Shown: positions 1 through 64,000 of the stretch, one piece after another
Layout: each line of letters begins with the position of its first letter
How positions within the stretch are numbered: the stretch's first letter is position 1
Translations under genes and position numbers: made by a program
From: Eledone cirrhosa
Taxonomy: Eukaryota
DNA: 64,000 nucleotides
Assembly (NCBI GenBank): GCA_964016885.1
Contig: OZ024740.1
Span: 120,156,001-120,220,000, forward strand
Reading direction: 5' to 3'
Notes under the pieces: model-generated
What the model saw: only the letters and a program-made list of their open reading frames with translations
What the model was told of the DNA's origin: nothing
Database searches by the model: none

Positions 1-835
1 TTACCTGACGCCAGACACCCAAGAGATATGTGAACCACTAAAAGAACAACACAAAAGTGCTTTCACATCTTGAATGAGTCACATGCAAAAAATAAGCCAG
101 ATGAGTTCTTCAACACAACTGCATTACACAGAGAAATGACAACCAATAACTACATAGATATAAAGATGAAGGATGTAATATCAGCCATAGAAGATATAAT
201 GCCAAATTCAGTAGCTAGCCTTGATGATTTCCCAACAATCCTTCTAGAAACATGCAAAAACCACTGGGGATCTTTTTTCCAAATGTCCCTTGCAAATAGT
301 AAAGTACCCAGAAAATTAAAAGAAGGCATAATATGTCCTATCCATAAGGAGGAAGCAGGGTAGATGCTAAAAACTACAGACCTGTCCCTCTGATTTAACA
401 TATCAGCAAGTCATGGAATGAATCATCAGAAGGAAACTAATCACGTTTCTAGAGGAAAATGATGTTCTAACTGATACTCAGCATGGCTTTCACCCAGGCA
501 GAAGTTGACTTACTCAGCTCTTACAGCATTATGACTGGATATTCAAACAGCTGCTAAACCAGTCAAACATAGATGTGATATATCTCAACTTTGCGAAGGC
601 TTAAGACAAGGTTGAGCATGGAATGATGTGTCATGAACTGCGTCTCAACTTTGCGAAGGCTTATGACAAGGTTGAGCATGGAATGATATCTCATGAATTG
701 CGTAGTTTTGGAATAGCTGGTAAACTTGGTGAATGGTGTCATGGCTGGTTAAAATACAGAAGCCAGACTGGCTCAAAAGAAATGTCCAGGAAGAATCGAA
801 ATCCCAGAGTCAAAATCAATAGGGGATCCGAGTAT
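1..835 (+). mobile_element. Degenerate CR1-group (CR1/L2/Jockey-like) LINE reverse transcriptase fragment
   Basis: Piecewise translation gives ICPIHK..KNYRP..RIIRRKLITFLEENDVLTDTQHGF..LTQLLQHYDW..DVIYLNFAKAYDKVEHG, the start of a CR1-type RT, with stops and frameshifts. Contains a ~60-bp internal tandem duplication (583-702). Confidence 0.8.
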
Positions 836-860
836 TGACATGAGTAATGATGCATCGTTG

Positions 861-1060
861 NNNNNNNNNNNNNNNNNNNNNNNNNNNNNNNNNNNNNNNN
901 NNNNNNNNNNNNNNNNNNNNNNNNNNNNNNNNNNNNNNNNNNNNNNNNNNNNNNNNNNNNNNNNNNNNNNNNNNNNNNNNNNNNNNNNNNNNNNNNNNNN
1001 NNNNNNNNNNNNNNNNNNNNNNNNNNNNNNNNNNNNNNNNNNNNNNNNNNNNNNNNNNNN
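861..1060. other. Assembly gap (200 N)
   Basis: Run of n characters. Confidence 1.
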
Positions 1061-1123
1061 TGGCCTCAGCCCCTTGGCTGAACACATAGTGCAAAAATAG
1101 TATAATAGAATATACACACACAA

Positions 1124-1162
<39 letters not shown>

Positions 1163-1283
1163 ATTACATACTTTTAGTCATATATAGATACACTGTGGTT
1201 GTCAAAATCACATTCATGTTGCATTCATCAGCCTGTATCTGATGTTTTTCTTCTACAAGTTCTATGATGAATATTATTACACA

Positions 1284-1580
1284 CATCATCATCATGATCA
1301 TCGTTTAACGTCCATATTCCACGCTTGCATGGGTTTGGACGGGAGTTTTCCCACTTGAGGCAAGAGTGGTTGTTTTGCTCGCATAGGACTGTCTGGCGGG
1401 TTTTCTACGGCTGGATGCCCTTCCTAACACCAACCACATTTACAGTGTGGAACTGGGAGGTTGTTATCGTGTTACCTACACGGCCACATTACAGCGTGGA
1501 CTGTGTGTTTTTTTGTCGTGACACCTACACAACCTCATTTGTTTCGGGCTGGTTGTTGTGGTACCAACATAACTTTACAT
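1284..1580 (-). mobile_element. 3' UTR/tail fragment of RTE LINE
   Basis: Reverse complement matches the 3' UTR of the RTE copy at ~23080-23509 and ends in (CAT)n, i.e. a (GAT)n tail on the element strand. Confidence 0.8.
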
Positions 1581-1800
1581 ATATACACATATACACATAT
1601 ATATATATACATACATAGATAATTACATATATACATATGCATGCTTATACAAATACACTACAATGGCATAATACAGATCATATAAAAATATTTAATGATG
1701 AGATAAATTATATAAAAATATTTTTACAATATATATAGTATTAAGTTATATAAATTAGAAAGATTTAGGTATTCAGGAGAAAACAAGAAAATCTTCTTAC

Positions 1801-1950
1801 TTTCATTTGGCTTCTTGCCATTTAGAGACCTACGATACCAGGTCACATTGGGATGTGGTGTTCCACTCACATTACACACAAGGCTTATTGTATCCCCCTC
1901 TTTGGCAGTTTTATCTTTACTTGACAACTCAGTATTAAGTGTTGGCTGGA
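1801..1950 (-). CDS. Internal exon of an Ig-superfamily cell-adhesion gene (Lachesin/DIP/IgLON-like; N-terminal half of an I-set Ig domain)
   Basis: Minus strand: acceptor ttcctcatttacAG ending at 1951, donor GTaag at 1800-1796. The 150-bp phase 1-1 exon reads xQPTLNTELSSKDKTAKEGDTISLVCNVSGTPHPNVTWYRRSLNGKKPNE, with the EG..(I/V).L.C...G.P.P.VTW I-set motif. Confidence 0.85.
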
Positions 1951-2816
1951 CTGTAAATGAGGAAATATCATATTAAGACATTGAAGAAAGCACTGCTATA
2001 ACATTTCATGTTAAAGTGTTATACAACTGATAAACAAGAATAAAAAATAATGAAAACCACCCGACTTCAAATCCAAAATTGATTGCATCAATCAACCTCA
2101 CTGAAAATAAAATAGATGTCATTTTCTCTTTGATTTTAAGTTACTCTTATTATTCAACTCTATTATGATGTGAAAAGACTCCTGTAATATAGCTGTCACT
2201 TCCAGAATCTTCTATGTATTCATAAGCCTGTATTTAATATTCTGTGTCAATCTAAACGATATAGGTGGTGTGAGTAAAGAATACATTTTTATTAATGAAG
2301 AAATATTGGAGAAAACTTTTGTCAGCAGTGGGAAATAAAAATTAAAACATTATTACTATTGTGAAATGTACTACTGACATTACCATTTGAGAAGAATACA
2401 CTCGATTTACTATGAAAGAGCTTGGGAATTTGAAAATGAAATTAAAAAAAAAACATCTTCACATTGAGAAATATGTAATGTATTTTGTATGGTACTAAAG
2501 AAATTATAGATGTTTGTACAGGTGTTATCAGCTGGGAATATATGGGAAAACTACACAAAATAAGGAGATAACATTAGAGTGAGAGATAGATAGAAAGATA
2601 CACAGAGGGAGAGAGATGAAGATAGAAAATGAGAGAGAGATGGAGAAGGAGAGATAGTGCATAATAGAATGAACATTTGCAATGCATCGATCATTCAATA
2701 TTTTGAAATTCAAACTTGAAGTATGAAAGGGTTCAGCAATTTAATGTATGAATGAAAGTCACAAGATCTAATGCATCATGTAAATAAAAAAAAAATATAA
2801 CATTGGTAGTGATATA

Positions 2817-3170
2817 TATATTCTATTCTATTCTAAGGCGGGTAAAATTCCCGAGATCCATGGACGAGTTCTCTCCAGCGGTCTCTGTCTCTCATTATCG
2901 CTGCCATGTCCTGCGTCTCCAATAGACCAGTGTCTGTCCTTAGGGCATCAACATACGTTAACCTTGGTCTTCCTCTTCTAGTGTGTCCATGTAGGGGCTC
3001 CCAAAGGAGCACTGAGTGCAATGTCAACTCTGGATGTCGGTGAGCATGTCCAGCTAACCTCAGTCTCCTCTGTGTCACGAGAATGCTGAGGATGGCTCTG
3101 AACATTAATCAGTATACACTGAGGATGAAAAACTCAGAGCTGTATGGGAGCATCCCAAAAGTCAGCTCAA
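2817..3170 (-). mobile_element. RTE-X/RTE-clade LINE 3' end fragment
   Basis: ORF 2833-3105 RRLRLAGHAHRHPEL..VLLWEPLHGHTRRGRPRLTYVDAL..DRDRWR is a typical RTE-clade C-terminus, followed by a (TAGAA)n tail at ~2817-2835. Confidence 0.8.
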
Positions 3171-3173
3171 AAG

Positions 3174-3221
<48 letters not shown>

Positions 3222-3511
3222 ATAGAGAGAGATATAGAGAGATATATAGAGAGAGAAATATAGAGAGAGAGATAGAGAGCGAGATAGATAGATAGATAGA
3301 TAGATAGATATATATAGAGAGAGAGTCAGTGCTGAGATCGAGGAGACTGCTAATCATGGGAGTACTCGATGCATGGGAGATGCAGAATGGGTATAGAGAT
3401 ATGAAAAATCCCAACCGTAGCACCAAGAAGTTTTGGCCTGTATGTTCAGCAAGCCTTTTCAAGGGTGTATCTGCATCTCTCTCTATATATATGTATATAT
3501 ATATATATATA

Positions 3512-3834
3512 TATTAAGACAGGGGGGAAGAAAAAATGGCTTCACTTGTGCTTTCAACAAATTTATTTTCTTCACAAAATCCAAAAAGAATTTTTTTCCG
3601 GGTTAGAAAAAAAAATTTTTTTCTTGAAAAAAATTATTTTATAAATTAAGTTAGGTCTTAGGAGTTCTTGGTTAACGTAGGAGGTATTGTTTCGTTTTTA
3701 GAACGACCTTTCATGGAAAAAAATTCTTTTTGGATTTTGTGAAGAAAATAAATTTGTTTGAAAGCACAAGTGAAGCCATTTTTTTTTCCCCCCTGTCTTA
3801 ATATACCTAACTGTACTAAGGATTACACACATTT

Positions 3835-3840
<6 letters not shown>
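3512..3840. repeat. Fold-back element in (TA)n: ~85-bp inverted arms (3512-3597 / 3715-3803) plus a short one-sided tail
   Basis: taagacaggggggaagaaaaaatggcttcacttgtgctttcaacaaattt... is mirrored by ...aaatttgtttgaaagcacaagtgaagccattttttttcccccctgtctta; TA runs on both sides. Confidence 0.85.
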
Positions 3841-3891
<51 letters not shown>

Positions 3892-3965
3892 CATGATAAT
3901 ATTACACAACATAATGTAAGCGACTGTCCTGTTTCATAGTGGAATAGATTACTTTCATCATCTTT

Positions 3966-4400
3966 ATCATCATCACCGTTTTACGTCCATTCTTCCACGC
4001 TAGCATGGGTTAGACAGGTTGTCCTGTTGTGGGCAGTGTCTGGTCAGCTGACCTTGTCTTGCTCATACGGGAACTGATTCCAGCTTGATTTCTACAGCTG
4101 GATGCCCTTCCTAACACCAACCTCATTTACAGTGAGTGCTGGGTGCTTTTTTTTTGTGGCGCCTACACGTCCACTTTACAGTGTGAGCTGAGTGATTTTT
4201 AACCGTGGTACCTCCACAACCCCTTTGCAGTGGAATAATAGGGGCCCCAGTCCTATCATCTCATTTCTACAGCTGTGTAAACTGGAGCAATGTGAAATAA
4301 AGTGTCTTGCTCAAGGAAACAACACTTCACCTGGTCCAGAAATTGAACTCACAACCTTTCGATTGCAAGTCCAATGCTCTATCCACTAAGCCATGTGCCT
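3966..4400 (-). mobile_element. tRNA-derived CORE-like SINE with an RTE-derived 3' tail
   Basis: Minus strand: A box (tggcttagtgg), B box (gagttcaatt), CORE-like ccttgagcaagacacttta, then sequence matching the RTE 3' UTR at 26963-27230 and a (GAT)n tail. Confidence 0.8.
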
Positions 4401-4626
4401 ACTTTATGAATAAAAATCATTAATATCATCATTACTATTTAACATTTATTTTCAATGCTTGCATGAGATTAAGTATTATATTTTAAAGCTAGATAGATCA
4501 GCTGATCATATCTAGTCCATATGTCCCATTTTGGGCACAGTCTATACAGGCGAATAATTATTGAATATAAAATAATCAAATAAATTAAACTGTTCCTATA
4601 TGAAATCACAATGTAATTTACATAAT

Positions 4627-5018
4627 TGTTTCTACTTTTTAGCACAAGGCCAGCAATTACCCAGTGCATTACTGGTACTTTATTCTATCGACCTCGTAAG
4701 GATGAAAGGCAAAGTTAACCTCGGCGGGATTTGAACTCAGAATGGCAAGGGCCATAACTCTATGCATCAAAGCATGGCATCCGACCCTCTACCGATACTG
4801 CCAATCCAATGCACAACAATGTAATCTACATAATTGTTTCTACTTTTGGCACAAGGCCATCAATTATCCCAGTGCATTACTGGTACTTTATTTTATCGAC
4901 CTCGTAAGGATGAAAGGCAAAGTCAACCTCGGCGGGATTTGAACTCAGATCGTAAAGGGACGTAACTATGCTGGAAAGCATGGTGTCTGACCCTCTACCG
5001 ATACTGCCAATCCACCGC
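4627..5018 (-). mobile_element. Two tandem copies of a ~190-bp tRNA-derived SINE (family 1)
   Basis: Minus strand head ggattggcagtatcggtagag..gagttcaaatccc and central gccgaggtt(a/g)actttgcctttcatccttacgaggtcgataaaataaagtaccag; copies separated by a duplicate of the flank (acaatgtaat.tacataatt). Confidence 0.9.
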
Positions 5019-5104
5019 AATGTTGTGTAATATGATTATTATGTAACTACACATCTCTTCTATTGATATTGTGCATTTTCATAACTTCTCGTATATATTC
5101 ATAT

Positions 5105-5935
5105 CAGTAATGTCATGGAATGAATCATCAGAAAGAAACTGATCACGTTCTTTGAAGAAAATTACCTCCTAGCACTCAGCATGGATTTCACCTGGGAAGA
5201 CGCTGACTTTCGCAGCTTTTTCAACACTATACATGGGTACTGAAACTATTTGTAGACCACTCAAATGTGGATGTGATAGATATTGACTCTGTGAAGGCCT
5301 TTGACAATGTCGACCATGGAATGAAATGTCACAAAATAAATATTCGGCATAACTGGAAAAATAGGTGAGCGGCTGCATGACTTCTTAAAACATAGAAGCC
5401 AGACTGTTGCAGCCAATGGAACTCTCTCAAAGGAAACATCAATAAAAAGTGGGGTGCCCTAGGGGACAGACTGTATTGGGACCACTACTGTTTTTGGTGG
5501 CTCTTTCAGACATGTCTTCTGTAGTTCATACAACATCCCTCACTAGTTATGCTGATGACACAAAAGTAGCACAGACAAATGAAGAACCTGGCCGATGCTA
5601 TTCTTTTAAAACAAGATCTGAATACCATATACAAATGGGCTGAGGACAACAACATGCAATTTAATGCTAGAAAATTTCAAGTCCTATGAAATCAATCTAC
5701 AAAAAGAAGCCCAGTACAACCAACAAAGCTACACCAGACCAGAAGGGTTCTAAAGCCCCATATCGAAATCGATATGAGACCGGTGTATAGATATGAGCGA
5801 GAATGCATCCTTTCATTCACACATCATGAAAATGGTGACAATGTTCAGATGACTTACTGGCTGGATCTTGAGGACTTCCACGACAAGAGACTGAGAGACC
5901 ATGCACATGACATATCCATACCAATGCAGTCTTCT
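5105..5935 (+). mobile_element. Degenerate CR1-group LINE RT fragment
   Basis: Similar to 1-835; includes G.P.GQTVLGPLLFLVALSDM..SYADDTKV (RT catalytic motifs). Confidence 0.8.
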
Positions 5936-5939
5936 CTCA

Positions 5940-6250
5940 TGCACACCACTTCAGATTCCTTTTAAATCCAGCTTCAAACTCAACTCATCCAAGCTCTGAT
6001 TTCTCTCACATTTACATTGCACATCTAACGGAGCACGTTTGCTTCAATTCTCTCCATTCTACGTATGTCCTCTATAGTCACAGCCTATGTTACATTACCA
6101 TGCAGTATTGCACTTTGCACACAGGTGTCATAAAGTCTTCCTTTTGTATGTAGGGAGAAACCTTTTGTGGTCATCAGTGGGAGTAGCTACATGAACTTTT
6201 CCCATCCCATCCCTATTCAAGATATTAGGCTCCTGGAGCATCCTTTGTCA
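5940..6250 (-). mobile_element. RTE LINE C-terminal fragment
   Basis: Minus strand encodes LPLMTTKGFSLHTKGRLYDTCVQSAILHG, homologous to the RTE copies below. Confidence 0.7.
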
Positions 6251-6425
6251 GCATAATAAATGAAAAAAGACATTTTCTGAATATTTAATATCTAATATTT
6301 GATAAGGTTGCTGATTGAGACCAGTTTATTTAATGCAATGCAACAATTATAAAATTATTCATTCTGTCAGGTTAAAGAAAAAATAAACTTCATATATACT
6401 TCTGTGCATTTTCACCTTCACATTT

Positions 6426-6497
<72 letters not shown>

Positions 6498-6865
6498 TAT
6501 ATACCATCATCATTGTTTAACATCCATTTTCTCTGCTAGCAAATGTTGGATGCATCTTCACAAAACTTGTCAGTACTGAATGGGGCAAATGACCTACCAG
6601 GCAAACTTCTCACTTATGTATGGCCTGACATTCTGCAGAATACATTTTATAGAGGTTGATATGTCTTTGACATAACCAAAATTTTCGCCCAACTTTCATG
6701 TTCAAACTTTCTATGGATGGATGCATTCCTACCACCAACCATTTTACCACATATATTGTGTCTGTTTATAATGTAGATCACGAACACTAGAGAGGTCTAT
6801 GGTAATATACCTATACATATACACACACAAATATATATATATATATGTGTGTATGTGGTAAAGAT

Positions 6866-6965
6866 GAATGGCTTAGTGGTTAGAGCATAGGACATGAGAT
6901 TGTGAGTTCAATTATCAGACTGGGTGATGCATTGTGTCCTTGAGCAAGATACTTTATTTCATGTT
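6866..6965 (+). mobile_element. Partial tRNA-derived CORE-like SINE (head + core)
   Basis: tggcttagtggttagagc..gtgagttcaatt..gtgtccttgagcaagatacttta. Confidence 0.7.
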
Positions 6966-9900
6966 GAAGCAGCCAGTGGAATAAAATGTAATGTGATTCT
7001 CTGAATCAGTTTTGAATTCCAGTTGATGACTTTCCCTTTTGCTTACATTTTCCCATTGAAGGAAATCTCAATGTTAGACTTCTCACTCATTTAGCCTTGC
7101 AGAATTTAAAACTAAGAGGCATCAGGCCAATATAATAATGAAATCATATCCACTGAAAGTGCATCATGAAAACTGCCAGTTAGATACAAGGTTGGCTAGC
7201 AGTGTACTTTAATTGCTATGATTAAACCTGCCAAAAATACTAGATTTGTCAGTGTAACATGAGTTCGAAAACAAACAAAATCAATTCTTTTTACTATAAT
7301 GTAAAAGAGTGAGGGGCAGTGCACATGACCTTTTGAGGGGCTTGGAAATTTGTTGGGAGGGAGCAGGAGAAATTCAGAATGCTTACAAGGTTATAGGCAC
7401 CCAATGGACAAATGGATTTGAACTAAAAAACAAAAAGTGAGATCAAATACTGCAAATATCTCACCTTATTTTCTAACAACTCTGCCAATCCACTACACTC
7501 GGCTGATATATTTTATCAGCTCTGAAAGGAAAAAGGCAAAGCTAACCGTGACAGGATTTGAACAAAGAGCACAGAGATCCAGAACAAATACCACATGGTA
7601 TTTTGTCCAGTACTCAATCAAGTTATTGCTGCATGCTGATTTATCCTTCTACTTAACCTTCTACTTAAATACAAAGGTCAGCTACAAGTGTGATAAAACC
7701 TGCAGGAAATTACAGATTTATCAGAGTAACATCAACATAAAAACAAAGAAATGAATATAAAAGCTAAATACAAAAACAACTATCACATTGATGATGGCTT
7801 GCAGGTTAATGTTACAATTTAGTACTTGATATGGTACATTATTTTCTACAGCTATTAAACTTTGTATATGTATATAGGTATGTTTGGTATGTATGTATAT
7901 AAGTGTACGGTATGCCTGTATGTGTGTATGGTAGGAATGCATGTTTGTTTGATTGTTTGTATGTATGTATTTGGCTTGTATAAATCTACATAATATGGAA
8001 TCTAGCACAATGTGCAGATGTCTGCTTTAAGAAATCAGACACTGAAATCATAGAAATGTCCAAGTTTGTGAAGCCTTCTGGCCAATTCAATCAGAAACAA
8101 AACTATGCACAATGGCAGAAAATAACAGTATGTGAATATCATGATACAACTGTCGTCTACATTGAGGAGGATGGTAAAATATTGCAACCGTCCTTATTTC
8201 TAGTCGCCTTTCCTTTTATGCTCTCTAAAGAGAATCTTGGGGGTGGTTGAAAAATCGTCTCTCAGAGTGTTCCCAAAATATACTCCAGTCTAAAAGTTCA
8301 AGAGATCAATTTTGTCAGAAGTCTGTATTCTTGTGATCTATTTTAGTTCACAACAGTAATATTGATTACAGACGGTGCTACCTATAATATAGTCAATAAC
8401 ATTGTTAATGTACTTTGGTCTCTTGAGGAATACTAGACTTAGGAGACTGGTGCAAGTAAGCACATGATTGCTTTTACTTGAAAGATTGCTAGTGAGTAGT
8501 TCAATTGAAGAATATTTTAGCTTATTATATGAGAGGGAGACAGAGGGAAAATAAAATACAATGAAACCAAAAGGAAAAAAAGGGGATGGAAAAAAATTAA
8601 ATGTGGAAAAAAATATAAATAAATAACAATTTTAGCTTGTAGACTTTCAGCTGTCACAAACGAGAAACAGATATTCATGTAAAGATAGCATGTCCTAGAG
8701 ATAAACAACAGAATATCAAAAAAACATGTTTTCAAAATATGTTGGAAATGAAATGAAATGAATGTTCTTGAAAGTGGATCAAAGAGACAATGGAGAGGAG
8801 AGTGAAAAGTGAAACACTAACAAACAAAAAAAAAGTAACAGATAAATAATTTTTATTACGTAGGCATATGGCCAGAAATAAAGAAACATAATTATTTGGC
8901 TTCAGTAGTTGACTGGCTTTCCTTGATCCCAAAAGGAGGAAAGTCAAAGTTGACTGCAGTAGGATTTGAACTCAGAATGTAAAGAATTGTAACTAAATAC
9001 CACACATTTTATCTGATGCTCCAATAATTTTTTCTAATCCAAGACAAATTAAATCAGTGAATACCATTTTTTCTGAGGTTTTGTTACTCATCATTGTGGG
9101 AATAGTAGCCAAATCCCAGAAAATGACATTGTTTTATAATGGAAGGACATTGAATGATTTAGTCAATGATACACTATCCAAGAGAAAAAGGATGTAATAG
9201 TCATGACTACAACATCTTTTATTATAGCTTTGCTTTAGCATGGTTGATCAGTGGCTAGACAATAAATGAGAAAAAAAGATTTCATTGAATTTTGAATTTG
9301 AAATAAATATTCAGATCAGATTCATTTGGAGACATACACAGATAAATTGGTAGGTAAACCATTGAAGTGGTTGCTATATAGTCATTTGACTTGCTTTTCT
9401 TGAGCAGCAAAATATCTCAAATGTCTTTAAAATAGAACCACATATATTTGACTCCAAATTTTAAGATGCAAGGCACAGCCATATGACTAGTGAGACGTTG
9501 AATATACAGAATAGAATTACGAAACTATGTTTCATGCATTCTTCCACTACAGAGTATTTAATGGCTTGAATTACATTTGCCATTTTATTAAATTCTTCCT
9601 GAACGTAAGATATGCTGCATTGCTTTTTCTCCACAAAGTTTTAACTAATAAAATTACTTTTGCAGATTTGAACTGTCTATGATCTAACTTTTCTCAAGAA
9701 ATAGACAAATTTGGATGATAATAAGTTACATTTAAAGATCTTAATGGAAATTAACTCTTTGCATTCTGTACCATATAAAACCACATAATGTTCTTGAAAA
9801 GTACAACAGTGGACTATGACTATCATATTATAACTTCAAGTCTTTATTTCACGAATACAAAATTTTAGAATAATCTGTACACTAGTGAAGAAAGATAGTA

Positions 9901-10562
9901 TAATCATAAACTTGTTTTTAAATATTTTCTGCAAAATTGTTTCAAGATATTAAGAACTAACTTATCTAAAATGCTTTAAATCACACTCTACCAACTTAAC
10001 AAGGAAAGGATATTAACTAATGTTATCCTAAATATATTATGTCTAGAATAAAAAAACAGGATGGAATAATTACTGCAGGAAAACCTTTGCTCAGGTTTGA
10101 CATAGGGCTAAACAACCTCAGATACATTTGGCCAGTGTGATGAGAAATAGGTGCAAAGTTCTCACTTCAATACAAATGACACATATTTATTAGCATATTA
10201 TGAGTAGTTTGGTGGTGGTGGTGGTGGTGGTAGTGGTAGTAGTAGTAGTAAATCAAATTGAACAAGATAATCTATAATGTGATGATAGGGTCTGAGTCGA
10301 ATTAGGGAAAATCTGGTTAACAAAAGAATCAATAAAAAATTTGGTTTGGCTAAATAAAGGTTATTATGTAGACTTATCAATATCTAACTGACATAATATA
10401 ATTAGCATATAAATCCAAATGATAAGGATAATTATGTTTATGGCAATGGGAATGCTTTTGGTGATATGTTTAAACATTTGAAAAAAAATTTACAATTGAG
10501 AAAAACAATTTCAATATTTTTACATGTTCAATTAAATGTCAGCTACTTTGATAAACAGTTAA

Positions 10563-10646
10563 AGAAGAAGCTAAAGATAATGAAGAAGCTAAAGATAATG
10601 ATGAAGGTAAAGATAATGATGAAGCTAAAGATAATGATGAAGGTGA
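10563..10646. repeat. 18-bp minisatellite (gataatgatgaagctaaa), ~4.5 copies
   Basis: Direct tandem repeats visible in sequence. Confidence 0.85.
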
Positions 10647-10787
10647 ATACATTTAAAATATCTGTAAAAATTTGCATTTGATGTAAAAGTTTATTAAAAT
10701 GTATTACATTCACAATATGAGCCAACAAGTGATGCAATACAGAATACTCATTATCACCATTACAAATGGCATTCTGTTATAATGTGA

Positions 10788-11108
10788 AGGCACATGGCTT
10801 AGTGGTTAGAGCATTATTCTTGCAATTGAGAGGTTGTGAGTTCAATTCTTGGACTGTGTGATGCGTTGTGTCCTTGAACAAGACACTTTACTTCATGTTG
10901 CTCCAGTTCACTCAACTGTAGAAATGAGTTGTGACATCACTGGTGGCAAGCTGTATTGGTCATTGGCTTTCCCTTTGACAACATCAGTGGAATCGAGAGG
11001 TGAGACTGCTATGCATGGGTGACTGCTGGTCTTCAACAAATAAACCTTGTCTCAGAGGGAAGTCTTCTAGGTGCAAAAGCATGGTCATTAGTGACCGATG
11101 GGGCTGTT
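10788..11108 (+). mobile_element. Full-length tRNA-derived CORE-like SINE (family 2, non-RTE tail)
   Basis: A/B boxes, CORE-like gtgtccttgaacaagacacttta and a distinct 3' region; a diverged reverse copy lies at ~31530-31810. Confidence 0.8.
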
Positions 11109-11127
11109 GATAATAATTTAAACTGAT

Positions 11128-11191
<64 letters not shown>

Positions 11192-11299
11192 TACATATAT
11201 AGTGTGTGTAACCAAGGCTACACCACTGTATAAATGTATGCACTATCGTATAATTCTGTATAATGTCTGTATAATTCATCATTTTTTTTTGCTGTCCAT

Positions 11300-14247
11300 A
11301 GACATAGACATCTAGACTTTCTTAGGGCCCAACGCACTTACTTATTTATTTCACATTCCCCCGCCTCCACACACCACCATAGACTCACTGACCAATCAAA
11401 CCACAACATGCCTTCATCCATCACTTTTGGCAACAAATGCCATTACTAGTTATCTTTCTTAACCATTCTCTTCTCGAGAAATCTTTGATGTCGTTATCTA
11501 TGGATGAGCTGAAGATGATGAAGAACTTTGAATGAATTTGAACCCCAACATTTCCAGGTGACCATGCAAATCCTTAATTCAGATACAGAAAACATACACC
11601 CACCCCCTGCTCCACAAAAACTCACCTTCCCCCATTGAAATCAAACTCCTAAAATTCCGTATCAGCACCATCAATGTGAGCACAATGAAAGGAAGACCAG
11701 GAGAAATTATAGAGATATTAAAACGAAAGGAAATTGATGTATGTTGTGTGCAAGAGACTAGATGTTGAGGAGGGTCTGCTAGGCTCCTCGTTGGTAACAA
11801 AAAGTGCTACAAACTCTTCTGGGTGGGAAATGACAATGGGTTGGGTGGTGTAGGTATATTATTAGCTGACAAATGGATAGATAAAGTAATCTCAGTGAAC
11901 AGGGGAAACGTGAGAATCATTAAATTCAGACTAGACCTAAATAAAACAATAGCTACAATTATTTCTGCTTACGCACCCCAATCTGGGTTGCCAAACGAAC
12001 TTAAGGATAGGTTTTACGAGTCCCTTATGCACACTACCATTCTAAAAGAACAACAATGGCTTCCTACTCATTGCAGGGGACTTTAACAGACACGTCGGGA
12101 AACATAGTAATGGCTTCTGCAGAGTCTGTGGAGGCTACAGGTTTGGTGTAAGAAATGAAGAAGGTTACAGGCTTCTAGAAGTATGTGACGCCAATGACCT
12201 GTAACACAAACTTCAAAAGACCCACCAACTACCTGATTACCTATAGATCCGGGGAGCATACTAGCCAGATAGATTTTATCCTTACCAGATGACAAGATAG
12301 ATGGATGATTGTAAACACAAACGCCTTCCCAGGTGAAGAATGTACCTACCAACACAGCCTAGTAGTCAGCAACCTCATTGTCAGAACTAGAGGAACTTTG
12401 AAACAAAAGGCAACCTGGAGAAGAAAGATCAGGAAGCTGAAAGATCCCTCAGCCAGTAACAAATTTAGAGATATTTTACTTCATGCTTATGACAGTAAAG
12501 AAGAACAGATAGAGACATTCAATGTAGAAGAGCTCAGGGAGTTCCTAAAAAACTTACCTACTAAAAGCGACAGACGAGATTTGTGGTTGGGGAAAGACTA
12601 CAGGGAGAAGGAGAGTGACTTGGTGGTGGAACAATAAGGTAGTTGAAGCAATTAAGGTCAAGAGACAGGCTTGGAAAGAATGGAACAACAAGAGAAGCAG
12701 GGTACATTACATAGAAACCAGGTGGGAAGCTAGGCAACAAGTATACTTAGCTAGAATAGAAGCGGAGGATAAAAAATTCAAGTATGTTTTACAGCATGAT
12801 GACCAGAAACAGGAGGTGTTCAGGATTGTGAGACAGTGTGTTAGAGAAAATTGCGATGCCATCGGTGAGAAGTATGTTCAGGATGCCCTCACAGATGCTG
12901 AGAAGAAAGATGCGTAGAAGAGCTATTATGAAAGATTACTGAATGAAGAGAATGCATGGAAGAAAGAGACCCTGCCCCAGGCAGACCCCATTGAGGGCCC
13001 AGCAGTACAAGTCAGTAGCAATGTAGTTAGTAAGGCAATTAAGAATATGAAAACTGGGAAACCAGCCGGTCCATCAGAAATAGTTGCTGAGATGCTGAAA
13101 GCTTCTGGGTCAGTAGGATACACCATAATCACACATATTGTAAACCGAGTAATACTAGATGGCATCATACCAAATGAGTGTGCAGAAGCATCATTGTCAA
13201 TTGCTATAAGGATAAATGGGATGTACTAGATAGAGTTAACTATAGAGGTATAGAGGTAATGAAAGTAACAGAAAGAGTAATAGCACAGTTGATTAGGGAC
13301 AGGGTAAATCTAGATGAGATGCAGTTTGGATTTGTGCCAGGCAAAAGCACCACTGATACCCTCTTACTTGTGAAACAGTTACAGGAAAAGTATGTAGCTA
13401 AAAGTAAGCCTCTCTACCTACTATTTGTTGATCTGGAGAAAGCTTTCAACAGAATGTGGCATAATTTGGTGGGCTCTTAGAAACTAGGAGTAGATGAGTG
13501 GCTTGTGAAGGCTGTACAAGCCATGTATAGAGGAGCAGTCAGCAAAGTCAGGATTAACAATGACTATAGTGAGGAATTTCATGTACAAGTTGGCATGCAC
13601 CAGGGCTCTGTCCTTAGCCCACTCCAGTTTATTATCATTTTGCATGCTACAGCAGAGGCGTTTAAGACTGGCTGCCCATGAGAATTTCTGTACATGGATG
13701 ATCTTTCGCTCATAGATGAATCCATGGTGGAACTAGAGAAGAAATTCCAAACATAGAAGCAGGGCCTAGAAAGAAGGGGTCTTAAAGTCAACCTGACTAA
13801 GACTAAGGTGCTACCAAGTAGAAGAGAAGACAGAACCCAGATCCTCTCAGGGAAATGGCCTTGTCCAGTATGTAAGAAAGGCATTGGTCGAAATGTTATC
13901 CTCTGCCTCATATGCACAATGTGGGTATACAAGAGATGCAGTGGGATCTCAGGAAGTTTAGCTAAGAATGTAGGCTTTACATGTAGCAGTTGCACTGGAA
14001 CAGTAAGCAGCAAACGAATGCAGGAAACAAGTGCTACCAAATTCTGGGAGGGCTTGGTAGAAACAGAAGACAGCTTCTACTACTTAGGTGACCGAATTAG
14101 CAGTGGTTGTGGGTGATCTGAAAGTACAGTAGCCAGAGTAAGAATGGCTTGGAGGAAGTTCAGGGAGCTACTACCACTACTGGCTACAAAAGGCTTCTCC
14201 CTCAGAATGAAAGGCAGACTGTATGACGCATGCGTACAAACAGGCAA
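11300..14247 (+). mobile_element. Near full-length but disrupted RTE-clade LINE (APE endonuclease + RT + PHD-like finger), 3' truncated
   Basis: APE motifs (STINVSTMKG, DVCCVQETR, GVGILL, IISAYAPQ, IAGDFN, SQIDFIL), RT motifs (QFGFVPGKSTTD, FVDLEKAF, GMHQGSVLSP, YMDDL) and WPCPVC..C..C..C finger; many stops and frameshifts. Confidence 0.9.
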
Positions 14248-14314
14248 TCTTTTTAGTTTCCTTTTATGACACAAAGTGTTGTCATATGATGCGTATTATG
14301 TTTTATCATATAAT

Positions 14315-14522
14315 GGTTTCTTATATAGGCACAAGGACAGCAATTTGGGGGGAGGGGAAAATTGATTAAATTGACCCCAGTGCGTGACTGGTACTTTATT
14401 TCATCGACCCCGTAAGGATGAAAGGCAAAGTTAACCTTGGCAGGATTTGAACTCAGATCATAAAGAGCTGTAACTCTATGCTGCAAAGCATGGAGTCCTA
14501 CCCTCTACCGATTCTGCCAATA
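14315..14522 (-). mobile_element. tRNA-derived SINE family 1 (longer-tail variant)
   Basis: Shares the gaccccgtaaggatgaaaggcaaagttaacc core and B box. Confidence 0.85.
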
Positions 14523-15183
14523 ATATTGCATACTTTCATTCGTGAGAAGCTGCAATCTTTTAGGAGTTTGAAAAAATATATAATTTACTATTTAACTATT
14601 ATTAAATACATTTTTTATTGCAAGTTTAATATTTCAATTTACATTATGTTTATTACATCCACATTTTACTATATGTCACCATTACATGTGAAACAAGTAT
14701 TGTTAGAACAATCAAAATATCAGCAGGTAGAATGACATCATTATTTTTCTAATCAAACAAAAATAGCAAACTATCATTTTGGACTTGAAGAATGCATCAT
14801 TTTTACTTTTGGCTAAAACTTCAATTATTGATGAAGATTTTTTTCTCCTTTTTTCCCTTCCCATTTCAGTTATAAACCTGAAGAGAGAAGCCAAGTAAAG
14901 GTGAAAATACGAAGCTGCTACAACGAAAAGTGCTTGGAGCTTAGCCATAGCTTTTAGTTTTCGATGTGCCTATTGTTTTTAACCTCTGACTAGAGCTAGA
15001 AGGCCAACAACAAAAAAGTTTGTGTAGGTGTGTGTATGTGTGTGTGTATATATGTGTATATATATATATGAATGTATGTATACATGCAAAATATACTTAT
15101 GTGTTAAGGTGTATACAGAATCATGCAGTTTTCAGTCTCATTGCATAGATGTATGTGTGTAGTGCGTGTGTAAATGTGTATGA

Positions 15184-15216
<33 letters not shown>

Positions 15217-15450
15217 CAATGATAGAAAAAATTTGATTCTCTAAGTTTCCATGTCCACTCAGATTACTAAAATATATATAAATAAAGGAAGGAAAATGGA
15301 AAAAAATAAGGGTTATGAGCTGTTTGGCTTAACCTGGAGACATGCCAAATCATCAGTTCTTGGCTGAGGTCTTTGGATTTAGTTTGGGATACTTTGATGT
15401 ATTTCAGAAGAAACTAATTACATAAAGGCCTTCTTCCAATCAACATTAGC

Positions 15451-15507
<57 letters not shown>

Positions 15508-16399
15508 ATATATATATATGCATGCGTGTATATCGTGCTTTGTTTTTTTGTTTTTAAGTTCTTTGTATTTTGCACCAACACATTTATTTTTTCTGTTTAT
15601 GCTTTTGTTTATTTCATTAAACTTGCTTTTTGTTAGGAGTATGGCAACGACGCAGTTGAAACTTCAGGACTCATGACCCATAAGTCATAAGTTCTTCAGC
15701 TGCTGTAAGCATTGTATTGTCTTTTACTTTATCTCACCAAAAGATCGATAAAATGAAAGAAACTTATATTCACACCTATGCAACAAATTTGCTTCTTATA
15801 GGAAGTTTATTTAGTGTTTTAATAATCAGAGTCCTATTCTTATCATGAAAAGAAACACGAAATGAAGAACCGTGCTCAAGAACACAATGTGCTGCTTAGT
15901 CCTGGAATTGAATGCATGACCTTATAATCAATGCATGAACACTAGGCCACACACACTTTCACAACAAAAATACATACACTTGTGCTGGATGAAAAGGTTG
16001 ACCTAAAAAGCTGTAAGACACTATGTTATGAAAACAACAAATTCCATGAGAAAGCACTTGATGCTTCCACATAAAATTCCTAATTCTCAGTGAAATGGGA
16101 AAGGTTCATAACATTTCAATGTACCCCAAAGTATTGTGATAGAAGTATGTGGTTCCATTTAATATTCTTAAAGTAGACCCAGGACCTCTACAGGAGAAAA
16201 CCTAGGGTGAAGGTTAAAAGATTTAGTATAGCATTTATTCAAATATCATTGGATTGGGTGTAGAACAGGCAGTTGAAAGTATTATGTGTGGGTGAAGTTA
16301 GTGTATATATATATACACACAGTTACTTGGGTGTAATTTCGTATCAGCAGGGCATACAAAAAAACTGGTGGTTTTGTAGTTTTCATTGATAAAATATAA

Positions 16400-16900
16400 C
16401 AAATTTTATCTACAGTTTTTCATGACTAATGTTCAGTCTTGAATAAATCCATATGAAATTATATATGATATAAATGATATTGAATGGTAGTGAAAAATGA
16501 GCATTGAATGGGGAGGATGTGAAAAAAACTGGAAAGAAATAAGGTTAGCATCCTTCACTAGATGTGAAATGTTAGTGTGTTTAAATGAGGGAGTACGAAT
16601 GAGCTAAAAGAAAAAGTGGAATCAGAACTAATGTGCAAGAGAGATGTCTCATATGATACAGATAATGTAATTTGGAGGATGGCATATATGGAATATGGGC
16701 TGAGCAACCCAAGTGTAAAGAATCTGAAAAAGGTGATGATGAAAAAAGGAAATAGGAAGAAGTCACGAGTGTTGATCTCAGGAAACTGAACAATATAAAT
16801 GAAAGGAAAAACACTATAACAAATGGTGAGATGTTGTGCAGCAGAGGATGTATGTAACCAATGGAAGCTGGTGAAAACAGAAGAAAATGATGCTACTGAT
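16400..16900 (+). mobile_element. Highly decayed RTE C-terminal fragment
   Basis: Remnant NGSEK*ALNGEDVKKLERNKVSILH*M resembles HGSETWAL..EDLRRLERNEACMLRWM. Confidence 0.5.
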
Positions 16901-17139
16901 GGTATATTTAATAGTGATCATAATAGTTTAAGAAAGGGGTCATCAGATGGGCCAATAAGACAATCTTACATTCCGGAACCCTACTGATTGTAATGGATAC
17001 ATTTTAACAGCACTAGGGAGGTTGTCATGTCTTTGACATGACCTAAGAATCCTCATGGCTCTTTCTTTGGCATGTATTCTACAGTTGGATGCCCTTCCTA
17101 TGATCACTAATCACTTTAAAGCCCACATCCCTTTTTCTA

Positions 17140-17180
<41 letters not shown>

Positions 17181-20100
17181 GATGAGAAGAGAGATCAACA
17201 AAAGAAACATTAATTAAATAATAAAACTAAAATGTACAATTAATTATCTCCCCCTTCCATAAATGCTGTCACTAAGTAAAGTCTCTGCAAATACAAAAGT
17301 AATGAAGTAAAATTGAGAATTAAGGTTAATGAGTTTAAGACTACTTTATATGCTCTTGGCAGTTCATGTATGCATATATATATATATATATATATATATT
17401 CACACACATGTGTACATATTAGTGCTCACACAGATGTTTGCATTATAAGTAAGCATGCATTTGTGCACATGAGTTTGTAAGATCATGTGTTGCTCTCTCT
17501 GTATATAAGTAAGTAGGTATGCATGTGAGTAAAGGGAGAATGAAGTTTATGTAGCTTGCAAATTATGTTCTTGAAAAGCTAAGATTACTGATTCAAAATC
17601 CATTATGAGTGGGTATTCACTTCAGTTTGATAGCTGAAGTAGTTAGAATTGACCAAATGACTTCCATGCACTCAATCTAGCTTATGGGTTCTAATTACTG
17701 TGTTTAGTTATTTTTACAGATGAGTTATTTTACTATCCTTTCAGTATCGCTATCATTAACATCCAGCAATATAACCCTCATTTACTTTACTTGTATAATC
17801 TGAATAGTTCCTCCTAATAGCAACTCCATTATTGTTATTTCTTGATCTATTTCTATTTCCTTATATACATGTCATCCTCATGGTTATCACTATCATGTCA
17901 TCATCATGCAGCATCAGTTTAATATTCATCTTCCAATGGCGATATATTTGTATACATGCAAATTACTATAATTTTATATGTACCTTACTCTTGTTGGAAG
18001 TCCTGTTTTGGAAACCCAATCTTCTATTGCATATGCCAGAAGTTTTTCTCAAATGTAAATTGGACTTTTATCAGCATTTTGATCATCCATCATACATCAT
18101 CCATTCATTAAATTTTTTACACTGTTGTTATCTTTGCATACTTCAGAAGGAGATATTGCATGCATAGACATGAAATCCAAAAAGAATAATGAAATATATC
18201 TATTAGAGTAGGTATAGTTATCTGGCTCGAATTCACTTGGGTTTTAAGCTGGGTTTAACTCAAGTCTAAGGATCTAGGGCTGCACAACGTTAGCTAATTG
18301 TTTATTATTCCTTTGAATCTAATGAATGATTATTTTTATATCAATTGCTATTATCAAATGCAGAACATATTAATACTGTTATTCACCCCATCTAATGCCC
18401 AAAGTACTCCTTGTCAAATGTGTTCATCTCTGTAGTTAATCAGATACATATTTGCTATTTAAATGGTGACAAGATTCAGCTATAATTGAACTCATTCAAT
18501 AGACTGGATTTACTTAAATATTCTGCTGCATCATAGAGATAATGACTATAATGGATGGCTTCTTGAGCAAGTGTCTTTTATTATAGATTTTGGAAACCCC
18601 AAGCTTTGTAAATGAAAGCAAAGTTAATGGAAACTGTTTTGAAGACAATCAAATGAAACCTATCTGTAATTTAAATGGCCATGCTTCTCATCTGGAATCT
18701 CCTTTAGAATTGTCATAATTAATGGAGAGATACATCTATTTGTTTATAGAATTAATCAAATTAACCACTATAATAATAATGAAGTTGATAATACTGATAG
18801 CCTCTTATTCAGGATGATAGATAATAGGTTTCATACAGGATAGTTTAATATTATTACTTTCTTAAATATTTGATTGAGATAAGTAATGTAAGTGTATAAA
18901 ACAATGATAGGTGTAGAACGTCATCTAATTCATAGTACCATATTTTCTTATGTATAACACAAGACATTCGGAACTATGATTACATGAATACATATTTTCT
19001 GAAATTTTTACTGGGCTTAAAAATTCTCATTTCAAGTAGCAAGATTACAAATAAGTGCTGATAATTGTTTATAAATGGTTTTTGATATAGCACCATTTGT
19101 TATTTAGGACTCATTGTAAATGAACATCATTTATGTCAAAGACAGAAAATTCATAAAATAAATTAAGAAAAGGACTATATAAGATTAGTAAGCTTTTGAA
19201 ATGATACTTACATTTCATGAATTTTTTCCCCATCCTTGTTTTTTATACAAAAGACAGTATTGTTCAATTACATTTTTTTTCTGTAGCTTATTAATATATA
19301 TATATGTAAATAATTAAGTCATTTCAAACAGAAAAGTATGTTAGCTTAATCAACCCCTTTAAAGGGTTACTAGAAACAGAATGTAGGACAAGTCAACTTC
19401 TACATAAAATGTTAAACATCCAGTTATTTTACATTATTTAATGTCCTGAAAAACTGAATATAGTAGTGAAATGTGTGAGATGAAGAATTTGATGTATAAC
19501 ACAGTAGCAGTTTACAAGATAATTCACATAAGCATGACAGTACGTCAGAGTCATATTATACTCAAGTAATAATATACACACAATAATATGATGATAGTAG
19601 TAATCTGGAGAAACAGGAAAAAGAGATAATCCTTTATCTATATATGCATAGATTTACTGTAATTTTAGATGGAAGCAGTGGCATGTTATCTTTTTTTGCA
19701 TCTAGGGATTGAATCAGAGTTACAAGCTAGGCAAATCTATTCTCAATCATCTTTTAAAATGCCTGCAATAATAATAATAATTTCTAACAAAGACGAAAGG
19801 TAAGAAATTTGTAAGAAGTGAGTAGTCGATTAAATAAACACCAGTACATGAGTGATACTTGATTTTATTGAAAGATAAATAGCAATGTCGGGTTCAGCAG
19901 GATTTGAACTCAGATTAAGTGCAGAGAGACTGAATACACACTTCAAAGCATACCAGATGCACTAACGAATGAACTAATTCACTGACAATAATAAAAGCAA
20001 TTTCTTTTATTAGGTAAAAAGTCACTTTTTGTAAAATGGGGTTGGATATTTGATTAATGTTCTTACAGCTTATTACTGGTACTTATTCCATAATAATTAA

Positions 20101-21444
20101 AATTGAGCCTAATGACATTTCAATAGACTATGTGGACAAATGACTTTAAAGTCCCAAATGTATCCTACCATTTCTGCCATGTCTATTTACCTGTCATACT
20201 ATTAATATTGGTAACACTAACAATTACAATAACATAATTTTTTTTTTAATTAATCCTAAATCCTGAGAATGGGTGGGAGGTAAATGAAACTTTACGACAT
20301 TTTCCTACTCCTATGTCTCTTTATTACAACTGTAACTACTAACAGTAATAGTACAACAAAAACAGCAATACCATCAACAATAATGAATATATTATTTGTA
20401 GACAAAAGTTGTAACTATGAGCATATATGTGCATGTGTGTGTACAATATTTGGTGGTTTATTAGATGCTCCAATCTATTAGATGCATCCCAGATTCTAAA
20501 GTGACAAATGGAAAAAACTAATCAAGTGCTTAATATCAGGTAATATTTTACTCCAATGGAACCTAGCTTATTTTAGCTTGGAATCCAGATTAAACATGCT
20601 AAATTCATTACAAACCAAGATAGTTTACTTAACTTAAATCAAATACTCAAATAAATATCAAATAAACTAAATGTTGGATATAGAAATAAAGTTAAATTTG
20701 ATATATGGGTAGGAAAAACATAATAGGTATAGTGCTCACCTGCTGAACACCTTTATTGTAACTTGAAATTGTCACTTCAAATGTATAAATCCCGTTACTG
20801 GTATTCAATTTATAGGGTACAGTTTTTTAAAGACATTTTCTAGGAAATAAATGCATCTAATAAGATGTGGAATATTATGTATGCATGTGTGTATGTATGA
20901 ACATATGTACATAATGTATGTATATGCTAATTATCTTTAGTAGGACATTTCTGAAGATGTCATCCAAAAGTGTGGGTTATGGTGGAGTCTTGAAAATTAA
21001 TTGATTCCATTAGCAAGCGAACTAATGATTTACATACACTTTAGCATTTCAAAATATGGAAATATATTTTCATTAGTTCATCATTTATTTACATGAAAGA
21101 AAAGAAAATTCTTATATTACCATTTAAATGTGATTCATCAAAATATTGTTTGGAGTGTAAGTTCAACCCTTTCATTACGAATGAATGCATACACATACTT
21201 GCATACAAGGAATTAGTTCATCTTCTTTCGATATTTTTGATGCATAATCCATGATTGACAAACAGGTTGACGCAATCCTTATTTGGTGTTATGATTTAGG
21301 GCTGACTTTTACATGACATACATAGAAAATTCCAAATATTTTGGTAAAAATTAAGGGATTGACTTTTACACTATGTAAAATTCTTTTTGAAATTGCTTTT
21401 GCTTTCACGATTTAAAAAACATCATTGCTTTAGAATTTGAAAAC

Positions 21445-23473
21445 CATGGTCACCCGGATAGTTAACCAAGTCGTACAGAATGGGGTTGTTCCGAAGGACT
21501 GGCGTAGCAGCATCAGCGTTAACTGCTATAAGGGAAAAGGAGATGCCCTAGATAGGAGTAACTATAGAGGCATTAAATTAATCGACCAGGTCATGAAGGT
21601 CACGGAAAAAGTAATAGCGCAACTAATCAGAGAGAGAATTGATCTAGATGAAATGCAGTTCGGGTTTGTGTCAGGCAAAAGTACCACAGACGCTCTTTTC
21701 ATTGTACGACAACTACAGGAGAAGTACCTAGCTAAAAGTAAACCCCTATACTTAGCTTTTGTCGACTTGGAGAAAGCCTTCGACAGAGTCCCCCGTTCCA
21801 TTATCTGGTGGGCTCTTAGAAAACTAGGTGTTGACGAATGGCTTGTGAGAGCTATACAAGCCATGTATAAAGAAACAGTCAGTAAGGTTAGAATTAACAA
21901 CGAATATAGTGAAGAGTTTAGCGTAAAAGTTGGTGTCCATCAGGGCTCTGTTCTTAGCCCCTACTATTTATTATTGCCCTTCAGGCTATAACAGAGGAGT
22001 TCAAGACCGGCTGCGCATGGGAACACCTATACGCAGACGATCTAACGCTCATAGCTGAATCAATGACCGAACTAGAGAAGAAATTCCAAACATGGAAGCA
22101 CGGCCTAGAATCAAAAGGCCTTAAAGTTAACTTGTCTAAGACTAAAGTTCTAGTTTGTAGGAAGGAAAATAGGGCACCGGTCCCATCCGGGAAATGGCCA
22201 TGCTCAGTGTGTAGGAAAGGCGTAGGTAGAAACTCCATTTTATGTCCCCAATGCAAAGTATGGGTGCATAAAAGATGTAGTGGGATCACAGGTAAGCTAA
22301 CTAAGAACATAGATTTTACATGTGGCCGGTGCTCTGGTGCAATAAGTAGCAGCATGTGCCCACCAAATACTAGCTCTTTCAATTGCGCAGAGGGTTCTAT
22401 AGAAATAGTGGACAACTTCCATTACCTGGGTGACAAAATCAGCAGTTGGGGAGGGTGCTCTGAAAGTACAGTAGCTAGAGTCAGAACTGGATGGAAAAAA
22501 GTTCAGAGAGCTTATACCACTATTAGCCGCTAGAGGGTTCTCCCTAAAAATGAAAGGCAGGTTATACGATGCCTGCATACGAACAGCAATGCTGCATGGC
22601 AGTGAGACCTGGGCATTGTGTGCAGAGGATATATGTAGACTAGAGAGGAACGAAGCTTGCATGCTCCGCTGGATGTGCAATAGTAATATACGTGAACGGC
22701 TACGCATAAACGAACTAAGGAAGAAATTAGAAATAAGAGGGATCAGATGTTGTTTACTTGAGAGAAGTCTACGTTGGTACGGTCACGTGATGCGCATGAA
22801 AGACGATAGCTGTATAACAAAGTGCAGTGCAATAAAGATAGACGGTAGCCATGGAGTAGGCAGACCCAGAAAAACCTGGGACGACATGATAAATTCCGAC
22901 CTCACACGCTTACACCTCTCCAAGACAATGTCACTGGACCGAGACCTTTGGCGGTACTCAGTAATAGAGAAGACCCGCCTTACCTAAATACAAAGTAAAA
23001 ACCTACTACAGTCAGTAGGCATCTCTATCAAAACACACCCCCGTCCCACCACCTCCACCCCATCCACACCGCCCCTTTCAATGTAAAGTTATGTTGGTCC
23101 CACAACATCCAGGCCGAAACAAATGAGATCGTGTAGGTGTCACGACAAAAAAAACACACAGTCCACGCTGTAAATGTGGCCGTGTAGGCAACACGGTAAA
23201 AACCTCCCAGCCCCACACTGTAAATGTGGTTGGTGTTAGGAAGGGCATCCAGCTGTAGAAAACCCGCCAGACAGTCCACGCTGTAATGTGGCCGTGTAGG
23301 CAACACGGTAAAAATCTCCCAGCCCCACACTGTCAATGTGGTTGGTGTTAGGAAGGGCATCCAGATGTAGAAAACCCGCCAGACAGTCCTATGCGAGCAA
23401 GACAACCACTCTTGCCTCAATTGGGAAAACCCCCGTCCAAACTCATGCAAGCGTGGAACACGGACGCTAAACC

Positions 23474-23509
<36 letters not shown>
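21445..23509 (+). mobile_element. 5'-truncated RTE-clade LINE (RT, PHD-like finger, C-terminus, 3' UTR, (GAT)n tail)
   Basis: ORFs 21437-21991, 22063-22533 and 22550-22987 join through two frameshifts; LYADDL motif; RLRW-type RSLRWYGHVMRM and GRPRKTW; the 3' UTR has a ~120-bp internal duplication. Confidence 0.95.
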
Positions 23510-23730
23510 CTATATTATATAAATGTAAATGTAAATCTGATAAATAGGCCCAGGCAAGATGTAAAATGTAAGCTCTTACCACTCAGAAATTTGAAATAGG
23601 TTGAGGCTAGATGTAAAATGTAGGCTCCATTTTAAACCTCTTGTTAATTATTTTTATTTATTAATGCTAAATACATATGATTTATGTATGGATTACAGAA
23701 ATATGTATCATGCATATACAGTGAATATAT

Positions 23731-24770
23731 TGATGATGATCATTTAAAATCTATTTTCTATGCTAGCATGGGTTAGAGAGGTTGTCCTGTTTGAGACAAG
23801 TCGGGTCAGGTGACTATGCCTTGCTCATAAGAACTGTTTCTGGCTTGGTTTCTACGGCTGAATGCCCTTCCTAATGCCAACTACATTTACAGTATGTACT
23901 GAGTGTCCTTTGTCATGACACTTACACGACCACTTTACAGTGAGGGCTGGGTGATTTTTGTTGTGATACCAACACAACAACTTTACCGTGTAAGGGTGGT
24001 GGGATCAGATGTGTATGGGGTGTATAGAAGAGGGAAGAAGGATAGAGGTGCATACTAAATGTATGTTTCAGTCCATGAGCATGGACAGGCAGGTCTTGTC
24101 TATTACTACATAATGCCAAAGATCTCGATCTTGTGTCATCAACTTTGAGAGGTGTAATTGTGCAAGGTCGTAGTTTATCACTTCATTCCAGGTCTTCCTG
24201 GGTTTTCTTACTCCATAGCTTCCATCAACTTTGATCGCCCTGCACCTTTTTATACAGCTGTCATCCTTCATACACATCACATGGCCATACTAACGCAATC
24301 TCCTCTCTTACACATTGTATCTGATCCCTCTTATACCAAATTTCTCTCTCAGTTCATTTACGCTTTGCTGTTTGTGTATATTGCTATTACACATCTATCT
24401 GGTTTCATTTCTTCCTAATCTTTGCAGGCCCTCTGCACATAGTGCCCAGATCTCACTATCATGCAACATTGCTGTTTGTATGCATGTATCATACAGTCTG
24501 GCTTTCATTTTGAGGGAAAAGCCTTTTGTAGTTAGCAGTGGTAGGAGCTCACTGAGCTTCTTCCATCCTGTTCTCACTCTGGCTACTGTACTTTCAAAAT
24601 ATTCTCCTCCACTGCTGAATTGGTCACCCAGGTAATGGAACTGTCAACTATTTCTATAGAGCCATTTGAAGGAGCTTGTATTCTGTGGGTACTTGCTACT
24701 TACTGCATCTGTGCATTGGCCGTATATAAAACCTACATTCTTTGATAGCCTGCCTATGACCCTGTACGTA
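23731..24770 (-). mobile_element. Degenerate 5'-truncated RTE LINE, tail-to-tail with the previous copy
   Basis: ORFs 24395-24577 and 24068-24280 are homologous to the RTE C-terminus; 3' UTR motifs at 23731-23960. Confidence 0.85.
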
Positions 24771-24976
24771 TAAATAACAAAACTGAATTAAAGATCACAA
24801 ACTTGAAGTGAGTAGGCCCCCAGCTCTAAATAATAGTCACAATCTTCTAGCCTGACTGGATTATATGATATAATTCAGAATACAAGAAACTGGTATACAA
24901 GAAAGTGGTAAAACGAATTTAACTGCTAAATACTTGTTTGAAAATTATATACTAATATATACCAAATATCCACTTT

Positions 24977-25066
24977 GAAGAAGAAGAAGAAGAAGAAGAA
25001 GAAGAAGAAGAAGAAGAAGAAGAAGAAGAAGAAGAAGAAGAAGAAGAAGAAGAAGCAGCAGCAGCA
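24977..25066. repeat. (GAA)n(GCA)n microsatellite
   Basis: Direct observation. Confidence 0.95.
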
Positions 25067-26695
25067 CCCTATTACCAAAATGTAAGAAAGCTATGCAAAG
25101 TATAATGTTATAAATCTAATTTTGATATCACTATGAATCTAAGATTATTCCTGTGGTTTCTTATTCTCATCTTTTATATAAGAAGTCATGAACTGATAAA
25201 AGCATAAATTATGGGTATCTTTGGTATCCCCCTTCCTACTAAATTCCCTAAAAATGCACCTGATTCAAACTGTTTATTTTAAAGTAGTTTATATTTATCT
25301 AAAAATCTTCCATCATAATTTTATGTAAGAACTTTCATTAAGATATGATCTAAACAGCAGCTTAATAACAATAAGGTTAGTTGTATTACACATTACGTTA
25401 ATATTATACATTACGTTAGTTGTATTACACATTTTTCTAAATTCTTTATTATTTTCAAAATTATTTGAAAATCTTAGTCAGTGTCTTTTATCAAAAATAT
25501 AGTAATGAAAGGGTTGAACAGATATTTCTGATTTCATCAGTAATGAAATGTTGAACTCTAACTAAGGTTCTCAACACTTCAAACAAAAATTAAATGACAG
25601 ATAACAGTACTGAATTTTCTAGAAATCAGTGAATAGCTGAATGGTCTTGTAGTGATTACTTGACAGAGTACAATAGAAGAATAAAATGCATGGAGAAGGT
25701 GAAATGTAGAAGTGAGATCAAAGTATATAATGAACCAATTGTTATTAGCAGAGATATTATTGATAATTGTTCACCAGGTGGGGATTAAGAACAGGTCATA
25801 TTAGTTGTCTAGCTTTGTACAGACGTATAACAACACACACACACAGACGCATACACACGCGCACAAGTATAGCTCTTTATTTTCCATTTCAGGTAGACAC
25901 GCTCCATCATCCACTTTTCTAAAAAAATATATCATACACAAAACGCCAGCATCAACAGTTTTCCAAGAGATGGCAACATGACTGGACCTGTTATTTACTC
26001 TAAAAACATTTTTGATTAAGCAACACTGATTACTTGGAATAATTAATTATATATGTATATAACAATGAACTAACTACTAACCTACACCTGATTTCTGTTT
26101 TATTGTTTATCTATGCACAAACACACTCACACCCACATACATATATATGTTTAATTTTCTCAATTTGTTTATTCTAGTTTGATTTACTTATTGTTTACTA
26201 CTCTGTCTTTGTTTTCTATATGAAAGCACCCTGGCCAAGTGCTTCTGGCATGGTAATTTTTTCAATTTAAATCAATGCCAATGTCTATTCCCTGTAAATG
26301 GTCTGGCCTGGCGTATCTTTTCTTTGATGTGAAATTACATGTCACTAACATTTGAGGATTACTATTACTACAGTATGCCATATAGAACTTTCCATTACAG
26401 GGAGGTGAACTCCTGCTGACAACGTGGTTCCCCCACCAAATTACGTAATGCATAATAACATTACCTAATTTCTACAGATAGTGGCTCTACACGGACCACT
26501 GCCAAAAGAATGGAATAATAGAAACTGGTGCATTGGTCAAGGAATCTCAGTTTTCCTACCCACACTAACCAGTCTTCCTCATTGATTAACGTATATGTAC
26601 ACTAATTGGTTGGGTCCGAATTTTAATAATACAGACTTAATTAGATGATTGAGTGAGTGAGAAAATGACTTAGCTGGTCCATTTCATCTTTTAAT

Positions 26696-26697
<2 letters not shown>

Positions 26698-26772
<75 letters not shown>
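26698..26772. repeat. (GT)n microsatellite
   Basis: Direct observation. Confidence 0.95.
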
Positions 26773-26774
<2 letters not shown>

Positions 26775-26962
26775 ATATATATATAGGACGTCCATCCAAC
26801 TTCAATGCATGAGCCGCTGGAAGCTGACCCATGTTAGACATCACATCAACTCTCTGACATGCTTGGGGTGTCAAAAACAACCATGCTAAATCACTTACAT
26901 TACATACAATAGGGAAATAGAAATTTGAAAAACTTTGAGAACTTTGTGTCCAATCTAATATA

Positions 26963-28552
26963 TTCATCATCATCATCATCACCGTTTTACGTCCGTTCCT
27001 CCACGCTAGCATGGGTTAGACGGGTTGTCCTGTTGTGTGCAGTGTCTGGTCGGCTGACCATGCTTTGCTCATACAGGAACTGATCTGGCTTGATTTCTAC
27101 AGCTGGATGCCCTTCCTAACACCAACCTCATTTACAGTGAGTGCTGGGTGCTTTTTCGTGGCGCCTACACGTCCACTTTACAGTGTGGGCTGGGTGCTTT
27201 TTTGCCGTGGCACCTCCACGACCACCTTGCGGTGGGGGGAGTGGGGGCATATTGTTTATATGCTTCAGCATGTACCCATGGGAGGTCGGGTACTCTGTAT
27301 TACTGCGTGACGCCAGAAGTCACGGTCGTGTGTCATTGTCTTTGAGAGGTGTAAGTGGGTAAGGTCGGCTTTTATCACCTCATCCCAGGTCATCTTGGGT
27401 CTCCCCACTCCGCGGTTTCCATCAACTTCTAGTGCTCTGCACCTTTTTATGCAGCTGTCATCCTTCATACGCATCACATGTCCATACCAGCGCAACCGCC
27501 TCTCCTGCACACAGCATTTGATTCCTCTTATGCTCAGTCTCTCTCTCAATTCATTTATGCTTTGTCGTTCACGTATATTACTGTTACACATCCATTGGAG
27601 CATGCAGGCTTCGTTTCTCTCTAATCTACGTAAGTCTTCCACCTTCAGCGCCCAGGTCTCACTACCATGCAACATCGCTGTTCGGATACATGCATCATAT
27701 AGTCTGCCTTTCATTTTGAGGGAGAAGCCTTTTGCAGCTAGCTGTGGTAGTAGTTCCCTAAACTTCTTCCATCCCATTCTTACCCTAGTTATTGTACTTT
27801 CTGAACACCCACCTCCGTTGCTAATTCGGTCACCTAGGTAGCAGAAGCTGTCTACTGTTTCTACAGGGCCCTCCCAGAGATTGGTGGTACTTGTTTCCTG
27901 TGGCTGTTTGCTGCTTGCTGTTTCAGCACAGCTGCTGCATGTGAATCCTACATTCTTAATTAAGCTTCCTGAGATCCCGCTACATCTCTTGTGTACCCAT
28001 TGTTTGCATTTGGAGCAGAGAATGGAGTTCCTACCTACACCTTTCCTACATATTGAGCAAGGCCATTTCCCTGAGGGGATCTGGGTTCTGTTTTCTCGTC
28101 TACTTACAAGGACCTTAGTCTTTGTCATGTTGACTTTGAGACCCTTTCTCTCTAGTCCCTGCTTCCAGGTTTGGAATTTATTCACTAGTTCTATCATAGA
28201 TTCAGCTATGAGTGCGAGGTCATCAGCATACAGGGGTTCCCATGGGCATCCGGTCTTAAATTCCTCCGTTATTGCCTGCAGGACTATGATGAACAGGAGA
28301 GGGCTAAGAACAGAGCCCTGGTGGACCCCAACCTGTACGCTAAATTCCTCGCTATACTCATTGCTAATCCTAACTTTGCTGACTGCTCCCCTATACATGG
28401 CTTGTACCGCTTTCACAAGCCATTCATCTACTCCTAGTTTTCTAAGAGCCCACCAGATTACAGCACGTGGAACTCTGTCAAAGGCTTTCTCAAGGTCGAC
28501 AAATGCCAAGTAGAGTGGCTTACTTTTAGCTAGGTACTTTTCCTGTAATTGC
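26963..28552 (-). mobile_element. Young 5'-truncated RTE-clade LINE with an uninterrupted 414-codon RT/PHD-like/C-terminal frame
   Basis: ORF 27265-28509: FVDLEKAFDRV, GVHQGSVLSPLLF, LYADDL, CSIC..CSKC..H..C..CSSC, RRLRWYGHVMRM; 3' UTR and (GAT)n tail at ~26963. Confidence 0.95.
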
Positions 28553-29894
28553 CCTGATGAATTGGCTGAGAACTGGCTGTTTTTAAAATGTCAAATAGAA
28601 TGCTTCAAGGGTATTTGTTTCAGCTCCCTATGTTCTACGTTCAAATCTTGCCTTGGTCAACTATGTATTTTATTCATTTGAGGTCAATAAATAAAGTTCA
28701 TGTCCAAAATCAGGGCTAAAACTTTTCCCCTGTCCCTCTCATTTTCTCTCTCTTTCTTTCTGACTTACTGGAAGAAATCAGCTATATTCAGACCTTGAGA
28801 TTAATAAACTCTGCTCACTTTGAAATGGCCATGCTTTAATATTAGGACAACCCCTCTACAACTACATGAGAAACTCAGTTGGCATGGAAGATGTTAACAG
28901 CCTAATAATTTATGGTTAAGTATGGAAAATATGTCTAATTTGAAATGATATGATTCATTGTTTATAGTAGGATTAGGACTGTATGAAATTACTAAGATTC
29001 CAGATTATTCACTAAATAGCCTCAAACTTTGGACACTAAAAATAATATAAGAATACAAATATGAATGTAAACATTGTTTATGCTTCCTTCATATGGTGAA
29101 TCAGTACAATATTTTAAAAAGAAAAACGAACAAACAAGTCTTTATTGTTGACCATCATTTCTTTCAGCTATAGAACAATGTTTTAGACAAAATTCTTCAA
29201 TGAGAGACAAAATACTCAGTTGCAACACTAGAGATTATTCCTATTACTATTCCCATTATAATTTATTATTATTATTTTCATTTCATTTTTATCATTATTA
29301 TCATCATTATTGTTTTTTATTATTCTTACTATATCATCAGCATCACACCACCATCATCATCATCATCTTAGGTAATTGTGCTAAATTCTGAGCCATTTTA
29401 AACCATTATTATTAGATTAGTGACAATGATTCAAAACAAAGAAAATAAGAAAATGTCTATGTCCTGTGCATGTCCATGTGTACATATGTATCCATCTTAT
29501 TTATCAATCATAACAATAGTTGTTTATCATTAATAAGTAATACACCATAACTAATGATGTTTACCAGAGAAAATACTTGAAATACATACATTTTTCTCTA
29601 TTTCTCTATTCATTTCTCTTTATTGTTAGTCTATCCTCATATTGTCTTTGCATTTTTAAATTTTGGGGGAAGATATATGATGAATCATGAGAAGTTTTTT
29701 CTGTGCATACAAATCATATAAAAACTGTATTTTATCATTATACGTTGAAGGTTAAAAATTATTGAAAAATGGGTACTATATTATAATAAGTATTTTATGG
29801 AAATGTTCTGCGCGTGAGTACGTTTGTGTGATTTTATTTGTGAAACTGAGCACATTTGTGTGAGTGTGTGTATTTGTGTGTTTAAACCATCATT

Positions 29895-29991
29895 AGGTTG
29901 ACTTTGCCTTTCATCCTTACGGGGTCGATAAAATAAAGTACCAGTAATGCACTGGATAATTGCTGGCCTTGTGCCTAAAGTAGAAACAATT
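29895..29991 (+). mobile_element. 5'-truncated SINE family 1
   Basis: ggttgactttgcctttcatccttacggggtcgataaaataaagtaccag..gtagaaacaatt. Confidence 0.85.
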
Positions 29992-32900
29992 AATTTTTAT
30001 CTCCATGCTGACATACGTTGGTGAAGTCATTACAACTCAAGTCATTTCCTATGCATATTTACTACCCTTGTATACAGAGGGACCAATTCGCTTGATTGTT
30101 CTATTTTCAGCATGGTTTCTATTGCTGGATGTCCTTCCAATCAGGTAATTTTCAGAGATCAATGTTTTTTAATCAAGTACAAACAAGAGAGTGCTAGAGT
30201 ACTTTTAGGTATTGAATATACCACTTTTGAAAACATGTGTAACAGAAACAGCAAAAAGATTTAATTAATGAGGATCAACTTGTTCTAGAATTTTCTAAAT
30301 TTGCTCTAAACCTGATATACGTTAAATGGAGCATGGAAAACTATAGAGAATATTTTGTGAAGTATGTTTCACAAACGTGATTTTGTTTTCTGATTGGTAT
30401 TTTATTTTTCTCTTTTTGACAACTTAAATATTTGTATCATTTGTTTATTATATAAACATTCAGTATAGTCTGAGATATAATTTACATGAATGCACTCATA
30501 TAAATGTGTGTTACTATAATTTAAGATATTATTTAGGATATCTTTTCAATAGCTTGACAGCAAAATTGAAAAGACAAAGGGGGCTAAATATAAACACATT
30601 TGAATTGTCACGGCATGAATAAAGTACACATTTTACACTGAGAAACTAAACTGGTCTGGTTCTATAACATGAATTATTGTAATTTAAGTAGTGCAAAACA
30701 TGAGTGAAAATGAAATAAACTTAAGATTACCCAAGCTAGATATTTCTCAGTTATTTTGTACTTATTTGATTGTGCCAGACATTGCAATTGGCAGATAACA
30801 TCTACAATGTAAACCCCAATGAGAAAATAGTTTCATTGGTCCATTCTGTTGATTGGCTTTTTCCTTTTCTGATTTCAAAATGTAAATATTTTGAGCACAA
30901 TAGCTAATCAACATCCAAAATTTAGCATTGTGAGAAAATCCGAATTGCATTGAAATCATTCATAGGGATTTCTGTACACATAGTGTGAAATGTTATGTAA
31001 TGTTAGTTCTAACATAAATTGAATTATTTCAATTAGATTCTATAGTTTGCAACCAATATATTTATTTTGTACATACACTTAAATGCATAAGATTTATTGA
31101 GTAGGAAATATGCAAAAAGGCATCCAGCCATCAAAGGCTTGCCGAAACAAAGTGCTGGAAGGACCCTTCAGCCATGTCAGTTTTGAAAATGTTCTTGAAC
31201 TTGAATGGATTTCAAAATATAATTCTCATTATTTATTTGTTTCATGAAACAAAAGGCCCACATTGTATGTTTGTTTTAAATAATAAAATGCCTAATACTG
31301 AAATAGTAAACAATCTTGGTGTTATATTAGAACATAAGTAACTTTCAATTAATCGGAAGTCTTACTCATTGTTCTATGTGACATGAAAAATATCAGAAGA
31401 TTCTACACTATGATTAAACAAAGTTTCTTCACTACATTCTAATTGCATTCTACTTCATGAACCACTGAGCAACATTACATGACCAACTTTATAGGAATTG
31501 TAATTGTACTATTGGATAAAAGACTGCTTTCAGTCATAAATGACCATAGGATTTGCACCTAGAAAGTTCCCCTTTGAGGCTCAAGGCAGCAATCATTCAT
31601 GCATGCCAGTCTCCTCTCTTCACAACAATGATGTTGTCCTAAGGAAAGGCAATAGCTGATTCAAATTGGCACCAGTGACATTGCAACTGAATGAACTGTA
31701 GCAAAGTGAAATAAAGTGTCACGCTCAAAGATACAACACACTGCCTGGTCTGGCAATCGAGCTCACAACCTAAAGTTGTAAGCCGATAATCTAACTACTA
31801 TGCCATGTGCATTCAAAATTGTACAATTGTAATAGTAGTGCATCTTATTAGTTAAACTACATTGGGTATCATCTATAGATAGTCTAAGTTTCCAAATTAG
31901 CTTCTATATTTACAAATATATTACCTCTTTGCATCATCTTGATTTAACTTATCTTTCCAATTCTATATTAAGAAAACAGGCTATACCATTAATAATGCTC
32001 TCTGATTAAGGTGTAAGGCTAACAATATTTTGGGAGGGGAAAGTCAATTAAATTGCCCCCAGTACATTACTGGCACTTTATTTTACTAACGTTGTAAGGA
32101 TGGAAGGCAAAGATAACCTCTGCAGGAATTAAACTCATAATGTAAAGGGACGTAAGTATATGCCAAAAATGTTGTCCAACGTACCAGTTAATAATAAAGA
32201 TGTAAAAAGATGTATAGAACATTATAATCTAAAGCAGAAGGTTTCAACTTTCTTTGATCCACGTAACATTGGTTAAGGCAATAAAAGTGATACAAAACAC
32301 TATTAGAAGTTTTAAATGTTTATAGTATTACAAAACTGAGTATTATAATAGACTTTAGTGCACATATTGTGCTTTACCACAGTGTAATACACATGCCCAA
32401 GTGCAATGCATTAACACATTTCTAAATATCTTATCTTTTTTATGACTCATCTCAAAAACTCGTGGGATGTAATTTGTTCTGGATATGAGTTGTTTGAAAT
32501 GTAAGTTTGGTGTCAGAATGAGCGTCCCACTAAAAATCATTGCCCCAAGTACTCTTGTCTAATCCAGAAGAAAATGGAGAATTAAATATAAAAATTATGA
32601 TCACACACAGAAACACACACACACATATGTATGGAGAGAGAGAGAGAGAGATTGGAATGCACATGAACATATATATTATGCATGTAAACCAATGATAGTC
32701 ATCTGACCAACATTCATCTACTAATGCATTTAATGCCCAGTTGCTCTCTCAATTCAATGGCACTTAACATATCTCATAAGTTAACACATCATATTCTATG
32801 TATCACATTCACCTTATTTCTCTCCAACTGCTACAAAACATCCATATTCACTGCCACACAGCATGATATTTTGTACATTTTCCTAAACACACACACACAT

Positions 32901-33350
32901 TATTAGGAGATGAATATTTAGGTCTAATTTAATATTTATATGATTACCTTATCACAAATGAAACAAAATAACAGGTATTATGGATTTGAAAAGAAACTTT
33001 TTTAAGACAATAATTCCATGTTGAATTAATCAATTAATATTGGGGATAAAAGAAACCCTCCATTTCTCCAAAACTTTTGTTTGTTTTGTTGGATTACCAA
33101 TATTGAAAGTTCTTAGGAGATAACCCGATTATTAGTTGTAGACACATGAAATGTAAAAGGGTTTAGATTCGAAAAGTACATTTATTTGAAAACCGTAATT
33201 AAATTTGGATTTTTTTCTTCTATAACCACAAATAGGCCTATCTTAAAAATTCAGTTTTTATCTTCATATGTGTGTGTGTGTATATATATATATAAGAATA
33301 AAACAATGTTGTCTCTCATCGAGACAAAGTGAGAGTGTATTTTAACACAC

Positions 33351-33400
<50 letters not shown>

Positions 33401-33401
33401 A

Positions 33402-34030
33402 TCATCATCATCATCACCGTTTTACGTCCATTCTTCCACGCTAGCATGGGTTAGACAGATTGTCCTGTTGTGGGCAATACCAGGTCGGGTGACCTTGTCT
33501 TGCTCATACAGGAACTGATTTTGGCTTGATTTCTACAGCTAGATGCCCTTCCTAACACCAACATCATTTACAGTAAGTGCTGGGTGCTTTTTTGCCGTGG
33601 CACCTACACGTCCACTTTACAGTGTGGGCTGGGTGCTTTTTTGCCGTGGCACCTCCAAGACCTCTTTGCAGTGGGAGGGGATGAGGGCATATTGTCTGTA
33701 TGCTTCAACTTGTACTCGTGGAAAGTCAGGTCTTCTGTATTACTGCATGACGCCAGAGGTCACGGTCCTGTGTCATCACCTTTGAGAGATGCAATTGGGC
33801 AAGGTCAGCTTTTATCACCTCATCCTAGGTCTTCTTGGGTGGATCTTCCCACTTCAAGGCTACCATCGACTTTTAGTGCTCTACACCTTTTTATGCAGCT
33901 GTTATCCTTCATACGCATCACATGTCCATACTAACGCATCCTCCTCTCCTGCAAACAGCATTTGATTCCTCTTATGCTCAGTCTCTCTCTCAATTTGTTT
34001 ATGCTTTGATGTTTGCATATTACTATTACA
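33402..34030 (-). mobile_element. 5'-truncated RTE LINE (C-terminus + 3' UTR)
   Basis: Colinear with 26963-27590. Confidence 0.9.
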
Positions 34031-34059
34031 CACACACATATATAAAACTACAGCTAATT

Positions 34060-34640
34060 CTGCAGCGACTTCCTCAAGAAAGGATCTGTATTTAGACTCC
34101 TTGTTTGGTACATAAACCTGGAGACCTATCTTTCAGCCTAAACTTCTAGAGACAAATGCTCCATCTGAATGGGATCCAGTCCAAAACAAATTTTATCAGA
34201 CGCTTGCTTGTGAATATCCCCACTTCCACCTGTGCAGGCATTCCTGGTACCACACCTGAATAGGAGAATTTTATCCTCCATCCAAATCTACAGTACCAGA
34301 ACCACAGAACTTTGTTGAGGAAACCCCAACTATATGTAGCCAGTAGCATCAAGTCTCCTCCACTACTTCCTGCTCCTTACCTTGTGATGTTCCAGGTTAC
34401 AATTGTCATGATGTGAACACTTCCAAACCTTCTTTATGTTCCTGGGATATGTAATCTTTGCATGTCCATCCCATGCCTCCCAGGATATATCACAGGTCCA
34501 TTGACAGTTTTTGTGATATGAAATGGAAACTGTAGTATATTTTTCAAACAGGCTCCTCTACCTATGGCTTGAACGCATCCCTTATTAACTCTTAGGAAGA
34601 ACGAAGCAGTATGGTTCTTTTTTGTACCACTCACAATATT
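34060..34640 (-). mobile_element. APE endonuclease N-terminal fragment of a second RTE family (Rex3/Expander-like)
   Basis: Piecewise translation TIVTWNIT..GKEQEVVEE..HIVGVSSTKFCGSGTVDLDGG..SYSGVVPGMPAQVEVGIFTS. Confidence 0.65.
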
Positions 34641-34724
34641 GCAGATTTTTAGAAAAATAATTTCATCACTTCTGTAAAATTGTATCTACTGTTCTTTATA
34701 CATATATATGTGTGTGTGTGTCCC

Positions 34725-34912
34725 AGATTCAAATGGGGGTAACCACAATAAGTGAGATACTCGATGCATTAGTAGAGTGTAAACATCAAATCTAAATTAG
34801 AAATGGCTTCTATGGGATTAGAACTGCTTCATTCAAAAGAAATCATCAGAAAAGCCTTGATTTCTTTTGAATGAAACACAGTTCCTGTCCTGAAGAAGGT
34901 ATTTCTATATTA
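34725..34912. repeat. Short fold-back element with a decayed hammerhead-like core; related copy at 56345-56520
   Basis: gaaatggcttctatgggattagaactgcttcattcaaaagaaatca is mirrored by tgatttcttttgaatgaaacacagttcctgtcctgaagaaggtatttc. Confidence 0.65.
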
Positions 34913-34916
34913 AATT

Positions 34917-34948
<32 letters not shown>

Positions 34949-35049
34949 AAAACCAACAAATAAATAGAAAAACATTTTTTTGGAAATTTATATGCGAAAC
35001 ATGTCTATGAACAAGACAGCTAAACTTGCTTAGATCAGAGAATCATATA

Positions 35050-35227
35050 TCGATAGTTTAATTTATGCCAAAGCTTCCAAAGGATGGGGAAGATGCAAGG
35101 CAAAATAAACTAATACAAGAAAGTTTTGCTTCCAGTTAGGAATATGGTGTGCATGAAACTTTCTGGCATTAGCTTGTTTTGCCTTGCATATTCCTCCTTT
35201 GGAGCTTTTGGCATCAAGTAATCTATG

Positions 35228-35230
<3 letters not shown>
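35050..35230. repeat. Imperfect ~65-bp inverted repeat next to (TA)n
   Basis: atgccaaagcttccaaagga..tgcaaggcaaaataaactaatacaagaaagttt versus aaactttctggcattagcttgttttgccttgca..tcctttggagcttttggcat. Confidence 0.7.
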
Positions 35231-35277
<47 letters not shown>

Positions 35278-35820
35278 TATGTAATAAACAACATAAGATA
35301 ATTATTTCATTTACCAGTGGTTTCTTGAAAGAAGATATTGTATCTGTTTTCAGTCGTGAGATTGAATAAAAGACATGGCGTTTTTATTAAATATGTATTT
35401 GAAAACAAAATTTTAGATATATGAATTTGAGGCTGAGAAAAAAACGGGCAAAAAAGAAGAGGGGAAAAAATATATATATATATATAAACAATAGATATCC
35501 AGAACGTAAACAAACACACACTAAACCACGCGCATATACTTAAAAAGTACGAAGTCGTATACTTTTTCACATAAGCGTATTATCGTCTACAGACAGGGGC
35601 ATAAATACATACACATACATATACATGAAGTAATAAATAAATAAAAACAAAAAAATATACAAAGTCGAAAACAAAATAAAGACAAAAAAGAAGACGTGTT
35701 GACAACGATAAGTATGAGTGTGTGAAGGGAGGGAGGGGGGGGGGGGATAAATATAAAAACAACTTAAAAATAAACAAATACACGAGATGTGCATATACAT
35801 AAATATATATATATATATAT

Positions 35821-36494
35821 CGTTTCTGAATTTGTTTAGCAAGATTCTTTATCTGAAAACGTGTGTTGAAACCAATATTGTTATACTTTGGGAGGGTCAT
35901 GTTGCCAATAGGAAACACACGCACCAGTTGCTTTCACTCCAATTTATTATAAATTAAATTTATAAATTTAAGAAATTTGTAAATTTCCAGTTGGTTGGTT
36001 CCACAGAAAAGATGCAATGTTTAGACAAATCACAGAGGCAATAAACATAAATTAACTCCAACCAAAATTAAATAGAAAACTTGAATGAAATAGTAACATC
36101 GCAACTTACAATTAAGGACAAAATGAAAACACACACACATAGAACAAACAACCAACCAGTAACATGTAAATGAACAAATAAATAAACAAATAAAAACACA
36201 CACAGACCCCTAGATGTAACACATGCGCAACATAAGCACACAACACACACGAAAACAAGATGGCGTAGGACAGAACAAAGGAGAGGCACAAAACAAAGAA
36301 AAGAATCCCCAGTCACTGAAGAGATCACAGAATGTGTGACGAAAGGACTTTGACAATATATGAACAACCGTCCGGTTGTGGATCCAACCAACCAGAAATT
36401 TACAAATTTCTTAAATTTATAATAAATTGGAGTGAAAACAATTAGTGCGCGTGTTTCTTATTGACAACATGACCCTCCCAAAGTATAACAATAT
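35821..36494 (+). mobile_element. Fold-back element A (Penelope pLTR/retrozyme-like) with an internal hammerhead
   Basis: Inverted arms 35875-36005 / 36377-36494, TA runs on both sides, hammerhead core in the spacer oriented toward the right arm. Confidence 0.75.
36312..36354 (+). ncRNA. Minimal type-I hammerhead ribozyme motif
   Basis: GUCA CUGAAGA G AUCACA gaaug UGUGAC GAAA G ga C UU UGAC: stem I GUCA/UGAC, intact CUGANGA and GAAA, stem II UCACA/UGUGA, 2-bp stem III, CUU cleavage triplet. Confidence 0.75.
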
Positions 36495-36596
36495 ATATAT
36501 ATAAATATACAGATACATACATACATACACACGCACACACACATATACATGCATGGATAATCATACACACGTATAAAAACACACACACATATATGC

Positions 36597-36628
<32 letters not shown>

Positions 36629-36786
36629 GGGGAGGGTCATATTTGTGTAATATTGCCAGAATTAATAACAGAACACACTCACTGTTTGGTTGGTTTTTCG
36701 CTTTTCGCTTCTGTGTCCTTTATATCGGTAATATAATTTATTCGGTCCTCAATGTTGCCATTGACTGACCAATGGTCAAATATAAT

Positions 36787-36963
36787 TGTTTCTACTTTTG
36801 GCACAAGGCCATCAATTATCTGGTTACTGGTACTTTATTTTATCGACCTCGTAAGGATGAAAGGCAAAGTCAACCTCGGCGGGATTTGAACTCAGATCGT
36901 AAAGGGACGTAACTATGCTAGAAAGCATGGTGTCTGACCCTCTACCGATACTGCCAATCCACC
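36787..36963 (-). mobile_element. SINE family 1 with a 20-bp target-site duplication
   Basis: gaccaatggtcaaatataat at 36767-36786 and 36964-36983. Confidence 0.95.
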
Positions 36964-37021
36964 GACCAATGGTCAAATATAATACAGATACAATATAGAC
37001 ACAAACACATATATATAGTTT

Positions 37022-37063
37022 ATCAAAGTTCTTTCGTTGCACATCTGCAACATCGTCAGTGGT
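37022..37063 (-). ncRNA. Minimal type-I hammerhead ribozyme motif
   Basis: Minus strand ACCA CUGACGA U GUUGCA gaug UGCAAC GAAA G aa C UU UGAU: perfect 6-bp stem II, intact core, stem I with one mismatch. Confidence 0.72.
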
Positions 37064-38069
37064 GCTATTGTTTCCTCCCGTTGCATTGTATTTTCTACGC
37101 CATCTTTATTTAGTCTGTTTACATATTTATTTATTTGTTTATTTTATTTTGTCTTCTTTGCGCATGCGTTTGCGTGTGTGTATAGTGTTTTGTTTGATGT
37201 GTGTTCGTGATTGGGTGACTGTGTATTGGTTAATGTATTCTATCTTTACTAGTGTGTGTTTATATGTGTTTGTTGTTATTGTGCTTGTGTATGTATTTAT
37301 TTATTTATTTATTTATACTTCTCTTAGGTCAGTGTTATTTGTTTAGGTGTTGTTATTCCATTCATTCTTTCTGTTTAGCCTTGGCCTTCTAAGTTCTATT
37401 TCACTGGCCTCTCTGATTTGCCTATCTACTGGGTCATTTCTATGTTTAGATATTAATCTAATTTCTATGTTGTCTATGTTACCGTCGTGTTGTTGTCATT
37501 GAGGACCGAATAAATTAGATTACCGATATAAAGGAGACAGAAGCGATAAGCGAAAACCAACCAAACAGTGAGTGTGTTCTGTTATTAATTCTGGCAATAT
37601 TACACAAATATGACACTCCCCAAGTATAACAATATTTGTTTCGACACACGATTTCATATCAAAAACCTCGCAAAACTAATATATATATATATATATATAC
37701 TAAAATATAAAATAAACATACGTACACATACACATGCGTGCAAAATTACATATACACATACACAACCACACGCATACACACATATAAATAAACATGCATA
37801 CAGCCATATTACACACACATCCACATATATACACATAAAAGCCTACAATACGGAGGATACGTATACAAATTTGTGCGCTCGCACGCACGTAAAAAGAAAT
37901 CAACACACGCATACAAAAAATCCATACGTAAATCCATACACACATAACCCATATATACAAAAGCATATATATACAGTTGCATACACACACATATATGTAA
38001 ACACATACATATAGCCATATATAAATATAATATAAACATATACAAAATCGCATACACACACATATATGT

Positions 38070-38170
38070 CATCATCATCATCATTCGTCGACTACTGAGG
38101 CTCGAGGGAGTTTGCCATAGATTTTAGACAAGGTGGGATGTCGTTTCCAGGATAGGTTTTGCACTCTCAT
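38070..38170 (-). mobile_element. Short RTE-X-like 3' fragment with a (GAT)n tail
   Basis: Encodes RVQNLSWKRHPTLSKIYGKLPR, similar to RTE-X C-terminal sequence. Confidence 0.55.
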
Positions 38171-38304
38171 AAACACATACATATAACCATATATACATAT
38201 AATATAAACATATACAAACACACACACATATATATATATACACAAACACATATATATGTATATACATACGCACATATATATATATATATATACATATATG
38301 CATA

Positions 38305-38714
38305 GTGGCTGCCAACTCGTTTTCGAGTACGGCCACTACTTTATATCCATGTAGGAGAAACCCTACCGATGCGCTGAACGAGTGTGACTTTTTAGTCCAG
38401 CCAGCGACTTGAAAACTCTGGTACAAACACTACACTTGTGACAATTATTGACACATAGTGCTGGGCCCATGGTACCATGTGACGACAAGTGCAGAGAGAT
38501 CTCCAGATATAAAGCAATGCCTGTGCCGTGAAGCTTTTATAGTGAGCAAAGGCACTGCACAAAGCCAGTCCCACTCTCTTAACCAAGATGATATTTACCA
38601 AAAAGAAGAACAAGTCAACATCATTGAATACCATCAGAGTTGCAGGTGTTATATCAGAGTTTTCCTTCTCCTAGAATTCTGCCTTGACAAAGGCTAAGGG
38701 GTCATCTCTCCCGG
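38305..38714 (-). mobile_element. Non-coding interspersed repeat, truncated copy of 44932-45527
   Basis: Near-identical to 44932-45343 over ~410 bp. Confidence 0.85.
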
Positions 38715-38715
38715 A

Positions 38716-38856
38716 GATACATATACATACATATATATATATACATACACATATATATACATATATACATACAGATATATATATACATACATATATATAT
38801 ATACATATATACATACATATATATATATATATAGATACATATATAGATATACATAT

Positions 38857-38887
<31 letters not shown>

Positions 38888-39480
38888 CATATATACATAT
38901 AAAAGGAGACGATCGACTTTCGTCAAATCAGACCGAGGGAACAATGTTTCCGTTGGTCTTTCCAATTGCTAATACTATCTATCGGTCGCAACTCCATACA
39001 TATATATATATGTATGTATATATATACATATATACATACATATATATATATATACATATATACATACATATATATATATACATATATACATACATATATA
39101 TATATATACATACATATATATATATACATATATACATACATATATATATATATACATATATACATACATATATATATATATACATATATACATACATATA
39201 TACATACATATATATATATACATATATACATACATATATATATACATATATATATATACATATATACATACATATATATATATACATATATACATACATA
39301 TATATATACATATATACATACATATATATATATACATACATATATATATAAATACATATATACATACATATATATATAAATACATATATACATACATATA
39401 TATATACATTTATACATACATATATACATATATACATACATAAATATATATATATATATATACATACACGCACACATACA
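38716..39480. repeat. Long compound (TA)/(TACA) microsatellite with a ~95-bp island at 38902-38998
   Basis: Direct observation; source of many spurious Y/I/C/M-rich ORFs. Confidence 0.95.
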
Positions 39481-39489
39481 ATTAATCAA

Positions 39490-41838
39490 TCACAATACTA
39501 TAAATGTATGTACACATAAGCTTGTCTGCATATGCGCCCGCACACAACCCTAAGTGAGTACATTAAACAACCTAGTGGTTAAGAGGAGTAAAACTGAAAT
39601 AAAATGATAAACACAATTATTAAGAAAAGGTAAGGGAAAAAAGTGTTGTAAAAGGTTTGTGATGAGATCTAGATAAGAGTATCTGGTTAAAAAGTGAACT
39701 GAGTAAAGGATAAAGGTGGTGTATGTGTAAAAGGTAAGGTAGAAAGTGTTGGGATTATTAGTCAACTGAAAAAATGATAAAAATAAAAATATAAAAATAA
39801 AGAGATATATAAAAGGAGATGAGGGAGAACAAGTATATAACGGTAGAAAGTATGAGTTCATAAGTTAGTGGTGAGTGGAAGGCATGATGCGTAAAGAAGA
39901 AGCTCAAGGTGGTTGAGTAATCGTAGGAATGTTAATCCAGTTAAAAAGTAGATGCGATTTCAGATGCGGACAACATCTGAAGATCTCGGTCTTAGAGTTG
40001 AGGCAAGGGGAAGGGCCTTTCAAGTTTTGGAGAATTCTAAATTTGTCCGTGGTGCACAAAGAACATTTCTTTGTGCCCCTATGGTATTCTCTTGAATGGT
40101 ATAAAATAGAGCAATCAATAGTGTACGGAATGTTTTTTGTCTTTGAACTCCCACACTTTATTTGCAAGCACCGTTGCTGTTCTTTTTTCAGGGTGTTTGA
40201 AAGAAGCGACATGTGCATAATACCTGGTTTTGAATCTGTCCTGAGTCATGCCAACATATCGTTCACTCCTGGCTGGCTGGTTATTAATGATCGATGTCAA
40301 TTTGGCCTCATATACAATGGATTTGGTATTACATTTACCCTGTAATGGGCATTCTTCTAGCTTCCTGCAACTGCATCCTGGATTTACTCTCGCACGATTA
40401 GAGTTGGTCATTTTAGTCTTCATTGATGGGCAGCAAGAGTAACTGATTTTGACTACATTTCTATTAAATAACTTATTATATCTATGATTAGGGGGAAAAT
40501 ATTTGTCTAGGAGGTCGAGGAATTTTCTTCCTACATTAGTTTTAACAGTTAGAGAGAAGGGGGGTGTAAACCAAATAATTTTTCTTTTCCTGTTATTGTG
40601 TTTAGTGTTAGAGAGAGGAGTAGGTAAATATTTAATATGTTCGGTGAAGCGGCTGTTGTTGAGGGCCTTATTATAGTAAGGGGCGGCTTTGTTAAAAATG
40701 TCTATAGACGGAGATAAGGTAGAAATCCTACGGCTAATGTTAGGAATAAGATTTTTAAAGACTATAGGGGGATGGCAAGACTCTTTGTGTATATATCTTA
40801 AATTCTCGTTAGGTTAATGATAAGGTTTAAAAGAGGCAGTAAGTAGATCAATATTAATATCAAGAAAGTTAGTATTAGTAAGATTCGTATCTATAGTAAT
40901 TTTAAGGTTTAGGTTAGCAAAGGTATTAATTAAATCTTTAAGGAATTTATCAAGGTTATGGCTGTTGGTGGTATGAGAAACTGCCAAACCGTCCTCGGTA
41001 TAAACCGATATTATGGCAAGGAAATTTCTCTTTAAGGTTGTGAAGGAGGAATAATCCTACTAAGTCGCACACATCAACACTATCATATGAGCCCATCGCA
41101 ACATCAAAAGAGATTTCAGGGCTTGATTTTTTAACCCAGATACTTTCATTAGCAAAGAGTAGTGTTTTCCTAGCATGAAAGATAACGTCTTCTTCTAATT
41201 TAGAACTATTAATGAAAGGTTTTACAAAATCTAAGGCTTTTGTTAATAAGGATTCAGTGATAGAGGGGTAAAAATCAACAATATCAAATTGGATAAATCT
41301 ACACTTATTTTTTCTTTGTATATTATTAAACCAAGAAATAACAGAGGATGTATTTAACCAGTGTGATAAGTCAGTCATAGTTCTTATTTGAAGTATTATT
41401 TTTCTTAAGATTTTTTTACTTGCATGGCCAACTTCAGATTTAGCAGGGTTAATTAGTCTACAGCTAGGTCGATTAGTAAAATCTGATTTATGGTCTTTAA
41501 GGGTAATATATGATTTACGTTTAGCCAGGCTTTTAATTCGGTATCTATTTTTTAAATACTAGCTAGGTCTTTAGCTTCATTATTAATGGTATTGTATGTT
41601 AGCTATTTGATATTTGGCGGTAACGCTATCTGTTTGTTAAAAGTTAGTTATACAAAATATTATTTACTTCAAAAAGATTTTTAATTTTATCAGAAAAAAC
41701 GAAAGTGTTTGTAGAATGTTTAAAATTAGAAATATCGTTAGAGAGTTTTGATTGAAAATTATTGTTGTACTTACGGTATTTAATTTCACTAATTAAGTTA
41801 ACTAGGTCTATTTCGAAGTTAGCCATGTCTTTAACTTG
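39490..41838 (-). mobile_element. Disrupted, 5'-truncated Penelope-like retroelement (RT + C-terminal GIY-YIG endonuclease)
   Basis: RT: FIQFDIVDFYPSI, FDVAMGSYDSVDVCDLVGLF, GLYR; linker RKIIWFTPPFS..KTNVGRKFL; endonuclease CSCRKLEECPLQGKC..SIVYEA..YVGMT..RFKTRYYAH..CSLC..LN..CPH; frameshifts and stops. Confidence 0.9.
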
Positions 41839-41839
41839 T

Positions 41840-42118
41840 ACTATATATATATACATAAATGGCAATTTCTGTCTGTTTGTATGTATATTTGTTTGTGAGC
41901 CTAAAACTAAAACACTACCAAACCGGTCTTGATGAAACTTGACCCGCGTGTGGGCCTCATGCCCATTTGATTTCTTACGTACTTTGAAGTTTTAAAAAAA
42001 TCGATAATTTCCAGTCTGCATCGATTTTTGTATGCAAATGCTGAATGTTATTTTCTGCCATAACTTTTAAAGCTCTCAACCAATTTCCTTCAAACTTGAA
42101 ACACAGATAGATTATCTA

Positions 42119-42173
<55 letters not shown>

Positions 42174-42382
42174 TTATAGCAACACTCAACTTCTCTGACA
42201 ATGTTTTGCCTGAACAATGCAATCAACAATATTTGTTTGTATTATTGTTTCGTAAATTAATGTCTTCACTTTTGATTATCTGTCCTATATTTTGATTTCA
42301 TTTTTGGTCTGAGAGGCATTGGGCATTTTAATGGGAACTGGGAATACCCCCGCTCTCAGGTATTACCGTGTACGTCAGCTAG
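41840..42382 (+). mobile_element. Non-autonomous Helitron-like element
   Basis: ctatatatatatacataaatg start followed by a tctgtctgtttg tract; subterminal imperfect hairpin caggtattaccgtg; ends CTAG|T. Confidence 0.65.
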
Positions 42383-42395
42383 TATATATATATAT

Positions 42396-42533
42396 ATAGG
42401 AAAAGAGTCAGGACCCCGATGGCTGAGCTTCGGCCGTTGGGGTCCTAACTCTTTTCCTATAAGCCATTCTACTACCCTAAGTATCGAGTACACTTATGCA
42501 TTATGGTCCACCTGGTTCCTTACCACACCTTCT
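42396..42533. repeat. GC-rich hairpin (~32-bp arms) plus one-sided tail, inside (TA)n
   Basis: ataggaaaagagtcaggaccccgatggctgag / ttcggccgttggggtcctaactcttttcctat. Confidence 0.85.
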
Positions 42534-43759
42534 TATATATATATATATATGAGTGTGTGTGTGTGTTTTGTGTATGTAAATAGGACACCTATATACTCAG
42601 AAAAAAGGTTGATGTGTTCACTATTGTATTGCCTTAAACATAACTTATCTTCTGATCAGTACAAATTGGTTAGACTCCATGGAGTAGTACAATGAGCCTA
42701 CAATGAAATTGATGAGAAGTTTTCTCTTGGTTTGTGAAGTAGATTGATTGATTTTCTTCATGTAAGTAAATGAAATTAAGTTGCAAATCATTGATTTTTT
42801 TCTATATCGTTTTATTTTCTAATTTTATTTCTGCGATTAAAAAAAAATGTTTTGTAAGATTTAAATTTACTAATTTAATAAATTTGGATACTTTTGATTA
42901 CCTTTCCTTTTTTCCTCCTTGTATTAATTCCGTTTGACAATAAGTGAACATGGAGGGTTGAGATGACATAATTTCTGACAACCAGCTGAAGGTCATAAGT
43001 TTCTGTCTTTACTATATTGGAAAAGGTCATCGAGGTAAACGTTGGTAGCAATATTTGTGTGTTGGATTGGAGTAGTTGTTAGTGTGTCAGACAAATGCTT
43101 AACAGTATTTTTTCGGACTCTTTACATTCTGACTTCAAATCCCACCAAAGGATAAACATGGTTTTCAGATATTTATTGTAATAAACTGCTGATACATTTG
43201 TCTCTTAAACATCAATTATAATTAGCAATTTCATTAGCCCATTTCTAGCAAAAGCCCATTTCTAGCAAAAGCTCAGCCCATGAGTTTCAAACCATTTTGA
43301 AAACAATCAGGGTATTTATTAATGTAACTAATTATTCTATTTATCTGAATATAACTTTATAAAAGTTCTTTCAGAAATTATGACAGAAGAACATAGGTAA
43401 ATGTAAACACTTTAAAACAAACAATTTTATATTACAGACTAGGGGTGCTTTCAGGTGGTTTGTATCAAAAGTGTTAATCTTACACCTGTAAAATATTCAG
43501 AAGCAACTGAATATAAATTTCCCTTCAATCTTTAGCACTTGTCTAACCTTTAAAATATTCAAATTGGTATTCCAGTCTGATGTATAATATCTCCACTCAG
43601 CAGGTTTTCTTGGGAATTGGGATATGGTTATTGTATATAATGTTTTTAGTATAATCTTAACTTTACTTTGCAAATGAGGTGCGAAAGTAACTAAATTGTT
43701 TAGTTTTTTCCTTTCTTCCATGTCCCTGGTGGTACTTTAAGTAAGAGCAGATTAAAAGT

Positions 43760-44375
43760 GTACAGAAATAAATAATTGTTTCTACTCTTGGCACAAGGCC
43801 AGCAATTACCCATTTCATTACTGGTACTGGTACTTACCATGTAAGGATGAAAGGCAAAGTTAACCTCGGCAGGGTTTGAACTCAGAAAGGCAAGGGCCGT
43901 AACTCTATGCGTCAAAGCATGACGTCCGACCCTCTACCGATACTGCCAAATCACCGCCCTTGTACAGAAATAAATAATTATATCTACTTTTGGCACAAGG
44001 CCAGTAATTACCCAGTGCATTACTGGTACTTTATTTTATCGACCCCGTAAGGATGAAAGGCAAAGTCAACCTCGGCGGGATTTGAACTCAGATTGTAAAG
44101 GGACGTAACTATGCTGGAAAGCATGTCCGACCCTCTACTGATACTGCCAATCCACTGTACAGAAATAAATAATTGTTTCTACTTTAGGCACAAGGCCAGC
44201 AATTGCCCAGTGCATTACTGGTACTTTATTTTATTGACCCCGTAGGATGAAAGGCAAAGTCAACCTCGGCGGGATTTGAACTCAGATCGTAAAGGGACGT
44301 AACTATGCTGGAAAGCATGGCGTCTGACCCTCTACTGATACTGCCAATCCACCGCCCTTCAGAAATAAATAATGA
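43760..44375 (-). mobile_element. Array of three SINE family 1 copies separated by the same target sequence
   Basis: (tgta)cagaaataaataat occurs at ~43760, 43961, 44156 and 44360, bracketing three ~185-bp SINEs. Confidence 0.9.
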
Positions 44376-44583
44376 AATGAAATAAGGATAAATGAATCTG
44401 TGTAAAACAAAAAAGAAAAAACAAGAACAACAATAAACCGCTATCAAAATTAAGTTCATGATGTATTAGATACAATATAAAACAAAAAAATCATCATTTA
44501 ACCTTTTTAAACAAAACACCTACACACATACAAAACTATGAACATGCAGAGATACATAATTACACATATGTACTTATGTTTAG

Positions 44584-44616
<33 letters not shown>

Positions 44617-44617
<1 letters not shown>

Positions 44618-44725
44618 TAGATCACCCATGACCTGTTGGGTCACGTTCACTTCAAAATATATTTAAAAGATCATGTTCACTTAAAAATAACTTTTAAATA
44701 AATAAAATATACTTTGACATATATA
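44617..44725 (-). mobile_element. Possible Helitron 3' end fragment
   Basis: Minus strand cgtgacc..ggtcatg hairpin followed by gatCTAG|T. Confidence 0.45.
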
Positions 44726-44753
44726 TAATATAAAATGAAACTGGAAGGCCCAT

Positions 44754-44900
44754 AGTTTCAGAAGATCCCATTAAGGGTGAAAGCAGCGATTCTTTGTTTA
44801 AACTTTAATCTGTTATTTTAATAAATATTTGCACTAAAGTTCTTATATATTTGATATATATTTATCCTTATCGAACCCTCTTTGGATTTTAGTCTTCATG
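44754..44900 (+). repeat. Interspersed ~145-bp repeat (also at 52249-52450 and 56558-56765)
   Basis: Shared gaagatccc.ttaagggtgaaagcagcgattctttg.ttaaactttaatct.ttattttaata. Confidence 0.85.
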
Positions 44901-44931
44901 TTTATTATTATTACTATATATAAGTATGTAT

Positions 44932-45527
44932 GGTGGCTGCCAACTCGTTTCCGAGTACGGCCACTACTTTATATCCATGTAGGAGAACCCCTACCGATGC
45001 GCTGAACGAATGTGACTTTTTACTCCAGCCAGCGACTTGAAAACTCTGGTACAAACACTACACTTGTGACCATTATTGACACATAGTGCAGGGCCCATGG
45101 TACCATGTGATGACAAGTGCAGAGAGATCTCCAGATATAAAGCAATGCCTGTGCTGTGAAGCTTTTATAGTGAGCAAAGGCACTGCACAAAGCCAGTCCC
45201 ACTCTCTTAACCAAGATGATATTTACCAAAAAGAAGAACAAATCAACATCATTGGATACCATCAGGGTTGCAGGTGTTATATCAGAGTTTTCCTTCTCCT
45301 AGAATTCTGCCTTGACAAAGGCTAAGGGGTCATCTCTCCCGGTGATTTTGGATGGCTATTGAGTCTTAAGAGCTCCCTTGCCTTTTGACAGGTTTTGTTT
45401 TTAGTCCTGCAGGATGTCCAAAGTCACCCTCCTCACCAAGAAACCTTGGTGGGGTTGCCAGTTTAGTCGCCAACGACCCGACCATGAGACAGGTTGTACT
45501 GGGATACATGTTACCAGTAGCACCAGT
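44932..45527 (-). mobile_element. ~600-bp non-coding repeat, probably a non-autonomous RTE derivative
   Basis: Two copies in the window; minus strand contains ctaggagaaggaaaactc, resembling RTE 5' UTR motifs (recalled, not searched); ends in a (CATA)-type tail; no long ORF. Confidence 0.55.
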
Positions 45528-45689
45528 ATGTATACGTATATGTATACAGACGTACAGTAGTATGTATATACATACATATATGTATGTATACATATATGTA
45601 TGTATGTATACATATATGTATGTACGTATACATACTTATATTTAAGTATCAGCCTTACTAAGAATGAGAAATGAAATTTCATTTTTTCC

Positions 45690-45743
<54 letters not shown>

Positions 45744-46261
45744 TTATATATATATATATATATATTTATGTGTGTGTGTATGTATATATATAAGTGGGTG
45801 TTTATATACATATATATTTATGTATGTGTGTGTGTATATATATATATGTGGGTGTCTGTCATCTATATACACTGGTCATAGACACATACACATATATACA
45901 CACATATATATATATAGACACACACACTCATATATATATATATACAATATGACACCACTAGCTCTCTGTCATCCATTTACCTTCTCTGTCTCCTCTCTCT
46001 ATGTCTCTCTTTCAATCTACTCTCTCACAATCACTATCCCTTTCTCTCTATCTCTTTATGAAGGTACCCAGAAAACCTCATATCTCAGGAACCCATGCTT
46101 CAATTTACACAAAACTTATTTATGCCATTTGTATTCCCATTTCTGGGGCAACATCCTTTCAAAGTATTTTCCAATTATGCACCTTTTTGGCTGTATTACA
46201 TTACAGACAAGCAAGCAAGCAATCACAGACTTTTAGTAATATAATATATATATATATATAT

Positions 46262-46720
46262 ATAGGAGAGGAGGTTGCATTGGTATTGACATGTGATGCA
46301 TATGAAGGATGACATCTGCATAAAAAGGTGTGGAGCACTAAGGCCTGGGATGAGGTGATAAAAGCTGATCTTGCCCAATTGCACCTCTCAAAGGCGATGA
46401 CAAAGGACTGTGACCTCTGGTGTCACACAGTAATACAGAAGACCGGACTTCCCATGGGTACAAGCTGAAGCTGAAGTATATAGACAATATGCCCCCACCC
46501 CCTCCCCCTACAAAGTGGTCGTGTAGGTTCCACAATAAAAAAGCACCCAGCACTCATTGTAAATGAGGTTGGTCTTAGGAAGGGCATCCAGCTGTAGAAA
46601 TCAAGCCAAAATCAGTTCCCGTATGAGCAAGACAAGGTCACCTGACCTGGCACTGCCCACAACAGGACAACCCGTCCAACCCATGCTAGCATGGAAGAAT
46701 AGACGTAAAACACTGATGAT
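46262..46720 (+). mobile_element. 5'-truncated RTE LINE 3' end
   Basis: Reverse-complement match to 33402-33950. Confidence 0.85.
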
Positions 46721-46811
46721 ATATATATATATGTACACTTATAAATTAAGAGCGAGGTATAGAACACAATATTAAATCTTGAACTTGAGCCAAAATACTA
46801 GAACCAAGTCT

Positions 46812-46866
<55 letters not shown>

Positions 46867-48762
46867 TTATTATTATTATTATAATGATATATATAAAAAT
46901 AAATAAATGAAGAAAATTCTACTGAGACAACTGTCAAAGATAATCATAAAATTCTTTTGTTCCATAGGTTTGTGGCAATGGTTTAAAATAATAGTCATTC
47001 AAATCTCAATAAATATAACAACAACATTTTTAAATTAAAAATGAAGAAAAATAAAAACGCTAGACTTCATTAAAATATGACTAATTCCATAAATTTTATG
47101 TTCATGTAATTCTTTTTTTTTAAATTATATCTTGCCATTTTTGTTTTTTATATTTTCCTGAATGGAATTTTAATTTTAACTCAATTGTTTCTTTATTTTA
47201 AATGTTATATTTTGTTTTTTAACCTCTGAAGAAAATGTTTGTGAATGATTAAGACTTCACTAAATGGAGAATCATGAGGAAATTGCATGAAACACTTTGT
47301 TACTATTATTATTATTACTGTTGTTTTTGTTATTATTATTATGGCTATTATTATTTGTGCCAAGCTACACTGCTATTGCCACTGCTTTCTCTAATTTTAT
47401 CCTTCTATCAGTGTTGACATGAAGGTTTTGAAAAAATTTCTAATCATGGGTTTCTGTTATGAAATTATATTACGAAATAGTTATGCTTGCACACTCTTGC
47501 TTATTCCCTTTCTCTTTGGCGTTTTCTTCTCTCATCCTTTATTTGAAAGTTTTTTATGTGTTATCTGAGAATATATGTGCATATTGCAGTGTGAATGTGT
47601 ATCTGGGCTAAGGTGTTAGTGTGTTCATGTGTGTGGGGTATTTGTGTCTCAGTATTTGTGTGCGAGCTGTTTTGGATATGTATTCCTATGCATATCGGTA
47701 GGTGCATGTTTGTGCCTCTTTATTGTCATATGTTATTTAATTTTGTAATTTATTTAAACTGATATGTCTATAGTCCTGGTAATGCAGCATCTTCCACAAT
47801 AGTTGTTTGAGCTGTCTTGTTTTTATATTTTCAAAACAAAGTTATGTCCTGTTAACTCATTAAATTAGACTGTTCTGTATAATACACATTTTGTGATGGT
47901 CAAGAGATTTGCTTTTCAACCATGAGGTTTCTGATTCAACCCCACTGAGTCACATATTTATCAAAGCCTTGAGATGACCTAGGTATTGTGAATAAAATTT
48001 GAGGGGCACAAACTGTAATTCAAATGTCTGGACCTTGTCATACTGTTTCAAGCAAATTCTGCTTCAAAATCACATCATGGGCACACGTGTCTTTGAAATA
48101 TCTATGACTTACATATTAATTCTTGAATCAAACAGTCAGTTGATTACATGATATTACATTATATTACTTTAAATTTTTGAAACAATAATAACTAGAAATA
48201 AATTATTATAGTAACTAGAGTTAAACTACGAAATACGTTTTCAATGCTCTTCATGTAAAATTATGAGAAAAGGTTTTAAACTGTGGTGTATCATTAAAAA
48301 AGGGGCAACGTGAGGCAGACTGGTATTAAAAGGTTTCAAAAAGATCATACAGTATTTGTTCGCTTATACATGTATAAAGTAAGTTCAAATGTGTGTAAAT
48401 CTTTTTTGTGAAGACTAAAATATTTAATATTTTATGTAAAAATTTCAGGATATCTGGAATTTTATAATATTGAGCTTGAAGTCTTATGAATTTTTAACCA
48501 GATTTTGAATCATTTTGAAAGTCAGAAAAGATGTCTACAAAAGTTTGTACTGTTGAGCCATAAAAATAACTGTGTAAATCAATATAATATTGCAACAGCT
48601 GGAAGAATTTCCAAACTACTTGGAATATATAATGAAATGTTGCTTTTAAGAATTTATTATGCAAAATGTACTGTAAAATTATGAAAGAATATATAAAAAT
48701 ACATATCAAATTCAAATAATTTATATCAGTTCTTGAAGGCCAAATGAAATCAATTTTCTTCT

Positions 48763-49630
48763 GTTCCCACTTATTCCTGGGAAGGTCGGGATGGGGGTGG
48801 CATATTCCTCAAAAACAACTTCCAACGGGTCCTGTCAGCAGCAGCTGTTTCCAATTGATCCAGTTTGATCCACAAGTGAAATGAGCCAATCTCATGGATT
48901 TTATCCAACCATCTTGTTTAGGGTCTACTCTGGGTCTGCATCTGGCTGGTTTTGGCCATAAAATCTGTGCAGTGATTCTTTTCATACACAATCTATCTCC
49001 ATGTATATAATTCAGAAATGTAGCAGCTCTACCAGATATCTGAGTTATGCACTCTATTTCAACCACTTGTATTAGCAATCATATTCTTTAGGTTATTACA
49101 CAATATTCCTGACCATATACCGAATTGATGATAGTGAGTTTCGCTTTTAACCTATTCCCCTGTTGATGACTGAATGTTGAAACTGACACATCACTGCACC
49201 ACTTAATTCAGCCTTCTGCCTTCTATTACTCATGAACACAGCTCTGAGATACTTGAACTTCTCCACCTGCTTCATTTGTATTGTGCACCTGTGAAGGCCT
49301 CCCCGAGAGGATGAGTGCCCCACTCGCTGCAGAATACCGCTCTTGGTAATACTCCAAAGGTTTCTTGAAGATCTGCTACAGTACAAATATTTGGTCAGCT
49401 GTATTGCATCCTTGGCAAAAACCACACTGTTCGTCAGATAGTTTGGACTCAACAATACCCCTCCTTCTTGTTGACAGACACTTATCCAAGACTTTACTTG
49501 GGAAGAAGATCCTTCTATAACTAGAGCAATCTCTCTTGTTTTACCTTTTTATAATTGGGGATTATCCTTCTTAGTTACCATTGTTTAGGTGCCTTTCCAA
49601 AGATCCATCCCATCTGGCACAGATGCATCA
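48763..49630 (-). mobile_element. Decayed RT/C-terminal fragment of a Rex3/Expander-like RTE
   Basis: MKQVEKFKYLRAVFMSNRRQKAEL..AVM and KPARCRPRVDPKQDG remnants; a plus-strand C-terminal remnant also lies at ~51235-51445. Confidence 0.65.
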
Positions 49631-51862
49631 GACCTTCCCTATCAATTTGTACAATGTTTACAATAGTTTTGTTTAATTTTTCAATGTGTAATTTGTTATT
49701 TTTCAATTTACCTAGTTTGGCCATAAGCACTTCTTTTAAATAGTATGTTTATCTTTAATCTTTCAATTTATATTTTTTTTTAAATGCTATTATGTATTTT
49801 AATTCGAAAGGAATTAATTTAAATTAATCTTATATGAAATTACATTCATTCTTATTTAGGCAGATATATATATCCAGTTTCAAAATATAGTAATCACACA
49901 TACAGGTATTATATTCTAAAAGAAACTAATCAATAGAATGAATATGACTGCTGAAGGCTTTATATTATGGCATGGAAACACAAACAAGTTGTATTCTAAA
50001 ATCAGTAACATCCTTCATTAAGTTTAAAAAAAAAAAACATTTTACAAGACTGGAAACCAAATGATAAAAAATACATCACATATGTCAAGTTCATCCTCAC
50101 TGTTGCCGAGCAATATATGTGAGTGAGTGGTGTGTGTTGGTATATGTGTATATGAGTGTGCATTGGATTTAGGAAAGATTACAGGCTGATCATCAGATCA
50201 GTGAAGCAGAAAATACTTCATTATAGCTATGCCTGAAGCATGTGGGGAAAAGAGAGGGGGCACGTCCAAACCTGAAAGCAAAAAGTAGCAAATCAAAATA
50301 GTTGCTTCTTGGTTGGGGTCAATATAGCTAAACCTTGTTTGTTATGTATGGTGCTGCATGGAAAATGGAAGGAAAGTATACTGCAATTTCTGTTTGTATC
50401 AGGACGAGGACCAGTAATGTACTCTTTGTAATATGAAATATGCAAAAGTTCATAGTTAAGAGTACTCTTCTATATTTTAGCTAAGGGCTCACCATTAGCA
50501 TTTTACATATGCTTTCTATGATAGTATGGGTTAGATGGTTGTTACAGTCAGATATTAGACATAATGGTACAACCAAATCTTACTCAAATATTCCATATTT
50601 TGGCATGATTTCTTGGGATGGATGTCCTTCCTAACACTAGTCACATTTAAGAGTGTGAAATATTATGTGCAAAGTAGAATAACTATGCTAGATGAAATAT
50701 AAAAAATAAACTATAAATATAAACAAAACGCAAATATAAACCTAAGCAAAACCTAAAATAAAATAAAACACACAATTAAGTATTTATATGCAATTGTAGA
50801 AGGGATACAGATAAACATTTAGGTGTCATTGTCCCATTGGTTATATGAAATTATGGATGACAGCAACAGACTTAACTTACAGAAATGTCAAAAGAATTCC
50901 TGATGATGCTAATAACATTGATTCCTGTTTTCTTTTAGAAATAAGCTTTTGTTTAAGGAGAGACTTTAGTTTTTAATGTTTGTTATATTATTGTTATTTA
51001 ATGAACACAACAAAGGATTCAATTTTAATCCAAAGCTGGACAACTAGTCTGACACTTGATTAGCATTTCCATCAGATTGTATCATATTTTAAAAGTATTT
51101 ATAGTATAGAACTTATACTGCTATTTTATCCTTTTTCACTTTATTCTTTTCTTATATTTATTCATCTTAAATTTCTTTACATAAGTATATACTAAAAATG
51201 GCAACTGCTAGCTTCCACCATTACTAAACATATGCAGTTAGAATGACTCAAGAAAGAATCACAGACAATTTTTAATGGCAAAACCAACTGGTAGAAAACC
51301 CAAGGGTAGACTGCAAACAAGAAGTTTGGAGAACATCCATGAGCTCATTGGGTCTGACTTGGGGATTGAGTTGGATCAATTGTGAAATGACCCGCTAGAA
51401 GGCACGTTTAAGGACTCTGGCCCCCCACAATCCTCCTAGGAATACGTGGAAGCAGGAGTGTTATTATATACTGGTATTTGCAGCACATGGTCAAAGTCTT
51501 TGGACACATTTGTCAAACTAGGTATGAAACAACTGTACCATAAAATAACAATGTTAATAAGGATATTTTACTGGAAAACAACAACAACATAACAACAACA
51601 CAATATAAACACTTTAGAGTAAGTGGTTTTGTAGCATAGAACTAGAGGCAGTTTCAGGTAGTGTGGTATCAAAAAGGCTAAAAAAAGTTTTCATTCATGC
51701 TTCAATGATCAAATGGTTTGCAGGACAAAGCATGGGCATCACCATAGATATATCAGGTTATATATAATGTGAATGTGCAATGCACATTGTGCATGTATGA
51801 ATGTTAGTGCCCGTGTGTATATTATACCAATTTCCACACACAAAATGTAATATTTAATATAA

Positions 51863-52478
51863 TCTATATATCTAAAACAGAGAATGTCTGTCTATTTGTC
51901 TGTCTGACTCCCTAAAACTCGAGAACCACCCAATCAATTGTTTTCAAACATTACACATGTAATACTTATGGTCCTGTGAGTGTTCTGAGCAAAAGAAATT
52001 TCAAATTTTCAATGCCCTAGAGACCACATTAGGCGATTTAGTGATCTCTCTCTATAATTCTTAGTCTTTCTTTTTTGATAGATACATAGATATAACGTTG
52101 TGCCCTTATACTATCTGTCTGTGTGTCTGGCTGTCTGCATTACAACATTATGTGTGTGTGTATATGTATATATAGTGTGTGTATATATATATATAGTGTG
52201 TAACATTTTTCGAAATATTTACTTCTGCATTCACAGATTGATTTTTTTAGTTTCAGAAGATCCAGTTAAGGGTGAAAGCAGCGATTCTTTGCTTAAACTT
52301 TAATCTCTTATTTTAATATATATATATAATTATATGTTCGCGTACAGATACTTTTGCATACACAATAACAAAATATAAACAAACGTATTTATTTCACGCA
52401 GCTCGATAAGGATAAATATATATCAAATATATAAGAACCCTAGAGCAAATCCCGAGCAACGCCGGGCCATTCTGCTAG
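51863..52478 (+). mobile_element. Non-autonomous Helitron
   Basis: A|TCtatatatctaaaac 5' end, gtctgtct tract, subterminal hairpin cccgagcaacgccggg, 3' CTAG|T. Confidence 0.85.
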
Positions 52479-53599
52479 TGAATATTAAATGTTGCCTTAC
52501 TTATTAGGTATGTATCTATATATCCCTAAATTGTGTATGTATGACAGCAAGTATGAAGGAAGTGTTGACACAATGTCTAGAATGTTCCATAAAATCTCAG
52601 TTTTATAAAATAGTAATACAATTACACTATCCAAAAACATATTTCTGGCACTACAATACTGAAAAGAGATTTAATTTCAGTTTTTAGTATATTTTAACAT
52701 ATTTAAATAGATTTATATATTATTGACTTGAAATTGGAGAAGAAATAGTGTTTGTCTCAAGATTATTGTACTGTTTATACTGGAGTACTCTTAAATTTCA
52801 ACATATTGATATCTATGTTTTAAACATGGAATGTCATCAATATAATTTCTACTATTGTTTTATTATTTAGGTGTTTGAAAGTCAAAAGTGTTTAGCTGTG
52901 CAATGCAAAGTAAAGTAATGATCTTGAGAAAACATTTCTCTTTTATTTTTTCAAAGTATAGTTATGTTGAATGCACTGATGCGATGGTGGAGTAATCATT
53001 TCGAAGGTAACAGAGAACAATGTTTTCACCGAAAGAAAAAACTGGGTGACTGAAGAAAAGATGGTGATAAAAGCTTCACAAAATCACTACATCAATGAAA
53101 CATTGCTGACACACAGGATAACATCTGCAATGTGAGTACATTCAATGTCAATTTGAAAGAAAGAGAAACATTCCCACCAAAAACTAATGCTAAGAAAGTG
53201 ACATAGGAAACTCTAAAAGGAGAGATTCTACATGTCTATTCAAACAATTAGAAATAACACCCACATCTCCCTCATGTCACAATACAGCTTTTAAAAAAAG
53301 AAAGGTCACATAAACTAATTTAGTTTTTGATATACTATTCCTAAAGGGCACCTGTCACCAAAAGATCTAAGAAGGCCTCAGATACACAATAATCAGTTGG
53401 ACAGGTACAAAGAGAACCACAGCTGATTGATTGTGCTGGCAGAAGCTTGAGGCCTGGTGTGCCTTATGGTGAGACAAGACTGTGATTAAGATTCCTGAAA
53501 ACAAGAATGAGTGATCATAGCTAGGTAGCATTTGATCATAGCTTTACTTTAGGCCATAGACATATCTGTTAATGCTTATGGACATTTTGTTCTAGATGA

Positions 53600-54320
53600 T
53601 AATATATAAAAACAAAATGAAAATCTTGGTACAATTTCCACTTAGAACAGAAAAAAAGCCTTTCAAATTCCCCCCCCCCTGAACAGGTTTCCTGTTTTGT
53701 GTTATTTGGGAAGTATCCACCGGGTGCCTTCCCATCTGATGAAATTTCAAACTGCATTTGACATGCACATGCTGCCTTCAAAAAATTGTGCAAACAAATT
53801 GAGATATTCATTATGTTAATGATTTCAAAAAGGTGGGTGTTATCTCAATTTTCTTTTATGAATGCACCAAAAAGACAAAAAATGTTGGAATGCTTCCATC
53901 AGTCAAAGATAGGACCCACTCTGGAAACACTGGCACGAATATACATATGAATAACAGGATTCTTGATTGGATAAAACTCAACAGCATTGAAGCTGTGGTG
54001 TTATTTCACCAACTGGGTTGATTATTTGTAATGTATGTCTGATCAATGACTGAAGAAGATATACAATTAGCCAAAAGAAAGACATCCAGTAATAACTCTG
54101 AAGTGGCAATACAACAATTAACTGATGCATATATTCAAAAACTAATGTTTCCTTGAGGATGGCTGATGCACTTTATCCTCTACTCTGGAGGAGAATATTT
54201 CATGTTCAATGTAACCAGTTTGAAATAACCATAAAGAGGAATCTAGCAGAAGACATTGTTGAGGGGATAAGATCAACAATGAGAATTCTCTGGCTAGCAA
54301 CACTCCATTTCTCTTGTTCG
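53600..54320 (+). mobile_element. Very decayed RTE (BovB-like) C-terminal remnant
   Basis: Remnants YLGS..DEI..HAHAAFKKL, LECFHQ, NSIEAVV, LRMADA. Confidence 0.45.
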
Positions 54321-54782
54321 AATTACCAGATTTCCATAAGATCAAAATAGGTTTATACAGATATCTTAGATAATGTAAATAAATTCAATGGAACTAAATT
54401 GTCAACACCAAGATGATAAGGAAAATGATATCCGAACATATATCTATAGACATGTGTCTTAATATTGTTAACACATTAACTTATTTCTCTCTATATATAT
54501 ATGCATTTATGTACATGCATGTGTTGTTATTATACCTTTATGTGTATATCAAGAATGTTAAAACTCTTTATCCCACCTAGCCTTCAACTTAGCACACTAA
54601 TTGCTTGTCTCCTTCCACACTTTTTATTTCAACAGTTTTCCTACATCCATCTAATATCTTTTGCATTTCATATATAAAGACATCCCTTGCACGTAACATT
54701 ATAGCACAGAAACTTATTTAATTTATGTGAAATACAACTTTTAGAATAAGTGAAAAGAATATCATCACACACACATACACAC

Positions 54783-55050
54783 ATCATCATCATCATCATT
54801 TTTACGTCCGCTTTTCCCTGCTTGTAAGGGTGGGACGGGAACTGATTCTGGCTTGATTTCCACAGCTGGATGCTCTTCCTAACACCAACCTCATTTACAG
54901 TGAGTGCTGGGTGCTTTTTTGCCGTGGCACCTCCACAACCACTTTGCAGTGGAATGATAAGGACCCCACTCTTTATCATCTCATTTCTACAGCTGAGTAA
55001 ACTGGAGCAATGTGAAATAAAGTGTCTTGCTCAAGGAAACAACACATCAC
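54783..55050 (-). mobile_element. CORE-like SINE with RTE tail, 5'-truncated
   Basis: Same CORE-to-RTE junction as 3966-4400 (..tgcagtggaat.ata.gg.cccca.tc.t.tcatctcatttctacagctg..). Confidence 0.8.
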
Positions 55051-55326
55051 ATATAAGTAAAATGACAGGAGGCCAGACAGGTTGAATTTCCTTAATTATT
55101 TATTCCTGCAAACACTATGCAATGGCCAGGTTGCATAAGACCTGGTGACATCTTCAGGTGTAAATTGGATAATAGATGTATATATACCAACGGAATGATG
55201 GCAAACATATTCCAAGAGGATTTAAGGAAAAAGCAATAAAAAACAAAGAAAAGAAAGAGAAGAAAAATGTGTTCTTGATTTTGACCCTGAGACGATTGTA
55301 GCAGCTTGTTGTTTTTATGCCCCAAC

Positions 55327-55367
<41 letters not shown>

Positions 55368-55400
55368 CATACATACATATATATAGAGAGAGAGAGAGAC

Positions 55401-55826
55401 AGAGTGCAAGAAGAATCAAATGATGTGTGCAGGAGAGGAGGATGCGTTGGTATGGACATGTGATGCGTATGAAGGATGACGGCTGCATAAAAAGGTGCAG
55501 AGCACTAGAAGTTGATGGAGCCATGGAGTGGGGGGACCCAAGAAGACCTGGGATAAGGAGATAAAAGTGGACTTGACCTACTGCACCTCTCAACAGCAAT
55601 GACACAGAACCATGACCTCTGGCGCCACAGAAAAAGAGCACCCAGCACTCACTGTAAGAGAGGTTGGTGTTAGGAAGGGCTTCCAGCTGTAGAAATCAAG
55701 CCAAAATCAGTTCCCGTATGAGCAAGACAAAGTCACCTGATCTAACATTGCCCACAATAGGACAACCCATCTAACCCATGTTAGCATGGAAGAATGGATG
55801 TAAAATGGTGACGATGATGATGATGA
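55401..55826 (+). mobile_element. 5'-truncated RTE LINE 3' end
   Basis: VQERRMRWYGHVMRMKDDGCIKRCRALEVDG, 3' UTR, (GAT)n tail. Confidence 0.9.
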
Positions 55827-55992
55827 TTATATATATATATATATATATATATTAAAGAGTTAAACAAGATTCAATGAGTACATCAAAGAATGAGTTTTAC
55901 AGTAGATTGAAAGCACTCTACAGTGGATATTTTCCAGAGTTATTAATATTAATTCAAATATTAACAAAATAGATATTCTTGTGATCAATTAA

Positions 55993-56057
55993 ATGTTATT
56001 ATACATATTTCAGAGGTACTGAATCAAGTTTAACAGTACGTCCTCATCAGATAAAAT
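55993..56057 (-). ncRNA. Minimal hammerhead ribozyme motif (mirror copy)
   Basis: Reverse complement of 56215-56279 with one stem I mismatch. Confidence 0.65.
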
Positions 56058-56214
56058 AAAATGATACATGACATACCCTGACATGTTAGATGGTTAAGAT
56101 TTAATCAAGGTAGTGATTAAGTTATGAGTTTATATTAAGTTTTCTCATAAGTTAATCACTACCTTGATTAAATCTTAACTATCTAACATGTCAGGGTATG
56201 TCATGTATCATTTT

Positions 56215-56279
56215 ATTTTATCTGATGAGGACGTACTGTTAAACTTTATTCAGTACCTCTGAAATATGTATAATAAAAT
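56215..56279 (+). ncRNA. Minimal type-I hammerhead ribozyme motif
   Basis: AUUUUAU CUGAUGA GGACGUACUG..CAGUACCUCU GAAA UA ug UA UA AUAAAAU: 7-bp stem I, long stem II with one C-C mismatch, near-palindromic stem III, AUA cleavage triplet. Confidence 0.7.
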
Positions 56280-56557
56280 TTAATTGATCACAAGAATATC
56301 TATTTTGTTAATATTTGAATTAATATACATATATATATATAGGTGGATTCCTGATGTATATCGGGAGATTACCACAGATACAAAAAGGTACTCAGTATAT
56401 TAGTAGAATATCAGCATATATATTTTATTATAGAAATAGCTTCTACAAGAAAAGAACTATTTCATATATAAGGTGATTCCTGATGAATGAAAAAGTTGTA
56501 GTCCCATAGAAGTCATTTCATGATGATAGTAATAATAATTTATATATATATATATAT

Positions 56558-56765
56558 ATATTTATTAAAATAACAAATTAAAGTTTAAGCAAAGAATCGC
56601 TGCTTTCTCCCTTAACTGGATCTTCTGAAGATCCCGTTAAGGGTGAAAGCAGCAATTTTTGTTTAAACTTTAATCTGTTATTTTAATAAATATTTGCTCT
56701 ACGGTTCTTACATATTTGATATATATATTTATCCTTATCAAGCCCTCTTTGGATTTTAGTCATCA
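56558..56765. repeat. Spacerless palindrome (~68-bp arms, 56558-56693) of the 44754 repeat plus one-sided tail
   Basis: Centre ..ggatcttctgaagatcc..; arms are near-perfect. Confidence 0.85.
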
Positions 56766-56788
56766 AATTTATTATTATTATTATTATT

Positions 56789-56981
56789 AAGGCGGTGGAT
56801 TGGCAGTATCAGTAGAGGGTCGGATGCCATGCTTTGACGCATGGCGTTACGGCCCTTTCCATTCTTAGTTCAAATCTCGCCGAGGTTAACTTTGCCTTTC
56901 ATCCTTACGAGGTCGATAAAATAAAGTACCAGTATTGCACTGGGTAATTGCTGGGCTTGTGCCAAAAGTAGAAACAATTAT

Positions 56982-56982
<1 letters not shown>
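56789..56982 (+). mobile_element. Full-length SINE family 1
   Basis: aaggcggtggattggcagtatcagtagag..agttcaaatctcgccgagg..gtagaaacaattatta. Confidence 0.9.
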
Positions 56983-57021
<39 letters not shown>

Positions 57022-58139
57022 AGAGAGTATTGAAGTTTGCTTGAAGCATTGTGGAACAATATATATACACATATACACACATAAACTCAAACATACTTGC
57101 ATATATGAACTGGATAGTGAATGTAAAATATCAAGCACAGAACTAAGAATCTGCCATTTATGTTAATGTAATATCATTAAATTATTGCTTTTAGGCTTAA
57201 TCATATATTTAGAAGGCTATTAGCATGTTCCGATACTACATATAATCCAATGGAGCATATTACATATGCTAAGTAATGGAAGCAAAACGCTGAAAATATT
57301 AAAAAATTTGAATTATATATTCACTATTTTGAATGTCAACAGGTTAACTAATTAAGGCTTTAAATATTAATTCTTTAAAGAAAATCTGTAATTATTCAAC
57401 TTTCATTGGCTCTTAATCTGATTTCAGAGCAAATCTAACTATGAATGTATTTCTCTATATCATCATTAATGTTTATGTTGGTAGTTCGTTTTCACATTTT
57501 CTATAAGGTTTATGTATGTCGTGCTAAAAGTAGTTACCACATATTCCTTCACTGTTGTAAAAAAGGAAAAAGAACAAAGTGTAATGTAATTCTAGATACA
57601 CTATGTTTGACTAGAAGATTGATTAGTCTCAATTAAAATATTGTTGATAATAGGCCTGCTGAGTCAGTCTTCTATTATAATTCCATTCACATCTAAGATG
57701 TATTATAGGAATATAAAGCAATCCAAGTGCTTTGAGTGATACTTTATTTTACTTAACTTAGAAAGATAAAAGACATATGCTGCAAGGTAATTTTGTCAAA
57801 CAACTCTGTCAAGTATCAGAGTTATTAGAACAGAGAAAAAGATGCCTTGCAGAATTTGTGCTGACTCCTTGTGTTTAAATCCCACCAAAGTCAGCTTCGC
57901 CTTTCTTTCTTTCAAGTTAATAAAATGATATACCAGTCTTGAGTGGGGGATAGGCAGAAGTGTTAGGGTGTCAGATGAGCTGCTCTTTAGTATTTTTTCT
58001 GTCCATTTGTGTGCTGAGTTCAAATCATACAATACTCTTAGGTAGAAGACTGAATCACCCCTTGCCTCTTGGGTGACTTTAGTAAAACACACTCTGTTGA
58101 AAGCATTTGGGTAAGGTTTCTGGTTTGAGGATACTTTCT

Positions 58140-58360
58140 TCCTTGGATTGGCAGAATTGGTAGCAGGTCAGACACCATGTTTTGCAGCACATAGTTACAT
58201 CCCTTTACATTATGTGTTCAAATCATGCTGAGGTTAACTTTGCTTTTTAACCACCTGACGTTGATAAAATAAAGTACCAGGAATGCACTGGGGTAAATTG
58301 AATTAGCATCCCCCTTCCCTTTCAAATTGCTGGCTTTGTGCTTAAATCAGAAACCCTTAT
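58140..58360 (+). mobile_element. Diverged SINE family 1 (long-tail variant)
   Basis: ggattggcagaattggtag..gttcaaatc..gaggttaactttgct..gataaaataaagtaccag. Confidence 0.75.
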
Positions 58361-60462
58361 TAGGTTCATGATAGTAAGATATTGTGTAGAGAAATTTAAT
58401 TCACTAAGCACTGGTCAACTGCATTTACCAAAAGTATTACAAAATGAGACTGAACCTGAAGCCATGAGGTTACGATGTAAATTCCTTAACAACATATCCA
58501 TGATGGCATCTGTTAATCTTCACTACAAATTTATTAGACTTCATGTTAAATATCCAAATAAAATAACAACTATAAAAATAGTTTAAAATTGTATAGTTTA
58601 AGCATAACTTTTATATTTTGACTAGCACTTACAAATAATAAAATCTTTCTTGAGTTGAAGGGGAATTGTTAGAAAGCTAATTTATATGAGAAGAAAACAA
58701 TATTTTCATAGGAAAATGACGAGTAGCAAAAGTATTTAATGGAACATTTTTTCACAAAGTAGGTGCCCAGACAAAAGAAACTACTCAAATTTTCATTTTG
58801 TTCTAGACTTCTTTTAGTGAATATCTGAAACATTAAAAAATATACTTTGTGTATGATAGAATTTCTATTTATTTTCTAAAAACATTTCTTCAATATCTTA
58901 TATTTATTTTATTTAATTTTCCTATTATTTATACATGATCTCATCTTACAGTTACAATTTTGAACCATCTACACTCTGAATTTAGAGATTGTATATTTTA
59001 TATAATAAGAAAAAAATGATATGAATCTGGATTAATAATTTAAGGGCTGATGTATTGAATATGAAATGGAAAAAAATTCTTAATGAATTGAAGTCTCCAG
59101 CTTAGTGAAAGAAAATTAAATGTATTCGCAATTGTTAATAGCTCCCAAAAGAAAGTAAACAATCCCAGGAAATTGAGAATTAAATTTGCCATGTGGGCCA
59201 TGGTATACAAATCCTGATTTGCCAGGTGGTGTTATTAAGTTAAACATGGCCTGGGACAATACTGACCGAAACCTAAGAAAATATCAAAGTTAAGATAATT
59301 TAAATGCTAAGGAAAGGAAAATCTTATATTTGTTTACATGTATATATCTTGGTTTAATTCATATCACCAGAACGGTCTTTTCCTTTATGTATTTTATCTT
59401 ATAATTACTCCAATTATCTTTGTTAAAAATAATTTGTAACTACTTTTATTATAAAAAACCTTTGCCAAGTAGAGTTGAATACATGAGACTCAAATAGATC
59501 AACAGTCGTCTTTAGCTTGCAAACAAAGTTTAGACTTTACCTCTCTTAAACATGTAAATTTACTCAGACAGATTTTCTCCCTTTTTACACTAGCAATTGC
59601 CACCAGGTTTTTGTTTTGTTTCTTTTTCTCTAAATAAAACAAAAAATTCAATTCATCAATAAATTATTGTACATGCTATTCAGTATATGGCCCCTTAAAA
59701 TATTTACAGTTGGTGAATTTCTTTGTATTTTTTCTTATATGCAAAATTCAATAAATATAAATATATATTACTCACACGACTTTTTCCTCATAACATATTC
59801 TATTTTCAAATTGCTTTAAGCTAATCTAAATTTTCTTAAAACTGTTTTATTTGATATACTCGTATAAACAGAACCAATAGAACATTGTTCTTTCCTCAGC
59901 ATTCGTTCTTTCACCTGTACTAACTTTGGGTATCATTTTCCAAATTAAACTAAGAAAAGAATAATATTTTTTTTTAGTATCTGTGTGTGTGTGTTTATAT
60001 ATATGTGGCATGTGTAAAAAGTGATTCTCCCAGCCTTTGCCGAAAATATAAGTGACATAGTCACTACTGTAAAATTGATAGCGAATCGTCTTCTAAATGT
60101 TTTTAATTAAACATACCGTATATATAGATACATTCATGTATACATCGCTATTCAGAGCACCAATACTACTACGATATAAAATAATATTTGAATTGTAGTC
60201 ATCCCAACGTAAATGACAACAACAAAAGTCAATCCCTATAAATAGTTGAGAAAATTGAGTAAATAAACTTGGAGATGAGAAAAAAGGGAATAGAGAGAGA
60301 GGCTCCTCTGTTCACTTTTTTCGAATACCATGAATATTTTACCTGCTTTTTAAATAATTATTCATAGCTATCAATTATTGTTATAGTCACTTACGTTAAG
60401 AAAGCCACATTTCAATGTTTTAATTCTCCTAACGTTTCCTACGTAATATATATATATTTATA

Positions 60463-60924
60463 CTAGCAGTGGTACCCGGTGTTGCACGGGATAAAGTATT
60501 TTGGAACCCGGGCCACCAACACCTAATCGTGGAAAACTGCATGCCTGGACAATATGTAAAGAAAATAAACCAAATACTCTGATGGCTGGATAATCTTTAA
60601 GATTTTCCTCGATGAAGCAGGAAAAATGCAGGTTTTCACTTAATGCGGGCCCTAGGGGATCCAGAAAATGATTTTTTTTTATGTGCATAATATGCCTTGA
60701 AATTTCGGGAAAATCAGCTAGACGTAACGCCTCAAAAAAGCCCTAAAAAGCTGAAAAAATGAAGTTTTTCACCTAATGCGGGCCCTAATCCATAAAAAAG
60801 TTGAATTTTTTATGTGCATAACACTCCCTGAAACATAAGTAAAGTTTGAAAAATATCGGTTGGGTACTTCTCGATCTTTAGGGATTCAAACTCACACACA
60901 CACACATCCTCAGTTTTATACATA
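60463..60924 (-). mobile_element. Non-autonomous Helitron
   Basis: Minus strand 5' ..tataaaactgaggatgtgtgtg (similar to the 51863 start), 3' hairpin cccgtgcaacaccggg then CTAG|T; internal duplication around taatgcgggcccta. Confidence 0.8.
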
Positions 60925-62141
60925 TCATCATCATCACCGTTTTTATATATATATTCATTATTGTGACAGATTAAGATACAAAATGTTCATATAGAATTGT
61001 TATTACTAATACGGATTCAGTTTATTTTTTAATTTGATATGAAATTATTAAGAAAATTTAGAAATCATCCACTTAAAATAGATGGTGTTTAAAAATCTCA
61101 ACAATAAACAAGCAAAAACTAAAACTGAAAAACTCAAATAAACCATCTACTTTATATATGCATCTATTTAGTATGAATATAATTTCCAATTACAAAATGT
61201 TGGATAAAATCGTTTGAGATAAAATGAAAAAGACTTCTCCTGACAAGATAATCACAAAAGCTTGCTACAGAAACTGCAGCCTACTTTCTTACAGCTATTT
61301 TCAGTTTTCTGATTCACATTTGGTTTGCATAGATAGTTAATTTAATTGAAAAGATACTGAAAATATTAAATGTTTCTTTCTTCCAATAGGTATCATTTTT
61401 GTTAAACTGATGATGACACAGATGGAAACTTGATAAATTTTGTAAAGAAAAGATAGCTGCACATTCCATGATAATTTTGTGAAAGAGCATCAAGTAATAT
61501 GTTAAATTTTGTTTTGATCGTGATAAAAATTATCCAAAAGTTACAGTAGAAGTAATAATTATTTTATGATCTTTTTTAAAAAATATTCAAGAACATTTTT
61601 ACATTTGTTTTATAATATGATAGTAATAAGTGCTGTTTAACTAGATGTTACAATTTTCATAGTGAACGATTTATGAAACTAACAGAGACAGTAACTGACC
61701 TTAGCTCAAGTTAAGCAAAGAGTTGATTTTTCAAACTTTTACTTGTGTCAATGTCTTCTTTTAAAACCTATGAATGTAGGAATGATGTTTCAGTCTTAGA
61801 GAATATATAGAGAGGCAAATGTTTATTTGGCTGTTGTTAAACAGTACTAAATCAACCCTGATTGAGCAAACCTATGATAATTGATATTCCAGCAATGATA
61901 AATCTGTCAAAATTTCAGACATAATATATCTAGATTCATATTATCTACTGTGTCCTATATTTTTTAAACTAGTAGGGTGTGGTTTAAAGGAGATTTGAGT
62001 GCTATTTTCAGCAATTTGAACAAATATTTATAAGCCTCATATTTGATTAGTGATTTACTTTTAGAAAACTAAATAATTAATAGTATAAAAGTAAAGAAAT
62101 CTCCCATGATTCATCCTTTCATTTGGCAGTATCGGTAGAGG

Positions 62142-62306
62142 GTCGGACACCATGCTTTGTAGCACAGTTACGTCCCTTTACGGACTGAGTTCAAATCCCG
62201 CCGAGGTTAACTTTGCCTTTCATCCTTACGAGGTCGATAAAATAAAGTACCAGTAATACACTGGGATAATTGCTGGCCTTGTGCCAAAAAGTAGAAACAA
62301 TTATTA
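62142..62306 (+). mobile_element. SINE family 1 (a further truncated copy at 62643-62740)
   Basis: Same head, core and tail as the other copies. Confidence 0.9.
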
Positions 62307-64000
62307 TATTTCAATTAATGGAAATTCTGGAGGGAGTTATTAAAATTATTAATTAGTATGTATTATGATAGCATTTGTAATAAATGTGTTTTACAAAGAA
62401 TTGTTAGAGAAATTTAATTTAAATAGGAACTCTATAAAATTGGTGGTCTTTTTTCACAGACCAGGGAGAGTTTTGACTAGGTTAGTATCAAAATGGCTCA
62501 TATTGAAATGTTTGAATTTGAAGAACTATTCCATGCACCAAGACAGAATAATAGAAGTAAAACAATATCACATTCAGACATTTAAATCAATTTATTAATG
62601 AAAATCAAATTATTAATGAAAAAGTAAACCATTATTGTAATTGTTGACTTTGCCTTTCATCCTTACGGGGGCGATAAAATAAAAGTACCAGTAATGCACT
62701 GGGTAATTGCTGGCCTTGTGCCTAAAGTAGAAACAATTATTGTAATTGTATATATATATGAATGATTTTTATGATATACTTCCATGCTTTTTATAAGCTA
62801 TTTGAATGATGTTGAGAATGTGACTTCACAACAGTAATTTATGTATTATTTTACACATATTTATGGAAGAAATCATTTTCATATACAAGCATATGACATC
62901 ATTTAACATTCATTTTCCCCAGTAGCAAGAGATGAACTGGTTGACACAGACCATGTAAGTAGATATTTGGAGCTACTGGTCTCCCACTGACCTATTAAGT
63001 GCAAGAACATATATAAATATATGTATGCATACATTTGAATATAAATGCAAGCATGTAAATTAAGTTTCAACATTATCCACAAATGCACTGCCTCAGTACT
63101 GTAGTTAGTTAATGTGTGTGTGTGTGGGGGGGGGGGGATATTAAAGATAGCAATGGAATCCTGTAGCGAACTGGTGGTTTCAAATTCTTTGCCTTACGCA
63201 TTGAAGTTTGAAATCTGCAAAGATTGATATTATATAGTCATTCTTTCTCTCAAAAAGTTATTTACACTCACAGTAATTTATAATTATATATTTTGTAAAA
63301 TAGCACCCAAAATTCCATTGTCATAATTCATACATGGAGATAATCAATAATACTACAATATATGCATGTGTTTCTTGGTAGAGATAGGAGTGTTGTATTG
63401 CTATTTAGATAAATGGGTAGTGAATATAAGTGAAAGTCGGGGAAGTAAGGATGAGATTTGATGAATTTGAATGTAGAGAGACATTTATATGAGACTGAAC
63501 AGCACTATAAGGTGTTTATTTGCAAATCTATATGCTTTTCTTTTTACTGTGTAATCAGAGAGGGAAGGATCAATTCCAACAATTCGTTGTTCTTTTGTTC
63601 CATTGATCAAACAGTTGGAACACTCATTGATGAAACAGATAGAAATCCCAACAGAACAACACCCATGATTATGTCCACCACAAAAATACTGACATTTTAA
63701 AATTCAAGATTAGAAACTATGAATATAGTAATTGGACAATAACTGCAAAAGTAATCTGATGATATAAAAATTCAATTAGACTATGTTTATATGGCTACCA
63801 TTTAATCCATCAAATAGAATTGGAAAGACTTCCTCCACACCCACTAGAATATTAATGGACATGTAATTATTAATATAATTCAATTGTATTTTACAACCAT
63901 ATTCACAATAAGTGACTGAACGCAAATAAGGTTTGATGAAGATGTTTTACTGCTACAAAGCAAAAGAGCTGTTGATGTCAATTGACCAACTGGTGTACCA

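What the first reader, a model, noticed from the sequence alone, without database searches (positions are those of the whole stretch)
35821..37680. Two adjacent hammerhead-bearing fold-back elements with identical architecture but dissimilar sequence
Seen: elements A (35821-36494) and B (36628-37680) each sit in (TA)n, have ~120-130-bp inverted arms, and carry one hammerhead in the spacer pointing toward the shorter arm, while the other arm has a longer tail. Arms and spacers do not align by eye. The hammerheads nevertheless share CUGANGA, an apparent extra nucleotide before stem II, GAAAG(G/A)ACUUUGA, and a stem II with different sequence but kept pairing (UCACA/UGUGA vs GUUGCA/UGCAAC). Established: Penelope-like elements carry minimal hammerheads in their pseudo-LTRs, often leave inverted 5'-truncated copies and favour AT-rich targets; retrozymes are non-autonomous hammerhead elements. 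Inference: these are remnants of ribozyme-processed, TA-targeting retroelement families that may be uncatalogued in this lineage.
Basis: partly seen in the sequence, partly recalled or inferred. Interest (0 to 1): 0.75.

Follow-up and report, generated by a model that had tools for sequence, protein, structure and literature searches.

The report
Fold-back stubs of unusual Penelope retrotransposons
The two hairpin-shaped elements are ordinary truncated copies of two sister jumping-gene families of the Penelope type, likely dead where they sit, but their parent families carry a copying enzyme with an unusually long extra segment and may belong to a widespread branch that we did not find named.

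Summary
Both elements are real and are 5'-truncated insertions of two sister Penelope-like retrotransposon (PLE) families. Each holds the end of a GIY-YIG endonuclease frame, a 3' UTR with a minimal hammerhead and the first codons of the ORF, plus a head-to-head inverted second copy. The arms of A and B do align (83% over 71 nt, coding). Fold-backs, tails, (TA)n targets and the extra hammerhead nucleotide are published PLE features. Two things go further. (1) Copies end at +26 or about +70/+81 of the ORF, and in an end-anchored sample all 25 resolved fold-backs (24 insertions) paired one short with one long end; likely the two target strands prime from two fixed RNA start sites. (2) The parent RT has about 135 aa between motifs A and B' (66 in Neptune-like elements of this genome), a DKS motif and a C-terminal endonuclease, conserved in over 100 homologs. 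It groups apart from Poseidon-, Neptune- and Hydra-like references; Nematis could not be put in the tree. A sister subfamily has intact 1,210-aa frames. Cleavage is untested.

The parts
35821..36005 (-). Element A, inverted 5'-truncated copy: pLTR end, ATG at 35900-35898, long tail to about +81 of the ORF
   Evidence: (tblastn of the intact ORF, residues 1-27)
36002..36115 (+). Element A, last codons of the GIY-YIG endonuclease frame (two in-frame stops in this copy)
   Evidence: family copies read ...FRQITEAININELQPKLNRKHEWNSNITTYN; Pfam GIY-YIG E 1e-4 on a family copy
36116..36468 (+). Element A, 3' UTR / pseudo-LTR
   Evidence: tandem units of 3.9-4.0 kb in L062, L063
36312..36354 (+). Minimal type I hammerhead motif of A: 4-bp stem I, extra G, stem II with G10.1 changed to A in this copy, helix III AGGACU, predicted cut after 36350
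   Evidence: activity untested
36469..36494 (+). Element A, ORF start and short end at +26, joined to (TA)n
36628..36640 (-). Element B, ORF start (ATG 36640-36638), short end cut back to about +12, joined to (TA)n
36641..37312 (-). Element B, 3' UTR / pseudo-LTR, interrupted by a SINE-like insert
   Evidence: tandem unit of 4.07 kb in L061
36764..36983 (-). Later SINE-like insertion (36787-36960) between 23-nt direct repeats; A-box-like and B-box-like motifs read by eye
   Evidence: D18; 13 further matches in the window
37023..37061 (-). Minimal type I hammerhead motif of B: 2-bp stem I next to the core, extra U, 6-bp stem II, helix III AGAACU, predicted cut after 37026
   Evidence: activity untested
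37313..37495 (-). Element B, last codons of the GIY-YIG endonuclease frame (broken)
   Evidence: (tblastn 87.5% to residues 1150-1189 of the intact ORF)
37497..37680 (+). Element B, inverted 5'-truncated copy: pLTR end, ATG at 37610, long tail to about +71, joined to (TA)n

Best explanation
A and B are two separate, 5'-truncated, head-to-head insertions of sister Penelope-like retrotransposon families (RT plus C-terminal GIY-YIG endonuclease), likely made when the endonuclease nicked both strands of a (TA)n tract and each nick primed reverse transcription from one of two fixed start sites in the first codons of the ORF. Shown here: family membership, coding remnants, two discrete 3' ends (+26 and about +70/+81), (TA)n junctions, and the pairing of one short with one long end in fold-backs. 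Inferred, by analogy with the anole Poseidon element: two-strand nicking, internal priming, early termination of both cDNAs and joining of their truncated ends. The hammerhead is the family's pLTR ribozyme, predicted to work only as a dimer because helix III is a short palindrome. In these stubs it is likely inactive: there is one motif per element, A and B lie on opposite strands, and A has lost the G10.1-C11.1 pair. The parent lineage differs from the published C-terminal-endonuclease clades by about 70 extra residues in the RT fingers; what they do is unknown, and I infer a role in holding RNA or primer from their position only.
For: Copies run upstream into RT and GIY-YIG frames; tandem units of 3.9-4.1 kb. 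16 of 94 scored matches of a B-family RT have a 1,217-codon open frame; 8 such frames starting MTLP were read. The fold model (pLDDT 93) matches telomerase RT best: the top 14 rows, Z up to 14.3, rmsd 3.8, 369 aligned. Ends: 43 of 70 A ends at +26/27 and 27 of 70 at the long site; 65 of 70 A ends and 62 of 65 B-type ends run into (TA)n. Exact end-plus-TA patterns occur 12,162 and 2,334 times, controls 0. In 60 end-anchored loci, 13 of 13 resolved partners of short ends were long and 12 of 12 partners of long ends were short (one insertion counted from both sides). Hammerheads lie on the sense strand behind the endonuclease in 7 of 24 distant relatives (9 of 24 by core only) and on the antisense strand in 0 of 24, with different stems and palindromic helix III. 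PMC11167929 shows two-strand nicking and two internal start sites that define the tail.
Against: No cleavage or insertion assay. 35 of the 60 end-anchored loci had no resolved partner. In the length-biased set, 6 of 34 fold-backs had two ends of the same class. Shared variants between the two arms were only about twice background (12 of 2,015 against 122 of 43,210 sites), so one template versus two is open. 15 of 24 distant relatives showed no hammerhead core. Rfam gave no hammerhead hit. B's stem I is only 2 bp next to the core. PMC3846280 proposes self-priming on an antisense template for the same head-to-head layout.
Confidence: 0.85

Rival explanations
1. Same families, but the inverted arm arises by self-priming or fold-back of a single cDNA (or on an antisense template), not by priming from both nicked strands.
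For: PMC3846280 (Discussion) argues for self-priming from palindromes at inverted junctions. Several fold-backs here have both arms truncated at nearly the same place with 14-26 nt overlaps (L229, L231, L233, L270).
Against: Simple fold-back copying would give both arms the same 3' end, whereas 25 of 25 resolved pairs had ends of opposite class. Either arm can be the longer (12 versus 16).
Confidence: 0.2
2. The fold-backs are non-autonomous retrozyme-like units that spread as such through a hammerhead-cut, circular RNA.
For: Retrozymes are reported as pLTR-derived PLE passengers (bioRxiv 10.64898/2026.07.22.740005, section 14). The families are very abundant.
Against: 5' breakpoints differ from insertion to insertion, and many fold-backs lack the hammerhead. 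Both window copies hold coding remnants and only one motif, not tandem monomers.
Confidence: 0.04
3. They are MITEs (DNA transposons) with terminal inverted repeats, and the hammerhead match is chance.
For: Inverted arms, TA flanks; no Rfam hit and no folding signal.
Against: The arms are unequal, encode the RT ORF start and continue into full RT/GIY-YIG units. The motif recurs, sense strand only, in distant relatives.
Confidence: 0.01
4. On clade only: the parent families are a divergent branch of Nematis, or are already filed in Repbase/Dfam, so the long RT insertion marks a sub-lineage and not a new clade.
For: The RT-endonuclease linker (..IKVVEKPG.., CX4CxxC, short gap to the GIY motif) resembles the three Nematis rows printed in PMC8557442 Fig. 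S2/S7, by eye. I could not search Repbase or Dfam, and did not see Arkhipova 2006.
Against: Printed Nematis RTs have about 67 residues from motif A to B' (my hand count), DKG/DKR and GLAMGxRLAP; this lineage has 131-148 in 113 of 114 rows, DKS in 75 of 78 and GG(A/P)IG...WWD. It also shares KDHK and YPS with Hydra rows.
Confidence: 0.4

Closest known systems
Endonuclease-containing Penelope-like elements with inverted 5'-truncated copy and one-sided tail (PMC8557442 section 6; PMC3846280)
   Same: Single ORF with RT and C-terminal GIY-YIG; pLTR that includes the ORF start; partial tandems; head-to-head inverted copy; tail on one end; (TA)n targets; Asn-rich stretch in the ORF as in rotifer Penelopes.
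   Different: Tail is about 45-55 nt, not 30-40. The Asn-rich stretch lies before the RT. The RT has about 70 extra residues between motifs A and B'.
Minimal PLE hammerheads (Cervera and de la Pena 2014, PMC4209133)
   Same: [quoted passage not shown]
   Different: Helix III is AGAACU with central mismatches in A and B and AGAUUU in the young subfamily; the window copy of A lost G10.1. No activity measured.
Poseidon element of Anolis carolinensis, PAc (PMC11167929)
   Same: Two discrete 3' ends inside the ORF start, AT-rich targets, hammerhead near the ORF start.
   Different: PAc starts at about +111-118 and its hammerhead overlaps the ATG; here ends are +26 and +70/+81 and the core lies about 160 nt before the ATG. 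Only 20% identity to a Poseidon-like protein. The short-plus-long pairing in fold-backs is not in the text I read.
Nematis and Neptune clades (PMC8557442 Fig. S1, S2, S7)
   Same: C-terminal endonuclease with a CX2-5CxxC linker and CCHH-type residues; canonical hammerhead.
   Different: A-to-B' spacing about 135 against 63-67; DKS against DKG; motif B' GG(A/P)IG against G.AMG; no Pfam RVT_1 hit for the whole protein at E 0.1.
Naiad/Chlamys elements and telomerase RT (insertion in fingers)
   Same: Extra segment at the same place in the RT; its length falls in the telomerase range (about 122-156 by my hand count on Fig. S1); telomerase is the best whole-domain fold match.
   Different: Naiad/Chlamys have an N-terminal endonuclease and mostly lack canonical hammerheads. 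The insert here is predicted helical with long loops, and when folded alone it matched nothing above Z 5.0.

Membership tests
Penelope-like elements (EN+) | Single ORF with telomerase-like RT | tested here: met
   1,210-aa ORF; YVDD; best fold match telomerase RT
Penelope-like elements (EN+) | [quoted passage not shown] | tested here: met
   VVYSIRCTEGQC..YIGET..NEH..HQHAKIEH; Pfam GIY-YIG E 1e-4 for family A; no Pfam hit for the B-type domain
Penelope-like elements (EN+) | pLTR, partial tandems, inverted 5'-truncated copy, one-sided tail | tested here: met
Penelope-like elements (EN+) | Hammerhead motif in the pLTR | tested here: met
   core in 55 of 67 A, 40 of 49 B and 9 of 10 young-subfamily copies; distant relatives
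Minimal dimeric hammerhead | Self-cleavage as a dimer | not testable with these tools
   needs in vitro transcription; only the palindromic helix III was checked
Neptune | CX2-5CxxC linker | tested here: met
   96 of 105 endonuclease-bearing homologs have CX2-7CxxC
Neptune | RT groups with Neptune; no fingers insertion; DKG | tested here: not met
   Neptune-like plus Poseidon-like rows form a 99/95 branch without this lineage (labels are mine); spacing 66 against 135
Penelope/Poseidon | No linker zinc finger; RT groups with Poseidon | tested here: not met
Hydra | No CCHH, CxCX5C linker, DKT, under 3 kb | tested here: not met
   CCHH-type residues and CX4CxxC present, DKS, units of 3.9-4.1 kb; separate in the tree
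Naiad/Chlamys | N-terminal endonuclease | tested here: not met
   endonuclease is C-terminal; motif in the last 200 aa of 105 of 131 rows
Nematis | RT groups with Nematis | not tested
   no Nematis sequence could be fetched; only a by-eye comparison with three printed rows
Nematis | No fingers insertion; DKG-type motif | tested here: not met
   131-148 aa and DKS against about 67 aa and DKG/DKR in the printed rows (hand count)
Telomerase IFD/TRAP | Insert has the same fold | tested here: inconclusive
   insert model pLDDT 77; best Z 5.0, telomerase not listed
Non-LTR retrozymes | Non-coding unit-length tandem monomers, each with a hammerhead | tested here: not met
   coding remnants, variable truncation, one motif per element
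MITE | Equal terminal inverted repeats, spread as a fixed unit | tested here: not met

The most novel reading that the evidence does not exclude
The parent families belong to an unnamed, widespread clade of C-terminal-endonuclease Penelope-like elements whose RT carries a conserved, telomerase-length insertion in the fingers with a fold of its own. The clade is still young and intact in this genome, and it builds fold-back insertions by a strict rule of one short-start and one long-start cDNA. That would give a mobile counterpart of the telomerase fingers insertion and a genome-scale test of how PLE inversions form.
Probability: 0.5. Interest if true: 0.68.

Novelty: new variant of a known kind. 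Interest (0 to 1): 0.45.

Why it matters
The locus itself is an ordinary pair of dead stubs. Two side results matter. First, published work ties the fingers insertion to telomerases and to N-terminal-endonuclease PLEs; a large C-terminal-endonuclease lineage with an equally long, conserved insertion would revise PLE classification and bears on how telomerase RT features arose. It also escapes the Pfam RT model scanned here, so annotation can miss it. Second, the one-short-plus-one-long rule, with thousands of ends to count and intact young copies, makes the open question of how PLE inverted insertions form directly testable.

Tried and rejected
Rfam scan: no hammerhead family listed up to E 10. 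Single-strand folding of the motifs: not better than shuffles. PDB sequence search: only two weak RT hits, E about 0.09. Fold search of the insert alone: nothing above Z 5.0, telomerase not listed; this is no evidence that the folds differ. Homodimer prediction of the first 250 residues: verdict 'no answer', neither for nor against. Expression: no RNA holder listed; only contigs could be laid, which show neither ends nor strand. Nematis and Naiad references: pattern searches found none in this genome and only two unrelated phage-like loci among viral contigs, so neither is in the tree. The first fold-back count used a wrong family-A reference and was discarded; one search replaces it. One-template test from shared variants: inconclusive. 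Paper searches, and a search of the PMC8557442 supplement for four peptide words of this lineage (0 hits), found no description of it; the library lacks most subscription journals. A functional A-B pair was rejected: opposite strands, a shared (TA)n target; a B-type end lay in 1 of 60 3-kb loci around A ends, so the 133-bp spacing is uncommon but needs no link.

Full report
Observation. The sequence shows both elements between (TA)n tracts. Inverted arms align over 131 columns in A and 133 in B, and each element holds one hammerhead-like motif, A on + and B on -. The claim that the two are dissimilar is wrong. A's left arm and B's right arm are 83% identical over 71 nt and read MTLPKYNNI...; 8 of 12 differing codons among 23 are synonymous. 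The inner ends of the spacers encode the last residues of a GIY-YIG endonuclease. B is longer because of a 174-bp SINE-like insert between 23-nt direct repeats, with 13 further matches in the window.

What they are. The genome is 3.0 Gb; the closest named homologue is an Octopus vulgaris protein at 69% identity, so an octopus-type host is inferred. DNA searches gave 3,670 and 3,476 candidates, 40 scored each, at 89-96% identity. Copies continue upstream into RT and endonuclease frames, and tandem units measure 3.9-4.1 kb. A young sister subfamily of B has intact frames: 16 of 94 scored matches show 1,217 open codons, and I read 8 that start with MTLP. The order is N-terminal region, Asn-rich stretch, RT, CX4CxxC linker, GIY-YIG. 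Each window element is thus a truncated sense copy plus a head-to-head inverted copy. PMC8557442 (section 6) and PMC3846280 (passages, Discussion) describe this layout and the one-sided tail.

Ends and mechanism. Of 70 family-A ends, 43 fall at +26/27 of the ORF and 27 at the long site (about +81; BLAST runs on to +86 into TA); 65 run into (TA)n, as do 62 of 65 B-type ends. Exact end-plus-TA patterns occur 12,162 and 2,334 times, controls 0; these are lower bounds. In the first 30 loci of each search, 13 short ends had a resolved inverted partner, all long, and 12 long ends had one, all short; one insertion was seen from both sides, and 35 of 60 loci were unresolved or single. In 135 loci chosen by other searches, 28 of 34 fold-backs were short-plus-long after dropping 4 double-counted rows, and the short-ended arm was the longer in 12 of 28. 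So the tail asymmetry is a rule, and which arm keeps the hammerhead is not. PMC11167929 (main text) shows that an anole PLE nicks both strands and starts reverse transcription at two internal sites that define the tail. I infer that each strand primes from a different site. Whether one RNA or two serve as template is open; self-priming (PMC3846280) remains a rival.

Hammerhead. The core is kept in 55 of 67 A, 40 of 49 B and 9 of 10 young-subfamily copies; within a family this mostly reflects descent. Better evidence comes from distant relatives. Of 60 metagenome loci, 35 reached the endonuclease end and 24 had enough sequence behind it; 7 of 24 carry a full motif and 9 of 24 a core on the sense strand, 0 of 24 on the antisense strand (four of the 24 are near-identical). 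Their stems differ and helix III is palindromic (AUCGAU, AUUAAU, AUAUAU, ACGU). PMC4209133 (parts 1-2 of 4) reports the same design, including the extra nucleotide, no monomer activity and low dimer activity. In the window, A has G10.1 changed to A, B has a 2-bp stem I, and the two lie on opposite strands, so cleavage in place is unlikely. Rfam and folding gave no support.

The parent RT. Motif A to B' spans 131-148 residues in 113 of 114 measurable rows of a 131-row alignment, with conserved positions inside the insert; DKS replaces DKG in 75 of 78 rows. Among 144 further profile hits, the 56 that my pattern could parse span 124-166. Neptune-like elements of the same genome measure 66 (15 of 18 frames). 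My hand counts on PMC8557442 Fig. S1/S7 give 63-67 for Penelope, Neptune and Nematis, about 91 for a Naiad, 109-126 for two Chlamys and 122-156 for two telomerases. The full protein and 9 homologues gave no RT hit in Pfam at E 0.1; one fragment scored RVT_1 at E 0.002, below the cut-off. The model (pLDDT 93) matches telomerase RT best; the insert alone matched nothing clear. In a 43-row tree the lineage is one group (90/97) and Poseidon-like plus Neptune-like rows exclude it (99/95). Limits: the labels are mine, from motifs; two rows were dropped by the parser; insert columns were kept; Nematis, Naiad, Chlamys, Athena, Coprina and telomerase are missing. Named hosts are Octopus vulgaris and Holothuria leucospilota; the Atlas tied a homologue to PLE-type clusters.

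Literature. Nine searches and the PMC8557442 supplement (parts 2, 54, 57, 58 and term searches) gave no description of a C-terminal-endonuclease clade with this insert. PMC13282606 (passages) lists 31 recently active Penelope-like families in O. vulgaris, with no clade names in the passages I saw; PMC6962438 (passages) only counts hammerheads in squid; the bioRxiv retrozyme preprint (abstract, section 14) names four PLE groups. Arkhipova 2006, Repbase and Dfam were not seen, so 'unnamed' stays at even odds.

Verdict. The finding as written is a known PLE insertion type. The lineage behind it and the end-pairing rule are the parts worth following. Interest 0.45; new variant of a known kind.

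Noticed in passing
window 39900-41700 (-): Degraded PLE of another type with KDHK, DIVDFYPS, MGSYD and WFTPPFS motifs, like the Hydra rows printed in PMC8557442; the type is abundant in this genome.
   Followed up: partly
window 21434-22984 (+) and 27268-28590 (-): LINE-type RT frames (Pfam RVT_1), the second with a PHD finger.
   Followed up: partly
window 36787-36960 and 13 other places, e.g. 4622-5022, 43772-44357: SINE-like family, with tandem copies at two sites; its 3' half resembles the MetaSINE domain by my recall only.
   Followed up: partly
L103:4920-4977 and other young copies: The young subfamily changed helix III to AGAUUU and the predicted cut triplet to UUA, keeping the palindrome.
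   Followed up: yes
P0050 residues about 245-410; L062, L069: Long Asn-rich in-frame stretch before the RT, recalling the N-rich inserts of rotifer Penelopes (PMC3846280), but at a different place.
   Followed up: no
G000, (L201-L225): Several Neptune-like families with long open frames; 2,600 exact motif matches.
   Followed up: partly
window 56050 (-) and 56222 (+): Near-identical inverted pair of stretches beginning CTGATGAGGACGTAC, found by the loose hammerhead scan; possibly another fold-back repeat.
   Followed up: no
L067 5481-5595; L101 1229-1649: Very short fold-backs made of little more than the two ORF-start ends, next to longer copies.
   Followed up: no

What the first reader, a model, noticed from the sequence alone, without database searches (positions are those of the whole stretch)
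35821..37680. Hidden coding constraint at the termini: conserved ATG-initiated peptide MTLPKYNNI.F.TRF.IKNLAK
Seen: element A minus strand from 35900 reads ATG ACC CTC CCA AAG TAT AAC AAT ATT GGT TTC AAC ACA CGT TTT CAG ATA AAG AAT CTT GCT AAA CAA. Element B plus strand from 37610 reads ATG ACA CTC CCC AAG TAT AAC AAT ATT TGT TTC GAC ACA CGA TTT CAT ATC AAA AAC CTC GCA AAA CTA. Over these 23 codons I count 8 synonymous and 4 non-synonymous differences. Similarity begins at the ATG and the frame is cut off by the TA tract. Inference: this is the N-terminus of the parent element's protein carried at the 3' end of the repeat, so the reading frame would be completed only in a tandem or circular (rolling-circle-like) template.
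Basis: partly seen in the sequence, partly recalled or inferred. Interest (0 to 1): 0.7.

Follow-up and report, generated by a model that had tools for sequence, protein, structure and literature searches.

The report
Penelope retrotransposon tails carrying ORF start
The short peptide is the real start of the 1,200-amino-acid copying enzyme of two related Penelope-like jumping genes, left at the ends of their cut-short, mirror-image insertions; this layout is already known, and its strict one-short-one-long-end pattern likely records where the enzyme starts copying its own RNA.

Summary
In detail: 8 synonymous and 4 non-synonymous differences over 23 codons, dN/dS 0.07, P=5.5e-4. The peptide is the N-terminus of a 1,209-aa reverse transcriptase + GIY-YIG-type ORF found intact in 4.15-kb head-to-tail units elsewhere in this genome. 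The RT folds like telomerase RT. A and B are two families (48% and 65% identical). The constraint is inherited from the parents; private changes in the stumps look neutral. No circle is needed. A pLTR plus tail holding the first 12-22 codons is in print (PMC3846280), and so is RT initiation inside the ORF (PMC11167929). Added here: ends fall at +26 or +69-86 nt after the ATG, at AT-type microhomologies with (TA)n. Of 54 mirror-image insertions, 53 have one end of each kind, and either arm may be the longer. This favours priming from both cut strands over fold-back. The RT lineage has a DKS motif and a ~70-aa insert at the telomerase-IFD position; I could not place it in a named clade. The scan has noted such stumps before on other DNA.

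The parts
35815..35900 (-). Element A, long end: first ~28 codons of the family A ORF (ATG to +86), abutting (TA)n
   Evidence: 96.5% to positions 1-86 of the family A copy in L098; end class 86 (L133)
35901..36000 (-). Element A, left arm: last ~100 nt of the pLTR, inverted relative to the right arm
   Evidence: self-match 36005-35875 to 36377-36494; match to the A unit
36002..36468 (+). Element A, right arm: remnant of the ORF end, 3' UTR and pLTR, 5'-truncated
   Evidence: matches to A unit positions 3713-4336 at about 79%
36257..36265 (+). AAGATGGCG motif, shared with family B; many arms begin near it (candidate pLTR 5' border or promoter, inferred)
36311..36355 (+). Minimal type I hammerhead-like motif of family A (AGTCA-CTGAAGA-stem II-GAAA-GGAC-TT-TGAC); cleavage untested
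   Evidence: core CTGAAGA and TGAC in 23 of 23 A motifs found
36469..36494 (+). Element A, short end: ATG to +26 (ends AATAT), abutting (TA)n
   Evidence: modal end in 15 of 28 A heads
36629..36640 (-). Element B, short end: ATG ACC CTC CCC then (TA)n
   Evidence: scored as 19 by the aligner because the AT run also fits
36641..37497 (-). Element B, left arm: endonuclease C-terminus, 3' UTR and pLTR, 5'-truncated; interrupted by a later insertion
   Evidence: matches to B unit positions 3443-4010 and 3998-4164
36782..36963 (.). Later insertion of a common ~180-bp SINE-like repeat into B, flanked by a 20-bp duplication (36767-36786 and 36964-36983); not part of the Penelope element
   Evidence: flanks; 14 other matches in the window
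37020..37064 (-). Hammerhead-like core of family B (CTGACGA-stem II-GAAA-GAAC-TT); helix I only about 2 bp; cleavage untested
   Evidence: CTGACGA in 17 of 21 B motifs found
37376..37495 (-). Residues 1149-1188 of the parent protein (end of the endonuclease domain)
   Evidence: tblastn 87.5% over 40 aa, E 2e-16
37497..37609 (+). Element B, right arm: last 113 nt of the pLTR, inverted relative to the left arm
   Evidence: self-match 37497-37628 to 36754-36622, 94.7%
37610..37680 (+). Element B, long end: first 23 codons of the family B ORF (ATG to +71), abutting (TA)n
   Evidence: 94% to positions 1-71 of the L051 ORF; end class 71

Best explanation
The peptide is the N-terminus of the single RT-endonuclease ORF of two related Penelope-like retrotransposon families, and the window holds one 5'-truncated, head-to-head insertion of each; their ends carry the ORF start likely because the enzyme begins reverse transcription inside that start, at two fixed sites, once from each cut strand of a (TA)n target. 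Shown: the parent ORFs; the tandem pLTR-ORF-pLTR units; ends at +26 or +69-86; one end of each kind per insertion; either arm may be the longer. Inferred: a transcript from a tandem unit runs through the ORF and the next pLTR into the next ORF start. The protein binds there and nicks both strands of (TA)n. One 3' end pairs with AAUAU at +22-26; the other pairs with AUAU at +83-86 (A) or CUA/CUAU at +67-84 (B). The two cDNAs run upstream, often stop near the pLTR 5' border, and are joined head to head. The stumps cannot make the protein. Their codon bias is a fossil of selection on the parents.
For: Parent ORF: a 1,209-aa frame starts at the same ATG in two successive units of L051/L052, and the third unit ends at the long-end site (CGCCGCTA, then TA repeats). 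In one search, 31 of 56 listed matches lie in open frames of 1,200 codons or more. A copies cover residues 1-246 and 414-1188. The model of residues 421-1209 (pLDDT 92) has telomerase RTs as top matches (Foldseek E 1e-9; Z 14.7, rmsd 4.2, 384 aligned). The N-terminus aligns with the starts of relatives at 38-41% identity (P0018, P0023, P0012). End positions from searches that used only DNA upstream of the ATG: B 15 of 29 at 26 nt or less, 12 at 56-80, 2 run on; A 18 of 28 at 26 or less, 9 at 78-86, 1 at 39. Pairing: 53 of 54 inverted pairs are short+long (55 found, 1 dropped for no coverage). In the upstream-only sets the count is 25 of 26, P 4e-7; one of these is the window's own element A. 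The short-ended arm is the longer one in 27 of 47 pairs, in 22 by more than 30 nt; a fold-back copy of a long-ended cDNA cannot give this. Contigs of four public runs from three studies show (AT)n loose ends at +26, +64, +71 and +84. In vitro, the anole Poseidon protein cuts and extends both strands and starts at two sites inside the ORF (PMC11167929, parts 1-2 of 4 read).
Against: Priming itself was not observed; everything comes from genomic end points. In PMC11167929 the start site is not homologous to the cut DNA and lies in a stem-loop; here the ends fit AT microhomology, and the head region shows no unusual folding energy (z from +0.6 to -1.7, mononucleotide shuffles). In 16 of 47 pairs the two arms begin within 30 nt of each other (permutation P 0.001); this suits fold-back, though a shared pLTR border also explains it. 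Synonymous sites in the head are not significantly more conserved than in the rest of the ORF (P about 0.2), so an RNA-level signal there is not shown. Pairs come from high-similarity hits within ±1.5 kb plus 22 longer stretches, not from the whole genome. No intact family A ORF was found among the 10 long stretches examined (longest frame 864 aa).
Confidence: 0.8

Rival explanations
1. Same element, but the mirror arm arises by self-priming or fold-back (one priming event, then hairpin copying), as proposed for rotifer Penelopes.
For: 16 of 47 pairs have arms starting within 30 nt of each other (P 0.001), and four junctions overlap by 26-41 nt. PMC3846280 argues for self-priming from palindromic junctions (parts 1-4 of 5 read).
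Against: In 22 of 47 pairs the short-ended arm is more than 30 nt longer, up to 1,697 against 39 nt. A copy of a long-ended cDNA cannot be longer upstream than its template, and a copy of a short-ended cDNA cannot hold +27 to +86. Most junctions have overlaps or gaps under 15 nt.
Confidence: 0.12
2. One reading: the stumps belong to a circular or rolling-circle RNA system in which circularisation completes the reading frame, with the hammerheads cutting monomers.
For: Hammerhead-like cores are kept in both families; tandem units exist; circular RNAs are described for retrozymes (bioRxiv 10.64898/2026.07.22.740005, part 1 of 5 read).
Against: Linear partial tandems already hold the whole frame. 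The stumps lack most of the ORF, so circularising them gives no protein. Element ends lie 170-300 nt downstream of the hammerhead, not at it. Hammerhead mutants did not affect insertion in vitro (PMC11167929).
Confidence: 0.05
3. The stumps' short ORFs are themselves under selection, for example as a host-used micropeptide.
For: dN/dS 0.07 between the two window copies.
Against: Single-copy changes are 16:4 (A, 21 heads) and 15:5 (B, 18 heads) non-synonymous to synonymous, stop codons included, while changes shared by several copies are mostly synonymous (5 of 7). The frames run into (TA)n.
Confidence: 0.02

Closest known systems
Insertion unit of endonuclease-positive Penelope-like elements: pLTR, adjacent inverted 5'-truncated copy, one-sided tail (Pen2a_Av, PMC3846280; Fig. 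2 legend of PMC8557442)
   Same: pLTR ends inside the ORF start (12 codons, 22 with the tail, in Pen2a_Av; about 9 and 23-28 here); head-to-head inverted arms; tail at one end; partial tandems; Asn-rich stretch in the ORF
   Different: Tail of 43-60 nt instead of 30-40; two alternative long ends in family B; (TA)n target with no readable target duplication; Asn-rich stretch lies before the RT (about residues 247-410), not between RT and EN or RT and thumb
Poseidon of Anolis carolinensis (PAc, PMC11167929)
   Same: Element ends inside the ORF; two start sites bound the tail; both strands cut and extended; AT-rich target; hammerhead at the pLTR
   Different: PAc starts about 111-118 nt into the ORF at a site not homologous to the target; here the ends are at +26 and +69-86 at AT-type microhomologies. 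The PAc hammerhead overlaps the start codon; here it lies 150-230 nt upstream. This protein has the linker zinc finger that Penelope/Poseidon lack
Nematis and Neptune clades (C-terminal EN with CX2-5CxxC linker; PMC8557442 text and supplementary Figs S2, S7 as text rows)
   Same: C-terminal EN, linker CxxxxCxxC, Cys pair between the two halves of the GIY-YIG-like motif, later His residues. The short spacing after CxxC (7 residues to the next Cys) looks like the three Nematis rows seen, not the two Neptune rows (by eye)
   Different: DKS for DKG, GxxIG for GxAMG, and 129-141 residues between RT motifs A and B' in 82 of 86 aligned proteins against 61-71 in the other four; the paper says canonical C-terminal EN+ PLEs have no IFD

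Membership tests
Endonuclease-positive Penelope-like elements (C-terminal EN) | Single ORF with a telomerase-related RT | tested here: met
   1,209-aa ORF; Pfam RVT_1 E 1e-5, below its curated cut-off; predicted fold's best matches are TERTs
Endonuclease-positive Penelope-like elements (C-terminal EN) | C-terminal GIY-YIG endonuclease with CCHH motif | tested here: met
   By motif and alignment: VVY-x3-C-x4-C-x7-YIGET with later R, H, E, N; the homologue P0103 carries Pfam GIY-YIG. No direct Pfam hit on this protein's EN, and the fold search did not cover this domain
Endonuclease-positive Penelope-like elements (C-terminal EN) | Partial-tandem pLTRs, inverted 5'-truncated copy, one-sided tail | tested here: met
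Endonuclease-positive Penelope-like elements (C-terminal EN) | Hammerhead motif in the pLTR | tested here: met
   Core and stem II in both families, with compensatory stem II changes seen by eye. Rfam gave no hammerhead hit. Helix I is weak in B. Cleavage untested
Penelope/Poseidon clade | No zinc-finger linker between RT and EN | tested here: not met
   CTNRKCIIC linker present
Naiad/Chlamys clade | Endonuclease N-terminal to RT | tested here: not met
   EN is C-terminal
Hydra clade | CCHH absent, DKT, element under 3 kb | tested here: not met
   Cys pair present, DKS, unit 4.1-4.3 kb
Nematis or Neptune clade | CX2-5CxxC linker | tested here: met
   spacing nearer Nematis by eye
Nematis or Neptune clade | DKG motif and no insertion between RT motifs A and B' | tested here: not met
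   DKS in 73 of 86 and a ~70-aa longer A-B' interval in 82 of 86 aligned proteins
Nematis or Neptune clade | Placement inside the clade in an RT tree with named references | not testable with these tools
   No named reference proteins were at hand; the tree of unnamed homologues did not finish

The most novel reading that the evidence does not exclude
These families belong to an unnamed, widespread clade of Penelope-like elements that joins a C-terminal endonuclease to an RT with a telomerase-like ~70-aa insertion in the fingers. They insert by obligatory two-site twin priming: each cut strand of (TA)n pairs with its own AU-rich site in the first 90 nt of the ORF, so that nearly every insertion has one short and one long end.
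Probability: 0.3. Interest if true: 0.55.

Novelty: new member of a known kind. Interest (0 to 1): 0.25.

Why it matters
The feature itself is textbook for Penelope-like elements. The value is secondary. How these elements make head-to-head insertions with a one-sided tail is still open (self-priming in PMC3846280, two internal start sites in PMC11167929). A very abundant family with many intact ORFs, two sharp end points and a 53-of-54 pairing rule gives exact predictions for an in vitro test. The RT lineage with an insert at the telomerase IFD position may also matter for the link between these elements and telomerase.

Tried and rejected
Rfam scan of 34000-39000: only AT-repeat noise, no hammerhead family. 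Pfam on the whole ORF: no hit; on pieces only a weak RVT_1. PDB by sequence: nothing for the protein, two weak bacterial RT hits for the profile. The single-sequence fold was useless (pLDDT 34) and was replaced by the alignment-based model. The fold search did not reach the endonuclease part, so it says nothing about it. My first label 'Neptune' was recalled from memory and dropped after seeing the linker spacing. An extra RNA-level constraint on the first 9 or 27 codons was not significant. A conserved hairpin in the tail was not supported by folding energy. A fixed 'main arm long, inverted arm short' rule was rejected (27 of 47). Clustering of arm starts at AAAATGGCG is only suggestive: 8 of 32 B ends lie within 12 nt; 6 of 62 A ends lie within 12 nt of the centre I set, with a visible cluster at -235 to -248; no formal test. 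Several long 'open frames' are only (TA)n read-through (L058, L060, L094, L097). No RNA holder was listed. The tree did not finish. The protein atlas was not available. Arkhipova 2006 was not held. Literature: seven searches found no paper on these families or on a counted short/long pairing rule. Text searches of the PMC8557442 supplement found no MTLPKYNN, LPPKF, AIGV, GPIG or RPVC, but long sequence runs there are cut. Repbase, Dfam and most subscription journals were not searched, so absence from print is not shown.

Full report
1. Observation. Over 23 codons there are 12 differences, 8 synonymous and 4 non-synonymous. dN/dS is 0.067, and the chance of so many synonymous changes without selection is 5.5e-4. 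The window lies in a 3.0-Gb animal genome. The best named protein relative is from Octopus vulgaris at 68%, so the host is probably an octopod (inference).

2. What follows the peptide elsewhere. A search of the genome with each peptide gave 150 scored matches at 100% identity, from 37,661 and 38,520 first-look candidates; these are not copy numbers. Four of the 150 B matches lay in frames over 1,100 codons. I fetched 12 stretches around B matches and 10 around A matches. L051/L052 hold three heads 4,145 and 4,144 nt apart. The first two open 1,209-aa ORFs; the third ends at the long-end site in (TA)n. A later search listed 56 matches, 31 of them in open frames of 1,200 codons or more. Family A copies match the B protein at 48% over residues 1-246 and about 65% over 414-1188. 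None of the 10 stretches held an unbroken A ORF; the longest frame was 864 aa.

3. What the protein is. [quoted passage not shown] Pfam gives only a weak RVT_1 hit. A model built on an alignment of 87 sequences (the query plus 86 of the 103 hits) has pLDDT 92, and its best structural matches are telomerase RTs, as expected for Penelope-like elements (PMC8557442, introduction read). The first residues align with the starts of relatives about 40% identical, so the ATG is the natural start.

4. Anatomy in the window. There are two separate insertions, A (35815-36494) and B (36629-37680). Each is a head-to-head pair of 5'-truncated arms, and each arm ends in the ORF start followed by (TA)n. B's left arm keeps residues 1149-1188 of the endonuclease and was later hit by a common 180-bp repeat with a 20-bp duplication. 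Both families have a minimal hammerhead-like core 150-230 nt upstream of the ATG, like the minimal hammerheads of PMC4209133 (passages read). Cleavage is untested, and Rfam does not detect it.

5. Where the selection acted. Between parent copies of A and B, dN/dS is 0.14 over 773 RT-EN codons; synonymous sites are saturated in the N-terminal domain. Among stump heads from loci found with upstream DNA only, single-copy changes are 16 non-synonymous to 4 synonymous (A, 21 heads) and 15 to 5 (B, 18 heads), near the neutral 4:1; changes shared by several copies are synonymous in 5 of 7 cases. The signal is therefore inherited from active parents. The head is not significantly more conserved at synonymous sites than the rest of the ORF (6 of 8 and 13 of 20 identical codons against 312 of 576; P about 0.2).

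6. Two end points and a pairing rule. With queries that stop at the ATG, ends are bimodal. B: 15 of 29 at 26 nt or less, 12 at 56-80, 2 run on. A: 18 of 28 at 26 or less, 9 at 78-86, 1 at 39; one locus gave no head (ungapped scoring shortens ends in copies with indels). The modal ends sit on AATAT (+26, both families; +86 in A) and on CTA/CTAT (+69-71, +84 in B), each continuing into the (TA)n target. Over all loci then held, 55 divergent head pairs were found and 54 kept (one had no element sequence between the heads). Of these, 53 are short+long and one short+short. Twenty-eight came from loci picked by a long end, and in all 28 the partner was short. The other 26 were picked without regard to ends, and 25 are discordant (P 4e-7); one of them is the window's element A. 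Contigs from four public runs of three studies show (AT)n loose ends at +26, +64, +71 and +84. Summed depth in the largest run falls about 70-fold from the head to the ORF body; this is no copy number, but it fits most copies being stumps.

7. Mechanism. For arm lengths I used 47 of the 54 pairs, leaving out the short+short pair, one tandem, four with very short intervals and one diverged pair. The short-ended arm is the longer in 27, in 22 by more than 30 nt. A fold-back copy of a long-ended cDNA cannot reach further upstream than its template, and a copy of a short-ended cDNA cannot hold +27 to +86. The two arms are therefore best read as two cDNAs, each primed from one cut strand at its own site (inference). 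This fits PMC11167929 (parts 1-2 of 4 read), where the protein cuts and extends both strands and starts at two sites inside the ORF. It differs in that the start sites here match the target by 3-5 nt. Against it: 16 of 47 pairs have arms starting within 30 nt of each other (P 0.001), which suits self-priming (PMC3846280). A shared pLTR border just upstream of AAAATGGCG (-229 in A, -271 in B) may explain this. That motif resembles a YY1/initiator element (recalled, from no call).

8. Relation to what is known. [quoted passage not shown] PMC8557442 (introduction, passages and supplement look-ups) describes partial tandems, inverted 5'-truncated copies, one-sided tails and (TA)n targets. The clade is open. 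The protein is not Penelope/Poseidon, Naiad or Hydra by motif. The linker looks like Nematis (by eye). But 82 of 86 aligned proteins have 129-141 residues between motifs A and B', against 61-71 in the other four, and 73 have DKS; the paper says canonical C-terminal-EN elements lack that insertion. Seven paper searches and supplement look-ups found no description of these families; repeat databases could not be searched. Earlier notes of this scan describe similar stumps and a two-site reading for other families; they are unchecked AI notes and are not counted as support.

9. Verdict. A real feature, rightly read as an ORF start, and ordinary for Penelope-like elements. Identity about 97% sure; twin priming at two sites about 75-80%. 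Interest 0.25, for the pairing rule and the unplaced RT lineage.

Noticed in passing
L051:4282-7911 (P0003) and proteins P0004-P0102: RT lineage with DKS, GxxIG and a ~70-aa insertion between motifs A and B' (telomerase IFD position) together with a C-terminal endonuclease; 82 of 86 aligned proteins; mostly unnamed records
   Followed up: partly
window 55830-56340: Another head-to-head insertion with a hammerhead-like core on each strand (CTGATGAG...GAAA at 56050 - and 56222 +), between TA runs; unrelated in sequence to A and B
   Followed up: no
window 35045-35234: Imperfect inverted repeat (73%) next to a (TA)21 run; may be a further old stump
   Followed up: no
window 36782-36963 and 14 other places: Abundant ~180-bp SINE-like repeat; the copy in element B has a 20-bp target duplication; three tandem copies at 43759-44373
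   Followed up: partly
L059:2400-3600: Tandem array of four tiny inverted B units about 290 nt apart, each with one long and one short head
   Followed up: no
P0100: An annotated Octopus vulgaris 'dynein regulatory complex subunit 6-like' isoform begins with about 150 residues of this RT family: a gene-model chimera or exonisation
   Followed up: no
P0003 residues ~247-410; L093 family A copy: Long Asn-rich stretch between the N-terminal domain and the RT in both families, with no alignable similarity between them
   Followed up: no
window 47299-47355: Short match to the Asn-rich part of the family B ORF, probably low-complexity chance
   Followed up: no
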